NCBI GenBank assembly: GCA_965226885.1
Contig: CBDDEL010000009.1
Span: 128,001-192,000, forward strand
Source: Opitutales bacterium
GTDB taxonomy: Bacteria; Verrucomicrobiota; Verrucomicrobiia; Opitutales; UBA2987
Length of the DNA stretch: 64,000 nucleotides
Direction: 5' to 3'
The notes below the pieces were generated by a model. The model was not told the DNA's origin and did no database searches. It saw only the letters and a list, made by a program, of their open reading frames with translations. Of the stretch, positions 1 through 64,000 are shown one piece after another. The translations under genes were made by a program, and so were the position numbers. Numbering within the stretch: the first letter of the stretch is position 1; every line of letters starts with the position of its first letter.

Positions 1-40
1 GGCGCAAAAAATCGGTGGAAAAAAACTCTGGCGGCGTCTG

Positions 41-394
41 GTGCTAGTCGCCGATGATGAAGTCCGTAGAGCACTCCAGGCTTTGCCTGCTAAATTGCGG
101 CAAACAAGCGAGAAAATTCCCTGTGTCTATGAGCCCTATCCAAATCCTGATTTGCAGGCTGAAGGAGTCGAGCGCGACATTCTTGGCCTCTTTGTGGGCG
201 AAGCATTTCCGGATTCAGGATGCGATTTGCTTCCTCTGCCGCCCCAAATATTGCTATTTCTGGATAATATCTGGGACTACTCCGGTCACAATATGCGAAA
301 CTACCGCCATGAGGTGACCCAAACCTACCTCCATGAATTAGGGCATTATGTCGGTTTCGATGAGGTGGATCTGGAGAGACGGGGAATGGATTGA
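41..394 (+). CDS. Zincin-like metallopeptidase family protein (true start may lie upstream of the window)
   Basis: HELGH zinc motif, ILGLFVG and I.LF..NI segments typical of the Zincin_1/DUF1025 family. Confidence 0.75.
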   Translation: MLVADDEVRRALQALPAKLRQTSEKIPCVYEPYPNPDLQAEGVERDILGLFVGEAFPDSGCDLLPLPPQILLFLDNIWDYSGHNMRNYRHEVTQTYLHELGHYVGFDEVDLERRGMD

Positions 395-426
395 CTGGCG
401 GTCTTGATTAGCTGACCAAGCCTCAC

Positions 427-1830
427 CTAAAGCGAATGAATGGATGCCTTGTCCACTGCGAGGGCGGCCTCTTTAAGGGCTTCCGAGAGTGTGGGGTGGG
501 CGTGGACCGTCCGGGCCAAATCTTCGGCGCTGCCCCCGTATTCCATGTGAGCCACCGCCGCGGCGATTAATTCGGAAGCGTTTTTGGCCAGGATTTGCAC
601 CCCGAGGAGCCGATCCGTTTGCGCATCGGCAATCACTTTGACAAATCCATCCTGGGCATCCGTGGCGATGGCCCGGCCATTGGCGGCAAGGGAAAATTTG
701 CCTACTTTGATGGCGGTATTGTTTTCCTTGGCTTCAGTTTCCGTAATTCCCACACCGGCGATTTCCGGCTCGGTGTAGATGACATTGGGGATTGTCTGGT
801 AATTTACCTCGCCGTGCCGTCCCGCAATGATTTCCGCCACCGCCACGCCTTCTTCTTCCGCTTTGTGGGCCAACATGGGTCCCTCAATGGTATCGCCGAT
901 GGCAAATATGCCAGGTGCGGAGGTTCGAAAACCGGTATCGGTTTTAATAAAACCTTGGGTCGTGGTCTCGACTCCAGCCTCCTTCAGGCCGAGGCCCTCA
1001 TGGAATGGTTTTCGGCCCACGCAAATGAGAACCTTGTCCGCTTCGTATTTCGAAATGGCGCCTTTTTTCTCAACCAGAACCAAAGTAATGCCATCTCTCT
1101 TTTCGAGTCCGGTGACTTTGGCCGAAGTGTTAATGGACATGCCCTGTTTCTTGAAGAAACGCATGGCTCTTTTGGATATGTCGGGATCGAAAGTGGGGGC
1201 GATGTTGGGAAGAAATTCAATTATCGAAACTTCGCTCCCCAGGCGATTCCAGACAGACCCTAGTTCCAGCCCGATGGCTCCTCCGCCCACTACGACGAGT
1301 TTTTCGGGGATTTTGTCAAAAGCGATGGCCTGGTCGCTGGAGACAACCGTTTTCCCGTCGAATTTGAGAAAGGGCAATTCGACGATCTTCGACCCGGTTG
1401 CCAGGACAATATTTTTAGCCTCGATTTTCTCCGTCCCGCTTTCGGACTGCACCTCGATGGCTCCCTCTCCGGTCAGCCGCCCGAATCCTTTAAAAATTTC
1501 AATTTTGCGACCCTTGACGAGCGCTTCCACCCCTTTACGCAGTCGGTTGACCACTCCATCTTTTTTTTCCATCAACTTTTTCAGGTCGATGGAAACCGGA
1601 CCGGTCTCAATGCCGTGGGATCTGACAGTCTCGACCGTTTGGTGGTAAACCTCCGTCGAGTGCAGCAGGGCCTTGCTGGGGATGCAGCCGACATTCATGC
1701 AGGTTCCTCCAAGGTAGGGGTCTTTCTCCACCAAAGCGGTTTTCAAACCAAGTTGGGCGGCCCGTATTGCGCAGACGTATCCCCCGGGGCCCGAACCGAT
1801 CACGGTTAGATCAAAATTAGATTCCTTCAT
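427..1830 (-). CDS. lpdA: Dihydrolipoyl dehydrogenase (E3)
   Basis: GSGPGG FAD motif, [13 protein letters not shown] redox disulfide, HAHPTLSE C-terminal motif. Confidence 0.97.
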
Positions 1831-1833
1831 ACT

Positions 1834-3081
1834 CTAAATTTCGAGGAGAAGCCGGGACGGGTTTTCGATGGCTTCTTTTATTTTGACCAGAAATGTGACC
1901 GCTTCGCTCCCGTCCACCAAGCGATGGTCGTAGGAAAGGGCCAGGTACATCATCGGCCTGGCCACTACTTGCCCATCGACAACCACCGGTCTCATCTTGA
2001 TGGTGTGCATTCCGAGAATACCGCTTTGCGGCTGGTTGAGGATGGGCGTGGAAAGCAGGGAGCCGAAGATGCCCCCATTGGTTATGGTGAAAACACCCCC
2101 TTGCAAATCGTCGATCGACATCCTGCCCTCGCGCGCTTTTCTGGCATAGTTGACGATGCTGGTTTCGATCTCCGCATATGAAAGCGCATCGGCATTTCTC
2201 ACCACCGGCACGAGCAATCCCTTGGGGGTGCTGACCGCCACGCCAATATCGTAATAATGGTTTTGCACAATTTCATCCCCATCGATTTGCGCATTGATGG
2301 CGGGCACTTCCTGCAAGGCCTTGACGGTCGCTTTGAGAAAAAAGGACATGAAGCCGAGCTTTACCCCGTGTTTGGCCACGAAGGCTTCCTGATGCGTTTT
2401 GCGCAGGGCCATAACCTCACTCATGTCCGCCTCGTTGAAGGTCGAAAGGATGGCCGCGGAATGCTGCGCAGCTACCAGGCGTTCGGCAATCCTCCGGCGC
2501 AGCCGGGTCATTTTCTTGCGGGTGACTTTGGGCGAATCGCCTGCCACCGCCGCTGGCTGCATTTGGGGTTGCGCCGGAGTTGGGGCCGGTGCGGGGCTTT
2601 TCGGTTTTATCCGTTTGGTTTCCTTTAAAATATCTCCCTTGGTCACGCGGCCGCCCTTGCCGGTTCCTGAGATCGTGGCCAGGTCTATACCTGTTTCCGC
2701 CGCCAAATGGCGGACTGCCGGAGATTTAATGGGGCTCTTTTTATGCGGTTCTATTTGTGTTTTAATGGGTTCCGGTGGGGGGGCGGCAATTTCCTTCTCA
2801 GCTTCCGGCGATGGTTCGCTTTTGCTGGTTTCCATGGAGGCTTTCACGGAATCGTCGATCAGAGCGATGATTTGCCCAATCTCGACTTCTTCCCCTTCCT
2901 TGGCCTGCAAGGAAATCCGCCCGTTGCAATCGGCCAATCCCTCGGAGGTGATTTTATCGGTTTCCAACTCATAAATGGCCTGGTCGGTTTCAACCTGGTC
3001 ACCATCTTTGACATGCCAAGCCGAGAGAAGACCCGATGTGATGCTTTCCCCGAGGGTTGGAATTTTAACCTCAATTACCAT
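1834..3081 (-). CDS. sucB: 2-oxoglutarate dehydrogenase E2, dihydrolipoyllysine succinyltransferase
   Basis: Lipoyl domain ETDKIT, E3-binding [22 protein letters not shown] catalytic motif, KLGFMSFF. Confidence 0.95.
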
Positions 3082-3147
3082 TAAATCGTAGTTTTTAGCA
3101 GATATTCATCCCGATGCAAGCCGTTGGTTGCACCCGAATGGCATGGA

Positions 3148-4374
3148 TTAAACTCCGGATTCTTTCTCTATAATAATTTCCCTCTCCGTATTTTGAGCCG
3201 GTTTTCGGGACCATTGCAGCTTGGGTCGGCAGAAATACCAGACCAGAAATATGAACATCCCGGCCACCGGATGCCATGCTTGCAGGCCAACTGCCTGGGT
3301 GGGTGCCGCCAGCCATGACATGGCCGGTAGACTGCCGATATTGGCGGGCGATGTGGCCAGAAAAATTGTGGCCAGATAAATATACCAACGCATGGCCGGA
3401 TTTTTCCGGAATACGATACATGAGACCATTGGGATGGCCAGGTATTGCTCGACCAGGGCGCTGGAGGTCACACATACGGCGACCAGATAAATGAGGCAGC
3501 TCTCCAGCGGAGATTTATTTTTCAAGAGCAGGCCAAGCGAAGCCAGGGTAATGATCCAGATCAGCTTGAATCCCGAAAAAATTGGAAGAATGGAAAATGC
3601 TTTTTCAAAGAACTTCACCGGAAAAAACAAATCAATGAGTTGTGGATAAAAGCCGCTCATGTGGGTGGAGCTATAACCGGTGAAAATGAACTTTACCCTG
3701 TCGAAGGCGGCAGGATTTGCTATGACAAAAGGAATAAACGATATTAAAAAAATGAAGGCCGGGACAAAAAATAATATAAGTCTTTCACGTAAATTCAGGC
3801 TTTTGTTGAATAAAAACCAAACGGGAATAAGGAAAAAAATATGCTTAACCGAAAGCGACAGCGCAAGGAGTCCCACTCCCGCCCAGAATTTGAACTGCCG
3901 GTTTTTGCCTCCGGCAGCAAGCAGCCCGCATGCCATGATTCCGGGAAGAATAGCCAGATTTTCGATTTGTGAATGATAGCCGGTTAATAAAAGGGAAACC
4001 GGATTTATGAGGAAGAGGCAACCAGCGGCGAAGGAAAAATAACGCCACAGGGCAAAACCTATAGCGATGTCCGCCAGAGATAAAAACAGGGCGAGCAAAA
4101 GATGGAAATTTTGTATGGAAACGTCATTCAAAAGAGATAATTGAAGGAACCGGATCGCGCCCAGCAAATAGGCCCAAACGGGTCCGTAAACATGTCTCGC
4201 CGTCTCAGCGTAGAAATTCTTTCCCTCTACTACCAGGTCGGATACTATGTAAAATGACTGCACATCGTAATTGTAGCCCAAAAGGGATATGCCTGCCTTG
4301 GCAGCGGTTGCGGCAATTGCAAGCAATGAAAAGACAGTCCACTTATTGGAAAAAATTGAAGGCTCTGGCGTCAT
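3148..4374 (-). CDS. Polytopic membrane protein, possible GT-C-fold glycosyltransferase
   Basis: About 10 hydrophobic segments; YNYD and YGP early loop, FL.NP and QY motifs; downstream of GT2 and methyltransferase genes. Confidence 0.55.
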   Translation of the reverse strand: MTPEPSIFSNKWTVFSLLAIAATAAKAGISLLGYNYDVQSFYIVSDLVVEGKNFYAETARHVYGPVWAYLLGAIRFLQLSLLNDVSIQNFHLLLALFLSLADIAIGFALWRYFSFAAGCLFLINPVSLLLTGYHSQIENLAILPGIMACGLLAAGGKNRQFKFWAGVGLLALSLSVKHIFFLIPVWFLFNKSLNLRERLILFFVPAFIFLISFIPFVIANPAAFDRVKFIFTGYSSTHMSGFYPQLIDLFFPVKFFEKAFSILPIFSGFKLIWIITLASLGLLLKNKSPLESCLIYLVAVCVTSSALVEQYLAIPMVSCIVFRKNPAMRWYIYLATIFLATSPANIGSLPAMSWLAAPTQAVGLQAWHPVAGMFIFLVWYFCRPKLQWSRKPAQNTEREIIIEKESGV

Positions 4375-4387
4375 TTATGTTTCTATT

Positions 4388-4429
4388 CGCTTGAACGTTT
4401 CCAGTGCGCGCTTGAACGTTTCCAGTGCG
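4388..4429. repeat. Exact 21-bp tandem duplication (CGCTTGAACGTTTCCAGTGCG x2)
   Basis: Read directly from sequence. Confidence 0.95.
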
Positions 4430-4451
4430 GAAACCGCGAATCATCTTAATT

Positions 4452-5177
4452 TTATATTTTCTGCCAAATGGCAACTATGGTTTTTCCGAATCGATAAAAA
4501 AACACTTTGTCAAAAATACGGGATAACGGCACCAAAAATCGATCCCAGATTAGAATTTGCCTGATTGTCGGCAACGACTGTCTCAATAAAAATCGATTCG
4601 CGAACGAGGCAAGCATACCGAACATATCCAGATAAAACACTTTTTCACAGAAAACCCCATCAGGTTTCAGGTTAGACAGTGATTTTTGGTTATAGCGCCG
4701 AAAATGACCGATTGCCCGGTCAAATTCTGTATAGAAAAAATCGTGGGCCGGCGCTAGCACTACTAATTTTCCACCGGAATTCAAATGAGAAGCAGCTTCA
4801 ATCAATTCTGCGGCATCATTCTCTATATGCTCAAGCACATCGATATATAAAATTGCATCGAATTTATCATTGGATTCCAAATCCTTTAGTGTTCCTGTCC
4901 TAACCTTTACGCCATCAAGGGCGGGATCGCTGAAAATCTTTTTTTTTAATTCATTTGCCAGATTGGAATCCGGTTCCATGGCTAACCATGAGGATTGATT
5001 CTCATTTTTTAATATTCGTGTTGTATTTCCCAAACCGGCGCCAACTTCTAGAGTATCTCCTTGTATTGCGTAAGATATAGTTGCTCGAAAATAGGACTTC
5101 CAATTTAATGCATGCTTAAAAACTTCAAGTTCTTTCCCGATATAGTTATAACTATCATCAGAGCTATCTTTAAGCAT
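4452..5177 (-). CDS. Class I SAM-dependent methyltransferase
   Basis: LEVGAGLG motif I, DVLEHIEND, GHFRRY; start MLKDSS overlaps the GT2 stop. Confidence 0.88.
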   Translation of the reverse strand: MLKDSSDDSYNYIGKELEVFKHALNWKSYFRATISYAIQGDTLEVGAGLGNTTRILKNENQSSWLAMEPDSNLANELKKKIFSDPALDGVKVRTGTLKDLESNDKFDAILYIDVLEHIENDAAELIEAASHLNSGGKLVVLAPAHDFFYTEFDRAIGHFRRYNQKSLSNLKPDGVFCEKVFYLDMFGMLASFANRFLLRQSLPTIRQILIWDRFLVPLSRIFDKVFFYRFGKTIVAIWQKI

Positions 5178-6174
5178 TCTCTTCCGCCCCCTCGAAAATT
5201 GTTCTACAATCAGCAATATAATCCGTATGATCCCTTGAGGGCATAAACAAAGATGATGAGCGATTGTTCAATATGAATAGTGTCATAATGCCGGCCAGTT
5301 GGATTGCCTGCAGGGAAAATACGATGAGTATAGCTGTTAGTATCGATGCCCATCCAGGGATTGCCAGTTGCGTCAACAACCTGATTCCGATTATAACAAT
5401 AATTGCCATAAATGACAGGAGGGTCATTATACCCGACCCTATTAGCACGCGGACTCCCACAACATCGGCATGAACGGCATAGGCGCTAAGACCGTGTATG
5501 ACAAGGGATTCGAAATTCATTTTGGAATGACCGGCTATTCGTTTGGATCGGCTTATCGGGAGCATGGTATAGGGGATGCGATTTTTGATTACTGTGGCTG
5601 TAAAATGATTCCATAAATCAGAAGATGCGACCACTCGCTGCAGCAGCACTCTTGGTATTATGCAGAAATTGCCTATTTTTATCGATTTCCCCAAAAGCAG
5701 TAAATGGAGGAAGCGATAGATTTGATAAAAAAACTTAAATATAAACGGTTCCGATCTTTTTGATCTTTCCGCGAATACAATCTTCTTTCTTCCTTCTTTT
5801 TGCAGGCGCTCTATTAATTGCTGGATGTGCGTTGGAGAATCTTCTCCGTCACCATCCATTATTAACACTGCATCGGATTTACCGCTGGATTCTATATAGG
5901 ATAATCCGATGGCGATTGCCCTTTGATGCCCCAGGTTTCTCTTAAGGTTTAATAATTCGATCTTATTAATAATATCCGGTTCGTAATTAATTATGCTATC
6001 ATCGGCGTCGATTGTTGAACAATCATTAACGATGAGTATGCTGCATCGATAATTTTTGTCTTTCAAATTGTGATCAATCGATTTTAACAATTCTCGAATC
6101 GAATCCCAGTCGTTATAAACCGGAATCATAATTACAATGTTCTGCAATTTTTCCTCTGTCTTACTTTTTGTCAT
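5170..6174 (-). CDS. GT2 glycosyltransferase, polyprenol-phosphate (GtrB/DPM-like) type with two C-terminal TM helices
   Basis: IPVYND, VNDCST, RNLGHQRAI, MDGDGED motifs; PGWAS membrane tail. Confidence 0.88.
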   Translation of the reverse strand: MTKSKTEEKLQNIVIMIPVYNDWDSIRELLKSIDHNLKDKNYRCSILIVNDCSTIDADDSIINYEPDIINKIELLNLKRNLGHQRAIAIGLSYIESSGKSDAVLIMDGDGEDSPTHIQQLIERLQKEGRKKIVFAERSKRSEPFIFKFFYQIYRFLHLLLLGKSIKIGNFCIIPRVLLQRVVASSDLWNHFTATVIKNRIPYTMLPISRSKRIAGHSKMNFESLVIHGLSAYAVHADVVGVRVLIGSGIMTLLSFMAIIVIIGIRLLTQLAIPGWASILTAILIVFSLQAIQLAGIMTLFILNNRSSSLFMPSRDHTDYIADCRTIFEGAEENA

Positions 6175-6217
6175 AGTAATTTAAGGATCGTCCCGTAAAA
6201 AACGGCATCCAAATTTC

Positions 6218-7019
6218 GGTAGTGTATAAAAAAAGAATGTTATTTTGTATTTTTAGCTGTACAAATAGCGTTAGGCAGTTTATTTTTAGTGCATGGTTAC
6301 TAAAATTATTAATTGTCGGCACTGTGGAAGTGAAAATATCATTAAATTTGGCAAGACGCCCAACCATAAACAGCGCTACCGCTGCCATGATTGTGGTGAA
6401 CAAAGCCGCGAAAACCCCACAGTGAAATACACCGAAGAGCAAAAAGAAATGATCCTTCGAGTCTATCAGGAACGCAGCAGTCTACGCGGTTTACAGCGCG
6501 CCTTCGGGGTGAGTCCCAACACCGTTTTGAGTTGGTTAAAAAAAACGACAATCGCTGCGACCGCTCAAAAGCACGATTCTTGCGGCCCGCCGCCATGATG
6601 TCATTGAACTGGACGAACTGTGGTCTTTTGTGGGGCGCAAGAGCGATGCCCAATGGGTTTGGATCGCTCTTTGCCGACGCACCCGTCAAATCCTCTCCTA
6701 TGCCATTGGGCCTCGGGATTGGTATCGTTGCCGGGAACTTTACGAGCGTCTGCCACGGGCCTACAAAAGATGTGCCACCTACAGCGACTTTTGGAGCACT
6801 TATGATGAAGTCTTTCCTCATAACCGATCCGTGGGAAAAGAAACCGGTGAAACGGCCCATGTGGAACGATGGAACAATACCCTGCGCCAACGACTGGGTC
6901 GTTTCACACGCAAAACCCTCTCCTTTTCCAAGCTTAAGAGTATGCATGAAACCTGTCTGAGACTTTTCATTCATCAATATAATCAAGAATTAGCCACCAT
7001 TCCTACTTAATACACTACC
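6218..7019 (+). mobile_element. IS1-family insertion sequence, 802 bp, copy 1 (apparently intact)
   Basis: Terminal IRs GGTAGTGTAT/ATACACTACC; InsA zinc finger and HTH (6293-6598); InsB DE.W and ERWNNTLRQR to 7010; A8C slippery site at 6538-6546; no target duplication. Confidence 0.93.
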
Positions 7020-7368
7020 CATTCACGGACACTGAGTTGAAATAGGCCGAAACATTCGCAATCGCCAGCCCATTCGCAACCGAGTCGGCAAAGGGCGTCA
7101 GGTCGATGAGGGTGTATAGATCTGCGCCAGTCCCAGAATTGGCACGGGCCATTTGGCTGCCTTCAAAGGGGACAATGCCGTTCTCAGCCGATGAGATTAT
7201 ATAGGAGTCGATTCCCCAACCAGTAAGGAGGTTTGGAGTTATCGTAATGCCGGTGCTTAAATCCGTACCCGGCGAAAGGTTTTCAAATCCCGGATCCGCC
7301 ACATCGGCGGTGGCGGGTAATACGCCGAAAAACAGCATGCCAGAAAGCCAAATTACCTGCTTGATCAT
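7020..7368 (-). pseudogene. Secreted protein, 3'-truncated by IS1
   Basis: Signal peptide MIKQVIWLSGMLFFGVLPATA then DPGFE; frame runs into the IS1 end, which supplies the stop. Confidence 0.65.
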
Positions 7369-7636
7369 ATGGTTCTGTAGATTATCAGGATTTCCCATAT
7401 AATGGGTATGAATCATTGAAATTATCGGCCTTTAAAAACGCTTTGGCAATTTTTTTTGTATCAGCTGGTTAATTATTGCCCTTCCGCCCTTTCTGGACAA
7501 GTTCCGGCAACAGGAAGCAGAACTTCAAAAAGCTGATAATTCAGACGAACCAGGCGATGTAAACAAGGTATATTGGCGTAAGGTTCATTCCACCAAGCAA
7601 AATCACTTATGGAATTAGCCGCCAGATCACTCTTTG

Positions 7637-8503
7637 TCAGGTCGCTAAAGTCGATCGTTTCAATTCAAGCTGGCTCTGGTAGATCGAACCTTGTCTCAGC
7701 GCCGGAGGCAGAGGGATGCGAATGGGCACCTCTGAAAGGCGGGGTCGGTAGTTCGGCATGCCCCGCAAAATACTGCCATTGAAGGTTTTGATGAAATCAT
7801 CCCACTTGGCGTGTATCATCAAAGGCCAGGCATCGACCGCACAATACATTAAAAGCAAAAGACGACGTGGTTTATCCGAAGTGTTGGGCATGGATGCGTG
7901 AAGCACGCGGACGTGATGGATCGATATATCACCTGCCTCGAGTACCACGGGCACAGCCCCGCCGGAGACAAATTCCGGCTCAGTCACGGCCCCCACAAAA
8001 TGGCCGTCCTGGTGATGGTCGAGTATTCTCCCTTTGTGAGTACCGGGTAGGACGAGGAGACAGCCGTTCTCTTGGTTGGCGTCATCAAGGGCGACTCCGA
8101 CAGCCAAAAGGTCGTCGTTGGTATGAGGGTGAAATGCCCAGTCCTGATGCCACTCCACCGGACTGCCGCCCTGGGGCAATTTCATATTTAATTTTTGACC
8201 ATTGCATCGAATCGAGGAGCCTATGAGTTGAGCGACGATATCGAGAATCTTGTCATGCCTTAAAGTCTTATCGTAAACAGGATGTTGGTCGGCGGGATTC
8301 TTCAACCGGCGAAGACGGGGATTTTCGGGGGAATGGGATGGCTCCAGATCAAAAACATCGTCGTTGGAGGTCACGCCGGCCGACTTTTCCACGAACTCAT
8401 CTGTCACCGAGCGTAGTTCCGCCACCTCCTCCGCGTTCAACACCTTTTTGACCACAAGGTAACCGTTATCATAATAATATTCTACTTGAGTATCGGTTAA
8501 CAT
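7637..8503 (-). CDS. Phytanoyl-CoA dioxygenase (PhyH) family Fe(II)/2-oxoglutarate dioxygenase
   Basis: WHQD, ENGCL..LPGTHK, H.S.PN.S...RR motifs. Confidence 0.9.
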   Translation of the reverse strand: MLTDTQVEYYYDNGYLVVKKVLNAEEVAELRSVTDEFVEKSAGVTSNDDVFDLEPSHSPENPRLRRLKNPADQHPVYDKTLRHDKILDIVAQLIGSSIRCNGQKLNMKLPQGGSPVEWHQDWAFHPHTNDDLLAVGVALDDANQENGCLLVLPGTHKGRILDHHQDGHFVGAVTEPEFVSGGAVPVVLEAGDISIHHVRVLHASMPNTSDKPRRLLLLMYCAVDAWPLMIHAKWDDFIKTFNGSILRGMPNYRPRLSEVPIRIPLPPALRQGSIYQSQLELKRSTLAT

Positions 8504-8537
8504 TTTTCGAATTTCCAAATCTTGTTCGCTGCTTTAG

Positions 8538-10104
8538 CCCGGATATTTCGTAAAAAAAGTATCGTTGATATGCTTAACTGCTGATATACAGCAGGATAGA
8601 TCAATAATTAAAGCAATATCAGCGATGACAAAAGGTAAACAATTAAAGCTACAGTTGACAAGGGTAAAAGGCCGCCGTGTGCGGGTTGATTTCAAGGGCG
8701 GAGAGGTTACTTCGGATGCCGGACTGCTTTTGATCCGGGAAGTGGATCGGCAGTTGGGCTTGACCGAACGAGCGGCCCGACAGTTAGTGGACAAACGGCA
8801 GAAGGGCAAAGTACGCCATGAGGTATTGGGGATGCTGCGGCAGCGCGTTTACGGGCTGGTGGCGGGCTATGAGGATTTGAACGACTTTGATACCCTGCGC
8901 CACGATCCATTGTTGCAAACGGTAACGGGGCGCATTGAAACGTTGGCCAGCGCGCCGACTTTGTGTCGTTTTGAAAACGGGCAGGATCGGCGGGCGGCCT
9001 TTGCGGTAAACGAGCTGTTGGTCGAACAGTTCATGGGCTCCTTTGCCGAGGAACCCGAAGAGATCATCCTGGACTTTGACGCCACCGACAATCCGGTGCA
9101 CGGGCTCCAGGAGGGACGTTTTTTCCACGGTTATTATGATCATTACTGTTTTCTGCCGCTATATGTTTTTTGCGGTGATCAGCTGCTGGTGGCCTACCTG
9201 CGGCCGAGCAAGATCGATGCCAGCAAGCATGCCGGGGCCATCCTCAAATTGCTGGTTAAACGGATTCGCCAAAGCTGGCCCCGTACGCGGATTATTTGGC
9301 GCGCCGACAGTGGATTTTGTCGAGACCGGATACTCTCTTGGTGCGACCGCAACGAAGTTAGTTACATCGTGGGGATGGCTCGCAATGCACGCTTGCAGCA
9401 AGACGCCCAGCAGTTGCAAAAGCAGGCCAAAGAATGGTTCGAACTAAGGGGTAAAAAACAACGGTTATTCCAGGACTTCGTCTATGCTGCCGATTCGTGG
9501 CGATGGCTGCGGTTGGTCATCCATAAAGCCGAACACACCGCACAGGGGTCCAACCCGCGCTTCGTGGTGACGAACCTGCCGGGCGATCCCCAGGAGCTTT
9601 ACGACAAGGTATACTGTGGCCGCGGTGAGATGGAGAACCGGATCAAGGAACAGATGCAATTGTTCAGCGAACGCACCAGCGCGCATAAATGGTGGGCCAA
9701 CCAGTGGCGATTGCTCTTGTCGGGGCTGGCCTACACCTTGATGGAAGCCTTGCGCCGGTTCGCATTAAAAGGGACGAAGTGGGCGCGGCTCCAATGCCAC
9801 AGTCTACGGCTAAAATTAATCAAGATCGGAGCGGTCATCGTGCGCAACACCCGAACGATTCACTTTCATCTAAGTGAAAGTTATCCATGGGCCAGTCTTT
9901 TCAACCATGCGGCCCGCCGGTTGGTGCCAACCTAAAGGGCGCATTGGTGCTGCCCCCGGCACTACCGAACCAATGGGGGAAAGGGGGCAGTGTCTCTACA
10001 CCCTGAAAAACACCTAAAAATCAAGACGATCTGCTCAAAATACAAAGAAATCCATCTCCAATAGCAATAACGAGCCAAACTTTACCCTTCATGAAATATC
10101 CGGG
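8538..10104 (+). mobile_element. IS1380-family insertion sequence, 1567 bp, full length
   Basis: IRs CCCGGATATTTC/GAAATATCCGGG; flanks TTAG and CTAG. Confidence 0.92.
8625..9935 (+). CDS. IS1380-family DDE transposase
   Basis: TSDAGLLL, LDFDATD, RADSGF, YCGRGEMENRIKE motifs. Confidence 0.93.
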   Translation: MTKGKQLKLQLTRVKGRRVRVDFKGGEVTSDAGLLLIREVDRQLGLTERAARQLVDKRQKGKVRHEVLGMLRQRVYGLVAGYEDLNDFDTLRHDPLLQTVTGRIETLASAPTLCRFENGQDRRAAFAVNELLVEQFMGSFAEEPEEIILDFDATDNPVHGLQEGRFFHGYYDHYCFLPLYVFCGDQLLVAYLRPSKIDASKHAGAILKLLVKRIRQSWPRTRIIWRADSGFCRDRILSWCDRNEVSYIVGMARNARLQQDAQQLQKQAKEWFELRGKKQRLFQDFVYAADSWRWLRLVIHKAEHTAQGSNPRFVVTNLPGDPQELYDKVYCGRGEMENRIKEQMQLFSERTSAHKWWANQWRLLLSGLAYTLMEALRRFALKGTKWARLQCHSLRLKLIKIGAVIVRNTRTIHFHLSESYPWASLFNHAARRLVPT

Positions 10105-10354
10105 CTAGCATTATGCAGCCTGATGTTGGCCTGATTGAGATCGAAGGTCATCTTGTTAAAGGCATGTGCCAGGTCGCCCAATTCATCCTTTGATCGGACA
10201 TCAATGCAGTGCTCCAGATTGCCCTGTGCGAACTCCTCTGTTCCTACGATTAGAGAATCGATGCCGCTTGTAATTACCTTTCGCATCCTGCGGCTGAGCA
10301 TGAACGAGATCGCCACGGTCAGAAGTCCTATAACCATAATGACGACCATAGTTA
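10105..10354 (-). pseudogene. Internal fragment (TM + HAMP) of a sensor protein, between two IS ends
   Basis: Hydrophobic segment followed by GNL...I.VRSKDELGDLAHAFNKM HAMP signature; both ends are IS junctions. Confidence 0.8.
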
Positions 10355-12177
10355 GAGGCTGTCCCAAAAGGGTGATTTTTGCGAGGGCTTTTGATAGGCG
10401 CTCATTTTAGAGGTATTTGCATTTGGGAGAGTATCAACTTTGCTCTCCTATGACGTTAGGATACTGGTTTTGGGGTCCGGTTGCCTGATTTTCTTTGTAT
10501 GAGCCGACAGTACGGCTGTGAAAAAGTATTGTCCTTGCTTTTCCGCTCTCTAGGCCGCCGCTTTGGTTTTTAGTTCGTCTTGCTGGGCCAGCATCTTGGC
10601 TACTTTCCATAGGTTGTGCGAGAGTACCGACCAGGCTACGCTGATCGAGCGGTTGGCAAAGCCTTTGCTGCGCAACCGCCCGGCCTGCCAGCGATTCTTC
10701 AATACCCCGATCCGCCCTTCGGTGCTGGCCCGGCGCTTTTGCAATTGTCTGAACAGTGGTTCCTTCATCCGTTTTTTCAACTGCTTCGGATCGCGTGGAC
10801 AGAGCGCGTCGTAGATTCCCTCCTGGGCTAACTGCCGGCGGGCCCGCTGGGAGGCAAATCCCCGGTCCGCGCACATGGCCGCTATGGGTTCTTCCAGGTT
10901 GAAGCGGTTCTGTCTTTGCAAACTCTCTTGCATTTGTTCATTTTCGCTTGGAGTTCGGCTGCCGTAGAGTTTCCAGTCCAGCAGGTACCCTTCAACGCTT
11001 TCTCCCAAAAACAGGGTGTTGCCGAACTCGACCTCTTGGCCCGCTTTACCTCGCACAATCACCTGCCCATCGAGTTCGTAAACACTCAAGACTTTCTCTG
11101 CGTTTTTCACCTGGCGGCCGCCAATGATCCGCTCGTGCGCCTGTTTGATGACCACCGGGATTTGCTCGCTCATGCGCTCCATCCGGGCGAGGATCTGTTG
11201 GACCTGTTTTTCGCTGTAATCGCTTTGCTCCCAGCAGGCTTGCAATAATTCCCGGTGACTGCGGGCATGCTCCCCGATCCGTTTGAGCAGCTTTTTCATC
11301 TGCCTCAAGATACCCTTGCGCTGCCGCGCGCTGTCCTTTCGCCGCCGGCTGTGGGTCATCTGTATGCACAGCCGATTCATCTGCCGAGCCAAGGGCTCCG
11401 GTTCGATCGGCATGCGATGGCGCACACCGGCCTTCTCGCGGATCAGCCGGATCGCTTTGAGCAACGTGCCGGCTACATCCTTGAGTAATACCCAGTCCGT
11501 CGGCCAATGAATGTTAGCCTCCAAACAGGTGCCGTCGATCAGGCAAATGGTGGTGTCAATCGGCTTGTCCAATCCCACCTGCCGGGCCAGAAGGGCATCG
11601 CCCACCACCTCAGTCAAGGTCCGGTGCAAGGCCCTCAACTGCTCTTCGCTGAAAAACTTCGAGGCCCGCTCCAGGGTGCTTTTGGAGATGCCCCTGATGC
11701 CATCGATCTGCCGGACACGGCAAAAGTCGGCCAACAGATCGCTGCTGCCCAGAGCCCGCGACAAATGCCGAAACGAAATCCCTCCGAGCAGACGGCCCAG
11801 CGTATCCATGCGCAGTGCCTTGATGGCAAAACTGGCCCGCTGCCGCCGGGCCTTTAGACCCATTGGCGGCCACCCCTCCAAGGCCAGCTCAATGGCCTGC
11901 GATTCCACCTCCGAGTCGATCAGCAGCCGATCGATTCGATCAATGGTGGCGCGGAAGTTATCGTCATCGAGGCACCGGTCGACCACAGTTAAAGCTGGAC
12001 GCAGGAGGCATTGGATGGCTATATTTTTCATAGAAAGGGCTATATTGATTTTGATTTTCGCTAACTCAATTATAGAACCCTTTTTTGGCCGGATCGAGCA
12101 AAAACTTGCTCTTTCCGGCTCTTTTTATCAACGTCATCCAGTTGACTATAAAATCTTTATATTTTTGGGACAGCCTC
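10355..12177 (-). mobile_element. IS5-like/ISNCY insertion sequence, copy 1 (1823 bp)
   Basis: IRs GAGGCTGTCCCAAAA/TTTTGGGACAGCCTC flanked by TA; three near-identical copies in window. Confidence 0.9.
10550..12031 (-). CDS. DDE transposase (IS5-like/ISNCY)
   Basis: DGTCLEANIHWPTD, RGKAGQEVEFG, ADRGF, RR...EGRIG.LK motifs. Confidence 0.88.
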   Translation of the reverse strand: MKNIAIQCLLRPALTVVDRCLDDDNFRATIDRIDRLLIDSEVESQAIELALEGWPPMGLKARRQRASFAIKALRMDTLGRLLGGISFRHLSRALGSSDLLADFCRVRQIDGIRGISKSTLERASKFFSEEQLRALHRTLTEVVGDALLARQVGLDKPIDTTICLIDGTCLEANIHWPTDWVLLKDVAGTLLKAIRLIREKAGVRHRMPIEPEPLARQMNRLCIQMTHSRRRKDSARQRKGILRQMKKLLKRIGEHARSHRELLQACWEQSDYSEKQVQQILARMERMSEQIPVVIKQAHERIIGGRQVKNAEKVLSVYELDGQVIVRGKAGQEVEFGNTLFLGESVEGYLLDWKLYGSRTPSENEQMQESLQRQNRFNLEEPIAAMCADRGFASQRARRQLAQEGIYDALCPRDPKQLKKRMKEPLFRQLQKRRASTEGRIGVLKNRWQAGRLRSKGFANRSISVAWSVLSHNLWKVAKMLAQQDELKTKAAA

Positions 12178-12266
12178 TAACTAGTGGCTTTTTTCTTTTC
12201 ATCTTCATCAATGTTAAAAAATAAAGGTGGCGTCTTTGAAATACCCATCCAACCAATTTTGCAGTA

Positions 12267-12308
12267 TAGTTTGCTGCCAACATAAGTTAGTTTGCTGCCA
12301 ACATAAGT
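12267..12308. repeat. Exact 21-bp tandem duplication (TAGTTTGCTGCCAACATAAGT x2)
   Basis: Read directly from sequence. Confidence 0.95.
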
Positions 12309-12403
12309 CAATCAGTTTGTGTCCGGTTAACACGGCAACGAACAACCCCAATTCAGGGGTTCATCCCCCCTTTACAGAAAAAATTTTGATCGGCATTTGA
12401 CTA

Positions 12404-13536
12404 ATACCAAATCGCAAAAGGATTGATAAAGATTAAAAAACAGCTATAAAGGCGGAATGAGAAGATATATGGGAACCGATGAAGACCGTGAACGTATCAA
12501 GAAATTGCTCAACAAAGAGGCTGTCGGCTGGCGTAAAGAGCGTTTGGTGGCATTAAAAATGGGCTTCCAGCCGCACCACAGCATTGATGAAATTGGAGCC
12601 ATCGTGGGCCGAGGCAAAGCGACGATCCAGCGTTGGTTTGACAAATATCGTGCTGCAGGGCTCGGGGCGGTGCTTACACGCGCCTACAAAGGCGGGATCA
12701 AAAGCCGTTGCGACAAAGAGGTGGAGGCCTTCTTGCTCAATGGTTTGAAGGTCGCGCGCTGGAACACAGCCGTTCAGGCGGGGCAAGAGCTGGAGCGACA
12801 TTTCGGGCGCTCCTTCGCCTACAAGACGGTGTGGCGATGGCTAAAAAAATGCGCCGGGGTGCTTCGAGTCCCTCGCCCCGTGCATGAGAAACGGGACTCG
12901 GCAAAAGCGGAAGCGTTCAAGCGAGACTTTTTTAAGATCCTCCAGGAGCTTTCCCTCACCCGAGGCAATCGGGTTCGGGTGTGGTTTGCCGATGAAAGCC
13001 GTTTTGGTTTGCTTCCGGTGTACCGCCGGTGCTGGACGCAAAGAGGGCTTCGGCCGCACAAAAAATATCAGACAAGATACCAGTGGAGCTACTGTTACGG
13101 AGCCCTCGACGTGGTCAACGGCGAGATGGTATGCATCCAAACCCCTAGCACGAATCTACAGTGGACGGAGGCTTTCCTCCAACAGATCAAAAAGCAATAT
13201 CCTGAGGAGGAACATGTGGTTGTATGGGACGGGGCAGGCTTCCATCCGCACGACTCGGAGCACCCCAACGTCCCCCCGGGCATACATATCGTGAATTTGC
13301 CGCCGTATAGTCCTGAACTCAACCCGATTGAAAGACTTTGGGATATGATACAGGATCAAACGGCCAACAAACTGTGGCCGAGCATTGAGCGACTCGAAGA
13401 AGTCGTCGCAACCCATCTCAAAGACTGGTGGGAGGACACTGAAAAAGTCCTCTCTTTAGTTGGCGGAGGCTGGCAGCACATTCAAGCAAACGCTTCTGCC
13501 AAATAACTTATTATCATACCTAATGAGATTTGGTAT
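12404..13536 (+). mobile_element. IS630-family insertion sequence (ends +/-1 bp)
   Basis: IRs ATACCAAATC/GATTTGGTAT with adjacent TA dinucleotides. Confidence 0.88.
12457..13506 (+). CDS. IS630-family transposase
   Basis: FADESRFG, WDGAGFH, LPPYSPELNPIE motifs. Confidence 0.94.
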   Translation: MRRYMGTDEDRERIKKLLNKEAVGWRKERLVALKMGFQPHHSIDEIGAIVGRGKATIQRWFDKYRAAGLGAVLTRAYKGGIKSRCDKEVEAFLLNGLKVARWNTAVQAGQELERHFGRSFAYKTVWRWLKKCAGVLRVPRPVHEKRDSAKAEAFKRDFFKILQELSLTRGNRVRVWFADESRFGLLPVYRRCWTQRGLRPHKKYQTRYQWSYCYGALDVVNGEMVCIQTPSTNLQWTEAFLQQIKKQYPEEEHVVVWDGAGFHPHDSEHPNVPPGIHIVNLPPYSPELNPIERLWDMIQDQTANKLWPSIERLEEVVATHLKDWWEDTEKVLSLVGGGWQHIQANASAK

Positions 13537-13651
13537 AATACGTATATCGCCACCAGGGAAAACAACCAATCCCCGCCCCCCGGCATAGGATTTGTCAAAA
13601 GATTTGCCATAAACACGTCATATACTGACAAATCCATTCACCTTATAGCAT

Positions 13652-13700
13652 TTGGTTGCCATTGCAACAGGCTATTGGTTGCCATTGCAACAGGCTATTG
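13652..13700. repeat. Exact 23-bp tandem duplication (TTGGTTGCCATTGCAACAGGCTA x2 + TTG)
   Basis: Read directly; about 50 bp from the tRNA 3' end. Confidence 0.93.
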
Positions 13701-13748
13701 ATTCAGCCTGTAATCCCCTTAAACAAGCGGGAAACTGCTTAAATATAA

Positions 13749-13824
<76 letters not shown>

Positions 13825-14061
13825 AGATTTGATAATTATTTATCAAAGACTTAGAGGATTTTTTCTCAATTCTAATAAGGTCTTAGCTTACTTAAGCTGA
13901 GCATACCTTAAATCCTGTTGAACTTTAGTATTTTGGTGGAATCCAGGTCAAGTCAATGGTATTAATATCCCGAGCGGTCAGACAGGATGGCAGGCTGCCT
14001 TGTAACTTCAACGCAAGCAGATTCAATATGAATTATGAACGTTGACTTCTTTTGCAGTATG

Positions 14062-14673
14062 TTACTCCGATGCCGGGGAGGAGACTTGCACTTTTATAGG
14101 CACTTTGAGCTTTTCCCAATGTAGGTTGAGAATGGCGGAATTATCGGTCAGATTGCTAAAATAATAGGCCAGCCATTCGTTGTGTTCTGCTTCGGACGGG
14201 GACACCGTTACGCGGAGGGCGTCTTCCTCTGCATTATAGGAGTAGCTTCCCCATGAGGTGCTGTTTTTACTGAAGATGACCACCCATTCTTCTTTGCCGG
14301 GGATCATGTGTATTCCATAGGTGCCCGCAGCCAGGCTTTCGCCTTCTACTTTGACGTCCTGTGATAATTCAATGGTGGTGTTCTCATTGGCGCCAGCGCG
14401 CCAGGGAAACTCCTTACCTTTGGTGTATTTGATGCCTGGATGCATTCCGTAGGGGACCAAATCTCCCCAAACCTTCCGCCCCTTTACGCCTGGACGGCAA
14501 TATTTTATGGAAATATCCGTCAGCCCAATCCGTTGTGTAACGGTGGCGTTCGGACTCGGGCGTGCTTTTTCCTGAGCTTGAATCTCGATTGGGCTAAAGA
14601 TCAACGGCAGCAAAATCATGACGGTGAACAAGCATCTTGGTAAAGGAAGGGGGTTTTTCATAGCGATCTCCAT
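14062..14673 (-). CDS. DUF2911 family exported protein
   Basis: Signal peptide; RPSP.A.V.Q.IG, YCRPGVKGR, WRAGANENT motifs. Confidence 0.88.
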   Translation of the reverse strand: MEIAMKNPLPLPRCLFTVMILLPLIFSPIEIQAQEKARPSPNATVTQRIGLTDISIKYCRPGVKGRKVWGDLVPYGMHPGIKYTKGKEFPWRAGANENTTIELSQDVKVEGESLAAGTYGIHMIPGKEEWVVIFSKNSTSWGSYSYNAEEDALRVTVSPSEAEHNEWLAYYFSNLTDNSAILNLHWEKLKVPIKVQVSSPASE

Positions 14674-14930
14674 AGGTTTGTTGATTCAAATAAGGTCCCA
14701 TACTATAAGTAGTTTTCCTGAGCCTTGGTAACAATTTTTAGACAAACCGTAGTTATTTATTACCAAACTGCCAATAAAAGAATACAACAAGGTTTCAAAA
14801 TACCGCCAACTGAAATTTCGTTTAAGCATCTGGAATCGCTTTCCATGTGCAGCGTTGCAGGATGCGGGCGGGAAAAACCGGCTTGGCAAATTGTTTTTAT
14901 AGCCTATCTTGAGCGGATTTGGAGGGGATT

Positions 14931-15878
14931 ATGCCAATTGAAACAAAGAGAAATCCACAGGCCGGAAAAACCGGCTGTCAACGGATCGGCTGGAAAGATC
15001 TGGATGAAAGCTATTTGCGCCAGCTTATTCTCCTGGCCAAGGAGGAAGACCTGGCGGGGGCCGGCCTGGCCACATTGCCCGCCTTTCCCGGCGACGCCAC
15101 CACCGAGGCTTTGGCTTCCAAAAAAACCGGGCGGGCGGGCCTCACCGCGCGCGTTCCTCTGATTCCGTGCGGGCTTGCCCTGGTGCCCCTCGTTTTCAAG
15201 GTGTATGGAGGCGGCTGTCAATGGGCTCCCCTGGCTGAGGATGGCCGGAAAGTGGCTGCGGGAACTTGTTTGGGCACGATTTCGGGTCCGGTCTCCATCC
15301 TGCTGCAGGCAGAACGGGTGGCTCTAAACTTTCTACAACACTTAAGTGGCGTGGCTACCCAGACGGCTCGGTATGTGGAGGCTCTCGGCTGGTGCCGGAC
15401 CAGGCTTTTGGACACGCGCAAAACGACGCCTGGTTTACGTGTTCTGGAAAAATATGCGGTAGCCTGCGGAGGCGGGTGGAACCACCGCATTGGGTTGTTC
15501 GACCGCATAATGTTCAAAGACAACCATCTGGCGGCGGCGGGAGCGGAAGACAATGAGGGCAGCCGGCTGGCGCAAGCTGTCGAAAACGCGCGTAACCGCA
15601 CACCCGGGCTGCTGGTGGAAATCGAAGTAGATTCCCTGGCCCAAATCCCAGCCGTTCTGACGGTAAAACCGGACGTGATTTTATTAGACAATTTTTCCAA
15701 TGACGATCTAGCCGATGGCCTGGCCCTGATTGGGAACCGCGCCTGTACCGAAGCCAGTGGGGGAATCACCCTGGAAAGGCTTGCAAGCTTGGCCGACATC
15801 GGTTTGGACTTTATTTCCTGCGGAGCGCTCATCCACCAGAGTTGCTGGAAGGATATCAGTTTTGAATGGCAGACTTAG
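14931..15878 (+). CDS. nadC: Nicotinate-nucleotide diphosphorylase (carboxylating)
   Basis: ERVALNFL, DTRKTTPGLR, NHR.GLFD, KDNH, EASGGI motifs; GGAGG RBS before ATG. Confidence 0.95.
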   Translation: MPIETKRNPQAGKTGCQRIGWKDLDESYLRQLILLAKEEDLAGAGLATLPAFPGDATTEALASKKTGRAGLTARVPLIPCGLALVPLVFKVYGGGCQWAPLAEDGRKVAAGTCLGTISGPVSILLQAERVALNFLQHLSGVATQTARYVEALGWCRTRLLDTRKTTPGLRVLEKYAVACGGGWNHRIGLFDRIMFKDNHLAAAGAEDNEGSRLAQAVENARNRTPGLLVEIEVDSLAQIPAVLTVKPDVILLDNFSNDDLADGLALIGNRACTEASGGITLERLASLADIGLDFISCGALIHQSCWKDISFEWQT

Positions 15879-15970
15879 TGGTATTTGCCACCCACTGATT
15901 TGCTATTGCAGAAAAGGCATTCCGGATCATGCTCTCAACCGTCTTTTATTAACAACCCTATACTCGTTGC

Positions 15971-16981
15971 ATGCCGGAATCCGATGCCATCATATTGCAA
16001 AGCCTGCTCAAAGCCTCGCCCGGCTATGTCTCCGGCAGTTCCATAGCTGAAACCCTCGGCATTTCACGGGTTGCGGTGTGGACCAGGCTGGAAAAACTGA
16101 AAGAGTCCGGGTTTGTCTTTGATGCTGTTCGGCATACCGGTTATCGGCTATTGGAAGAACCTGGCGAGCTGTACGGTCCTTTATTGAGGGCCTATCTTGC
16201 CCTCCAGGGATGCCGGACAAATCTTCTTTGTTATCCGGAAATCGACAGCACTAGCAGCGAGATGGAGAGGCAACTGGCCGGCGGCAGGGAAACACCCTTT
16301 GCCGTGCTCTCCTCCCACCAGCGCGAGGGTCGCGGGCGCCAGGGGCGCAACTGGCACAGCCCAGAGGAGGGAAACTGCTACTTCAGCCTTGGTTTTCGAC
16401 CACAAATGTCTCCCCGCAATATGCAGCTTTCTACTCTTTGGATGGGCGTTCATCTGTGCCGGGAAATAGAGGAGTTCAGTCAGTTGCCCCTCATGATTAA
16501 ATGGCCTAACGATCTGGTTCTCGGTGGGAAGAAAGTCGGCGGCATGCTGACCGAGGCCCGCATCGACTCCGATTCCACCCGGGACCTGATATTCGGCTTG
16601 GGGCTGAATGTGAACGGCCGTTGCCAGGATTGGCCGGAGGCGCTTGCCAATGGCGCCGCATCCCTGGCCGAGGCCAAAGGGAAGCCATTACCCATCAACC
16701 CCTTGTCGGCCCGACTGGTGGCTTGCGGGATGAGGGCTTTCAACGAATTTTGCCGGGGTATCGATGTGCCCAAATTTCGTCTTGTCTGGGATCGGTATGA
16801 TTGCCTCAAAGGCAAACGGATAAAGGCCCGCAGAGAAAATGAAATCCTTTGGGGCAGAGCCGACGGGATTGAAGACGATGGAGCCCTGCGGCTTTGCACG
16901 GACCAAGGGGAAGTGATAAAATTAAGGGCCGGCGATGTCAGCCTGGGCACGACGGAAACCCTGACGCATGGCAGCTTATGA
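15971..16981 (+). CDS. birA: Bifunctional biotin-protein ligase / repressor
   Basis: N-terminal HTH (SG..IA..LGISRVAVW), GRGRQGR.W.SP, KWPND, KVGGML.E. Confidence 0.93.
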   Translation: MPESDAIILQSLLKASPGYVSGSSIAETLGISRVAVWTRLEKLKESGFVFDAVRHTGYRLLEEPGELYGPLLRAYLALQGCRTNLLCYPEIDSTSSEMERQLAGGRETPFAVLSSHQREGRGRQGRNWHSPEEGNCYFSLGFRPQMSPRNMQLSTLWMGVHLCREIEEFSQLPLMIKWPNDLVLGGKKVGGMLTEARIDSDSTRDLIFGLGLNVNGRCQDWPEALANGAASLAEAKGKPLPINPLSARLVACGMRAFNEFCRGIDVPKFRLVWDRYDCLKGKRIKARRENEILWGRADGIEDDGALRLCTDQGEVIKLRAGDVSLGTTETLTHGSL

Positions 16982-17748
16982 GCATTCTGGCCATTAATAT
17001 CAACAATACCAATACTCAGCACGGTCTGGTTTGCCAAGGACGCGTAAGGCAACACGATTCCTTCTCCACAAAACTGCTGGAGGATCCTCAAAATGGGATT
17101 TTACCCATCCTGCAAAAGCATGCCTCCGGGGATTCCGCAGTTGAGGGACTGGCTTTCGGGTCCGTAGTCCCTCAGGCAACAGTGAAATTCCGCGAACTTA
17201 TGTCAAAAGCCGGTTGGGCCAAACCCATTTACCAGATTACCTGCGAAAATTGCCCATTGGAATTTAACTTTCCCGATGTGCGCGAAATCGGGCAGGATAT
17301 CCTGGCCAATGCAGTGGCCGGCAAAAAGATTTACGGCACGCCGGTGGTGGTCATCGATATGGGCACGGCCGTCACTTTCGACATTGTCTCGAGCAAAGGT
17401 TACGAAGGCGGCATCATCGCCCCGGGGCTGGCCGTCATCACCCGTTACCTGCATGAGCGAACCGCCTTACTGCCGGAACTGGATCCCAACGATTTAATGG
17501 TCTCGGCGGGAATCGGCAAGACTACCGTCGAGGCCATGAAATTGGGCTGCGCGGTCGGTTTCGAAGGCATGATCCGCGCCCTTCTGGACCGCGTCCTGCG
17601 GGAGTTGCGGGAACGCGGCGAAGGCCCGGCCAAAGTCGTGGCTACCGGCGGGAGCGCCGGGATGCTGCCCCAGACATGGCTCTCCGATATCGAGTTCAAC
17701 CCCCACATAACCTTGCTCGGGCTGGCCGAAGCCTATGCCGCACAATAA
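16978..17748 (+). CDS. coaX: Type III pantothenate kinase (with divergent motifs)
   Basis: SVVP, VIDMGTAVTFD, GGIIAPG, TALLP, VATGG; ATGA overlap with birA. Confidence 0.82.
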   Translation: MSILAININNTNTQHGLVCQGRVRQHDSFSTKLLEDPQNGILPILQKHASGDSAVEGLAFGSVVPQATVKFRELMSKAGWAKPIYQITCENCPLEFNFPDVREIGQDILANAVAGKKIYGTPVVVIDMGTAVTFDIVSSKGYEGGIIAPGLAVITRYLHERTALLPELDPNDLMVSAGIGKTTVEAMKLGCAVGFEGMIRALLDRVLRELRERGEGPAKVVATGGSAGMLPQTWLSDIEFNPHITLLGLAEAYAAQ

Positions 17749-17831
17749 TAAATTAAATTATCGAACAATTCCACCTCTTGGCGTTGTCTAAATATTAAAA
17801 AAATGTCCTTTCGGAAAATAAATTATTGATA

Positions 17832-18848
17832 ATGGCAGGGTACAGCATTGAGGTGCATAACCTCACCAAACGATACCACCGCCTCACCGCCATTGAAAAC
17901 GTTTCCTTCAACATCGAGCATGGGGAGGTAGTCGGTTTTTTGGGACCCAACGGGGCCGGAAAAAGCACTACCATGCGCATTTTGTGCGGGATTATTCCGG
18001 CTAGCTCGGGTGTGGCCAGGATTGGCGGGTTGTCCGTTGCCACCAGGATAGACGATGTCAAGCGGCTCATTGGCTATATGCCGGAAAACAATCCCCTGCC
18101 TGAGGATATGCGGGTGTTGGAATACCTGCGATTTCGGGCCCGCCTCAAAGAAATCCCGGCCAAAAGGTTACAGGACCGGCTGCAGGAAGTTCTCGAACTT
18201 TGCGATTTGAACCGAAAAACGAGCCGGAAAGTCATCGGCTCCTTGTCCAAGGGTTTCCGGCAGCGTGTGGGCATTGCCGATGCCATATTGGCCGAGCCCC
18301 AAGTCATCATCATGGACGAGCCCACCATCGGGCTGGACCCGCATCAAGTTCTTGCCATCAGAGATTTGATTGAATCCTTTCGTGGAAAGATGACCGTAAT
18401 CATATCTAGCCATGTCCTGGCCGAAGTCGAATTATCCTGCGACCGGGTGATCATCATCAATCACGGCCGCATCGTAGCCTCCGGCAATGCCGCATCTTTA
18501 CGCAGAGAATTTATCAATAAGGTCGATTACCGGATTGAAATGAAAGGCGATCTGGGCGGCCTGGGATCATTGCTGAAAGAGATTGAACCCGGCATGACCT
18601 GGGTGGCTATGGGAAAACCGGATAGTGAGGGCTTTCTCAACATTTCCTTATCCACGCCGAGAACAGAGGACCTCAGTGAACGAATCCTGGAAAAGTTTCA
18701 ACAACAGCCAGGTATCCGCCTGCGAGCATTCAACCGTGTGGAAGCCAAGCTGGAAGATATTTTTCTATCGGCCACCCGTCGAAGCTGGAAAGAGGTCATG
18801 ACGGCGGCAAAACGCAACGACCAGGATACGGAAAACGCCTCCACCTGA
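17832..18848 (+). CDS. ABC transporter ATP-binding protein (GldA-like)
   Basis: GPNGAGKST, LSKGFRQRVG, DEPT.GLDP. Confidence 0.9.
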   Translation: MAGYSIEVHNLTKRYHRLTAIENVSFNIEHGEVVGFLGPNGAGKSTTMRILCGIIPASSGVARIGGLSVATRIDDVKRLIGYMPENNPLPEDMRVLEYLRFRARLKEIPAKRLQDRLQEVLELCDLNRKTSRKVIGSLSKGFRQRVGIADAILAEPQVIIMDEPTIGLDPHQVLAIRDLIESFRGKMTVIISSHVLAEVELSCDRVIIINHGRIVASGNAASLRREFINKVDYRIEMKGDLGGLGSLLKEIEPGMTWVAMGKPDSEGFLNISLSTPRTEDLSERILEKFQQQPGIRLRAFNRVEAKLEDIFLSATRRSWKEVMTAAKRNDQDTENAST

Positions 18849-18869
18849 CCGGGAATACTTTAAGCCGCC

Positions 18870-19625
18870 ATGAAACATTTTTTCTGTCTTTTGCACCATG
18901 AATTGAGAGCCCTTTTCATCGCTCCCTCCACTTATTCAGCGGGGGTGCTCTTTTTAATCCTGATGGGCTGGATTTACTGGCGCATCCTTCTTCAATTCAG
19001 CCTGGCGCCTCAGGACGGTTTGCCCGCGAACATGTTTTTTCAACTTTTCTGGCTGCCGGTATTTTTCATGGTCCCATTGCTGACCATGAAAAGCGTGGCC
19101 GAAGAGCGCCGGCAAGGAACCCTGGAAACGCTCATGACCACACCGGTCAATGCATTGGAGATCATCGGCAGCAAGTTTTTTGCCGCCTATTTGTTTTATT
19201 GCCTGATGTGGCTGCTGACCCTGGCTTTTCCCTGGATCATCAGCATCGGTCTGGATTCTCCGGCCGCCAGCCGCCACCTTCTGGATCGTGGAACGCTGGT
19301 CGGCGGCTACACCTTTGTTGCCATCAGCGGTTTGCTTTTCATTGCGGTAGGCATTTTTTCGAGCAGTCTGACCCGCAGCCAGTTTGTCGCCGCCATGCTC
19401 AGTTTCTGCATCCTCTTTATCATTATCGTTGGGATGCGTGAATTGCAGGAAGAAACCATGGCCTGGTTACCTTGGCTGGGGGAGATCCTCAGCTATGTCC
19501 AGATTTTCAAACACCTAGAGGAATTCAGCCTCGGCATCATTGATACGCGACCCTTCTTTTTTTACATCAGTAACTGCGCCCTGGTTCTGGGCCTTTCCGT
19601 TGTAATGGTGGAGGCCAAAGTTTAA
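18870..19625 (+). CDS. ABC-2 permease (GldF-like)
   Basis: PLLTM...AEERRQGTLETLMT.P motif; six TM segments. Confidence 0.88.
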   Translation: MKHFFCLLHHELRALFIAPSTYSAGVLFLILMGWIYWRILLQFSLAPQDGLPANMFFQLFWLPVFFMVPLLTMKSVAEERRQGTLETLMTTPVNALEIIGSKFFAAYLFYCLMWLLTLAFPWIISIGLDSPAASRHLLDRGTLVGGYTFVAISGLLFIAVGIFSSSLTRSQFVAAMLSFCILFIIIVGMRELQEETMAWLPWLGEILSYVQIFKHLEEFSLGIIDTRPFFFYISNCALVLGLSVVMVEAKV

Positions 19626-19630
19626 AATTC

Positions 19631-21115
19631 ATGTTCCGGGCAGAAAATTTCAGGACCGTAAATTGGTGCAAACGCCTCAACCGGGGCGCGCAAATCCTTC
19701 TTGGCATCATTTTGATAGCCGGATTGAATTTTTTAGCGGTCAGGCATTTCAAACGTTTCGATCTTTCCCTCCATCGCGTCTATACACTTTCCCCGGAGAC
19801 GGTGGCGGAAATTAAAAAAATGGAGGCTGTGGCCAAAATCATTGTCACCATCCCGAAAGACGCTCCCGAAGCGCAGTTACGTCAAATCTACAAATATGTG
19901 CGCAGATTACTCAAAGAATACGAGTACGCCGGTCTGATAAACGGCGAACGGAAAATCGAGGTTGAATTTGTCGATATTTACAAGGAAATCAAAAAAGCGG
20001 ATTTTATATCGCGCACTTACGGGATTAGCCAGCCCAATGTCATCCTGGTGGTTTCGGGGAACAGGCGCCGGCAATTGCTTCCAACCGATATTGTTGAGCT
20101 GAAGGATGGCCTGCCCTCGGCTTATAAGGGCGAAAAAGCCTTTACCTCAGCTCTCATGGAGGTTTCCGGAAATCGTAGGCAAAAAGTATATTTTCTGACC
20201 GGTCATGGCGAAATGCGCCTTGACGATGTCGATCCCAGGCGAGGGCTTTCCGAGTTGGCGCAGCAGTTGAAGGACAGAAATATTGAACTGCAAACGCTCG
20301 ACCTGGCTGTTTTGACGGATGTGCCCGAAGATGCCGATCTGGTGGTCATAGCCTCTCCCCAGGGGCCCGTCATGAAGCACGAAGTTGAGAAATTGCGAAT
20401 TTACCTGGGCGACAATGCCGGGCGCCTGGTAATCCTCATCGATCCTTGGCGCAACCATGGGCTGGAAGACATTTTTTACGAATGGGGGATTTTGACTGAT
20501 GACATGCTGATCGTTGACGCAGGCCCGGACTTTCAGGAAACAAACGGCGATTTGCTCATACGAAGATTTGCCGAACACCCCATCACCGATATTTTATTGC
20601 AAAACCACATTCCCATCATTGTGGGGATAACCCGCCCGGTGCGTCTCGATCTAGGATCGCCCCCGGATGGGCGACTGAGCACGGTCCCGTTAATGGCATC
20701 GTCTGCCGATAGCTGGGCGGAGCGATCCTACCGGCAGGTCGAGAATATCGGGGATTTGAAATACGATTTCGATACCGACCTCAAGGGACCGGTCAGCATT
20801 GCTGCGGTGTCCGAGCGCAAGGTGTCATCGAAACTGGGTATTGACTTTTCGGGGGGGCGTCTGGTCGCATTCGGAAATTCCGATCTCATTGCCAACCAGC
20901 GGATCGGCGCCATCGGAAATTTCATGCTTTTTTTGAACACCGTCAACTGGTGCCTGGGCCGGGACAGGATGCTGGCCATACCGCCCCGGCCCATCGAGAA
21001 ATTTCAACTCACGGTCAGCGGGCAGGAACTGAACCGGCTCGGCTTATTGCTTTTAACCATCCCCGGACTGCTCGCAGTGATGGGAATTGCGGTCGGGTGG
21101 ATCCGCAGGAATTAA
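19631..21115 (+). CDS. GldG-family ABC auxiliary protein
   Basis: RFDLS...YTLS.ET, YFLTGHGE, N..LFLNTVNW, C-terminal TM. Confidence 0.88.
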   Translation: MFRAENFRTVNWCKRLNRGAQILLGIILIAGLNFLAVRHFKRFDLSLHRVYTLSPETVAEIKKMEAVAKIIVTIPKDAPEAQLRQIYKYVRRLLKEYEYAGLINGERKIEVEFVDIYKEIKKADFISRTYGISQPNVILVVSGNRRRQLLPTDIVELKDGLPSAYKGEKAFTSALMEVSGNRRQKVYFLTGHGEMRLDDVDPRRGLSELAQQLKDRNIELQTLDLAVLTDVPEDADLVVIASPQGPVMKHEVEKLRIYLGDNAGRLVILIDPWRNHGLEDIFYEWGILTDDMLIVDAGPDFQETNGDLLIRRFAEHPITDILLQNHIPIIVGITRPVRLDLGSPPDGRLSTVPLMASSADSWAERSYRQVENIGDLKYDFDTDLKGPVSIAAVSERKVSSKLGIDFSGGRLVAFGNSDLIANQRIGAIGNFMLFLNTVNWCLGRDRMLAIPPRPIEKFQLTVSGQELNRLGLLLLTIPGLLAVMGIAVGWIRRN

Positions 21116-21130
21116 TGGCAACTCAGATAA

Positions 21131-23137
21131 ATGCGCCTTAAATTCACATTCATTCTTTTTGTTCTCAATCTGGTTCTGTTTGGGATTATTTACCTTTTCG
21201 AAAAAGGGCCTTCTATCGACCTGCCGGGCGTCGGTCCGGTCCTGCCTGCTGGTCTGGTTGATAACAGCGATTATCTTGAGATCGAGGGTCAAGAACTCAA
21301 TGCCAACTGGATTTTGCACAAGACCGGCGAAGATTGGCGTATTGCCAGCCCCATCGACTGGCCGGCCAATTTTTTTGCTGTCAGCCGCCTCCTCAACCAG
21401 CTCCAGTTTTTGGAAAAGGAGTCCTCTTTTACCGTCCGCGAGATTGAAAATGCCGGTCGAACCCTCGAAGATTACGGCCTGGACCAGCCTCGGGCCATCC
21501 TCACTTTGGGCCGGGGGAGAGAAAAAATCGTTCTCAAAATAGGGGAAGCCACCGGTATCGGCGACCGGATTTACATTCTCTCACCCGACCAAAGCGAAGT
21601 CTTTGTCGTCAGCCGCTCGCTCCTGCAAAGCATCTCTCTGGAATTGGACGACCTTCGGGAGTCGAAAGTCTTCCATATTCCCCTTTTCGAGGCGCGGGCT
21701 CTGCGGGTAGCGGTTAGCCCCGGCAACACCATCGTGAGGATCGAGAAGAACGATAAAAAGTGGAACTTTTTAACCCCTATCCAAACCGAGGCCGATCCGG
21801 CCCTGGTGGAGACCACGATTAGCCGGTTGTCCGCCATTCGGGTGACCGATTTTCTGCCGCCCGATCTTCGGGGGCAGGGGCTGGATGATTCCTCAATTTC
21901 CCTGCGAGTGACCATCGAGGGCAACAACCGCCGGCAAACGCTTTTGCTCGGCCATATCGTCCCGAACGACACCGGACCATCCCGCAGATTTGCCAAGTTA
22001 ACCAATAATGACACCGTTTTTTCTGTTCCAGCAGAGCCTTTTGATAATCTGCTCAGGGCGCAGGAAACTTTGCGTGAGAAAAAATTCGTGCAATTTGATC
22101 CAGCATCCCTCAATGAGATCGAAATTGCCTCGGGGCTAAAACGTGTAAATCTGCAAAAAAATGAGGCCGGCGGCTGGCAACTACCGATTAAAGACGATGC
22201 CGGGGCCTTGTACGCCTGGTCCGCCGAACCGACCCTGGTTAACGAACTGATCGGTGTTCTGCTTGAGCTGGAAGCGGTCGATTTCCCTAAAAATGCTCCG
22301 TCGGAAGCGGACCTCGAACGATTCGGAATCAATGATCCGCAACGGCGCGTGACCCTTCATGCGGATGGGGAACAGACACTCTTGCTGGGCGATCTGGACC
22401 AATCTGGGGAATTAATTTACGCCAAAATGAAGGCCAAACCATTTGTTTATCAGGTTCCGGTAGAAGTTCTGCGTTATTTGCAAGCCCGCACACTACATTT
22501 CCGATTCCGTACATTTCACAACCAACCCAAGTCTGCAATTATAGAAGAGATTGCTTTGCGAGATTTGGAATCGGGGGAAAACCTTTTTGTTTTGCACCGG
22601 CAAACGGGTGAGGACATCGGCAGAAACACAGATTTCGAAGAAAAGGGAAAAGAACCGGGATTTGCCGAAGCATTGGACCTATTAGCCGAAAACGAGCGTC
22701 GAGCGGCCCAAACGCTTTTAGAATATTCAAGCCGGTTCAAAGTAAAATCCTACCTGCGGACCGAATTTTCCGACAACTACAATCTCGGAGACAAAGTCTT
22801 GCCCTGGAAATACCTTCTCGAATCGCAAATCAGCCTGCCGGGGGGAACGGAAAGCCAGTTGCGCATCTATAAGTTTTACTTTACCGATCGCATTGGGGGG
22901 ACCACCCAGATAGGCGGGTCGCCGGAATACAATCTTATTTTTGAATTAAGCCAGGAGTTGATCGACGCTCTCTTTACCCTAGCTTTCCGCAGGGAAGAGC
23001 CCGGTTTGCAGGATGTGGCGCCTCCACCGCCGCCACAGGAACCCGCGACCATTGATGAAAACGTCGGGGGGCCGCCGCCAACTGAACCTTCGCCCGATAG
23101 TATAGAGGAGACCGATTCCAACCAGGATGAAGAATAA
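21131..23137 (+). CDS. DUF4340 domain protein
   Basis: N-terminal anchor; repeated W....P....A / YGLD.P units; usual position after GldG. Confidence 0.75.
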   Translation: MRLKFTFILFVLNLVLFGIIYLFEKGPSIDLPGVGPVLPAGLVDNSDYLEIEGQELNANWILHKTGEDWRIASPIDWPANFFAVSRLLNQLQFLEKESSFTVREIENAGRTLEDYGLDQPRAILTLGRGREKIVLKIGEATGIGDRIYILSPDQSEVFVVSRSLLQSISLELDDLRESKVFHIPLFEARALRVAVSPGNTIVRIEKNDKKWNFLTPIQTEADPALVETTISRLSAIRVTDFLPPDLRGQGLDDSSISLRVTIEGNNRRQTLLLGHIVPNDTGPSRRFAKLTNNDTVFSVPAEPFDNLLRAQETLREKKFVQFDPASLNEIEIASGLKRVNLQKNEAGGWQLPIKDDAGALYAWSAEPTLVNELIGVLLELEAVDFPKNAPSEADLERFGINDPQRRVTLHADGEQTLLLGDLDQSGELIYAKMKAKPFVYQVPVEVLRYLQARTLHFRFRTFHNQPKSAIIEEIALRDLESGENLFVLHRQTGEDIGRNTDFEEKGKEPGFAEALDLLAENERRAAQTLLEYSSRFKVKSYLRTEFSDNYNLGDKVLPWKYLLESQISLPGGTESQLRIYKFYFTDRIGGTTQIGGSPEYNLIFELSQELIDALFTLAFRREEPGLQDVAPPPPPQEPATIDENVGGPPPTEPSPDSIEETDSNQDEE

Positions 23138-23164
23138 TGCGCCTTATAGTTTTACCGCATTGGC

Positions 23165-25993
23165 ATGATCCTTAATTTAAAGCGGAAGATATCGAAGAGA
23201 AGTTTGATTTTTTACTTCGTTTGTCTTTACGGGCTAAATATTTTTTTGTTATTGCTGGCCCTGGCTCAGGCCGTTGTGAGCGGGTACTTAATAACCGGTA
23301 AGGATATTCCCATACCGAAATTTGTCCTTAAAGACCTGCAAGAAAAACTGGCCGATTACGGGCTCTATGCGGAAACGGAAAAACTGAATTTCGATCTTCT
23401 GGGCCGTGTCACCGTCCGGCGTTTAAAGATTTTCCGGGAAAGGGGCGGGGATTTGTTGGGACAATTCGATTCTTTGCAGCTTGCCCTTGATATACCCTTG
23501 CTTCTGCTCAAAAGGGTAAGCGTGGATTCTCTCGTTTTTCAAAACGGGCGTCTTGTTTGCCCGGCATTTTATTCCTACAGCGGGGTCAGCGAAACTTTGG
23601 CCAACAAAATCCATGGCCGATTCTCCCGCCACGACAATAGCTGGGCCCGCCACGACAATAGCTGGGAGGTCGAGCGGTTTGACTTTCATTTTTCCAACTT
23701 GCGGACGCACGTCAGCGGAATCTGGCCACAGGCTGAATTTACCCTTCCCACGGAGCCGTTGGCGGAACCCGCATTTCGCCCTCGGCCGTTGGAGCGCTAT
23801 CTTTCCTTTTGCCGGCGGGTTATTGAGATGCAGCCCAAGATGCGGGCGGTGGAAAATCCCGTTGCCCGGATCGCGCTTTCTATTAACAAGGGCGAGCGGC
23901 CCAAGGCGCATTTAAATTTAACCGGCGATTCATTCAAAGGACCCCGGGGATGGAGAGGCGGAGCTTTCCGCATGGAGGTTTCCCGCATCGGGTTGCCTCG
24001 ATTGGCATTTACTCAACCCATTGCATGGAAAGTTCTCGATCTCAACTGGGAGAACCGGATTCGCGCCACCGATCTGGCTGTTCTCATCCACGCCAACTCT
24101 GCTCAGGAACTGATGGCTGGCCGGGTCGAGCGCACCCTTTTTTCAGCCGCCGGTTTCGCCGCCGAAGGCAATGCGGTGGAAGCTTTCAGCGGTGATGTAA
24201 AACTATCTTTTCCCCGTATTGAAGGTTCGGCCCAGGCATTGATTGAAAACCGTCCGGTTCGATTGCAGGGCGATTTTGACATTCAACTAAAAAGCGGCCG
24301 ATTGAGCCTCGATTCCGAAGCGGACCTATTCGGTGCATTAAGGAACAACCCCGCCGATCGTTGGAATGGAGCAGCCGTTCTCGACCGATTGGCACTTTCG
24401 GCTCCGCCCCGCTTGCAGGCATCCTGTATCTTCGGGCCGGACTTCAATTTTGAATCTGTCGAATTTAGCCTGGCTCTTGGACCCCTGTCCTTCGGGGGTG
24501 TGAATTTCCTTCGGTTCAAGACGCGAGGCAGGGCCGACCTCAAAATGATCCATCTAGCCGATTTTACCTTGGAAAAGCCGGGCGAAAGAGTGGACGGCTC
24601 GCTCGAAATCGATTTTCAAAAGAGTGGTTACCGCCTGCTTCTGGCCGGCCACGGCAATCCTATTCCGCTTAACCCCATTATGCCGGATTGGTGGGACAAT
24701 ATCTGGAAGAATATCAACTTTGGTGGAAATCCCCTCTCTGCCGACCTGGAAGCCAGGGCCGGTTGGAAGGGGAGCGGGTTGCAATTTTATTTCGGCGGTT
24801 ACGATGGTCGGGATGTTACTTTTCAGAATGCCGAATTTAAGGTCTTCGATCTTAAAAGCTGGGCTCTTCCCGGATTTGTGGAAATCTATGATCTCAATGC
24901 CTATCGACCGGAAGGGAGCGCCCATGGGTCCGTAAAATGGGTTTTCCTGGAAAAAGCGACAGTTGCTCAAGTATTGGACCTGAGGACCAATCTGGATATT
25001 GCGCCATTGTCCACCCTTCTGGGGCCGGATGTCTCCGCAGTGGTGGCGGATTTCGACCTAACCGAGCCTCCGGAATTGTGGTTAGCGGGAAATCTCTACT
25101 ATCCCGCGGCGCCTTGGCCAATTCGTAGAAAGATCCATTTACAGGCAGCCTCCCGAGCACCTCTTTCCTACCTGGGTTATCCTCTGGATTATCTACATTT
25201 TCAATCCGATCTGACCGATGAACGTTTTGAAATGAACCAGATCGGTTTCGGATTTGCCGGGGGGGATGGAGGGGGCCGACTTTCCTGGCAAAAAGTGGAA
25301 GCTCTAAACCAGCTGGATGTAGCCCTGTTCTTGAAAGGCGCGGATCAAAGAAAGGCATTTGAAACTTTTGGCTGGTTGCCACCCCTCAACAATCAACCCG
25401 CAAACGGCAGGAAAATATCTCGCGGGGAATCGGTAGCCAGTGGTTTTCTCGATGTGGAGTTGAAAGCCACCGGCGTGCCCGGTGACCTCTACAGCTTCAA
25501 GGGAACGGGAAATTTGCAGGTGACGCAGGCGGATTTGGGGAAGGTCCACCTATTCGGCGGTCTCTCGCGCGCCTTCTCTGGAACCGGGTTAGATTTTACC
25601 ACCTTCAAGCTCGATACGGCCGAAGGGAAGTTTATTCTGGATGAAAACATGCTCCAGTTCCCTGAAGTGAGCGTGAGCGGTCTGGGTTCCCTCATCCGGG
25701 CCAGCGGCGGAATTGTCATGCCGGAAGGCGGGCTCGATTTCAAGGTGCGGGTCCGTTTTTTCGAAAATGGGGAAAAATCCCTTTTGGCCATCCTGGGGCC
25801 CATCCTCAAACCCTTCGAAAATGCCCTCGAACTGCGCCTACGGGGCACCCTGAAGGAACCCAGGTGGCGTTTCCAGATCGACCCCCGCAATGTTTTCGGC
25901 AATCCGGTCACCCACCGGTATCCATTCAACGAGGAAAAAAAGGATGAAAGTCCCCTGCCCCCAACCAATCCACCTATGCCCGAGAGCGATTAG
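23165..25993 (+). CDS. AsmA-like / DUF3971-type large envelope protein
   Basis: N-terminal TM, long beta-rich body, C-terminal L.GTL.EP.W motif. Confidence 0.65.
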   Translation: MILNLKRKISKRSLIFYFVCLYGLNIFLLLLALAQAVVSGYLITGKDIPIPKFVLKDLQEKLADYGLYAETEKLNFDLLGRVTVRRLKIFRERGGDLLGQFDSLQLALDIPLLLLKRVSVDSLVFQNGRLVCPAFYSYSGVSETLANKIHGRFSRHDNSWARHDNSWEVERFDFHFSNLRTHVSGIWPQAEFTLPTEPLAEPAFRPRPLERYLSFCRRVIEMQPKMRAVENPVARIALSINKGERPKAHLNLTGDSFKGPRGWRGGAFRMEVSRIGLPRLAFTQPIAWKVLDLNWENRIRATDLAVLIHANSAQELMAGRVERTLFSAAGFAAEGNAVEAFSGDVKLSFPRIEGSAQALIENRPVRLQGDFDIQLKSGRLSLDSEADLFGALRNNPADRWNGAAVLDRLALSAPPRLQASCIFGPDFNFESVEFSLALGPLSFGGVNFLRFKTRGRADLKMIHLADFTLEKPGERVDGSLEIDFQKSGYRLLLAGHGNPIPLNPIMPDWWDNIWKNINFGGNPLSADLEARAGWKGSGLQFYFGGYDGRDVTFQNAEFKVFDLKSWALPGFVEIYDLNAYRPEGSAHGSVKWVFLEKATVAQVLDLRTNLDIAPLSTLLGPDVSAVVADFDLTEPPELWLAGNLYYPAAPWPIRRKIHLQAASRAPLSYLGYPLDYLHFQSDLTDERFEMNQIGFGFAGGDGGGRLSWQKVEALNQLDVALFLKGADQRKAFETFGWLPPLNNQPANGRKISRGESVASGFLDVELKATGVPGDLYSFKGTGNLQVTQADLGKVHLFGGLSRAFSGTGLDFTTFKLDTAEGKFILDENMLQFPEVSVSGLGSLIRASGGIVMPEGGLDFKVRVRFFENGEKSLLAILGPILKPFENALELRLRGTLKEPRWRFQIDPRNVFGNPVTHRYPFNEEKKDESPLPPTNPPMPESD
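23625..23666. repeat. In-frame 21-bp tandem duplication (adds RHDNSWA)
   Basis: CCCGCCACGACAATAGCTGGG x2. Confidence 0.93.
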
Positions 25994-26023
25994 AGTGTAA
26001 TTGAAGTCGCCACTGGCGCCCGG

Positions 26024-27895
26024 CTATTTCAGCAAACCAGGCAGAGTGAGGCTCAGCGCCGGCCAATAGGTGATGAGGAGGACTCCGGGTATCCGCACCA
26101 GAAGCAGGGGAAAAACGGACCGGTAAACGTAGGGCAGCGATTTCTTGAAGCGCATGGCGGAAATAAACAGATTCATGCCCACCGGGGGGGTCAGGTAACC
26201 AAGTTCGAGATTGGCCAGGAAGATGATGCCCAGGTGAATGGGGTCGATTCCAAAGGCCAGCCCCATGGGGATTATGAGAGGCGCGACCACCACAATGGCC
26301 GAAAAAATATCCATCACGCAGCCCACCAGGAGGAGAAAAAAGTTCAGGGTGAGAAGGAAGAGCCAGCGGTTTTCAATGGTCCGGCCAACCCAGTCAACGG
26401 CTTGATCGGGCAGGCGCGCATCGATCAGGTAATTGTTGAAACCCATGGCTACCCCGAGGATGAGGAGAATCCCGCCCACCAACAGGCCGCACTCCGTAAT
26501 AACCCTTGGAGTGTCGCGCCAGAATCGCAAATCGCGGTAAATAAAAGTTTCCACAACAAAGGCATAGAGGGCGGTAACGGCGGCCGCTTCCACCGGGGTG
26601 GCAATCCCCCCGAACAACGCCGTGAGGGCGACTACCGGCAGGAGCAATTCCCATTTTGCCACCCACATGGCCCGCCCTGCCGTCTTTATATTGAATGCCG
26701 GAAGATCGTCCTTATTGACGGTTCCGATGGCTCGTCGAACGCCCCACCAGGCCGTCAGACCAAGGATGAGAAGGCCGGGCCCCAAGCCGCCCAGAAACAT
26801 TTCCTTAATTGTCACCGTAGCCCCGTTGGAAGTGGCCACCACGGCATAGAGTATGAGGGGTAGGCAGGGGGCAAACAACAGCCCCAGCGACCCCGCCGAA
26901 GTAAGCAGCCCGAGGGCGTCCTTTTCATTGTATCGGGCTGAAATGAGCACCGGCATGAGAAGCCCGCCGAGGGCCAGAATGGTCACCCCGGAAGCGCCCG
27001 TAAAAGAGGTGAAAAAAGCGCAAACCAGAGCAGTCACAATAGCAGGTCCTCCTTTGATTCGCCCCACCAAGGCTTGAAAAACTGCAATCAGACGCCGGGA
27101 CGCGCCCCCTTCGGCCAGAAAATACCCGGCCAGGGTAAACAGCGGGATGGCCGCCAGGGTCGGGTTCAAAACCATGCGGTAGTGGTCTACGGCAATGGAG
27201 GCGATGGGATTGCGGACGCCCCAAATAAGAATCAGGGCGGCGCCCCCCAAAGCGCAAAAAATGGGCGCCCCTAATATAATGGCTACCCCCAGCAGAAGGA
27301 GCAACGGCAGGACCAGGTTCCCTGGGTCCGTGGGAGGATAAATCCCGAGCCCGATAAAACCCCCGCCAATGACCAGCATGAGGAGGCCTTCCTTCCAGGA
27401 TTTGGCATTGTGGCGGAGAATTCTCCAGGCTATGACGGCAAACCCTAGAGGCATGAGCGCTTGAATGGCCCACACCGGAATCCCGTAAGCGAGTATCTTG
27501 CCCGCTTCTTTGGAAATGAGAAAATATTGGCAGCCGGCCACTGCCAGGCCTGCGCAGATGGCAATGGAAAAGGCGCCGCTAAAGACCGCGGCCCCGGTTT
27601 TCCAACGACCTTTGAGGAAAGTAGTCACGGTGGACATCGAGAGCAGGCGGTCTTCCCGCGCCGCGATGGCCGCCCCCAGCAGCGAGGAGACAAGCACCAG
27701 GTGCTGCACGATCGCGGTGACGCCGGAGATGCTTTGTTGGAAAAACTTGCGCAGAGCAATTTCCGCCAGGGGCAGCAAAACCATGCCGGCCAGGGAAAGC
27801 GTCACGAGCAGGTTTTCGAATTGATGGAAATAATTACGCCATGCCGGTCTGCCCCTTTTTTCAGCCGGTCGTTCCGCTTCGATCTCTGGATTCAT
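26024..27895 (-). CDS. TRAP transporter fused small/large permease (DctQ-DctM)
   Basis: AIPLFTLAG, FTGASG, DP.HLGIIF..NLELGYLTPPVGMNLF. Confidence 0.92.
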   Translation of the reverse strand: MNPEIEAERPAEKRGRPAWRNYFHQFENLLVTLSLAGMVLLPLAEIALRKFFQQSISGVTAIVQHLVLVSSLLGAAIAAREDRLLSMSTVTTFLKGRWKTGAAVFSGAFSIAICAGLAVAGCQYFLISKEAGKILAYGIPVWAIQALMPLGFAVIAWRILRHNAKSWKEGLLMLVIGGGFIGLGIYPPTDPGNLVLPLLLLLGVAIILGAPIFCALGGAALILIWGVRNPIASIAVDHYRMVLNPTLAAIPLFTLAGYFLAEGGASRRLIAVFQALVGRIKGGPAIVTALVCAFFTSFTGASGVTILALGGLLMPVLISARYNEKDALGLLTSAGSLGLLFAPCLPLILYAVVATSNGATVTIKEMFLGGLGPGLLILGLTAWWGVRRAIGTVNKDDLPAFNIKTAGRAMWVAKWELLLPVVALTALFGGIATPVEAAAVTALYAFVVETFIYRDLRFWRDTPRVITECGLLVGGILLILGVAMGFNNYLIDARLPDQAVDWVGRTIENRWLFLLTLNFFLLLVGCVMDIFSAIVVVAPLIIPMGLAFGIDPIHLGIIFLANLELGYLTPPVGMNLFISAMRFKKSLPYVYRSVFPLLLVRIPGVLLITYWPALSLTLPGLLK

Positions 27896-27910
27896 CGGTG
27901 GTAGGAATGC

Positions 27911-28933
27911 TTAATGGCCTTTTCGGTATTCGTCCAATTGCCCGCGGACTTCATCGAATATATCGGCCGGAACAATTTTGGTGCGGACAAAATCGTGAAC
28001 TTTCTCCGCTTCCCGTCTCCATATTGCCTCAGTAGCGGGGTTTACTTTTTGAACTTTCAACCCCCATTTTTCTGCCATTGTCCTTACGGACTCCTCGTTT
28101 TCCCGTCGTCCTGTGGCCTTGATCTCGTCGCCCGCAATCCGCGCCGACTTTATCATTTCCATGCGCACGGGAAACGGAATTTCTTCCCAGGCACTTCTCG
28201 TAATGACGAGCGCGCCCACCAGTGGAGACCAGTTGAGCTCGAGCATGTGGGGCGCCGGAGTGTAAATCTGTGCACCCAGGGCGATCATCGGCGGCACGGG
28301 AACGGCTTCGATGAGGCCGGTCTGCATGCTGGTCAGGATATCCTCCGGTTCTAGGGGGACCACTTTAAATCCGGCGGCCCGAAAGGTGTCGGCCGTACCG
28401 GTGGATCCGGCCCAGGTAAAGAGTTTGAGTTTCCGCAGGTCGTCCGGGGTGATGACCGGAGTTTTGGAAAAGAAACGCACCCAGCCCATATCGGCCCAGA
28501 AAAGGGCGATGAAGCCTTTAACCCGCAGCCGCTTTTCCAGCATGGGGCGGAGTTTTTCGCTCACATAATCGACCTCCGCCAGGTTCCTGAACATCATGGG
28601 CAAGAATTGCAGGCCGGCCACCGCCGGCTCGATCTCACTCAACCCGGTCGTTGTCAGCAAGCCGGCCTGGGTTTGTTTGATGCGCATCCGGTCCACCATG
28701 GCAGCCTCTCCTCCCTGGATAGCGCCGGGGTAAATAATCAACTCCACAGAATTGCCGGAAGCTTCCCTCCAGGCCTGCCCCATGCGTTGCAACGAGCGGT
28801 GAAAGGAGCCGCCCTTGGGCGCGATGGTGGTCAGTTTTATGATATGTTTATTCTCCGCTGCCTCCATCTTCACCCCAGCATGAATGGCCGTGAAAAAGGT
28901 GAGTAAAATGATTGCGCGGTAGACGGATCGCAT
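27911..28933 (-). CDS. TRAP substrate-binding protein (DctP/TatP)
   Basis: IKL.TIAP.G, YPG..QGGE..MV..MR; signal peptide. Confidence 0.9.
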   Translation of the reverse strand: MRSVYRAIILLTFFTAIHAGVKMEAAENKHIIKLTTIAPKGGSFHRSLQRMGQAWREASGNSVELIIYPGAIQGGEAAMVDRMRIKQTQAGLLTTTGLSEIEPAVAGLQFLPMMFRNLAEVDYVSEKLRPMLEKRLRVKGFIALFWADMGWVRFFSKTPVITPDDLRKLKLFTWAGSTGTADTFRAAGFKVVPLEPEDILTSMQTGLIEAVPVPPMIALGAQIYTPAPHMLELNWSPLVGALVITRSAWEEIPFPVRMEMIKSARIAGDEIKATGRRENEESVRTMAEKWGLKVQKVNPATEAIWRREAEKVHDFVRTKIVPADIFDEVRGQLDEYRKGH

Positions 28934-28951
28934 GGTGGAGGGGGGATTTTT

Positions 28952-29899
28952 TTAGAGGAAATAGCGTTCGATTCGATCCAGGAGCCATTGCGCCCGGCGT
29001 TGAAAGATGAGATTGGACAAACGCCATTCTGGGCGAATATCTGTGTCGATGGCGAGAGCCTTGTAAAGGAGCATGCGGAATTCGGCACGATTCTGGTTGG
29101 GAATGGAGACCGCTTCGGCCAGGGCGAGATGAGGTCCCGCTTGTAGACCGCCGGACAACTCGATGGCTCGTTGATAGTGGCGCCGCGAACGAATTTCGGG
29201 CAATTCCGCATCTTTGCCGCGATTCATCTCGTAGGTGATGAGAAAAGAGTGGATGGCCCCGTAATCGTAGGATTCGTCCAATTCCAGGGCTCGGTCGATG
29301 AGGGCATCGACTATTGGAAGATCGCCGATCAAATCGGCCTCCTTGGAAATGGCTATAGCGGAGATCCAGGCCGAGGCCGTCCAATAGAGAAGGGGAACAT
29401 CCTCCATGGCCGCTTTTTGGACAATTTTTTGGGGATTCTCTCGCATCCCGGCCTGAAAACCGGGCATACTCACCTCCAGGCCCCGCAAGCCGTAGTTGCG
29501 GGCTCGCAGGTAGAGTTTTTGAGCCCGGTTGCGAAGGGCGAAAGCGACGTCCAGATCGGTGTCCTCCAGACGATCGGCCTCTTCCTGAACAAAAGCAAAT
29601 CCGTACTGGGTAAAACCGCTGGCTGTGGCGTAAAGGAGACCTTCGTGGTCGGGAACCTGCTCCAGTAGCGTTTCCATCAATTTCAGGCTGAAAGGCATGG
29701 CTGCGCCCACCAGTTCGGGATCGTCGTCCGAAGTGAAAGTCGTGCCACCGGAAGCCAGGGCGTCCCCCATTTTATTAATGGCGATTTTTTCCAGCGAAAC
29801 GCACCCTTGAGTCAAGCATACCAGCAGGGCGAGGGCGAGTCTGGCTCGAATATGATGAGACGAGGCTTCCAGGAAATTCAGACAGGCGATATTCTTCAT
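28952..29899 (-). CDS. TRAP transporter TatT component (TPAT lipoprotein)
   Basis: Lipobox-like TQGC, DDPELV..A.PF.LKL.E motif; upstream of TatP and permease. Confidence 0.85.
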   Translation of the reverse strand: MKNIACLNFLEASSHHIRARLALALLVCLTQGCVSLEKIAINKMGDALASGGTTFTSDDDPELVGAAMPFSLKLMETLLEQVPDHEGLLYATASGFTQYGFAFVQEEADRLEDTDLDVAFALRNRAQKLYLRARNYGLRGLEVSMPGFQAGMRENPQKIVQKAAMEDVPLLYWTASAWISAIAISKEADLIGDLPIVDALIDRALELDESYDYGAIHSFLITYEMNRGKDAELPEIRSRRHYQRAIELSGGLQAGPHLALAEAVSIPNQNRAEFRMLLYKALAIDTDIRPEWRLSNLIFQRRAQWLLDRIERYFL

Positions 29900-30187
29900 G
29901 AATAGAGGGCCTCCTTTGCTTTCATTTGCAATTTCATAGCCAATCCGTAGCAAAAAGGGAACTGGTAAATTTCTGGATTACAATTTTGATAAAAAAAGAG
30001 GCTCTTCCGGGTTTTGGGTGGGATTTTTTAAAAAGCATAGTCAATATAAGAGGCAATAAAAATCACCGTGGCTTGGCGTCCCTAAAGAAAGAGATTGAAT
30101 AATGGCTTTGATTATTTTCCAGCCATGATTTAAGTTGAAGCAATTTATTAAATTTGAAACATCGAAAAACCAAAGGAGAATCAGGGC

Positions 30188-30673
30188 TTGGACCTAAAAG
30201 AAATCAAACAGATCATCGATCTCATGAAGCGCTCGGACCTGAGCGAATTTGAAATCGAGGAAGAAGGATTTAAATTGCGCATATGCCGGGGCTCCAAGGG
30301 CGACCCACCCCAGGTTGTGACTATGGGCACGACAAGCCCGTTTCCTCCGCATGTCATGGAAGCGGTAGCGGTGCCCCAACCGCCCGCCGAATCGCAACCT
30401 ATGGAACAAAAGGTGGAAAAGATGGACGAAAATATCGACTTCATCAAATCCCCCATGGTGGGAACCTTTTACCGGTCCGCTTCTCCGGAAAGCCCACCCT
30501 TTGTCGAAAAAGGTTCCGAGGTGGAGCCGGAATCGATTGTTTGTATCATTGAGGCAATGAAAGTCATGAACGAAATCCAGGCTGATATGCCTGCCAAAAT
30601 CATAGAGATTCTTGTCGAAAACGGTCAATCGGTCGAATACGGGCAGCCCATGTTCAAGGTCGAAAAGACCTGA
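30188..30673 (+). CDS. accB: Acetyl-CoA carboxylase biotin carboxyl carrier protein
   Basis: SPMVGTFY, EAMKVMNEI biotinylation motif. Confidence 0.96.
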   Translation: MDLKEIKQIIDLMKRSDLSEFEIEEEGFKLRICRGSKGDPPQVVTMGTTSPFPPHVMEAVAVPQPPAESQPMEQKVEKMDENIDFIKSPMVGTFYRSASPESPPFVEKGSEVEPESIVCIIEAMKVMNEIQADMPAKIIEILVENGQSVEYGQPMFKVEKT

Positions 30674-30682
30674 AAATCCTCC

Positions 30683-32071
30683 ATGTTCCAAAAAATCTTA
30701 ATTGCCAACCGGGGCGAGATTGCGCTCCGTATCATCCGCGCTTGCAAAGAGTTAGGTATAAAAACCGTTGCCGTATATTCCGAGGCCGACGAGCAATCCC
30801 TGCATGTTCAACTGGCTGACGGGGCTATCTGCATCGGCCCCGCCCCCAGCGCGGACAGCTATTTAAAAACCGATCGCATCATCAGCGCGGCGGAAATCGC
30901 CGATGTCGACGCCATTCATCCCGGATATGGATTTTTAGCCGAAAACCCCGAATTCGCGGAGCAATGCGAGGGGTGCAACATAAAATTTATCGGTCCCAAA
31001 TCGGAAACAATCCGCATGATGGGGGACAAGGCGGTCGGCCGGGAAACAGTCAAGAAAGCGCGAGTCCCCATCATCCTGGGCAGCGACGGGCCGGTCGAAA
31101 ACGACAAGGAAGCCCTCAAAATTGCCAAGAAAATCGGGTTTCCGGTTATCATCAAGGCGGTGGCGGGCGGCGGCGGCCGGGGTATGCGCCTGGCCCATAA
31201 TGCGATCACCTTCGCGCGGGAGTTTGTCAACGCCAGCAACGAGGCCGAAAAAGCCTTCGGCAACGGGGCCGTTTATGTCGAAAAATACATTGAAAACCCG
31301 CGGCATATTGAATTTCAGATCCTGGCTGATCGCTTCGGCAAAACCATTCACCTGGGGGAGCGCGATTGTTCGGTCCAAAGACGCCACCAAAAGCTGATCG
31401 AGGAAGCCCCTTCTCCCTTCCTCAGCAAAGACTTACGAAAGCGCATGGGCCGGGCGGCGGTGCGCGTGGCTCTCTCCTGCAATTATGAAAATGCCGGCAC
31501 GGTGGAGTTCCTGGTGGACAAAAACGGCAAATTCTATTTTATTGAAATGAATACGCGCATTCAGGTCGAACACGGGGTGACAGAAGAAGTCACCGGAATA
31601 GACCTTATCAACGAGCAAATACGCCTGGCCGCCGGAGAGAAGCTCGACATGGAGCAAAAAGATATTAAATATACCCGACATGCCGTCGAATGTCGTATTT
31701 GCGCCGAGGATCCGGCTCGTAATTTTGCACCCAATCCCGGCGAAATATCGCTCTATTATCCACCTGGGGGACATGGCGTGCGGGTGGATTCGCATGTTTA
31801 CGGCGGCTATACCATCCCGCCATATTACGATAGTATGATGAGCAAAGTAATCACATTCGGGAGAACCCGCGAACTAGCCTTGGATCGTATGTACAGGGCC
31901 TTGAGCGAATACATTATCCGCGGCGTCAAAACCACCATTCCCTTTTCTATGGCCGTGATCCGGGACCCCGTTTTTCGCCAGGGCGCGGCCACCACTGGTT
32001 ATGTGGAAGAATTTATCAATCGCACACCAAAAAAAATATTCAGCAACTCCAATCAGGAAAGACAGGAATAA
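30683..32071 (+). CDS. accC: Biotin carboxylase
   Basis: [35 protein letters not shown]. Confidence 0.97.
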
Positions 32072-32073
32072 TC

Positions 32074-32538
32074 ATGCCCAGAAAAAAAGCAGAAACGACT
32101 GAAGCATCCGAAGTGCGGGAGATTCCCACCATCAGTGAAGAACCCTCCGGCCTCGGTTCCATACAAATCAACCTCGCCGTCATTAAAAGCATTGTCCATA
32201 TGGCAGCCAAAGAAGTTGAAGGCGTTATAACCGTCGGCAAAGGCGGAATTGTGGACGATGTATCCAGCTTTATCAAAAAAGATTCCGGCTCCGGCATCCA
32301 CGTGGAGGAGGAAAACGACAGTTACTTCATAACTGTTCGCCTCATCCTCGCATTCGGCTACGAATTGGCCAAAACCGCCGATGAAGTACAACGGGCGGTG
32401 CGGGACCAGGTTTCCAGAATGACCAATAAGAACGTGGCCAAAGTCGATATCATGATTGAGGGCGTCAGAACCCCCGATAATACAAAACTGGATGTTCAGG
32501 ATGACGATATCGACATGTCGACCCACAATACCGATTGA
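32074..32538 (+). CDS. Asp23/Gls24 family envelope stress protein
   Basis: LG.I.I...VI..I...AA.EVEGV and VQ..V...V..MT pattern. Confidence 0.88.
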   Translation: MPRKKAETTEASEVREIPTISEEPSGLGSIQINLAVIKSIVHMAAKEVEGVITVGKGGIVDDVSSFIKKDSGSGIHVEEENDSYFITVRLILAFGYELAKTADEVQRAVRDQVSRMTNKNVAKVDIMIEGVRTPDNTKLDVQDDDIDMSTHNTD

Positions 32539-32574
32539 TTCCAGATCGGTAGTTAAGAATTTTCAGTCACAACA

Positions 32575-33093
32575 ATGGAATTAATCCAGAACGCGCTCAA
32601 CCACATTTGGACCGGTCCTTATCCCTGGATTGGCGGCGGCACCCTGTTGCTATTACTTGCCATGTGGCTGCGGGCCTGCCACCAGCCTGCCGCCATTGTC
32701 GCTTTCGACAATCCGGACGGGCAGGTAAAAGTTTCCCGCAACGCCATCAACGAGCTGGCCCAAAGCGCTACCGACGACATGAGCGAAGTTGCCAAATGCG
32801 TTACCCGCATCCAAACCCGCGGGGGGCACCTAAACGTTCAATTACGGATCAAAATGGTGGCCGGAAGCAATTTAAGCGAAGTTTCCCTTGCTATGCAAAA
32901 CCGGGTCAAAAATTCGTTGCGCAACAGTCTCGGGATTGAGAAACTGGGCTCTATCGAAGTTCGCCTGACCGGTTTTATAGGCCAAAACAAACCGGCCTAC
33001 CTGCATACCGAACACACTCCCCAATCAGTCGAGACGGAATCCGTTGAAGAATCGACCATAGAGGAGACCCTTGAAGAAAAAAAAGAAGAATAG
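32575..33093 (+). CDS. AmaP-like membrane-anchored Asp23-fold protein
   Basis: N-terminal TM, G.V.VS..AI, Q..VK..L...LG pattern; follows asp23. Confidence 0.6.
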   Translation: MELIQNALNHIWTGPYPWIGGGTLLLLLAMWLRACHQPAAIVAFDNPDGQVKVSRNAINELAQSATDDMSEVAKCVTRIQTRGGHLNVQLRIKMVAGSNLSEVSLAMQNRVKNSLRNSLGIEKLGSIEVRLTGFIGQNKPAYLHTEHTPQSVETESVEESTIEETLEEKKEE

Positions 33094-33164
33094 GGGTCTT
33101 GAGACAGGCCATTTATTTAGTCGGCCCTTTTTCTTGTACCTCACTCGCTGATATATTATCCTCA

Positions 33165-34430
33165 TTATTGAGGAACCTCCCAGTTATCGGTTCGAAACGG
33201 GACTGCGGGAAGACCTTCCCGATTGACAAGGTTGGGTTCTGCCAACTCGTGAAATCCGAATCGCACCGCCACCGGGAATTCGACTTTTTCGCTCATCACG
33301 ACAACTTCATTACCTTCGATCTTTGCCTTTGCGAGGTAAAACCGCCGATCCTGGCCCGCAATTTCAAACCAGTTGAGTTCTTCTCCATCTCTTGATTGCA
33401 ATCCCCCGCCTGTTTTATCAAAGAGAATGCGCATCCGGTCCTTTTCCACGCGCTGGGATTGATAACGGGGACCAGAGATAACAAGACCGGCCCTGCCATA
33501 GGTTTTGGCCAAGGCAAGTTGACCCAGGCGATGCCCAACCGTCTCTTTGTTGACGGGGTGAATATCATCCAGGTTTCCGACGTCGGTAATGGTCACCATG
33601 CCAGTATTGGGAAGGGCGAGTGCTTTCGCTTGGGCCTCCCAAATCAGAGGTAAATCCAAAGGCCTGGGATTGAATTGTGAGTAATTAAAGGGAGCGAGTT
33701 GCACAAAATAAAATGGAAAATCTCCCTGTTTCCAAATGTTTCTCCAACCGCGAATGAGCGCTTGAAATTTCTCCGTGTAGTCTAGCCTGTCTTTACGATT
33801 TGACTCTCCTTGATACCAGATTACTCCACCTATGGAAAAGGGAACCAGAGGGTGTATCATACCGTTGTAAAGACTAGTATTAACTCTTTGCAAGTATGGT
33901 ACCTGTGGCTTCCCCGGAGCCTGCCTTCCCTCTGTCAGGGCTTGTGTCTTTTCCTTTTCCCAATTTAATAAGACGCTTCCGTATTCACGCATTGATTCTT
34001 CATAGACATTTATACCTTCTTCGATCGTGGAAAGAAAATCATCCCGCGCTTCCCCTTCCGGATAGCCCGATGGCGGCGTCCACGGTTCAATCTTGGTCCC
34101 CCCCCAGGAACTATGGATTAATCCCACTGGAACCCCCAATTCGAGGTGAATTTCGCGACCGAAATAGAATGCAACCGCCGAAAAATCGGGGGATGTCTCG
34201 GGGTTTGAACGACTCCAATGCCCTATCACATCACTGACGGGGTAACGAGTCGCGTTAATCTCCACAGAAAACAATCGTAAATCGGGAATATCAGAGTTGC
34301 CAATGGCCTTATCTCCATTTTTTGACAACTTCAACAACCACCACATGTTTGACTGCCCCGAACAAACCCAGACTTCTCCCACCAAAACGTCATTTCGAGT
34401 AATTTCCTCATTTCGCCCAACGATCTCTAG
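33165..34430 (-). pseudogene. Sialate O-acetylesterase (SGNH) family, 5'-truncated by IS1380
   Basis: VGEVWVCSGQSNM, WYQGESN, DIHP motifs; frame begins at the IS junction with no N-terminus. Confidence 0.85.
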
Positions 34431-35254
34431 CCCGGATATTTCGTAAAAAAAGTATCGTTGATATGCTTAACTGCTGATATACAGCAGGATAGATCAATAA
34501 TTAAAGCAATATCAGCGATGACAAAAGGTAAACAATTAAAGCTACAGTTGACAAGGGTAAAAGGCCGCCGTGTGCGGGTTGATTTCAAGGGCGGAGAGGT
34601 TACTTCGGATGCCGGACTGCTTTTGATCCGGGAAGTGGATCGGCAGTTGGGCTTGACCGAACGAGCGGCCCGACAGTTAGTGGACAAACGGCAGAAGGGC
34701 AAAGTACGCCATGAGGTCTTGGGGATGCTGCGGCAGCGCGTTTACGGGCTGGTGGCGGGCTATGAGGATTTGAACGACTTTGATACCCTGCGCCACGATC
34801 CATTGTTGCAAACGGTAACGGGGCGCATTGAAACGTTGGCCAGCGCGCCGACTTTGTGTCGTTTTGAAAACGGGCAGGATCGGCGGGCGGCCTTTGCGGT
34901 AAACGAGCTGTTGGTCGAACAGTTCATGGGCTCCTTTGCCGAGGAACCCGAAGAGATCATCCTGGACTTTGACGCCACCGACAAACCGGTGCACGGGCTC
35001 CAGGAGGGACGTTTTTTCCACGGTTATTATGATCATTACTGTTTTCTGCCGCTATATGTTTTTTGCGGTGATCAGCTGCTGGTGGCCTACCTGCGGCCGA
35101 GCAAGATCGATGCCAGCAAGCATGCCGGGGCCATCCTCAAATTGCTGGTTAAACGGATTCGCCAAAGCTGGCCCCGTACGCGGATTATCTGGCGCGCCGA
35201 CAGTGGATTTTGTCGAGACCGGATACTCTCTTGGTGCGACCGCAACGAAGTTAG
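34431..35254 (+). mobile_element. IS1380 copy 2, 5' 824 bp only
   Basis: Near-identical to 8538-9361; breaks at an internal TTAG. Confidence 0.92.
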
Positions 35255-35327
35255 CCCGGATATTTCGTAAAAAAAGTATCGTTGATATGCTTAACTGCTG
35301 ATATACAGCAGGATAGATCAATAATTA
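35255..35327 (+). mobile_element. IS1380 copy 3, left 73 bp only
   Basis: CCCGGATATTTCG... restarts directly after the internal TTAG and is cut by IS1. Confidence 0.92.
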
Positions 35328-36129
35328 GGTAGTGTATAAAAAAAGAATGTTATTTTGTATTTTTAGCTGTACAAATAGCGTTAGGCAGCTTATTCTTAGT
35401 GCATGGTTACTAAAATTATTAATTGTCGGCACTGTGGAAGTGAAAATATCATTAAATTTGGCAAGACGCCCAACCATAAACAGCGCTACCGCTGCCATGA
35501 TTGTGGTAAACAAAGCCGCGAAAACCCCACAGTGAAATACACCGAAGAGCAAAAAGAAATGATCCTTCGAGTCTATCAGGAACGCAGCAGTCTACGCGGT
35601 TTACAGCGCGCCTTCGGGGTGAGTCCCAACACCGTTTTGAGTTGGTTAAAAAAAACGACAATCGCTGCGACCGCTCAAAAGCACGATTCTTGCGGCCCGC
35701 CGCCATGATGTCATTGAACTGGACGAACTGTGGTCTTTTGTGGGGCGCAAGAGCGATGCCTAATGGGTTTGGATCGCTCTTTGCCGACGCACCCGTCAAA
35801 TCCTCTCCTATGCCATTGGGCCTCGGGATTGGTATCGTTGCCGGGAACTTTACGAGCGTCTGCCACGGGCCTACAAAAGATGTGCCACCTACAGCGACTT
35901 TTGGAGCACTTATGATGAAGTCTTTCCTCATAACCGATCCGTGGGAAAAGAAACCGGTGAAACGGCCCATGTGGAACGATGGAACAATACCCTGCGCCAA
36001 CGACTGGGTCGTTTCACACGCAAAACCCTCTCCTTTTCCAAGCTTAAGAGTATGCATGAAACCTGTCTGAGACTTTTCATTCATCAATATAATCAAGAAT
36101 TAGCCACCATTCCTACTTAATACACTACC
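35328..36129 (+). mobile_element. IS1-family copy 2 with nonsense mutation in insB
   Basis: Same 802-bp element; CAA->TAA at 35761-35763. Confidence 0.93.
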
Positions 36130-37460
36130 GAATATTCCTATCCCCTATCCCAATTGGATACTCATGTCGTTGCATTGGATGCCGCCACGGGCCGCGAAAT
36201 CTGGAAATCAAGCAGGGGGATTATCGCCGCGGCGAGACCCTGACGGCGGCTCCACTGGTGATTAAAGACAAAGTCATTACGGGGATCAGCGGCGGTGAGT
36301 TCGGGGTGCGCGGTTTTTTGACCGCCAATGATGTTCGCACGGGAAAACAGATATGGCGCATGTACAGCACCGGACCGGAAGATGAGGTCGGCTTTCCCGG
36401 GTCGATTGAAACCTGGAAGGGAGATGAGTGGAAACGGGGAGGCGGCACCACCTGGGGCTGGTACACTTATGACCCGGAACTGGATTTACTCTACTACGAC
36501 GGAACCGGCAATCCCGGCGCCTGGAATCCAGACCAGCGCCCCGGCGATAACAAGTGGTCGATGTCAATTTTTGCCCGCAATCCTGACACGGGAATAGCCA
36601 AATGGGCCTACCAGAAAACTCCGCACGACGCCTGGGATTATGATGGCGTCAATGAAAACATACTCGTTGACCTGAAAATAGGAGGCGAGTTGCGCAAAGT
36701 CCTGGTAAATTTTGATCGCAACGGATTCGGCTATACGATGGACCGGGTTACGGGCGAACTGCTGGTGGCGGAACCCTTTGTCTTTGTCAATTGGGCCAAA
36801 GGGATCGATCTGGAAACGGGTCGCCCCATTGAAGATCCCACAAAACGCACCACCGCCAAACGCAACACCAAGAACATCGCCCCGGCCGCCATTGGAGGCA
36901 AGGATCAGCAGCCTGCGGCTTACTCCCCTCGCACGGGTCTATTCTATGTGCCTACCAATAACATCAAGATGGATTACGAAGGAGTTGAAGTGAAATACCA
37001 GGCCGGCCAGCCCTATGTGGGGGCAATTGTGCGGATGATGCCCGGGCCGGGAGGCAACCGAGGCGAGTTTCTGGCCTGGGACGCCACCAAGGGCTAGAAA
37101 GTCTGGGGCATCAAGGAGAATCTGGCAGCTTATGGCGGCGCTTTGGCTACGGGAGGAGATGTTGTTTTCTACGGCACCATGGAAGGGTGGCTGAAGGGGG
37201 TGGACGCTAACACAGGTAAAGTTCTGTGGAAGTTTAAGACTCCTTCAGGCATAATCGGCGCTCCCATGACTTATCAAGGTCCTGACGGCAGACAATATGT
37301 AGCCATTCTTTCCGGAATTGGAGGATGGGCGAGCATTGGCGCCGCTGCCGGGATCGGGGCGGAAGATCCCACCGCCGGCCTGGGCGCATTGGGCGCGTTT
37401 GGCGATGTCAGCGATATCAGCAACCTGGGTGGTGTGTTGACCGTTTTTGCACTGCGTTGA
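36130..37460 (+). pseudogene. xoxF: PQQ-dependent methanol dehydrogenase, XoxF (lanthanide) type, inactivated
   Basis: [49 protein letters not shown]; 5' end lost, 7-bp duplication 36137-36150, 1-bp frameshift near 36207, TAG at 37095-37097. Confidence 0.85.
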
Positions 37461-37512
37461 TCCCGTTGAAGCATCGGCCAATGGTTCTGTAGAACAGCAG
37501 AAAGTCGTTATT

Positions 37513-38346
37513 ATGTACCGTTATTTCTGTTCTGTTATCCACCCGGTTTTGGTTGCGGCGGTTTTCATGGCCATTCCTGCTGGACTGGCGGCGGAAGATT
37601 CCGAACCTCTCAAGGTTGCTTCCGATCCGAACAATATGCCCCTTTCGCACCGTGATCTTGGAGGATTCGAAAACAAGATAGCGGAATTGATTGCAAAGGA
37701 TATGGGTGCTAATGTGCAATACACCTGGTGGGGGCAAAGACGGGGGTTTATCCGCAACACACTGAAAGCAACGCTAAATGAAGCCCGTGCCGATATTGTC
37801 CTGGGTGTGCCCAAGGGGTATGATATGGTCAGTTTGACTCGTCCCTATTACCGTTCGACTTACGTATTTGTTTATCCCGAAAGCAGCGGATATTCCATCA
37901 AGTCACTGGATGATCCGATCTTGAAGGAACTTAAAATCGGTGTTCACCTTCTCGGCGACGATTATATGAATCCTCCGCCTGTTCACGAATTGGGCCGGCG
38001 CGGTATCGTGGACAAGGTTGTCGGCTTTAATACTTTTTACACCGAAGAAAACCACCCCGGAAAGATTATCGAGGCGGTGGTTTCAGGCGAGGTTGATTTG
38101 GCTATCGTGTGGGGTCCGCTGGCGGGGTATTATACGGCCCATCAGACCGAGCCTCTGTTAATGGTTCCAATTCCGTCCGGGGTCGACGATTTGCCGTTTG
38201 CCTTTGATATCTGTATGGGGATCCGGCATGGAGAGAAAGAATTGAAGTCTCGCCTGGAGGCCGCTCTTGAGCGCAAACATGATGAAATTGAAAAGATACT
38301 CGTAGAATATGGGGTTCCGCTCCTACCAATTGAATCAACGAATTGA
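37513..38346 (+). CDS. xoxJ: XoxJ/MxaJ-like periplasmic protein
   Basis: DPNNMPLS, GFENKIAELIA, QRRGFIRNTL, PYYRSTYVFV, WGPLAGY. Confidence 0.88.
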   Translation: MYRYFCSVIHPVLVAAVFMAIPAGLAAEDSEPLKVASDPNNMPLSHRDLGGFENKIAELIAKDMGANVQYTWWGQRRGFIRNTLKATLNEARADIVLGVPKGYDMVSLTRPYYRSTYVFVYPESSGYSIKSLDDPILKELKIGVHLLGDDYMNPPPVHELGRRGIVDKVVGFNTFYTEENHPGKIIEAVVSGEVDLAIVWGPLAGYYTAHQTEPLLMVPIPSGVDDLPFAFDICMGIRHGEKELKSRLEAALERKHDEIEKILVEYGVPLLPIESTN

Positions 38347-38393
38347 AGAACAAAAATAACCGCCAAAGCACTCAGTGCGGTATTGATGCTTTT

Positions 38394-38909
38394 ATGATTA
38401 AGGTAAAGAACCGGAAACGAAAAAAATTCCTGATAGGACTCTTATTGTTTCTGATTCTGGGCACACTGGCCGAACCCGAAGATTCTGCAGCAACAGTAGC
38501 CATACCCACTCAGGAAGAGATCTATGACCGTATCTACAACGGCTGGAAATGGTATCATGTTTATTGTTTCCGCTGCCACGGGATGGACGCAATCGGCAGT
38601 AATCTGGCCCCCAATCTACGCCGGTCGATCGGTGTCCTGTCTTCTGATGAATTCATCATCACGGTTCGCGAAGGTCGTCTGGAAAAAGGTATGCAATCCT
38701 GGAAGGTCTTGTTGGACGACGATCAAATTGCTGATATATATTATTATGTGCGAGCGAGAAGTGATAAAGTCCTTCCCTCTGGACGTCCCGACGAACTTGG
38801 TGAATTTGGCGACGAATTGTGGGTGCCTACTGAGGAATGGATACAGAAACTATTCACTGACACCGACTCCTCGGCCGAAAATCAACCTGCTCCGAAAGGC
38901 GAGTCTTAA
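38394..38909 (+). CDS. Monoheme c-type cytochrome (XoxG-like electron acceptor)
   Basis: Signal peptide, CFRCH, distal Met (KGMQSW), position after xoxJ. Confidence 0.78.
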   Translation: MIKVKNRKRKKFLIGLLLFLILGTLAEPEDSAATVAIPTQEEIYDRIYNGWKWYHVYCFRCHGMDAIGSNLAPNLRRSIGVLSSDEFIITVREGRLEKGMQSWKVLLDDDQIADIYYYVRARSDKVLPSGRPDELGEFGDELWVPTEEWIQKLFTDTDSSAENQPAPKGES

Positions 38910-38950
38910 GGTTTGTTGATGGGTTTTACAGTGAAACTCTGGGTGGCTTA

Positions 38951-40237
38951 ATGGTGAATGCACGACAGGCTTGCACACGTCGAGGTTTTCTCCAGGCCGT
39001 TGGCGCCGGATTCCTGGCCTCTTTAGGCAGGGGCGCAAGAGGGGCTGAAACGGCGGCGTCTGAAATCCCCGTAGCTATTCCTATCGGATACCTGGCCTCG
39101 CGTGGCAGAAGTCAGGCGAAATCACTATCCGCAGAAAAGATGGGGGCGCTTTTGGCGCTCGATGAGGCTAATGTCCTGGCCGGTTTATTCGGGAAAAAAT
39201 TTGCCCTTCTAAACGAAGAAACCGATAGCGATCAGGAGACAGCCGCATTGGCTCGTTACTTGATTGAAGATCGCCATGTCGCTGCCATAATAAGCAATCT
39301 CGATACGCAATCGACAAAAGATATCGGTGCTTTAACTCAAGAACTGAGAACGCCCTTTTTCAACTGTGCGTCACCATCGAATATACTTCGGGGAAAACAT
39401 GGTCATCGGTTCAGTTTTCATACCGTGCCTAGCGAGAGCATGTATTTGCAAGTTGTCGGCGACTGGCTGCTGGAAGAAAAAACTCTGACCAACTGGTTCG
39501 TGCTGAACGATTCAAGCGAGGCCGGCCGGTCAGCCTCTGCTGCTACAAAAAGCTTCCTGAAATCTGCCCATGGCACACTGGCCGGCGCTCTTGAGATCCC
39601 CTCCCATAACATGAACATGGATTTCAAGCCTGTGCTGAACTCGATTGGTGAAAAGAAGCCGGAGGTTCTTTTTCTCTGCCTGCAGGGAGATGTTTTGCAT
39701 CGTTTTTTGGAACAGTTTATCGAAATGCCTTTGCCGCTGCAACTTGCCGGGGCAACTCTGAATATCAAAAGATGGTGGAATGCTCCCAGCCTTCCTGCAT
39801 TCGGAAGTATTTGGCCGACAGCATGGCACTATGGGTTGTTTCGCTACAGCGCGCGGGAGCTGAATTCTCGTTTTACGAAACAATTCGATGAATCGATGGA
39901 AACCTCGGCCTGGGCGAACTGGTCGGCAGTTAAGCTGATTACCGAGGCGATCATCCGAACGGGGATAACGGATGGTGATTCGCTCGTTGGATATTTAGAA
40001 AATCAGACATCCTTTGACGGCCATAAAGGCATCGCGCTGACGTTCAGTTCCAGGAATCATCAACTTGCCCAGCCGCTTTACCTGGTGACACCGCGCAAGA
40101 CCCCGGGCGAGAGGCCATTGGATATATTTGAGGTTATGGCGCCCGTTGATGGGATCAAGATGTATAGGCATGTCGATCCCTTTGACAAAATGGGAGAATC
40201 CGAACAAGATGAATCTGGTAAACTGGAACCGTTTTGA
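38951..40237 (+). CDS. Tat-exported ABC-type substrate-binding protein (PQQ-catabolism associated)
   Basis: TRRGFL twin-arginine motif; W......SARELN.RF and FDGHKG..L.F...NHQL.QP. Confidence 0.75.
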   Translation: MVNARQACTRRGFLQAVGAGFLASLGRGARGAETAASEIPVAIPIGYLASRGRSQAKSLSAEKMGALLALDEANVLAGLFGKKFALLNEETDSDQETAALARYLIEDRHVAAIISNLDTQSTKDIGALTQELRTPFFNCASPSNILRGKHGHRFSFHTVPSESMYLQVVGDWLLEEKTLTNWFVLNDSSEAGRSASAATKSFLKSAHGTLAGALEIPSHNMNMDFKPVLNSIGEKKPEVLFLCLQGDVLHRFLEQFIEMPLPLQLAGATLNIKRWWNAPSLPAFGSIWPTAWHYGLFRYSARELNSRFTKQFDESMETSAWANWSAVKLITEAIIRTGITDGDSLVGYLENQTSFDGHKGIALTFSSRNHQLAQPLYLVTPRKTPGERPLDIFEVMAPVDGIKMYRHVDPFDKMGESEQDESGKLEPF

Positions 40238-40308
40238 AATAGAGTTGGCGCACCTCAGGCAACAGATCGATATTTCATGTTCAAGACCGCATCAACCCCG
40301 AAATTTTT

Positions 40309-41262
40309 ATGCAATTCATATTTTTGGTTCTCTGTTTAGGGCTCTTTCAGGTAACGTCGCTCGGTGGTTCTTTGGCCTATGTGACTAATGAATATGACGA
40401 TACCATCACCATAATCGAGACAACAACCGATAGTGTAGTTGCCACCATTCCAGTAGGTCAGCGCCCGAGAGGGCTCGGGTTGAGCCCGGACGGAAAATTT
40501 CTGTATCTCGCTTTAGGTCGTGAAGATGCTATTGGCGTCATTGATACGGCAACCCGCAAGGTCGTCAAAAAGTTCGCCTGTGGGAGTGATCCTGAAACTT
40601 TCTCTGTCAGTCCAGACGGATCTCGCCTCTATATCTCAAACGAAGACGCCAATACGGCAACCGTCCTCGATAGCCATAGCGGAGAAATCCTTACCACCAT
40701 ACCCGTGGGTATCGAACCCGAAGGGGTGACCGTCAGCCCGGACGGACGCTGGGTATACGTCGCCGCCGAAACCACCCATACCATCTCGGTCATCGACACA
40801 CAGTCCATGAAGGCAGTCCATACCTTCCTGGTCGGCAGCCGGCCTCGTGAGTCTGCCTTCAGTCCCGATGGATTGCGCGCCTATGTGACTTCCGAAATCG
40901 GTGGAACTGTGTCGGTGGTCGATACGCGAGAGCATAAAGTCATTGACACTGTGAGCCTGCAAATCGAGGGCGTATTCGTCAAACCGAAGGGTGTGATTGT
41001 AACCCCGGACAACACCAAGATTTATGTAGCCTTGGGGAGCGCTAATAATGTAGCCGTCATCTCTGTTCAGACCTTAGAGGTGTTGAAGTACATACCCGTT
41101 GGCAAACGCGTTTGGGGTTTGGCGCTCACTGCGGATGGCAAGAAGCTTTACAACGCCAACGGCGCATCGCACCATATATCCGTAATCGACACGGAAAGCG
41201 ATTCGGTGATTGCCACGATCCCTACAGGCAAAGGGCCGTGGGGCATCGCCATAAGTAAGTAA
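40309..41262 (+). CDS. YVTN beta-propeller repeat protein (PQQ-catabolism associated)
   Basis: AYVTNE and repeated IPVG..P.G...SPDG blades. Confidence 0.88.
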   Translation: MQFIFLVLCLGLFQVTSLGGSLAYVTNEYDDTITIIETTTDSVVATIPVGQRPRGLGLSPDGKFLYLALGREDAIGVIDTATRKVVKKFACGSDPETFSVSPDGSRLYISNEDANTATVLDSHSGEILTTIPVGIEPEGVTVSPDGRWVYVAAETTHTISVIDTQSMKAVHTFLVGSRPRESAFSPDGLRAYVTSEIGGTVSVVDTREHKVIDTVSLQIEGVFVKPKGVIVTPDNTKIYVALGSANNVAVISVQTLEVLKYIPVGKRVWGLALTADGKKLYNANGASHHISVIDTESDSVIATIPTGKGPWGIAISK

Positions 41263-41300
41263 TTAAGTAAACAGATCGCAAAATCCCACTGGTCCAAACT

Positions 41301-41361
41301 ATGCCCAATTCTCAACAGCCTGGAAATGTGCGGATCATCCTTTGTGCCAGCCTCATACTTA
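41301..41361 (+). pseudogene. Probable 5' stub of the next exported-protein gene, cut by IS
   Basis: MPNSQQPGNVRIILCASLIL runs into the IS end. Confidence 0.4.
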
Positions 41362-43178
41362 GAGGCTGTCCCAAAAGGGTGATTTTTGCGAGGGCTTTTG
41401 ATAGGCGCTCATTTTAGAGGTATTTGCATTTGGGAGAGTATCAACTTTGCTCTCCTATGACGTTAGGATACTGGTTTTGGGGTCCGGTTGCCTGGTTTTC
41501 TTTGTATGAGCCGACAGTACGGCTGTGAAAAAGTATTGTCCTTGCTTTTCCGCTCTCTAGGCCGCCGCTTTGGTTTTTAGTTCGTCTTGCTGGGCCAGCA
41601 TCTTGGCTACTTTCCATAGGTTGTGCGAGAGTACCGACCAGGCTACGCTGATCGAGCGGTTGGCAAAGCCTTTGCTGCGCAACCGCCCGGCCTGCCAGCG
41701 ATTCTTCAATACCCCGATCCGCCCTTCGGTGCTGGCCCGGCGCTTTTGCAATTGCCTGAACAGTGGTTCCTCCATCCGTTTTTTCAACTGCTTCGGATCG
41801 CGTGGACAGAGCGCGTCGTAGATTCCCTCCTGGGCTAACTGCCGGCGGGCCCGCTGGGAGGCAAATCCCCGGTCCGCGCACATGGCCGCTATGGGTTCTT
41901 CCAGGTTGAAGCGGTTCTGTCTTTGCAAACTCTCTTGCATTTGTTCATTTTCGCTTGGAGTTCGGCTGCCGTAGAGTTTCCAGTCCAGCAGGTACCCTTC
42001 AACGCTTTCTCCCAAAAACAGGGTGTTGCCGAACTCGACCTCTTGGCCCGCTTTACCTCGCACAATCACCTGCCCATCGAGTTCGTAAACACTCAAGACT
42101 TTCTCTGCGTTTTTCACCTGGCGGCCGCCAATGATCCGCTCGTGCGCCTGTTTGATGACCACCGGGATTTGCTCGCTCATGCGCTCCATCCGGGCGAGGA
42201 TCTGTTGGACCTGTTTTTCGCTGTAATCGCTTTGCTCCCAGCAGGCTTGCAATAATTCCCGGTGACTGCGGGCATGCTCCCCGATCCGTTTGAGCAGCTT
42301 TTTCATCTGCCTCAAGATACCCTTGCGCTGCCGCGCGCTGTCCTTTCGCCGCCGGCTGTGGGTCATCTGTATGCACAGCCGATTCATCTGCCGAGCCAAG
42401 GGCTCCGGTTCGATCGGCATGCGATGGCGCACACCGGCCTTCTCGCGGATCAGCCGGATCGCTTTGAGCAACGTGCCGGCTACATCCTTGAGTAATACCC
42501 AGTCCGTCGGCCAATGAATGTTAGCCTCCAAACAGGTGCCGTCGATCAGGCAAATGGTGGTGTCAATCGGCTTGTCCAATCCCACCTGCCGGGCCAGAAG
42601 GGCATCGCCCACCACCTCAGTCAAGGTCCGGTGCAAGGCCCTCAACTGCTCTTCGCTGAAAAACTTCGAGGCCCGCTCCAGGGTGCTTTTGGAGATGCCC
42701 CTGATGCCATCGATCTGCCGGACACGGCAAAAGTCGGCCAACAGATCGCTGCTGCCCAGAGCCCGCGACAAATGCCGAAACGAAATCCCTCCGAGCAGAC
42801 GGCCCAGCGTATCCATGCGCAGTGCCTTGATGGCAAAACTGGCCCGCTGCCGCCGGGCCTTTAGACCCATTGGCGGCCACCCCTCCAAGGCCAGCTCAAT
42901 GGCCTGCGATTCCACCTCCGAGTCGATCAGCAGCCGATCGATTCGATCAATGGTGGCGCGGAAGTTATCGTAATCGAGGCACCGGTCGACCACAGTTAAA
43001 GCTGGACGCAGGAGGCATTGGATGGCTATATTTTTCATAGAAAGGGCTATATTGATTTTCGCTAACTCAATTATAGAACCCTTTTTTGGCCGGATCGAGC
43101 AAAAACTTGCTCTTTCCGGCTCTTTTTATCAACGTCATTCAGTTGACTATAAAATCTTTATATTTTTGGGACAGCCTC
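41362..43178 (-). mobile_element. IS5-like/ISNCY copy 2 (1817 bp; transposase 41557-43038)
   Basis: Same IRs and 493-aa ORF; right end abuts TA inside an IS3 copy. Confidence 0.92.
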
Positions 43179-43942
43179 TAGGTAGGTCGTGTCCGCCACC
43201 CAGACCTCGTCGATATGGGTCGGCTGGCCATGCTTTTTAAGCACATTGGGGCTGTAACCATAGGGATGGTTACTGTTGGTTTTTAATGGCTTAAAGCGTT
43301 TACTCTGGGTGCTTTTGATTCCCATTTCACGCATCAGACGCAGAGCCCGGTCACGGCCGCAATCGATGCCCTCATCATCCTTCAGATGGCGGTGCATTGG
43401 CCGATGCCCATAGCGGCCCTTGGCCTCTTTGTGTACCTTCAGGATCGCCCCCTTGATTCCCTCGTCCTCGATCCGCCGGGCCGAGGGCGCTCGGGGCCTC
43501 CAGCAGTAATAGCCACTGCGACAAATCCCCATCGCCGAGCATATTTCCTCGATCTTGAAGCGCCCCTCGTTGTCTTTGACAAACTGGTACTTCATTGTTC
43601 GTCCTTGGCAAAGTAGCCCACCGTTTTTTTTAGTATCTGGTTGATCCGCTCCGAGCGGCGCAGCTCTTTGCGAAGACGATCTATCTCGGCCGCCATCTCC
43701 TTCGGACTGCTCTGTCGCTTTGAGGTGGCTTCGCCCTGCTGATCGTCCAGATAGAGCCTCTTCCACCTATACAATTGGTTGGTGTTGACCCCAAGTTTGG
43801 TCGATACCTCGGTGGCGCTCAGACCATCGAGTATCATCAGTTGAACTGCCTCATTTTTGAACTCTATACTAAAGCGTCTTCTTCCCATGCTTCGATTCTC
43901 CATTTAGGAGAATCTCGTGTCCACTTTTTCCAGTGCACATCA
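43179..43942 (-). mobile_element. IS3-family element, 5' 764 bp only (orfA 43592-43903 plus truncated orfB)
   Basis: Reverse complement of 56271-57034. Confidence 0.92.
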
Positions 43943-44373
43943 TCGATGACAATACACCGGGCAGACGATTTTTCCAGAGGTTTGACGATGGGAGTCTTTT
44001 CAGCGTCCCGCCAATTCAAACGACCCCGATACTCTCACCTGGCCAAACCATTTCTGGAACTTTAACCACCAGTGACGAAACGGATCCTTTTTTTGCAGAC
44101 ATAGGCGTTTTCTATAAGGATGACTTTGAACTCTCTGGCGTTTCCGCCGATCAGTCCGTTACGGTTGAAATGAACTCGGTCGACTTCGATTCCTTTCTCG
44201 ATCTGGTCGATGCGGACAATAATATATTACTCGACTTTGATGACGATGGCACCGGTTCCCTTAATTCCCGGATCACTTTCACGGTTCAACCGAATATTCG
44301 CTACCTCATCCGTGCGACCAGCGCTAGTGCTGAAGAAACCGGAAACTATGAAATCCATATGGTTGTGAATTGA
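43943..44373 (+). pseudogene. C-terminal fragment with PPC-like (pre-peptidase C-terminal) domain
   Basis: S.DFDSFL.L......DDD.G...NSRI.F....Y.I.ATS...G.Y pattern; begins at IS3 end. Confidence 0.72.
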
Positions 44374-44399
44374 TTAGACTCCGCCCCATATCATCACTA

Positions 44400-44495
44400 T
44401 TAAGGACGAGGAATGGCGAGGCCGCCATCGATTACGATGACCTGACCGGTGGAATAAGGAAATTCTCCCCGAGAGAGGTCGGCATACAAGCATTT
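44400..44495 (-). pseudogene. C-terminal remnant of an SDR oxidoreductase
   Basis: Translates as ...RGEFPYSTGQVIVIDGGLAIPRP*; no upstream SDR sequence. Confidence 0.65.
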
Positions 44496-45053
44496 GGAGG
44501 ACTCCCCGACTTATCAGGACTGCCATATCGGGTTCCGGGTGGTTACCATGGTGGAAAAATGAACTGGCAATGAGCATCTGCGGCCAGGCTTTGGCAATTT
44601 CTGTGGTTTTGCTTGGTGGAATGAACCTGACGCCTCAATACCTTGCTTACATCTCTTGGTTCGTCTGGTTGATCAGCTTTATGAAGTTTTGCTTCCTGTT
44701 GCCTCATCTTTTCCAGAAAGGGCGGAAGGGGTGATCTATCCTTCGTAAAAAGCCGATTAACAACGGATTACACGGATGAACGTGGATAATTATGAATTGG
44801 TGATTTAAAAGTTTTTTATAATCTGCGTTTATCTGCGCAATCTACGGGTTTATGATATTTTGGGGTATATTATCGGTGATTGGCGGTTTTTTAACTGTCG
44901 GGAGGGTGTTTTTTGGGTGAAATTGGGTTTTTTTGGTGAAAAATACACTGAAAATCGAAGTTTAATCAAACGCATCAAACGTAGCCAACCTATCCATTGA
45001 CGTTTTTGGGTTTTTGTGTTATGGTGACGGCCTATGAAGCAAAAAACAACAAC

Positions 45054-45330
45054 CCGAATCTTTACCGTTGCTTGGATGTCTGGCAGACGGGGGAGGTGGA
45101 TAACGCTGGATATTTGGCGCACATTTTTTGTGGAGAAAATGGAATATCGAAACTAGATGGAAAAGAAAATGAATCCAATAATAGCCACATATGTGGAACC
45201 GAATCTTTAACCGTTGCTTGGATGTCTGGCAGACGGGGGAGGTGGATAACGCTGGATATTTGGCGCACATTTTTTGTGGAGAAAATGGAATATCGAAACT
45301 AGATGGAAAAGAAAATGAATCCAATAATAG
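45054..45330. repeat. Near-exact ~131-bp direct duplication with a 14-bp spacer containing palindrome CCACATATGTGG
   Basis: 45054-45184 vs 45199-45330, differing by one inserted A. Confidence 0.92.
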
Positions 45331-45516
45331 TTGAAGAATCTAATGAGAGAAAGGTCTTTAAAATCAATGATGGCGAGTCCGGGAGCTTATGGACACGATC
45401 TTTGTTGCTGTTGCCATTGCCGGTTAAGGTTTGTTTTGAACTTTGTCCGGGGACTTGTTTGTCTGTGAACTTGCCTCGTTGAGGAGAATGGCATTTTTTC
45501 TAACCTTATAGGTGAT

Positions 45517-46785
45517 ATGAAAGCGATACCTTATCAGTTGAAGTGTATGGATTGCGATGGCCGTTACGATCCCGGTGAGGTTCTTTATGTTTGTCCGTCA
45601 TGCTCGCAAGAACAGGCGCCGGGCCGGGCCTTGCGTGGGGTTTTGGAGGTGGATTACGATTACGAGCTGTTGGCCCGGCAATTCAATCGGGAGTATTTGG
45701 CCGACTGCCCTGTGGTAGGCACACGGCGTTATATGCCATTGCTGCCCCTTGCGGATGAAAAATATCTTTCGCCCCTGCTCATAGGGGGCACGCCATTGGC
45801 GGCCGGAGAGCGTTTGGGTGCGCATTTGGGGATGACATCTCTCTATATGAAGGACGATACCCGGAATCCGGCCGGTTCCTACAAGGACCGCGCTTCGGTA
45901 TTGGTGGTGGCCAAGGCCCTCGAATTGGGGATGGAAACCGTTTGCACGGCCTCGACCGGCAATGCCGCCACCGCCCTGGCCTGTGTTTGTGCTTCGCAGG
46001 GGGTGAACTGCGCCGTTGTCGTGCCCGAATCCGCGCCCCCGGCCAAGCTGGCCCAAATGCTGGTTTACGGGGCCAGGGTGTTTCCCGTGCAGGGAAATTA
46101 CGATCAAGCTTTCGACCTTTCCACCGAGGCCTGCGAACGACTGGGTTGGTACAATCGCAACACCGCCTTCAATCCCTATACCATCGACGGCAAACGGGTG
46201 GCCGCTTTCGAGATTTGGGAACAACTGGGGCAAAAGGTCCCCGACTCGGTCTGGATTCCCAGTGGGGACGGCGTCATCCTGGCTGGAGTGGCCAAAGGAT
46301 TTCGGGATTTGCTCGGGTTAGGATTGATCGACCGAATTCCACGCATGATCGCCGTGCAGGCGGAGGGAAGTGCGGCTCTCGTCCATGCCTTCCAGTCGGG
46401 CGCTTTGGAACCGGAACCGGTTTCGGGCGCAACCTCGGTGGCCGATTCCATAGTGGTGGAGGCGCCCCGCAACGGCATTTTGGCTCTGCGGGAAATCAGG
46501 GAGTCGGGCGGAAGGGCGATTGCCGTCTCCGATGCGGAAATCCTGTCGGCCCTGGCACTTCTGGGCCGCTTGACGGGCATTTTTGTGGAACCTTCCAGCG
46601 CCGCGGCGGTAGCGGGTTTGGCCAAAGAGCGCCAGGCCGGGCGGGTGGCCGATGATGAATGCGCCATCCTCCTGCTCACCGGAACGGGGTTAAAAGATAT
46701 CGCCGCTGCCCGGCGCTCTGTCGAAATGCCCCCATCCATCGCACCGAATTTTCAGGCATTTGAGGAGGCATTGGGTAGATGCTAG
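45517..46785 (+). CDS. thrC: Threonine synthase-family PLP enzyme
   Basis: N-terminal CxxC..CxxC, NP.GSYKDR, ASTGNAA, EPSSAA, LTGTGLKD. Confidence 0.8.
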   Translation: MKAIPYQLKCMDCDGRYDPGEVLYVCPSCSQEQAPGRALRGVLEVDYDYELLARQFNREYLADCPVVGTRRYMPLLPLADEKYLSPLLIGGTPLAAGERLGAHLGMTSLYMKDDTRNPAGSYKDRASVLVVAKALELGMETVCTASTGNAATALACVCASQGVNCAVVVPESAPPAKLAQMLVYGARVFPVQGNYDQAFDLSTEACERLGWYNRNTAFNPYTIDGKRVAAFEIWEQLGQKVPDSVWIPSGDGVILAGVAKGFRDLLGLGLIDRIPRMIAVQAEGSAALVHAFQSGALEPEPVSGATSVADSIVVEAPRNGILALREIRESGGRAIAVSDAEILSALALLGRLTGIFVEPSSAAAVAGLAKERQAGRVADDECAILLLTGTGLKDIAAARRSVEMPPSIAPNFQAFEEALGRC

Positions 46786-46864
46786 ATACTGGATACTGGA
46801 TGAGGATATTTTTTTCACCACGGATTGCACTACACGGATGAACACTGCTATTAATTAGCTACTT

Positions 46865-47710
46865 ATGAAAATGAGGATACTGGCCCTATTTAATTTAATT
46901 CTATTTAGCTGCGCCGGTTGCGTGGTTGCCGAAGAGGCGGCTGGGTTTGCCGAGGGTGTGGCGGAAAAATTAATTGAGGAGGCAAAACAAAATCAAGTCT
47001 GGCCCCTGGTCTCCGATATGGTTCCCGGTCTGGATATTGCCCAGGCCTATGCCATACAGCGTTCCCTGGTTGCAGCGAATTTGCCCGGAGACAGGATTTG
47101 CGGTTTCAAGGCCGCCCTCACAACCGGCCCGGCCCAGGAGCGTTTTGGGCTGAATGAGGCCGCCGCCGGGGTTTTGCTCGATTCCATGCGGCGCACCGGT
47201 AGAACCGATCTCGTTTTATCACAATTTTATCGACCGATGATAGAGCTGGAAGTCGCCTTCGTGGTGGGGAAAAGGATCGACCGGCCGCTGGAAGACGTTT
47301 CCGCGCTGAAAACCCATATCCGCTCGGCCTTGGCCTCCATCGAGCTGCCGGACCTGCGTTTCGCGGATATGGAGGAGGTCTCGGGTATGGACATCATCGC
47401 CGTCAACACGGTTGCGTCCGCTTTCATGGTTGGAAATGAGGTTCCCGGCGCGAAACAGGATTTTAGCCAGATGGAAGTTAAATTGACCCTCGACGACAAT
47501 ACCATAAAGGAGGGTAGCGGGCCCGGTTTTACCGGCGATCCTTGGGCGGCAGTCTTGAAATTGGTCAACCACACGGTGGGACAAGGCTGGGTCATCAAGC
47601 CCGGGCAGATACTCTTGAGCGGCGCCATGGGCGGGCTGATTCCGGTCGAAGAGGGAAACTACGAAGCTCGTTTCAGCGGATTGGGCATCATTCGCTTCAC
47701 GGTTCGTTGA
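46865..47710 (+). CDS. 2-keto-4-pentenoate hydratase / FAH-superfamily protein with signal peptide
   Basis: AYAIQ, GFKAALT, IELEVAF, IELPDLRF, GQILLSGA. Confidence 0.8.
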   Translation: MKMRILALFNLILFSCAGCVVAEEAAGFAEGVAEKLIEEAKQNQVWPLVSDMVPGLDIAQAYAIQRSLVAANLPGDRICGFKAALTTGPAQERFGLNEAAAGVLLDSMRRTGRTDLVLSQFYRPMIELEVAFVVGKRIDRPLEDVSALKTHIRSALASIELPDLRFADMEEVSGMDIIAVNTVASAFMVGNEVPGAKQDFSQMEVKLTLDDNTIKEGSGPGFTGDPWAAVLKLVNHTVGQGWVIKPGQILLSGAMGGLIPVEEGNYEARFSGLGIIRFTVR

Positions 47711-48839
47711 GCCCGTTGGTTGGATTCTCGGCAATCATTCGCCGCACCACTTCGGACATTTTGCCGGTTTCTTCAAAAATCGAGCGTTGCCTATCCGCGC
47801 CGGTTGGTTGGTCAACCAATTTATAAATGCGATTCAGTTCCTTGGAGCAATCCAGCTCGACCGCATAGTCATGCAGGACGGAGGCCATTTGCGTTGCTAA
47901 TTGACGCGCAGGGATCGGTTTGTGGGTAACGGAATCGACCAATTTCGCATCAAGGCCGTAGCGGCAGGCTTTCCATTTGTTCTGTTTGACCATTATGGGG
48001 TGGATATCGTGCTGGTAAACGCCTTTATCGATGTCGTCCGATAATCGGCAAACCAGGCACTGAATGAGGGCGGCCAGGCTGAGGGCGTCATCCAGGCAGC
48101 AGGGCAGGTCGCAGATGCGCACCTCCACCGTGCCGAAACCCGGATGAGGCCGCACGTCCCACCAAATATCCCGAATGCTGTTGATGAATCCGGTATTGAT
48201 GGAATGCCGCACGACCCAGCAATATTCGCTGAAATTGCGCATCAGGGGCGGCAGCCCGGCATTCGGTAGCTGCTCCATGATCTTGCTTCTTTGGGAGTGC
48301 AGACCGGTGTCCCGGCTGACCCAGAATGGGCTGTTGACCGACAAGGCCAGCAGGGTGGGGATGTAGCGATTCATGCGGTCGATGAGCATGACGGCTTTGT
48401 CCCCGGAATCCACCCCCACATGCACATGCATCCCGAAGGTGACAATGCGCCGGGCGGTGTCCTGCATTTTTTCGATGAGTAAATGATAGCGATCGCTAGG
48501 GGTGATTTTTTGGTTTTTCCAAATTGAAAACGGGTGCGTGCCGCCCCAGAACAGCAGGGTGTCCAGCTTTTTGGCAGCATCTTCCACCGCCTGAATCTTC
48601 TGTCGCAAATCCTCACCCACCTCCGCAATGGTGTTGCAGACCTTCGAATTGATCTCTAGATAGCACTGCATCAACTCCGGCTTGATGGAATCCTCGAACT
48701 CGGGAGGGAGGGAATTGAGAACATCGGTGATGACGCTTTTCAAGGCATAAGTTTCAGCATCAACCAGTTGCAGCTCGATTTCGACACCCACCGAGGGCCG
48801 GGAGTTATGAGTAAATTTGAGAGCGGAATTTCCATCCAT
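47697..48839 (-). CDS. YbdK-family carboxylate-amine (glutamate--cysteine ligase 2-type) ligase
   Basis: VGVEIELQLVD, GTHPFS, FGMHVHVG, WWDVRPHP.FGTVEVRICD. Confidence 0.9.
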   Translation of the reverse strand: MDGNSALKFTHNSRPSVGVEIELQLVDAETYALKSVITDVLNSLPPEFEDSIKPELMQCYLEINSKVCNTIAEVGEDLRQKIQAVEDAAKKLDTLLFWGGTHPFSIWKNQKITPSDRYHLLIEKMQDTARRIVTFGMHVHVGVDSGDKAVMLIDRMNRYIPTLLALSVNSPFWVSRDTGLHSQRSKIMEQLPNAGLPPLMRNFSEYCWVVRHSINTGFINSIRDIWWDVRPHPGFGTVEVRICDLPCCLDDALSLAALIQCLVCRLSDDIDKGVYQHDIHPIMVKQNKWKACRYGLDAKLVDSVTHKPIPARQLATQMASVLHDYAVELDCSKELNRIYKLVDQPTGADRQRSIFEETGKMSEVVRRMIAENPTNGLNEP

Positions 48840-48861
48840 AAGCAGTGTCCGGCGTTTTAAT

Positions 48862-50067
48862 TTATTTAAGCAAAGCCAGGTTGAGAGTTGAACGGGCCAG
48901 GATTTTAGTTCCAATGGAAAGGGCCGATTCGGCGATATCGAACTGGGGAGAATGCAAATAACTGGGTTGCTGGCCGTGCATGCCTACTCCCAGCCTCAGC
49001 ATACAGCCGGGGGCCGACGCCAGGTAATTACTGAAATCTTCTCCCCCCATGCTGGGGTGCGGAATCCAGCGGACGTTTTCCTTGCCCACCACCGAGATGG
49101 CCGCCTTACGGCATTTCCTCATTACTTCCCGATTGTTGATGACGCTTTCGATCTTGTAAGGAATGTGCATTTTAAAAACAGCGCCGGTGGCATTGGCAAT
49201 GCCGTTGGCAATGTCCATCATCTTGACCTTGATGAACTGCGATGTGTCGTTTTCTACCGTGCGGATGGTGCCGCGCAATTGCACGTTTTCAGGAATGACA
49301 TTGGGGTTGATTCCGCCCTGGAAAACACCGAAAGAAACCACCGCAGGCTCTTGCGCATCGAGCAGGCGCGGCATGGTGTTGTAAACGGTGTTGACGAATT
49401 GGGCGGCAGCGCCCACCGGATCTATAGTTTGATGGGGCCTAGCTCCATGGCCGCCCCGGCCCGAGACGCGAATATCGAATTCTTCGCAAATAGCCGTCAA
49501 GGCGCCCTCTCTCACCCCGATGGTGCCGACCTTCCGAGAGGGGTCCACATGCAGGGCGATGATCGAGTCCACACCTTTCATGACTCCGAATTCGATCATC
49601 TCGTTGGCCCCCGTAGCGGACTCCTCGGCGGGCTGAAATATGGCCCGCCAGGTTAATGGCCGGGGAAAAAGGTCCCTGCATTTATGCAAGGCGAGGATGG
49701 CCCCCAGGAGCATGGCAGTGTGAGCGTCGTGCCCGCAAGCGTGCATGAGGTCGGCTTCGGTTGACCGGTAAATAACGGTTTTTTCATCCTGCAAGCGCAG
49801 GGCATCGATATCGGCCCGCAGAGCGATGCGCATTTGGCCATTCTGTTCCTGCGAATCCACTGCCAGGCCTCTTTTGGTGGGCGCAATCCTTGGTGCCAGC
49901 CCCTTCTGGCGCAGCCATTGGGCGAGATAGGCGGTCGTTTTGAATTCATGTTCGCTGGCCACGGGATTGGCGTGCAGGTAACGCCTTACCTTGCGAATTT
50001 CATCATCAAGCGAATCGATTACCTGGTCTAATTCACCGTTGATGCTTGATGTAATGGAGGCTTCCAT
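48862..50067 (-). CDS. M20D amidohydrolase
   Basis: RADIDAL, MHACGHDAH, FQPAEE, GGEDFS, LHSP.FD. Confidence 0.92.
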   Translation of the reverse strand: MEASITSSINGELDQVIDSLDDEIRKVRRYLHANPVASEHEFKTTAYLAQWLRQKGLAPRIAPTKRGLAVDSQEQNGQMRIALRADIDALRLQDEKTVIYRSTEADLMHACGHDAHTAMLLGAILALHKCRDLFPRPLTWRAIFQPAEESATGANEMIEFGVMKGVDSIIALHVDPSRKVGTIGVREGALTAICEEFDIRVSGRGGHGARPHQTIDPVGAAAQFVNTVYNTMPRLLDAQEPAVVSFGVFQGGINPNVIPENVQLRGTIRTVENDTSQFIKVKMMDIANGIANATGAVFKMHIPYKIESVINNREVMRKCRKAAISVVGKENVRWIPHPSMGGEDFSNYLASAPGCMLRLGVGMHGQQPSYLHSPQFDIAESALSIGTKILARSTLNLALLK

Positions 50068-50153
50068 GACGAACAGTAAGTCGCCTCCATAATTGCCGAT
50101 CCAGCCTGGCCAGGCAAGCAATCATTTTCTTCCGGTAATGAAGGTAACTCCGA

Positions 50154-50882
50154 TCAAAGTGGGCGATGCAGCCGATGTTTGTAAGCTGAAATCAGCTCCT
50201 CATTTATAGTGCGGGCATCGGGGGTTGAGTTGGCGCTGACGAGTAGCGGAAGGGTGAGATTTTCATTCTTCAGGTATTGCACAATTTCCATCAAAAGAAG
50301 ATTTAAAAGCAATGCGCCGGTGAGGGTGGAAGTGGGCCCCGTATATTTTGACTGGCTGGGAATTTCGATGGCGGCGTCTCCCGGCGGGCCGCCGTTGTCG
50401 AGGACGTAATCCGCCACCTCGAACAGCTTTTGGCCGCTGGGGTGTCTGGATTGAGCTGGGCGAGACATAGGCAGGCTGGTCAGCGCGGCCACCATCAACC
50501 CCAGAGATTGGCACTTGAGGGCGACTTCGATGGGGCAGGGGTTTATACCTGAGTTGGAAATCACAATAACGGTTTCCCCCTCTCTCATGTCGTATATCGA
50601 ATGGTGCTTTTCCACCAGCCGGGTTCCGTAACCGGGCAGGGTCTCCACCCAGCCGCCGGTGGGGTCGACAATGGCGCTGACTTGAGCCAGGCCACCCGCC
50701 CGGTGCACCAGTTCGCGAGCGAGAATGGCCGAGTGCCCGCTGCCGAATGTATGCAAGACTCCGCCGTTTCCAATGGAACGGCCGATGACAGCGCCTAATT
50801 TCTCCAGAGTTTCGCGGTTTTCCTGGAAAATCCGGCTGTTGCCGGCCTGGATTTGTTCAAAATATTGGTCGGAAAGTTTCAT
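50154..50882 (-). CDS. SIS-domain (sugar isomerase) protein
   Basis: FGSGHS, RAGGL, ISNSGIN, GPTST. Confidence 0.88.
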   Translation of the reverse strand: MKLSDQYFEQIQAGNSRIFQENRETLEKLGAVIGRSIGNGGVLHTFGSGHSAILARELVHRAGGLAQVSAIVDPTGGWVETLPGYGTRLVEKHHSIYDMREGETVIVISNSGINPCPIEVALKCQSLGLMVAALTSLPMSRPAQSRHPSGQKLFEVADYVLDNGGPPGDAAIEIPSQSKYTGPTSTLTGALLLNLLLMEIVQYLKNENLTLPLLVSANSTPDARTINEELISAYKHRLHRPL

Positions 50883-51133
50883 AATCGGATATATTCGGCT
50901 GAGAGCGTGTTTCTTGTCCAGAACAACCTTGACACAGTTTTCCAGAGTGTTTTCTTGACAAGCCGTAGCGCCTTGAGATTCGGTTAGCCGTTACCGGGAG
51001 ACAGGGTCTTTTTTTAAGGAATTCGTCCTATCATTTTTCCCGGCAATCGATTCTGTTGACACAAGTCGGAAAATTTTTTTTTGAACCTGTAAATATATAA
51101 CAACAAATACTGATCTAACGACACTTTAAACCT

Positions 51134-53329
<2,196 letters not shown>

Positions 53330-53349
53330 ATAAGGACGGTTTTGCTGCT

Positions 53350-54131
53350 ATGGCTGATTCAGCGGTGCGGCTTCTCAAGGTAGTCAAAAACTATGACCGG
53401 CAAAGGGCCGTGGACAATTTGTCCCTGGATGTCCCGGCCGGTTCCATATACGGTTTTATCGGTCCTAACGGCTCCGGGAAAACGACCACCCTGCGCCTTA
53501 TCCTGCACCTGATCCTGCCTGACGAGGGGATTGTCGAAGTCCTTGGAAAACGGGAAACGCGGGCCGCCAACGACAGGATCGGCTATCTCCCGGAGGAGCG
53601 CGGCCTTTACAAAAAAATGACGGTCCGGCGGCAGATCGGGTATTTTGGCAGGCTCAAGGGAATGAGCGGCCCGCTTATCCGAAAAAGGACAGCATACTGG
53701 CTGGAACGCCTGGGATTGGCCGACCGCATCGATTCCAAAACGGAAAGTCTTTCCAAGGGCATGAGGCAAAAGGTGCAGTTTATCGCGGCCGTCATCATGC
53801 AGCCGGACTTGCTCATCCTCGATGAACCGTTTTCCGGGCTCGATCCTCTCAATCTGGAAGCTATCCGGGAAGTAATCCTTCAACTCAAGCGGGAGGGAAC
53901 CACCATCCTGTTATCCACCCATGACATGGTGGTGGCCGAGAATATGTGCGATTATGTTTTCATGATCGATAACGGCAAAAAGGTGCTCGATGGGCCACTT
54001 TCTGAAATACAGGAAACTTTTGGGCAGGATACGATTCGGGTGCGCCTTGGCGGGAGCGATTTTACCTCCTGGGAAACCCTCCCCGGGGTTTCATCGGTGC
54101 GCGACCATGGGCGGTATCAGGAGCTTAGGTA
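53350..54131 (+). pseudogene. ABC-2 ATP-binding protein, C-terminus cut by IS; partner permease absent
   Basis: GPNGSGKTT, GYLPEERGLY, LSKGMRQK; frame reads into the IS end. Confidence 0.82.
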
Positions 54132-55967
54132 CAGGCTGTCCCAAAAGGGTGATTTTTGCGAGGGCTTTTGATAGGCGCTCATTTTTTTGATAGGCGCTCA
54201 TTTTAGAGGTATTTGCATTTGGGAGAGTATCAACTTTGCTCTCCTATGACGTTAGGATACTGGTTTTGGGGTCCGGTTGCCTGGTTTTCTTTGTATGAGC
54301 CGACAGTACGGCTGTGAAAAAGTATTGTCCTTGCTTTTCCGCTCTCTAGGCCGCCGCTTTGGTTTTTAGTTCGTCTTGCTGGGCCAGCATCTTGGCTACT
54401 TTCCATAGGTTGTGCGAGAGTACCGACCAGGCTACGCTGATCGAGCGGTTGGCAAAGCCTTTGCTGCGCAACCGCCCGGCCTGCCAGCGATTCTTCAATA
54501 CCCCGATCCGCCCTTCGGTGCTGGCCCGGCGCTTTTGCAATTGTCTGAACAGTGGTTCCTCCATCCGTTTTTTCAACTGCTTCGGATCGCGTGGACAGAG
54601 CGCGTCGTAGATTCCCTCCTGGGCTAACTCCCAGCGGGCCCGCTGGGAGGCAAATCCCCGGTCCGCGCACATGGCCGCTATGGGTTCTTCCAGGTTGAAG
54701 CGGTTCTGTCTTTGCAAACTCTCTTGCATTTGTTCATTTTCGCTTGGAGTTCGGCTGCCGTAGAGTTTCCAGTCCAGCAGGTACCCTTCAACGCTTTCTC
54801 CCAAAAACAGGGTGTTGCCGAACTCGACCTCTTGGCCCGCTTTACCTCGCACAATCACCTGCCCATCGAGTTCGTAAACACTCAAGACTTTCTCTGCGTT
54901 TTTCACCTGGCGGCCGCCAATGATCCGCTCGTGCGCCTGTTTGATGACCACCGGGATTTGCTCGCTCATGCGCTCCATCCGGGCGAGGATCTGTTGGACC
55001 TGTTTTTCGCTGTAATCGCTTTGCTCCCAGCAGGCTTGCAATAATTCCCGGTGACTGCGGGCATGCTCCCCGATCCGTTTGAGCAGCTTTTTCATCTGCC
55101 TCAAGATACCCTTGCGCTGCCGCGCGCTGTCCTTTCGCCGCCGGCTGTGGGTCATCTGTATGCACAGCCGATTCATCTGCCGAGCCAAGGGCTCCGGTTC
55201 GATCGGCATGCGATGGCGCACACCGGCCTTCTCGCGGATCAGCCGGATCGCTTTGAGCAACGTGCCGGCTACATCCTTGAGTAATACCCAGTCCGTCGGC
55301 CAATGAATGTTAGCCTCCAAACAGGTGCCGTCGATCAGGCAAATGGTGGTGTCAATCGGCTTGTCCAATCCCACCTGCCGGGCCAGAAGGGCATCGCCCA
55401 CCACCTCAGTCAAGGTCCGGTGCAAGGCCCTCAACTGCTCTTCGCTGAAAAACTTCGAGGCCCGCTCCAGGGTGCTTTTGGAGATGCCCCTGATGCCATC
55501 GATCTGCCGGACACGGCAAAAGTCGGCCAACAGATCGCTGCTGCCCAGAGCCCGCGACAAATGCCGAAACGAAATCCCTCCGAGCAGACGGCCCAGCGTA
55601 TCCATGCGCAGTGCCTTGATGGCAAAACTGGCCCGCTGCCGCCGGGCCTTTAGACCCATTGGCTGCCACCCCTCCAAGGCCAGCTCAATGGCCTGCGATT
55701 CCACCTCCGAGTCGATCAGCAGCCGATCGATTCGATCAATGGTGGCGCGGAAGTTATCGTAATCGAGGCACCGGTCGACCACAGTTAAAGCTGGACGCAG
55801 GAGGCATTGGATGGCTATATTTTTCATAGAAAGGGCTATATTGATTTTCGCTAACTCAATTATAGAACCCTTTTTTGGCCGGATCGAGCAAAAACTTGCT
55901 CTTTCCGGCTCTTTTTATCAACGTCATCCAGTTGACTATAAAATCTTTATATTTTTGGGACAGCCTC
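54132..55967 (-). mobile_element. IS5-like/ISNCY copy 3 (1836 bp; transposase 54346-55827)
   Basis: Same element; terminal G->C change and a 19-bp internal duplication at 54166-54203. Confidence 0.92.
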
Positions 55968-56270
55968 TATATAATGCGACCACCAACCCGGCTACCCGCA
56001 TCTGGTTGATGATAAATACGAACAGCAGCCCTCCTGACAATCCGATCAGTTTCGCCTTCCAGGAACACGGAAAGGGCAGTACGGCACTGGCCAAAATGAG
56101 GTAAGCCAAGGCGCCATCGCAACCATAGCCGATGGCTATATTTCTCACTACTCCCTGAAAAGTAACCCACATGGTCACATCGTGAAGTATTATATCCACT
56201 CCAGCCAATCAGACAAAAAATGTGAATGCCATGGCCGTGAATTTATCGATCGGGTAAAGAACCGCTGCAG
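55968..56270 (-). pseudogene. Internal fragment of an exosortase-family protein
   Basis: I..GCDG catalytic Cys and NQMRV Arg motifs within TM helices; IS junctions on both sides. Confidence 0.78.
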
Positions 56271-57598
56271 TGATGTGCACTGGAAAAAGTGGACACGAGA
56301 TTCTCCTAAATGGAGAATCGAAGCATGGGAAGAAGACGCTTTAGTATAGAGTTCAAAAATGAGGCAGTTCAACTGATGATACTCGATGGTCTGAGCGCCA
56401 CCGAGGTATCGACCAAACTTAGGGTCAACACCAACCAATTGTATAGGTGGAAGAGGCTCTATCTGGACGATCAGCAGGGCGAAGCCACCTCAAAGCGACA
56501 GAGCAGTCCGAAGGAGATGGCGGCCGAGATAGATCGTCTTCGCAAAGAGCTGCGCCGCTCGGAGCGGATCAACCAGATACTAAAAAAAACGGTGGGCTAC
56601 TTTGCCAAGGACGAACAATGAAGTACCAGTTTGTCAAAGACAACGAGGGGCGCTTCAAGATCGAGGAAATATGCTCGGCGATGGGGATTTGTCGCAGTGG
56701 CTATTACTGCTGGAGGCACCGAGCGCCCTCGGCCCGGCGGATCGAGGACGAGGGAATCAAGGGGGCGATCCTGAAGGTACACAAAGAGGCCAAGGGCCGC
56801 TATGGGCATCGGCCAATGCACCGCCATCTGAAGGATGATGAGGGCATCGATTGCGGCCGTGACCGGGCTCTGCGTCTGATGCGTGAAATGGGAATCAAAA
56901 GCACCCAGAGTAAACGCTTTAAGCCATTAAAAACCAACAGTAACCATCCCTATGGTTACAGCCCCAATGTGCTTAAAAAGCATGGCCAGCCGACCCATAT
57001 CGACGAGGTCTGGGTGGCGGACACGACCTACCTACGGACCCTGGCCGGTTGGATGTACTTGGCCACGGTGATGGACCTGTTCAGCCGACGCCTGCTGGGC
57101 TGGAGCGTTTCCAACCACAACGACGCGAAGCTGGTTGGCAAGGCCCTCAAAGCCGCGGCCATGACCCGCGGCACACTGCGCACCGGGATTATTCATCACA
57201 GCGATCGGGGCAGCCCCTACGCCAGCGACGACTATCAGAGGCTGGTCTCTGAACTAGGCATGAAGCCGAGCATGAGCGGCCAAGGCAACTGCTACGACAA
57301 CGCGGCCATGGAATCGTTCTACGGCCGCTTCAAGACCAGCACGATTCGAGGCCGCCACTTTGCCGACGAGCGCGAACTGCGATCAACTGTCTTCGAATAC
57401 GTGGAAATCTTCTACAACCGATATCGCAAACATTCCTCTCTGAGTTACCAAAGCCCAGTCCAATTCGAGGAAAATATTTGCCCCCCATGGGGGGCAACGA
57501 GAAAACAAAACCCTTTACCAAAACAAGCCGCCTGACACACTAATCAATAAACAATGAATATAAGAGAATCCCGTGTCCAACAAATCCAGTACACGTCA
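56271..57598 (+). mobile_element. IS3-family insertion sequence, full length 1328 bp (orfA 56310-56621, orfB 56618-57535)
   Basis: TG...CA ends with imperfect IRs; A8C frameshift site 56582-56590; W.AD.TY, HSDRGS, GNCYDNA..ESF. Confidence 0.94.
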
Positions 57599-58165
57599 CC
57601 TACGGACCCTGGCCGGTTGGATGTACTTGGCCACGGTGATGGACCTGTTCAGCCGACGCCTGCTGGGCTGGAGCGTTTCCAACCACAACGACGCGAAGCT
57701 GGTTGGCAAGGCCCTCAAAGCCGCGGCCATGACCCGCGGCACACTGCGCACCGGGATTATTCATCACAGCGATCGGGGCAGCCCCTACGCCAGCGACGAC
57801 TATCAGAGGCTGGTCTCTGAACTAGGCATGAAGCCGAGCATGAGCGCCCAAGGCAACTGCTACGACAACGCGGCCATGGAATCGTTCTACGGCCGCTTCA
57901 AGACCAGCACGATTCGAGGCCGCCACTTTGCCGACGAGCGCGAACTGCGATCAACTGTCTTCGAATACGTGGAAATCTTCTACAACCGATATCGCAAACA
58001 TTCCTCTCTGAGTTACCAAAGCCCAGTCCAATTCGAGGAAAATATTTGCCCCCCATGGGGGCAACGAGAAAACAAAACCCTTTACCAAAACAAGCCGCCT
58101 GACACACTAATCAATAAACAATGAATATAAGAGAATCCCGTGTCCAACAAATCCAGTACACGTCA
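57599..58165 (+). mobile_element. IS3 3' fragment (567 bp) in tandem with the full copy
   Basis: Repeats 57031-57598 with few differences. Confidence 0.92.
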
Positions 58166-58237
58166 AAGGGAATCGACCTCAAAAGCAACAGTTAGTTGGC
58201 AGCTTTTTCTCCCCGCCTGGAATAAGGCCTGGCGAGT

Positions 58238-58894
58238 TCATTCAACCAATATCTTTTTCGCCGCGCTGGCCCCGATGGTCAATGTTTTGCCGGTGCAGAG
58301 AGAGAAAGTGACCGTGCCGGCAACCTGGTTTTGTTCTAAAATCTTGAGATCCGTTCCTGGCTGAAGCCCATTATCTTCAATGAATCGAAGAAATTCCGGG
58401 TCTTGATCGGTAATGCGCGATATGCACAGAGGCTCTCCTCTCGGACTGCCGGAGAGATTCTCCAGATTGCGGGCGTCGATTTTTCCTTTGGCCGTGGGAA
58501 TCGGGTCTCCGTGCGGGTCCACCGTCGGGTATGCCAGCAGAGCGTCGATTTTTTCTAATACCTTATCCGAAATGACGTGTTCGAGTTTTTCCGCCTCCTC
58601 GTGTATTTCCGACCAACTCAGGCCGAGAATTTCTACCAGAAAAAGTTCGACCAGCCGGTGGCGGCGAAGCACATGCAAAGCGAGCTTTTCCCCTTTTTCG
58701 GTCAGCCTCACGCCTATGCGGGGGGCATAGTCGACCAAGCCCGAGTCGGCCAGGGACTTTGCCATAGTGGTCGTGGTGCCGGGGACGACACCCAGAGCCG
58801 ATGCCACCCTGCCCATGGGAACCCGCGATCCTTCCGCTTGCTGCTGCTCCAACAGGATTTGCTTGAGGTAATTTTCTACGGTGCTAGTGGCCAT
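58238..58894 (-). CDS. DtxR/MntR-family metal-dependent transcriptional regulator
   Basis: ENYLK, RRHRLVELFL, HEEAEKLEH, DPHGDPIP, C-terminal FeoA domain. Confidence 0.93.
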   Translation of the reverse strand: MATSTVENYLKQILLEQQQAEGSRVPMGRVASALGVVPGTTTTMAKSLADSGLVDYAPRIGVRLTEKGEKLALHVLRRHRLVELFLVEILGLSWSEIHEEAEKLEHVISDKVLEKIDALLAYPTVDPHGDPIPTAKGKIDARNLENLSGSPRGEPLCISRITDQDPEFLRFIEDNGLQPGTDLKILEQNQVAGTVTFSLCTGKTLTIGASAAKKILVE

Positions 58895-58987
58895 GAGTTG
58901 AGACTTTTTTGCGAAGCTGACAGGTTTTCGGGTTTTGAACAAATAAAATCCTTTTACGACGTGTCCCTGATTAATTATGTTTGTGCC

Positions 58988-59833
58988 CTATCTTAAACGG
59001 CGCCGAATTTGGATGCTGGCCTGTTCCACCGCCAGGACCACCAGCATGGTTACCAGCACCATGGTGGCAACGCTCCGGTAGTCGAAGGCGCGGCGGTAGT
59101 TTTCTATCCACAAACCCAATCCTCCCACTCCCACAAATCCGAGCACGGCGGAATCGCGAATGTTCATATCGATGCGAAAAAGAATGAGCGAAGCGAATTG
59201 CCTGGAAACCTGCGGCCAGATGGCGAAGCGGACCTTTTGCAGCCAGTTGGCGCCAGCACTGTCGAGCGCTTCCCAGACGCCCCATTCGGCGCTCTCGCAT
59301 TGTTCCGCAAAAAGTTTGCCCAGCATCCCAATGGAGTGAATGGCTATGGCCAGGACGCCCGCAAACGGTCCCAACCCAACTGCGGCGACAAAGAGCAAAG
59401 CCAGCACCAGGACCGGGATCGACCGCAGAAGTGCCAGCATGGTTTTGATCGGATGGTGTATCCAGGCCGGAGTCAGGTTTTCGGCTGCCAGAAAGCCCAG
59501 TCCAAAAGCGGCCAGGGTTCCCAAAAAAGTTCCCAAAAGCGAGATTTGCAGGGTCACCGCGACGGTTTCACCGGCCAGCCGCAAGGGCGGCACAAAGGGC
59601 CGCGCCTCGGTCGGATTCCAGGATAAATCCGGGGGCAGCATGCGGGAAAGAAATAGCTTCAGGTTGGGGGTCGATCGTGCCAACTCGAAAATATTCATTT
59701 CCGTGCCCACCCAAGACCAGACCAAAACCGCGGTTACCGAAGCGAGAATAATGAGATGGACCGCAATCCGTTTCCCTTTACCCGGAAACGGGGGCGGCGT
59801 CATCATCGAAGTAGAGGAGGTTTTTTCCGCCAT
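58988..59833 (-). CDS. PhnE/PtxC-family ABC permease
   Basis: RSIP, VGLGPFAGVLAI.IHSIGMLGKLFAE, NIRDSAVLG.VG.GG.G. Confidence 0.9.
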   Translation of the reverse strand: MAEKTSSTSMMTPPPFPGKGKRIAVHLIILASVTAVLVWSWVGTEMNIFELARSTPNLKLFLSRMLPPDLSWNPTEARPFVPPLRLAGETVAVTLQISLLGTFLGTLAAFGLGFLAAENLTPAWIHHPIKTMLALLRSIPVLVLALLFVAAVGLGPFAGVLAIAIHSIGMLGKLFAEQCESAEWGVWEALDSAGANWLQKVRFAIWPQVSRQFASLILFRIDMNIRDSAVLGFVGVGGLGLWIENYRRAFDYRSVATMVLVTMLVVLAVEQASIQIRRRLR

Positions 59834-60560
59834 AGATTCCTTCCATTTTTGATTCCGTGAGTGTGTCTGAAGGGCCGTCGAAAACGACGCGACCTTCCTT
59901 CAAGCCGATAATTCTTTTTGCGTAAGTCTTTGCCAAACGTGGCTGGTGCAAGCTCATAATGAGGGTGTTTTCATGGTGTTTCTGCACTTCTGACAACAGT
60001 TGCAGGACTTCCGCCGCCCGCAGGGGGTCGAGGCTCGAGACCGGCTCGTCGGCCAGGATGAGGGAAGGGCGTTGAGCCAGGGCGCGGGCCACGGCCACTC
60101 TTTGTTGCTCGCCCCCGCTGAGCGTTTCCGCCATTTGATGAACGAGATCGGACAGACCCACCTCGCAAATGGCCTCCCAGGCAATGCGTCGATCCCGGGG
60201 CGGGAAATAACCGAATAACGAGGGGAGCGGATGCGCCGCCCCCAGCCGCCCACAGAGAACGTTTTGCCAGACCGTCATCCTCGGAGCGAGATGGAATTGC
60301 TGGTAGATCAACCCCATCCGCCGTTTGATCCGGTTTCTCTGCCGACGCGCCGCCAAAAAAAGATTGCAGCCCAATATTTCGACTTTTCCCTGAACCGGCG
60401 GCACATAGCCCTTGAGGCATCGCAGAAGGGTGCTTTTGCCTGCTCCGCTGGGACCGATTACAGCCACTCTTTCGCCGCCCTCAATACGGAGGCTTGGAAT
60501 GGCGAGGGCCGCCGGCTTGTTTTTGCCGTAACGAACCTCCAAGTGTTCGATTGTGACCAT
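59778..60560 (-). CDS. PhnC/PtxA-family ABC ATP-binding protein
   Basis: GPSGAGKST, NVL.GRLG, LSGGEQQRVA, ADEPVSSLDP. Confidence 0.9.
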   Translation of the reverse strand: MVTIEHLEVRYGKNKPAALAIPSLRIEGGERVAVIGPSGAGKSTLLRCLKGYVPPVQGKVEILGCNLFLAARRQRNRIKRRMGLIYQQFHLAPRMTVWQNVLCGRLGAAHPLPSLFGYFPPRDRRIAWEAICEVGLSDLVHQMAETLSGGEQQRVAVARALAQRPSLILADEPVSSLDPLRAAEVLQLLSEVQKHHENTLIMSLHQPRLAKTYAKRIIGLKEGRVVFDGPSDTLTESKMEGIYGGKNLLYFDDDAAPVSG

Positions 60561-60581
60561 GGGTCGGATGGCGGGGTCAAG

Positions 60582-61514
60582 TTATGGAGAAAATAATTCC
60601 GGTTTTTTAACGAAACCGTGACGCGCCGCGATCTTCGCTACTTCGGAAAAATCGGAAAGCCGGGCTTTCGTAAACCCGCGCACCCCATACAATTTATTCA
60701 ATAAAATTTTATCTTCCGGGTCGTTCCAATCCAGGGCCAGTAGGGCTTCCTGGATTTTCTCCCGGATTTCCTGGCTCAGTCCCCGGCGTGCCATGACCAG
60801 ATGAGATGGACTTTGAATGGAATCGGCAATGGTCATTACCCGGTCGCGTTCCTCCGGCCGCAGAAGTAGGTAGGCGTACTGGCTGATCCCGGCCGCATCG
60901 ACAAAGCCGTTGAGAACGGCGCGGATGGCCTGCTCGTCCCCGCCCGCAAAATAGACTTGTTTGAAAAATCCGCCTTCCGGCTTGTTGCCGTTGAGCAGTT
61001 TGGCCCGGTTGAAGACATCCCTTGGCAATAAATGCCCCGACATGTCCACCTGGTCGGCATAGGCAATGGTTTTCCCCTGCAAATCGGCCAGGCTGGCGAT
61101 CGATTCTCCTCGCCTTACCCAGATAGAGGAGTGGTAGGTGGGTTGGCCGCTCTCATAAACTTCCAGCAAGAGCGGGATGACTCCGATTTGCTCATGGGCC
61201 ATCATGAAAGCCAGTGGATCGACAAAGGCGAGGTCCGCTTTTTCAGCCCGCATGGCTTCGATGGAAGAGCCGTAGTCCAGGGTGATGAAACCCTTTACCG
61301 GCCTACCCAGAAGCGGCTCCAGGTAATTCAGAATGGCTTCGCTGTCGTAGGCCACCTGTTGGGGATTGGCATAGGAGATAAAGGCGATACGGAGTTCCCG
61401 TTCATCGGATTCCCCACCTTTTGCCAGCGGATTGGATTGCAGGATCGTCCCGACTACAACTGCTATAAAAAAGGCTTTCATGGACATACCCGTAAACGAA
61501 AATTGTTGGTTCAT
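60582..61514 (-). CDS. PhnD/PtxB-fold substrate-binding protein with altered ligand site
   Basis: DY...IEAM....DLAF, Y.S.I.V, I.SL.DL.GK; DMSG and GGDE at the STSG and G.H positions. Confidence 0.85.
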   Translation of the reverse strand: MNQQFSFTGMSMKAFFIAVVVGTILQSNPLAKGGESDERELRIAFISYANPQQVAYDSEAILNYLEPLLGRPVKGFITLDYGSSIEAMRAEKADLAFVDPLAFMMAHEQIGVIPLLLEVYESGQPTYHSSIWVRRGESIASLADLQGKTIAYADQVDMSGHLLPRDVFNRAKLLNGNKPEGGFFKQVYFAGGDEQAIRAVLNGFVDAAGISQYAYLLLRPEERDRVMTIADSIQSPSHLVMARRGLSQEIREKIQEALLALDWNDPEDKILLNKLYGVRGFTKARLSDFSEVAKIAARHGFVKKPELFSP

Positions 61515-63433
61515 TTTAACACCTCCACATTTTCTGCGTAGAGCGCCCGGTATTCGGCCACTTTGGTTCGCACTTCTTCAACATTGCCCTCGCGGTTGGC
61601 GGCAAGGGCTTCGTCCATGATTTCTGCCATCATTTCCAGGATCGGTCGATATTGTGAATCCCGCAGTTCCCATTTATGATTGCGGATCTCGAACGCGATG
61701 GTTTGGAAAGTCAGATTGATGGAAACCTGCTCGTTCTTTTCTTCCAAAAACTCGTAGGCCGATAGAAAAAAGTAAAACTCCTCCATCTCGGCATCCAGGT
61801 AGTAGGTGGTGTCTTCGTAGGGATCGATTCCATCTCCCACCGTTTCCAAATAGGCCGTCAGGTCTTCTTTTTCATTTTCATCCAGATTGAGGCCGTAAGT
61901 CCGGTCAAACCAATCGACGACCGAACGCAAGGTGGGCTGGCTCCCGTCATGAAAATAGGGCGGCGACCAAAGGGTGCTGAGCAGGGTGGGGGTGTCCATA
62001 GTCCTGTCCAGCGAGTTTTCTCCGTAACCGGATACCGTACCGATGTCGTGTCGTTTGTGATCGACGAAATTGGCCGAGGGAATATGGCAACTGGCGCAGC
62101 TCATCCCGCCCATGCGGGAAAAGGGTTTGTTGAAAATCATCTCTCCCCGTTTGGCCGTTTCCGGGGCTGTCTCGGCCAGCTGGCCATCTTTTTGCAAATG
62201 CTTGTTGGGCAGAAAGTCGAACTCGTTCATGTAGGCGATCAAACCGTCCAGGATAACAGGGTCCGGCTCCGGTCCGTTGAATTCATTGACGATTACATTG
62301 CGGGTAAATTCGCGCAGTGATGCGAAACGCCCGTTGCGTCCATAGGGAGCGGTAAAGCGGATGCCGCGCAAATCGGGGATATTGAGGGGATCGAAATGTC
62401 CGTTGTTGGCATGGGGGGCAAAGAAGCTGTTGGACACATCCATACCGCCCTTTCTTCCAGACAGGCCCGGTATCATGAAATCTGGGTTGGTGATGCTTTT
62501 ATTGTGGCAGCTATTACAGGACAAGCCGATTGAGCGCATGGGGTTTCCGTAGATAAAGGCGCTGTCGAAAGCCATGTCCCCCACCGCTATGAGCGGCGTC
62601 CCGGCTTCGTCCACCCCGCGTGAAGCCATGTTGAGAATTTGCCGTGGGCGCGGTATTTGTTTGTTGATATTGCTGCCGGGGGGAAGTTTCATGGGCAGTC
62701 GCGCAGTGGAATCATAGGTTGGACTGCGGACCGGACGGGGGGCCAGTTTTATTCCGGCGGAAGGAATAAAATCTTCACCGAAATTCATGCTCAAATACTC
62801 GACAATTTGCCGGGCAGCCCGTTGGAAATCATCGCGATTGGCTTCCACCACGCCGAACCCCAGCAATCCCGCCGACCCCAGCGCATTGGTCATGCCAAGC
62901 CAGCTTTGACCCAAATGGTAGTAGCCCTCCATATCGCCTACCCGTATAACGTCCGAAAATGAATCGAATACTCCGCGGGCATTTTCGACCTCTTTAGAGG
63001 CTGCCTGCGGGGTTTCAAACAACTCCTCGGCAACACCGATATGCTGCCGGCACAAGGCGGAAACGCTCTTGGTAAGGGTTTGAAAAACTTCCCGACTGTC
63101 CATGTTTTCGAGGCCTTTTATTAACTGCCGGTTAAAATGCTCTCCTACTGCCGGAGCGAACTCATTCCAGTAGTTGGCGACTGTTTCCAGGTCTCCCTTG
63201 ACCCATTCCCAGTCCACCGGATTAAGATTAAGAATGAAGGCCGACCGCCGATAAGCCTCGGCCACCGGATGGAGGTTCTCCTGGGGAATAATGTGGGCTA
63301 TGGCCAGACCTTGCCCCAATGCCAAAAGAGCGATTAGGGTAAACGGAATCTTCTTGCCAGGCAAACTTTGGCACATCCGCAGACCAGCAATTTGATGGAT
63401 GTTCGACCAGGTAAATATTGAATTTAAACGCAT
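61511..63433 (-). CDS. Exported diheme cytochrome c, peroxidase (bCcP/MauG) superfamily, with large N- and C-terminal extensions
   Basis: Signal peptide; CNSCH (62504-62518) and CASCH (62084-62098); RGE.IF, TPTL, PPYFHDGS. Confidence 0.85.
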   Translation of the reverse strand: MRLNSIFTWSNIHQIAGLRMCQSLPGKKIPFTLIALLALGQGLAIAHIIPQENLHPVAEAYRRSAFILNLNPVDWEWVKGDLETVANYWNEFAPAVGEHFNRQLIKGLENMDSREVFQTLTKSVSALCRQHIGVAEELFETPQAASKEVENARGVFDSFSDVIRVGDMEGYYHLGQSWLGMTNALGSAGLLGFGVVEANRDDFQRAARQIVEYLSMNFGEDFIPSAGIKLAPRPVRSPTYDSTARLPMKLPPGSNINKQIPRPRQILNMASRGVDEAGTPLIAVGDMAFDSAFIYGNPMRSIGLSCNSCHNKSITNPDFMIPGLSGRKGGMDVSNSFFAPHANNGHFDPLNIPDLRGIRFTAPYGRNGRFASLREFTRNVIVNEFNGPEPDPVILDGLIAYMNEFDFLPNKHLQKDGQLAETAPETAKRGEMIFNKPFSRMGGMSCASCHIPSANFVDHKRHDIGTVSGYGENSLDRTMDTPTLLSTLWSPPYFHDGSQPTLRSVVDWFDRTYGLNLDENEKEDLTAYLETVGDGIDPYEDTTYYLDAEMEEFYFFLSAYEFLEEKNEQVSINLTFQTIAFEIRNHKWELRDSQYRPILEMMAEIMDEALAANREGNVEEVRTKVAEYRALYAENVEVLK

Positions 63434-63497
63434 GTATTGGAATAAGATTTATTATGTTTCGATTCCCAGAAACTTTTTTTTGGACTAATAGTCAAGG

Positions 63498-63519
63498 ACA
63501 TTTTGATTAATCAAAATGT
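63498..63519. promoter_or_regulatory. Perfect 22-bp palindrome ACATTTTGATTAATCAAAATGT, candidate operator
   Basis: Read directly; 65 bp upstream of the cytochrome start. Confidence 0.6.
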
Positions 63520-63644
63520 GAAAATAGAGCAATATTCCATCCTTGCCGGGATTGAATTAAGCCTGCCGGAATGATGAGGAATGGTCCTCTTGCCGTGATC
63601 AATGAGTCGAAGGCAGGGCCTCAAATTCGGCCACCCACATCGGT

Positions 63645-64000
63645 TTATGGGGCTTTTGCCAGAGCCGCGAGGGCATCCTGGGCCTGGCTGGCCGGGGTGG
63701 CCTTGAGATCCCGCCAGACTATTTTGCCGTCCTTGATGAGGAAAGCCTGCCGGCGGGCATAGGTATCCACATAGGGCACCCCAAAAGCCTGCACAACTTT
63801 TCCCTTGGCATCGGCAATCAAAGTGAATGGCAGGTGGTATTTTTCCTTAAAGGCCAATTGCGCCTCGGGCGTGTCCATGCTTACGCCAAAAACGGTGATG
63901 CCCGCTTCGCCCAACTCCGTGTAGGCGTCGCGCAGGTTGCAAGCCTGGGTGGTGCAGCCCGGCGTGTCAGCCTTGGGGTAGAAATACACCAGCACGGCGC
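63645..64000 (-). CDS. bcp: Peroxiredoxin, BCP/PrxQ type (5' end outside window)
   Basis: VYFYPKADTPGCT.QAC motif. Confidence 0.9.
   Translation of the reverse strand, partial: AVLVYFYPKADTPGCTTQACNLRDAYTELGEAGITVFGVSMDTPEAQLAFKEKYHLPFTLIADAKGKVVQAFGVPYVDTYARRQAFLIKDGKIVWRDLKATPASQAQDALAALAKAP

Follow-up and report, generated by a model that had tools for sequence, protein, structure and literature searches.

Five co-oriented genes in the 64-kb window, the whole stretch of DNA analysed here, probably encode a metal uptake system of a type not described before. We propose, with slightly better than even confidence, that this operon is a metal-repressed, high-affinity uptake system for a metal cation, derived from a phosphonate/phosphite-type ABC importer, with manganese the likeliest substrate and iron possible. 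An earlier note on this DNA had suggested such a converted importer, and the idea is now supported by gene linkage, metal-sensor operators, replaced ligands and a lack of phosphonate catabolism genes. The best reading of the operon's heme partner is that it acts either on the metal, by changing its redox state, or on the binding protein, by modifying it.

All five genes lie on the minus strand. A diheme protein of the CCP/MauG superfamily (61511-63433; 640 aa, periplasmic, with a signal peptide) is followed by a substrate-binding protein (SBP) of the PhnD/PtxB fold with a remodelled pocket (60582-61514; 310 aa, PF12974), a PhnC-like ABC ATPase (59778-60560; TIGR02315 and PF00005), a PhnE-type ABC permease (58988-59833) and a DtxR/MntR-family metalloregulator recognized by its domain matches, including a C-terminal SH3-like (FeoA) domain (58238-58942, with the ATG at 58894 the likely real start). 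The permease, whose synteny is conserved, passes the PhnE model (TIGR01097, 259.9 bits against a cut-off of 216.7), and the ATPase falls slightly below that for PhnC (TIGR02315, 258.3 against 266.1). The tight packing described beforehand is as claimed: the cytochrome stop codon overlaps the SBP start codon in the ATGA at 61511-61514, and the ATPase and permease reading frames overlap by up to 56 nt, or by less if translation begins at a later ATG.

This arrangement was sampled in 19 genome loci and 80 metagenome loci. With at least 500 nt of downstream sequence available, the SBP gene follows the cytochrome gene in all 16 genome loci and in 61 of the 62 metagenome loci, often with a 4-nt overlap, and wherever at least 3200 nt are available the full set of SBP, ATPase and permease genes occurs (15/15 and 32/32). 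The hosts carry the labels Opitutales, Verrucomicrobia, Planctomycetota, Phycisphaerae and Nitrospinae, and Acidobacteria and Thermoanaerobaculia occur among the protein names. Because it recurs across phyla, the arrangement is not a product of chance, and the conserved linkage that had been named beforehand as a check is present. Regulators beside the operon in the 19 genome loci comprise seven SH3-type DtxR-like proteins, three small MntR proteins and one Fur-family member; a tblastn search of the 80 metagenome loci, several of which are near-duplicates and hence not independent counts, gave 13 DtxR-like, 12 MntR-like and one Fur-like. Two of the small MntR proteins, in L006 and L010, pass the MntR equivalog NF008273 (195.1 and 160.9 against 153 bits), and the SH3-type regulators score below the NCBIfam equivalog cut-offs. 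Tro-like ABC genes adjoin the operon in L003, L009 and L017, a YHS/TRASH protein is encoded in L004, and a PF13557 gene adjoins the cytochrome gene in five genome loci.

The predicted operator of the window operon is an 18-bp perfect palindrome, ATTTTGATTAATCAAAAT, at 63500-63517, which precedes the cytochrome start by 67 nt and is the sole perfect copy in the 5.48-Mb genome. Its TTTTGA-N4-TCAAAA core recurs ahead of the operon in L001, L003, L004, L007, L014 and L018. Allowing one mismatch, eight such sites occur in the 19 genome loci, compared with a shuffled mean of 0.21 and maximum of 2, and they occur in 21 of the 70 loci with at least 300 nt of upstream sequence. Twelve of the 70 carry, within 1.3 kb upstream, the E. 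coli-type MntR box TGTAGC-N4-GCTACA, which agrees in core and spacing with the enterobacterial MntR site AACATAGCnnnnGCTATGTT given in PMC1698941. Relative to sequence length, 33 boxes fall in 85 kb of upstream DNA and only 7 in 601 kb elsewhere, although a strict box or a regulator is found at only about half of the loci. The AT-rich arms of the window palindrome resemble those of the operator reported for the regulator DR2539, ATTTTAGTCGCGCCTAAAAT (bioRxiv 10.1101/2024.02.12.579695). The suggested co-occurrence with DtxR/MntR regulators is a conserved one, for which the operators found by footprinting are further evidence. In L003, L004, L006 and L010 the box shares bases, as judged by eye, with a sigma-70-like -10 hexamer, which fits repression. 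In the window, the closest TTGACT is downstream of the operator and the promoter scan gave no sigma-70-like call there, so for this copy repression, rather than activation, is a prediction. In L003 and L017 the neighbouring TroA-like gene is itself preceded by the operon's box types. A weak operator-like site with two mismatches, TTTTGAACAAATAAAA, at 58933-58948 between the permease and regulator genes may, with low confidence, indicate autoregulation; it could have arisen by chance, because seven other two-mismatch sites lie within the window.

In the window regulator, described beforehand as metal-sensing, the Fe_dep_repress, Fe_dep_repr_C and FeoA domains (PF01325, PF02742 and PF04023) all score above cut-off. 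Its closest solved relatives are 5zr4 (148.6 bits) and 8pvt (123.4), the latter being the D. radiodurans Mn sensor DR2539, followed by SloR and ScaR, with lower scores against IdeR (81) and DtxR (62). The primary sites of DtxR and IdeR contain Met and Cys ligands; the window regulator has neither residue at its metal-ligand positions. Where DR2539 is described as binding metal through D11/E102/E105/H106 and H79/E83/H98/D126/H128/D130 (bioRxiv 10.1101/2024.02.12.579695), the window regulator has N/E/E/H at the primary site, with Asn replacing Asp, and H/E/H/D/H/D at the binuclear ancillary site. DR2539 appears in the title of PMC3327659 as a dual Mn/Fe repressor, and the window regulator remains well below the MntR equivalog NF047407 (171.3 against 350). 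Judging by its closest relatives, which are Mn-sensing, and its ligand set, it looks Mn-type, and the regulators across loci point to Mn over Fe.

The SBP falls clearly within PF12974 (190.9 bits against 27) and the broad subfamily TIGR01098 (156.7 against 112.05), but not within the PhnD equivalog TIGR03431 (137.4 against 261.1). Its model (pLDDT 85.4) has PtxB, ArrX and PhnD as top Foldseek matches with E about 1e-21 (PtxB: E 1.1e-21, TMt 0.78); transferrins appear from rank 44 of the fold search, and one, marginally at 29.4 bits, in the profile search. We mapped the pocket by sequence alignment to Ps_PtxB, taking the ligand list from PMC5700983. In this alignment S124/T125/S126 become D157/M158/S159, H155 becomes D193, the capping Tyr Y203 becomes H238 and D16 becomes Y48, and Y49 and Y94 are retained as Y81 and Y127; against Te_PtxB the alignment can shift by one residue at the His position, giving G192 or D193. 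The SBP therefore has neither the STS-H oxyanion motif nor the capping Tyr of PMC5700983, and its putative pocket consists of Y48, Y81, Y127, D157-M158-S159, D193-E194 and H238, each mapped residue being retained in 119 or 120 of the 120 listed homologues. Codon arithmetic places D157-M158-S159-G160 at 61035-61046 and G191-G192-D193-E194 at 60933-60944, so the earlier note had correctly read DMSG (within DQVDMSG) in place of the end of the PhnD motif DPNSTSG and GGDE (within AGGDE) at the AG.HE position, with both flanking tyrosines kept. Three of the 120 homologues carry a C-terminal YHS domain.

The earlier note further suggested that Asp, Met and Tyr ligands suit a cation. The D-M-S replacement occurs in one clade only (clade A), whereas a sister clade (clade B; 31 of 74 aligned rows, 40-48% identical) retains Ser-Ser-Ser at 157-159, near the oxyanion motif, even though it too lies downstream of the cytochrome and behind DtxR/MntR boxes. 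A pure account of an anion site turned into a cation site thus fits clade A only. Ligation by tyrosinate is characteristic of Fe(III) rather than Mn(II), and the Tyr-rich pocket and the Mn-type look of the regulators pull apart with respect to both the metal and its oxidation state.

In the source genome (5.48 Mb, 96.3% complete) nothing matches PhnJ and no match to phosphonatase exceeds the cut-off, which extends genome-wide the proposed lack of C-P lyase and phosphonatase. It has a single true PF12974 protein, a single DtxR-family gene, which is the operon's regulator, and no ZnuA-family importer. Its best Nramp gene is frameshifted, but weaker Nramp-family matches (55, 44 and 42 bits) mean that the operon is not provably its sole Mn importer.

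What had been called a cytochrome does contain two hemes, but rather than a plain electron carrier it is a three-part enzyme of the CCP/MauG superfamily (PF03150, 47.9 bits against 25.6). An N-terminal helical domain (~75-245) precedes a diheme core, with CxxCH motifs at 306-310 and 446-450 that are invariant in 14/14 sequences, and a C-terminal four-helix bundle (~540-640); His47, the N-terminal residue of the mature protein, is also invariant. Profile matches in the PDB are hydrazine synthase gamma, CCPs and MauG. The best NCBIfam match is the MbnH family TIGR04039, far below its cut-off (41 against 362.85), as is the MauG equivalog TIGR03791 (33.5 against 443.85). In a single, sequence-only alignment to 3o5c, W508 stands opposite the Met of AVNTMADIQLG, the residue that ligates the His/Met-coordinated high-potential heme of canonical bCCP. 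Structure prediction places the diheme protein over the SBP cleft with an ipSAE of 0.67, compared with 0.00 for the best of three controls; the mark used was reached by 116/157 solved complexes and 2/215 mismatched pairs, a calibration that is only rough here because our own alignments were used and heme was included. The runs agree in at least 93% of contacts, with partner pLDDT of at least 86, although the heme core itself is poorly modelled (pLDDT 25-45). Residues 49-52, 171-196 and 584-594 of the diheme protein meet SBP residues that include 80-82, 154-156 and 188-191 and flank the pocket. The model supports binding between the two proteins.

We hypothesize that when metal is plentiful the repressor, with Mn(II) or perhaps Fe(II) bound, would sit on the promoter palindrome and keep the operon off, and that when metal is scarce the diheme enzyme, the SBP and the PhnC/PhnE-like ATPase and permease would be made. 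The SBP would keep the PhnD fold while its oxyanion residues gave way to a carboxylate, tyrosinate and imidazole set (Y48, Y81, Y127, D157, D193/E194 and H238), which suits a hard cation. The diheme enzyme would use its accessory helical domains and N-terminal segment to dock over the cleft opening and would alter the redox state of the metal, in one direction or the other, during hand-over, in an oxidase-coupled hand-off like that of EfeUOB or Fet3-Ftr1. The loaded SBP would then pass the metal to the permease.

Several other explanations share parts of this evidence. The reading given by current annotations, an ordinary importer of phosphonate, phosphite or phosphate, is very improbable. Its case consists of the PF12974, TIGR01098 and PhnE matches, the label 'phosphonate transport system substrate-binding protein' that sources give to homologues and a phosphodiesterase gene near the operon in L004; however, the SBP misses the PhnD equivalog, the S-T-S...H ligands and capping Tyr are replaced, the 96.3% complete genome yields neither a PhnJ match nor a phosphonatase above cut-off, and control is by metal sensors and not visibly Pho. 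Asp together with aromatic residues is the mode of amine and quaternary-ammonium binding proteins. The ligand might be an organic cation held by an Asp and Tyr cage, or else a metal-anion complex or a small hydroxy-compound, neutral or anionic, that is needed under Mn/Fe shortage and is made or transformed by the heme enzyme. The Ser-Ser-Ser of clade B and the range of PhnD-fold structure titles (arsenite, arsenate, glycerol-1-phosphate, ATP and sterol) agree with this, but we consider it improbable, as three unrelated sensor classes (DtxR-like, MntR and Fur-family) and the Tro-like neighbours indicate the metal itself, and the operon has no conserved neighbour that would make or break down such a compound.

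Two further explanations retain metal import and assign the heme enzyme another role. In one, the ABC system would import Mn(II) or Fe(II) alone and the diheme protein would be a co-expressed periplasmic peroxidase, so that Mn import and peroxide removal form one oxidative-stress response. Bacterial CCPs are described as removing periplasmic H2O2 (PMC11892367), the window, L001, L014 and L018 each have a Bcp peroxiredoxin gene immediately upstream, and PerR is the best-scoring assignment for the Fur-family neighbour in L012, albeit below cut-off (66.6 against 180). Yet the Bcp adjacency is limited to Opitutales loci, and this explanation, which we regard as quite unlikely, accounts neither for the near-obligate adjacency across phyla nor for the two accessory domains peculiar to the family, the invariant His at the mature N-terminus and the predicted complex over the cleft. 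In the other, which is unlikely but deserves somewhat more weight, a MauG/MbnH-like diheme protein would dock on the SBP and oxidize a pocket residue into a new ligand, creating a metal site; invariant Y48, Y81, Y127 or W132 might become a catechol, quinone or cross-link, and the metal would not be redox-cycled. There is precedent in MbnH, which is described in section 2.1.5 of PMC11951088 as turning a Trp of the neighbouring MbnP into kynurenine and so building a Cu site. Membership in the bCCP/MauG superfamily, the MbnH family as best if distant match, the almost exceptionless adjacency with its frequent 4-nt overlap, the predicted position at the cleft mouth and W508 at the bCCP Met ligand position all suit such a maturase. 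On the other hand, in the predicted complex it is the accessory helical domains and N-terminal segment that touch the SBP and not visibly the heme core, whose model is poor; a catalytic maturase need not be co-produced with its substrate; and modification of the SBP is hypothetical, argued by analogy.

The metal importer that we favour combines features of several known systems. With PhnCDE, PtxABC and HtxBCDE it shares the SBP fold, the permease and ATPase families and two pocket tyrosines (Y81 and Y127), but it differs in its replaced oxyanion ligands and capping Tyr, the lack of a PhnJ or phosphonatase partner in the genome, metal-sensor control and an obligate diheme partner. Regulator families and operator types are common to it and to MntH and MntABC/SitABCD/TroABCD, and Tro-like genes stand beside the operon in three loci, two of which (L003 and L017) share the box type; its SBP, however, is of PhnD-type class II rather than the ZnuA/TroA cluster A-I, its permease belongs to another family and a heme enzyme is added. 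FbpA/FutA and transferrin have Tyr-rich Fe(III) sites. The SBP resembles them, and the transferrin lobes, in its class II binding-protein fold and in the tyrosines and Asp/His predicted at the cleft, residues of these kinds mapping to pocket positions by alignment; by sequence it is not a member, and the regulators look Mn-type rather than Fur/Fe-type. EfeUOB, of which EfeB is the heme peroxidase, Fet3-Ftr1 and FetMP are redox-coupled iron uptake systems. The likeness to these is in concept only, a periplasmic redox enzyme coupled to metal import, with no homologous component: here a diheme c-type CCP/MauG relative accompanies an ABC transporter with an SBP. MauG and MbnH belong to the same superfamily, and here too the diheme gene adjoins that of a possible target protein, MbnH being described as building a metal site in MbnP (PMC11951088). 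The diheme protein nevertheless scores far below both equivalog cut-offs, carries extra N- and C-terminal helical domains and has an ABC binding protein as its partner.

The window carries five genes in head-to-tail order on the minus strand: a 640-aa protein with two CxxCH motifs (the cytochrome, 61511-63433), a 310-aa PF12974 substrate-binding protein (the SBP, 60582-61514), a PhnC-like ATPase (59778-60560), a PhnE-type permease (58988-59833) and a 234-aa regulator with Fe_dep_repress, Fe_dep_repr_C and FeoA/SH3-like domains (58238-58942). The gene structure described in the earlier note holds: the cytochrome stop codon overlaps the SBP start codon in an ATGA, the ATPase and permease reading frames do overlap, and the SBP motifs D157-M158-S159-G160 and G191-G192-D193-E194 are encoded at 61035-61046 and 60933-60944. 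The cytochrome start is preceded at a distance of 67 nt by a perfect 18-bp palindrome, ATTTTGATTAATCAAAAT (63500-63517), beyond which, further upstream, comes a Bcp peroxiredoxin gene.

A pattern scan built on aligned SBPs recovered 19 genome loci (such as L001), labelled in their records as Opitutales, Verrucomicrobia, Planctomycetota, Phycisphaerae and Nitrospinae, and a second scan with the cytochrome as query recovered 80 metagenome loci (such as L076). The cytochrome gene is upstream of the SBP gene in 17/17 genome loci with DNA there, with a PF13557 gene sitting between the two at L006. Where at least 500 nt are available downstream, an SBP gene follows the cytochrome in 16/16 genome loci and 61/62 metagenome loci, the sole miss being L076 with only 528 nt after the cytochrome, and where at least 3200 nt are available the SBP, ATPase and permease are all present (15/15 and 32/32); several metagenome loci are near-identical to one another, and these counts are therefore non-independent. 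The linkage of cytochrome and SBP, on which the earlier note had staked its proposal, is conserved. At E<=0.001 there are 599 SBP and 1082 cytochrome homologues; for the top 120 of each, identity to the window proteins is 53-100%. The protein family is large, yet sparse in genomes. With at most three candidates scored per genome, the cytochrome (E<=1e-30) turned up in 0/400 other sampled genomes of the window's phylum and in 3/400 other genomes of the phylum of L003. Homologues are annotated in their sources only as phosphonate-binding protein and cytochrome c peroxidase, and a search of the full-text literature, whose coverage leaves out most subscription journals, returned no paper describing the operon or any PhnD-family protein that binds metal. 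The finding is real and conserved and, as far as that search reaches, undescribed in print.

A Bcp-type peroxiredoxin gene is directly upstream of the operon and co-oriented in the window (63645-63998) and in three Opitutales relatives (L001:5433-5939, L014:927-1610, L018:3-74) at 88-92% identity, and is absent there in other phyla. Synteny 3' of the window regulator is disrupted by IS copies, which occupy 54346-58124: an IS3-type orfA/orfB pair at 56310-57535, then another copy of that orfB, lacking its 5' part, at 57573-58124, and a transposase-like ORF on the minus strand at 54346-55827. L001 and L014 instead have a 148-153-aa ORF and a sulfite-oxidase-like Mo enzyme after the regulator. 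One IS element, whose C-terminal peptide we take to be IS1-like, has about 204 near-identical copies genome-wide, a number obtained from exact matches to an 18-mer close to the element's 3' end, with two copy ends at window 6963 and 36073. Around this 18-mer, conservation stays at 90% or more for at least 150 nt on the upstream side and until about 58 nt beyond the first base of the 18-mer. This expansion is very large for a 5.5-Mb genome. A wider regulon for the window regulator was sought and set aside, as there was no further perfect site in the genome and a 4-mismatch scan was swamped by an IS element.

Beside the operon stand three kinds of metal-sensor gene: DtxR-like, MntR and Fur-family. 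SH3-type DtxR-like genes occur in 7 genome loci, downstream and co-oriented in L001 and L014 and upstream and divergent in L003, L004, L007, L008 and L013. A small MntR gene is directly upstream and co-oriented in three more (L005, L006, L010), and those of L006 and L010 pass the NCBI E. coli-type MntR equivalog cut-off (195.1 and 160.9 bits vs 153). In L012 a Fur-family gene is present and the operon is preceded by a 7-1-7 palindrome, TGATACAgTGTATCA. In the metagenome set, tblastn identified 13 DtxR-like, 12 MntR-like and 1 Fur-like neighbours, so that the association with DtxR/MntR regulators, which the earlier note had proposed from a single locus, extends to both genomes and metagenomes.

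Footprinting yielded two operators. The first, TTTTGA-N4-TCAAAA, precedes the operon without a mismatch in the window, L001, L003, L004, L007, L014 and L018; with at most one mismatch it has 8 sites in the 19 loci, where shuffling gave 0.21 on average and 2 at most. The second, TGTAGC-N4-GCTACA, stands before the mntR-cytochrome operons and matches the enterobacterial MntR site, AACATAGCnnnnGCTATGTT (PMC1698941), in its core and spacing. Across the 70 loci with at least 300 nt before the cytochrome start, the former box lies within 1.3 kb upstream in 21 and the latter in 12. The 85 kb of upstream DNA hold 33 boxes vs 7 in 601 kb elsewhere, and some of those seven are meaningful themselves: in L003, for instance, one precedes a TroA-like gene. 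Visual inspection places the box across a good -10 hexamer in L003 and L004 (TTGATT-17-TATATT), L010 (TTGCAA-16-TACAAT) and L006, which to judge from sequence is a repressor geometry; a consensus promoter scan found no sigma-70-like promoter upstream of the window cytochrome. Because the window regulator is the only DtxR-family gene in its genome, and its perfect operator occurs there only once, the operon looks like the regulator's main target; a single 1-mismatch site lies at C17:810258.

The closest solved relative of the window regulator is 5zr4 (148.6 bits), presumably M. tuberculosis MntR, for which our support is only reference 38 of the DR2539 preprint. Next come 8pvt, the D. radiodurans Mn sensor DR2539 (123.4 bits), and also SloR and ScaR, with IdeR (81 bits) and DtxR (62 bits) below these Mn-type relatives. 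According to that preprint (bioRxiv 10.1101/2024.02.12.579695), DR2539 has a primary site D11/E102/E105/H106 and a binuclear ancillary site H79/E83/H98/D126/H128/D130, and an acidic primary site marks Mn-specific regulators while sulphur ligands mark Fe-specific ones. Aligned to DR2539, the window regulator has N/E/E/H at the primary site and H/E/H/D/H/D at the ancillary site. The DR2539 operator, ATTTTAGTCGCGCCTAAAAT, has arms like those of the window palindrome, but a longer spacer. The window regulator thus looks like a manganese sensor. DR2539 is called a dual Mn/Fe repressor in the title of PMC3327659, and the regulators together appear to point to Mn, with Fe possible.

We searched the window genome, which is 96.3% complete, for phosphonate and metal-transport genes. 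PhnJ had zero matches and phosphonatase only HAD-family matches, all under the cut-off, and the genome has one true PF12974 protein. This context argues against a phosphorus role. No ZnuA-family protein was found in the genome. Its best Nramp (MntH-like) gene (G000:C16:573168-574179) is split between two reading frames by a frameshift, and the second-best match (G000:C15:606834-607667) covers profile positions 87-356 only and has an internal TAG. With no ZnuA-family gene found beside these Nramp matches, the operon may be the main intact Mn importer of this genome, with an assembly error conceivable.

Other metal-related genes adjoin the operon elsewhere. Tro-like metal ABC genes are beside it in L003, L009 and L017, with T. 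pallidum TroA the closest match to the binding protein of L009 (195.7 bits). Directly downstream of the operon in L009 and L017, the TroA-like binding protein is adjoined by ABC-3 (TroC/D-like) permeases fused to a C-terminal DtxR-family domain, Fe_dep_repr_C (L009:5190-6491; L017:4817-6289 and 6286-7602). A PF13557 (Phenol_MetA_deg) gene adjoins the cytochrome in 5/19 genome loci (L006:6680-7729, L007:4842-5741, L008:1862-2509, L012:4892-5752, L015:4711-5649) and, by tblastn, occurs in 16/80 metagenome loci; it is missing from the window. PF13557 is an outer-membrane beta-barrel family, and its product may be the outer-membrane entry for the ligand. YHS, a putative metal-binding domain, is found C-terminally with the pattern CP...GFCC..C in 3 of the best 120 SBP homologues (P0015, P0059, P0066), and a separate YHS/TRASH protein is encoded at L004:2868-3548, two genes beyond the divergent regulator.

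The SBP model (pLDDT 85.4) has its best structural matches in PtxB, ArrX and PhnD, with transferrins from rank 44 on. According to Bisson et al. (PMC5700983), the phosphite ligands of Ps_PtxB are Y94, S124, T125, S126 and H155, a capping Tyr is held by D16, and Te_PtxB numbering has Y55 and Y208, from which we placed Ps_PtxB Y49 and the capping Y203 by offset. By profile alignment, the window SBP has Y81 for Y49, Y127 for Y94, D157, M158 and S159 for S124, T125 and S126, H238 for the capping Y203, Y48 for D16, and D193 for H155, a position uncertain by one since the His of Te_PtxB aligns one residue earlier. Among the best 120 SBP homologues, Y48, Y127, D157, S159, D193, E194 and H238 are kept in 120/120, and Y81 and M158 in 119/120. 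We infer that two carboxylates, three Tyr and one His in place of oxyanion hydrogen-bond donors would suit a hard cation, and a pocket so rich in tyrosine would favour a trivalent ion.

An alignment of 74 near-full-length SBPs (the window's and 73 from the loci) complicates this picture. D-M-S is present in 43/74 (clade A), whereas the other 31 (clade B), 40-48% identical to the window SBP, have S-S-S at 157-159. Clade B reads D-P-S-S-S-G where clade A has D-Q-V-D-M-S-G, and F replaces W132; it keeps H238 in 31/31, G-G-D-E-Q in 29/31 (G-G-D-Q-Q in L082 and L097) and Y48 in 27/31. Its SBPs (L038, L045, L047, L049, L053-L056, L058, L060, L063, L069, L070, L073, L075, L077, L079-L087, L090, L091, L096, L097, L099) are likewise found behind the cytochrome gene and both operator box types. 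The earlier idea of a phosphonate-type pocket converted to a cation site would therefore fit only clade A. Transferrin and FbpA bind metal together with a synergistic anion. By analogy, clade B may bind a metal plus such an anion, and clade A may have swapped the anion for Asp157; another reading is that the ligand is no bare cation at all.

In the cytochrome, both CxxCH motifs are invariant, and conservation extends over the whole protein (mean column identity 60%, 14 sequences). By profile search, the solved structures nearest to it are hydrazine synthase gamma, bacterial CCPs and MauG. Confidence in the predicted fold was high for a helical domain at the N-terminus and a four-helix bundle at the C-terminus, and poor for the heme core. 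Neither accessory domain has a Pfam family (residues 47-290 and 533-640; chance-level matches only, at E<=10), and the ESM Atlas had no usable match to residues 47-250. With the whole model, VIA-align matched only the C-terminal bundle, with bundles of a generic kind (cytochrome b562 fusions, for example) at Z ~13, a value common for helical bundles, and the poor model leaves the N-terminal domain and heme core barely probed. In 78/81 loci with the region present (57 recognised by regex, 21 more on inspection; the remaining three are cut or broken there), the last position of the signal peptide is a small residue and H-(I/V)-(I/V) follows immediately, and L018 also displays the motif in the 14-sequence alignment; the mature cytochrome therefore begins with His.

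The heme protein and the SBP are also predicted to touch. Cytochrome 47-640, SBP 36-310 and two hemes gave a complex score of 0.67, with the best of 3 controls at 0.00; the mark it passes is reached by 116/157 solved complexes and 2/215 mismatched pairs, a rough guide here given our own alignments and the included ligand. Runs agree in at least 93% of contacts, with partner pLDDT of at least 86. The predicted contacts join cytochrome residues 49-52, 171-196 and 584-594 to SBP residues 80-82, 154-156, 188-191 and neighbours, the cleft rim beside Y81, D157 and D193. Because we know of no solved complex of this kind, the score is unlikely to come from a memorised structure. The model supports putative cytochrome-SBP binding.

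A metal-repressed uptake system in which the heme protein acts on the SBP fits these observations. Metal oxidation at hand-off, in the manner of EfeUOB and Fet3-Ftr1, or oxidative maturation of the SBP pocket would reconcile Mn-type regulators with a pocket favouring trivalent ions; on a looser reading the heme enzyme is a co-regulated peroxidase. A bolder version, which we think on the whole improbable, is that the two form a working complex lacking known precedent among ABC importers, in which the cytochrome oxidises the metal or a pocket Tyr/Trp. In one variant the captured metal would be oxidised to a trivalent state held only by a tyrosinate-rich, transferrin-like site, making this a bacterial Mn(III)/Fe(III) hand-off. 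Alternatively, the heme enzyme could oxidatively mature the SBP pocket, an SBP Tyr or Trp being oxidised to build the metal site, as MbnH acts oxidatively on MbnP to build a metal site (PMC11951088). In either variant the invariant N-terminal His would help bring metal into the cleft.

If the operon is indeed a metal uptake system, it would provide the first metal specificity in the PhnD/PtxB family. Because members of that family are routinely tallied as phosphonate/phosphite transporters, their counts in marine and groundwater metagenome surveys would be inflated. The candidate importer spans at least 5 phyla by record labels, with more than 1000 cytochrome homologues in metagenomes. The S-S-S of clade B and D-M-S of clade A offer a test case for an anion site evolving into a cation site, and the operon one for the loading of a binding protein with redox or maturase help. 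Only a few bacterial Mn importers are known: Nramp, the cluster A-I ABC systems and some others. To these the operon would add a further family, one whose binding protein has another fold and whose heme partner is obligatory; relative to known systems, it would be a variant of the metal ABC importer with an unprecedented partner.
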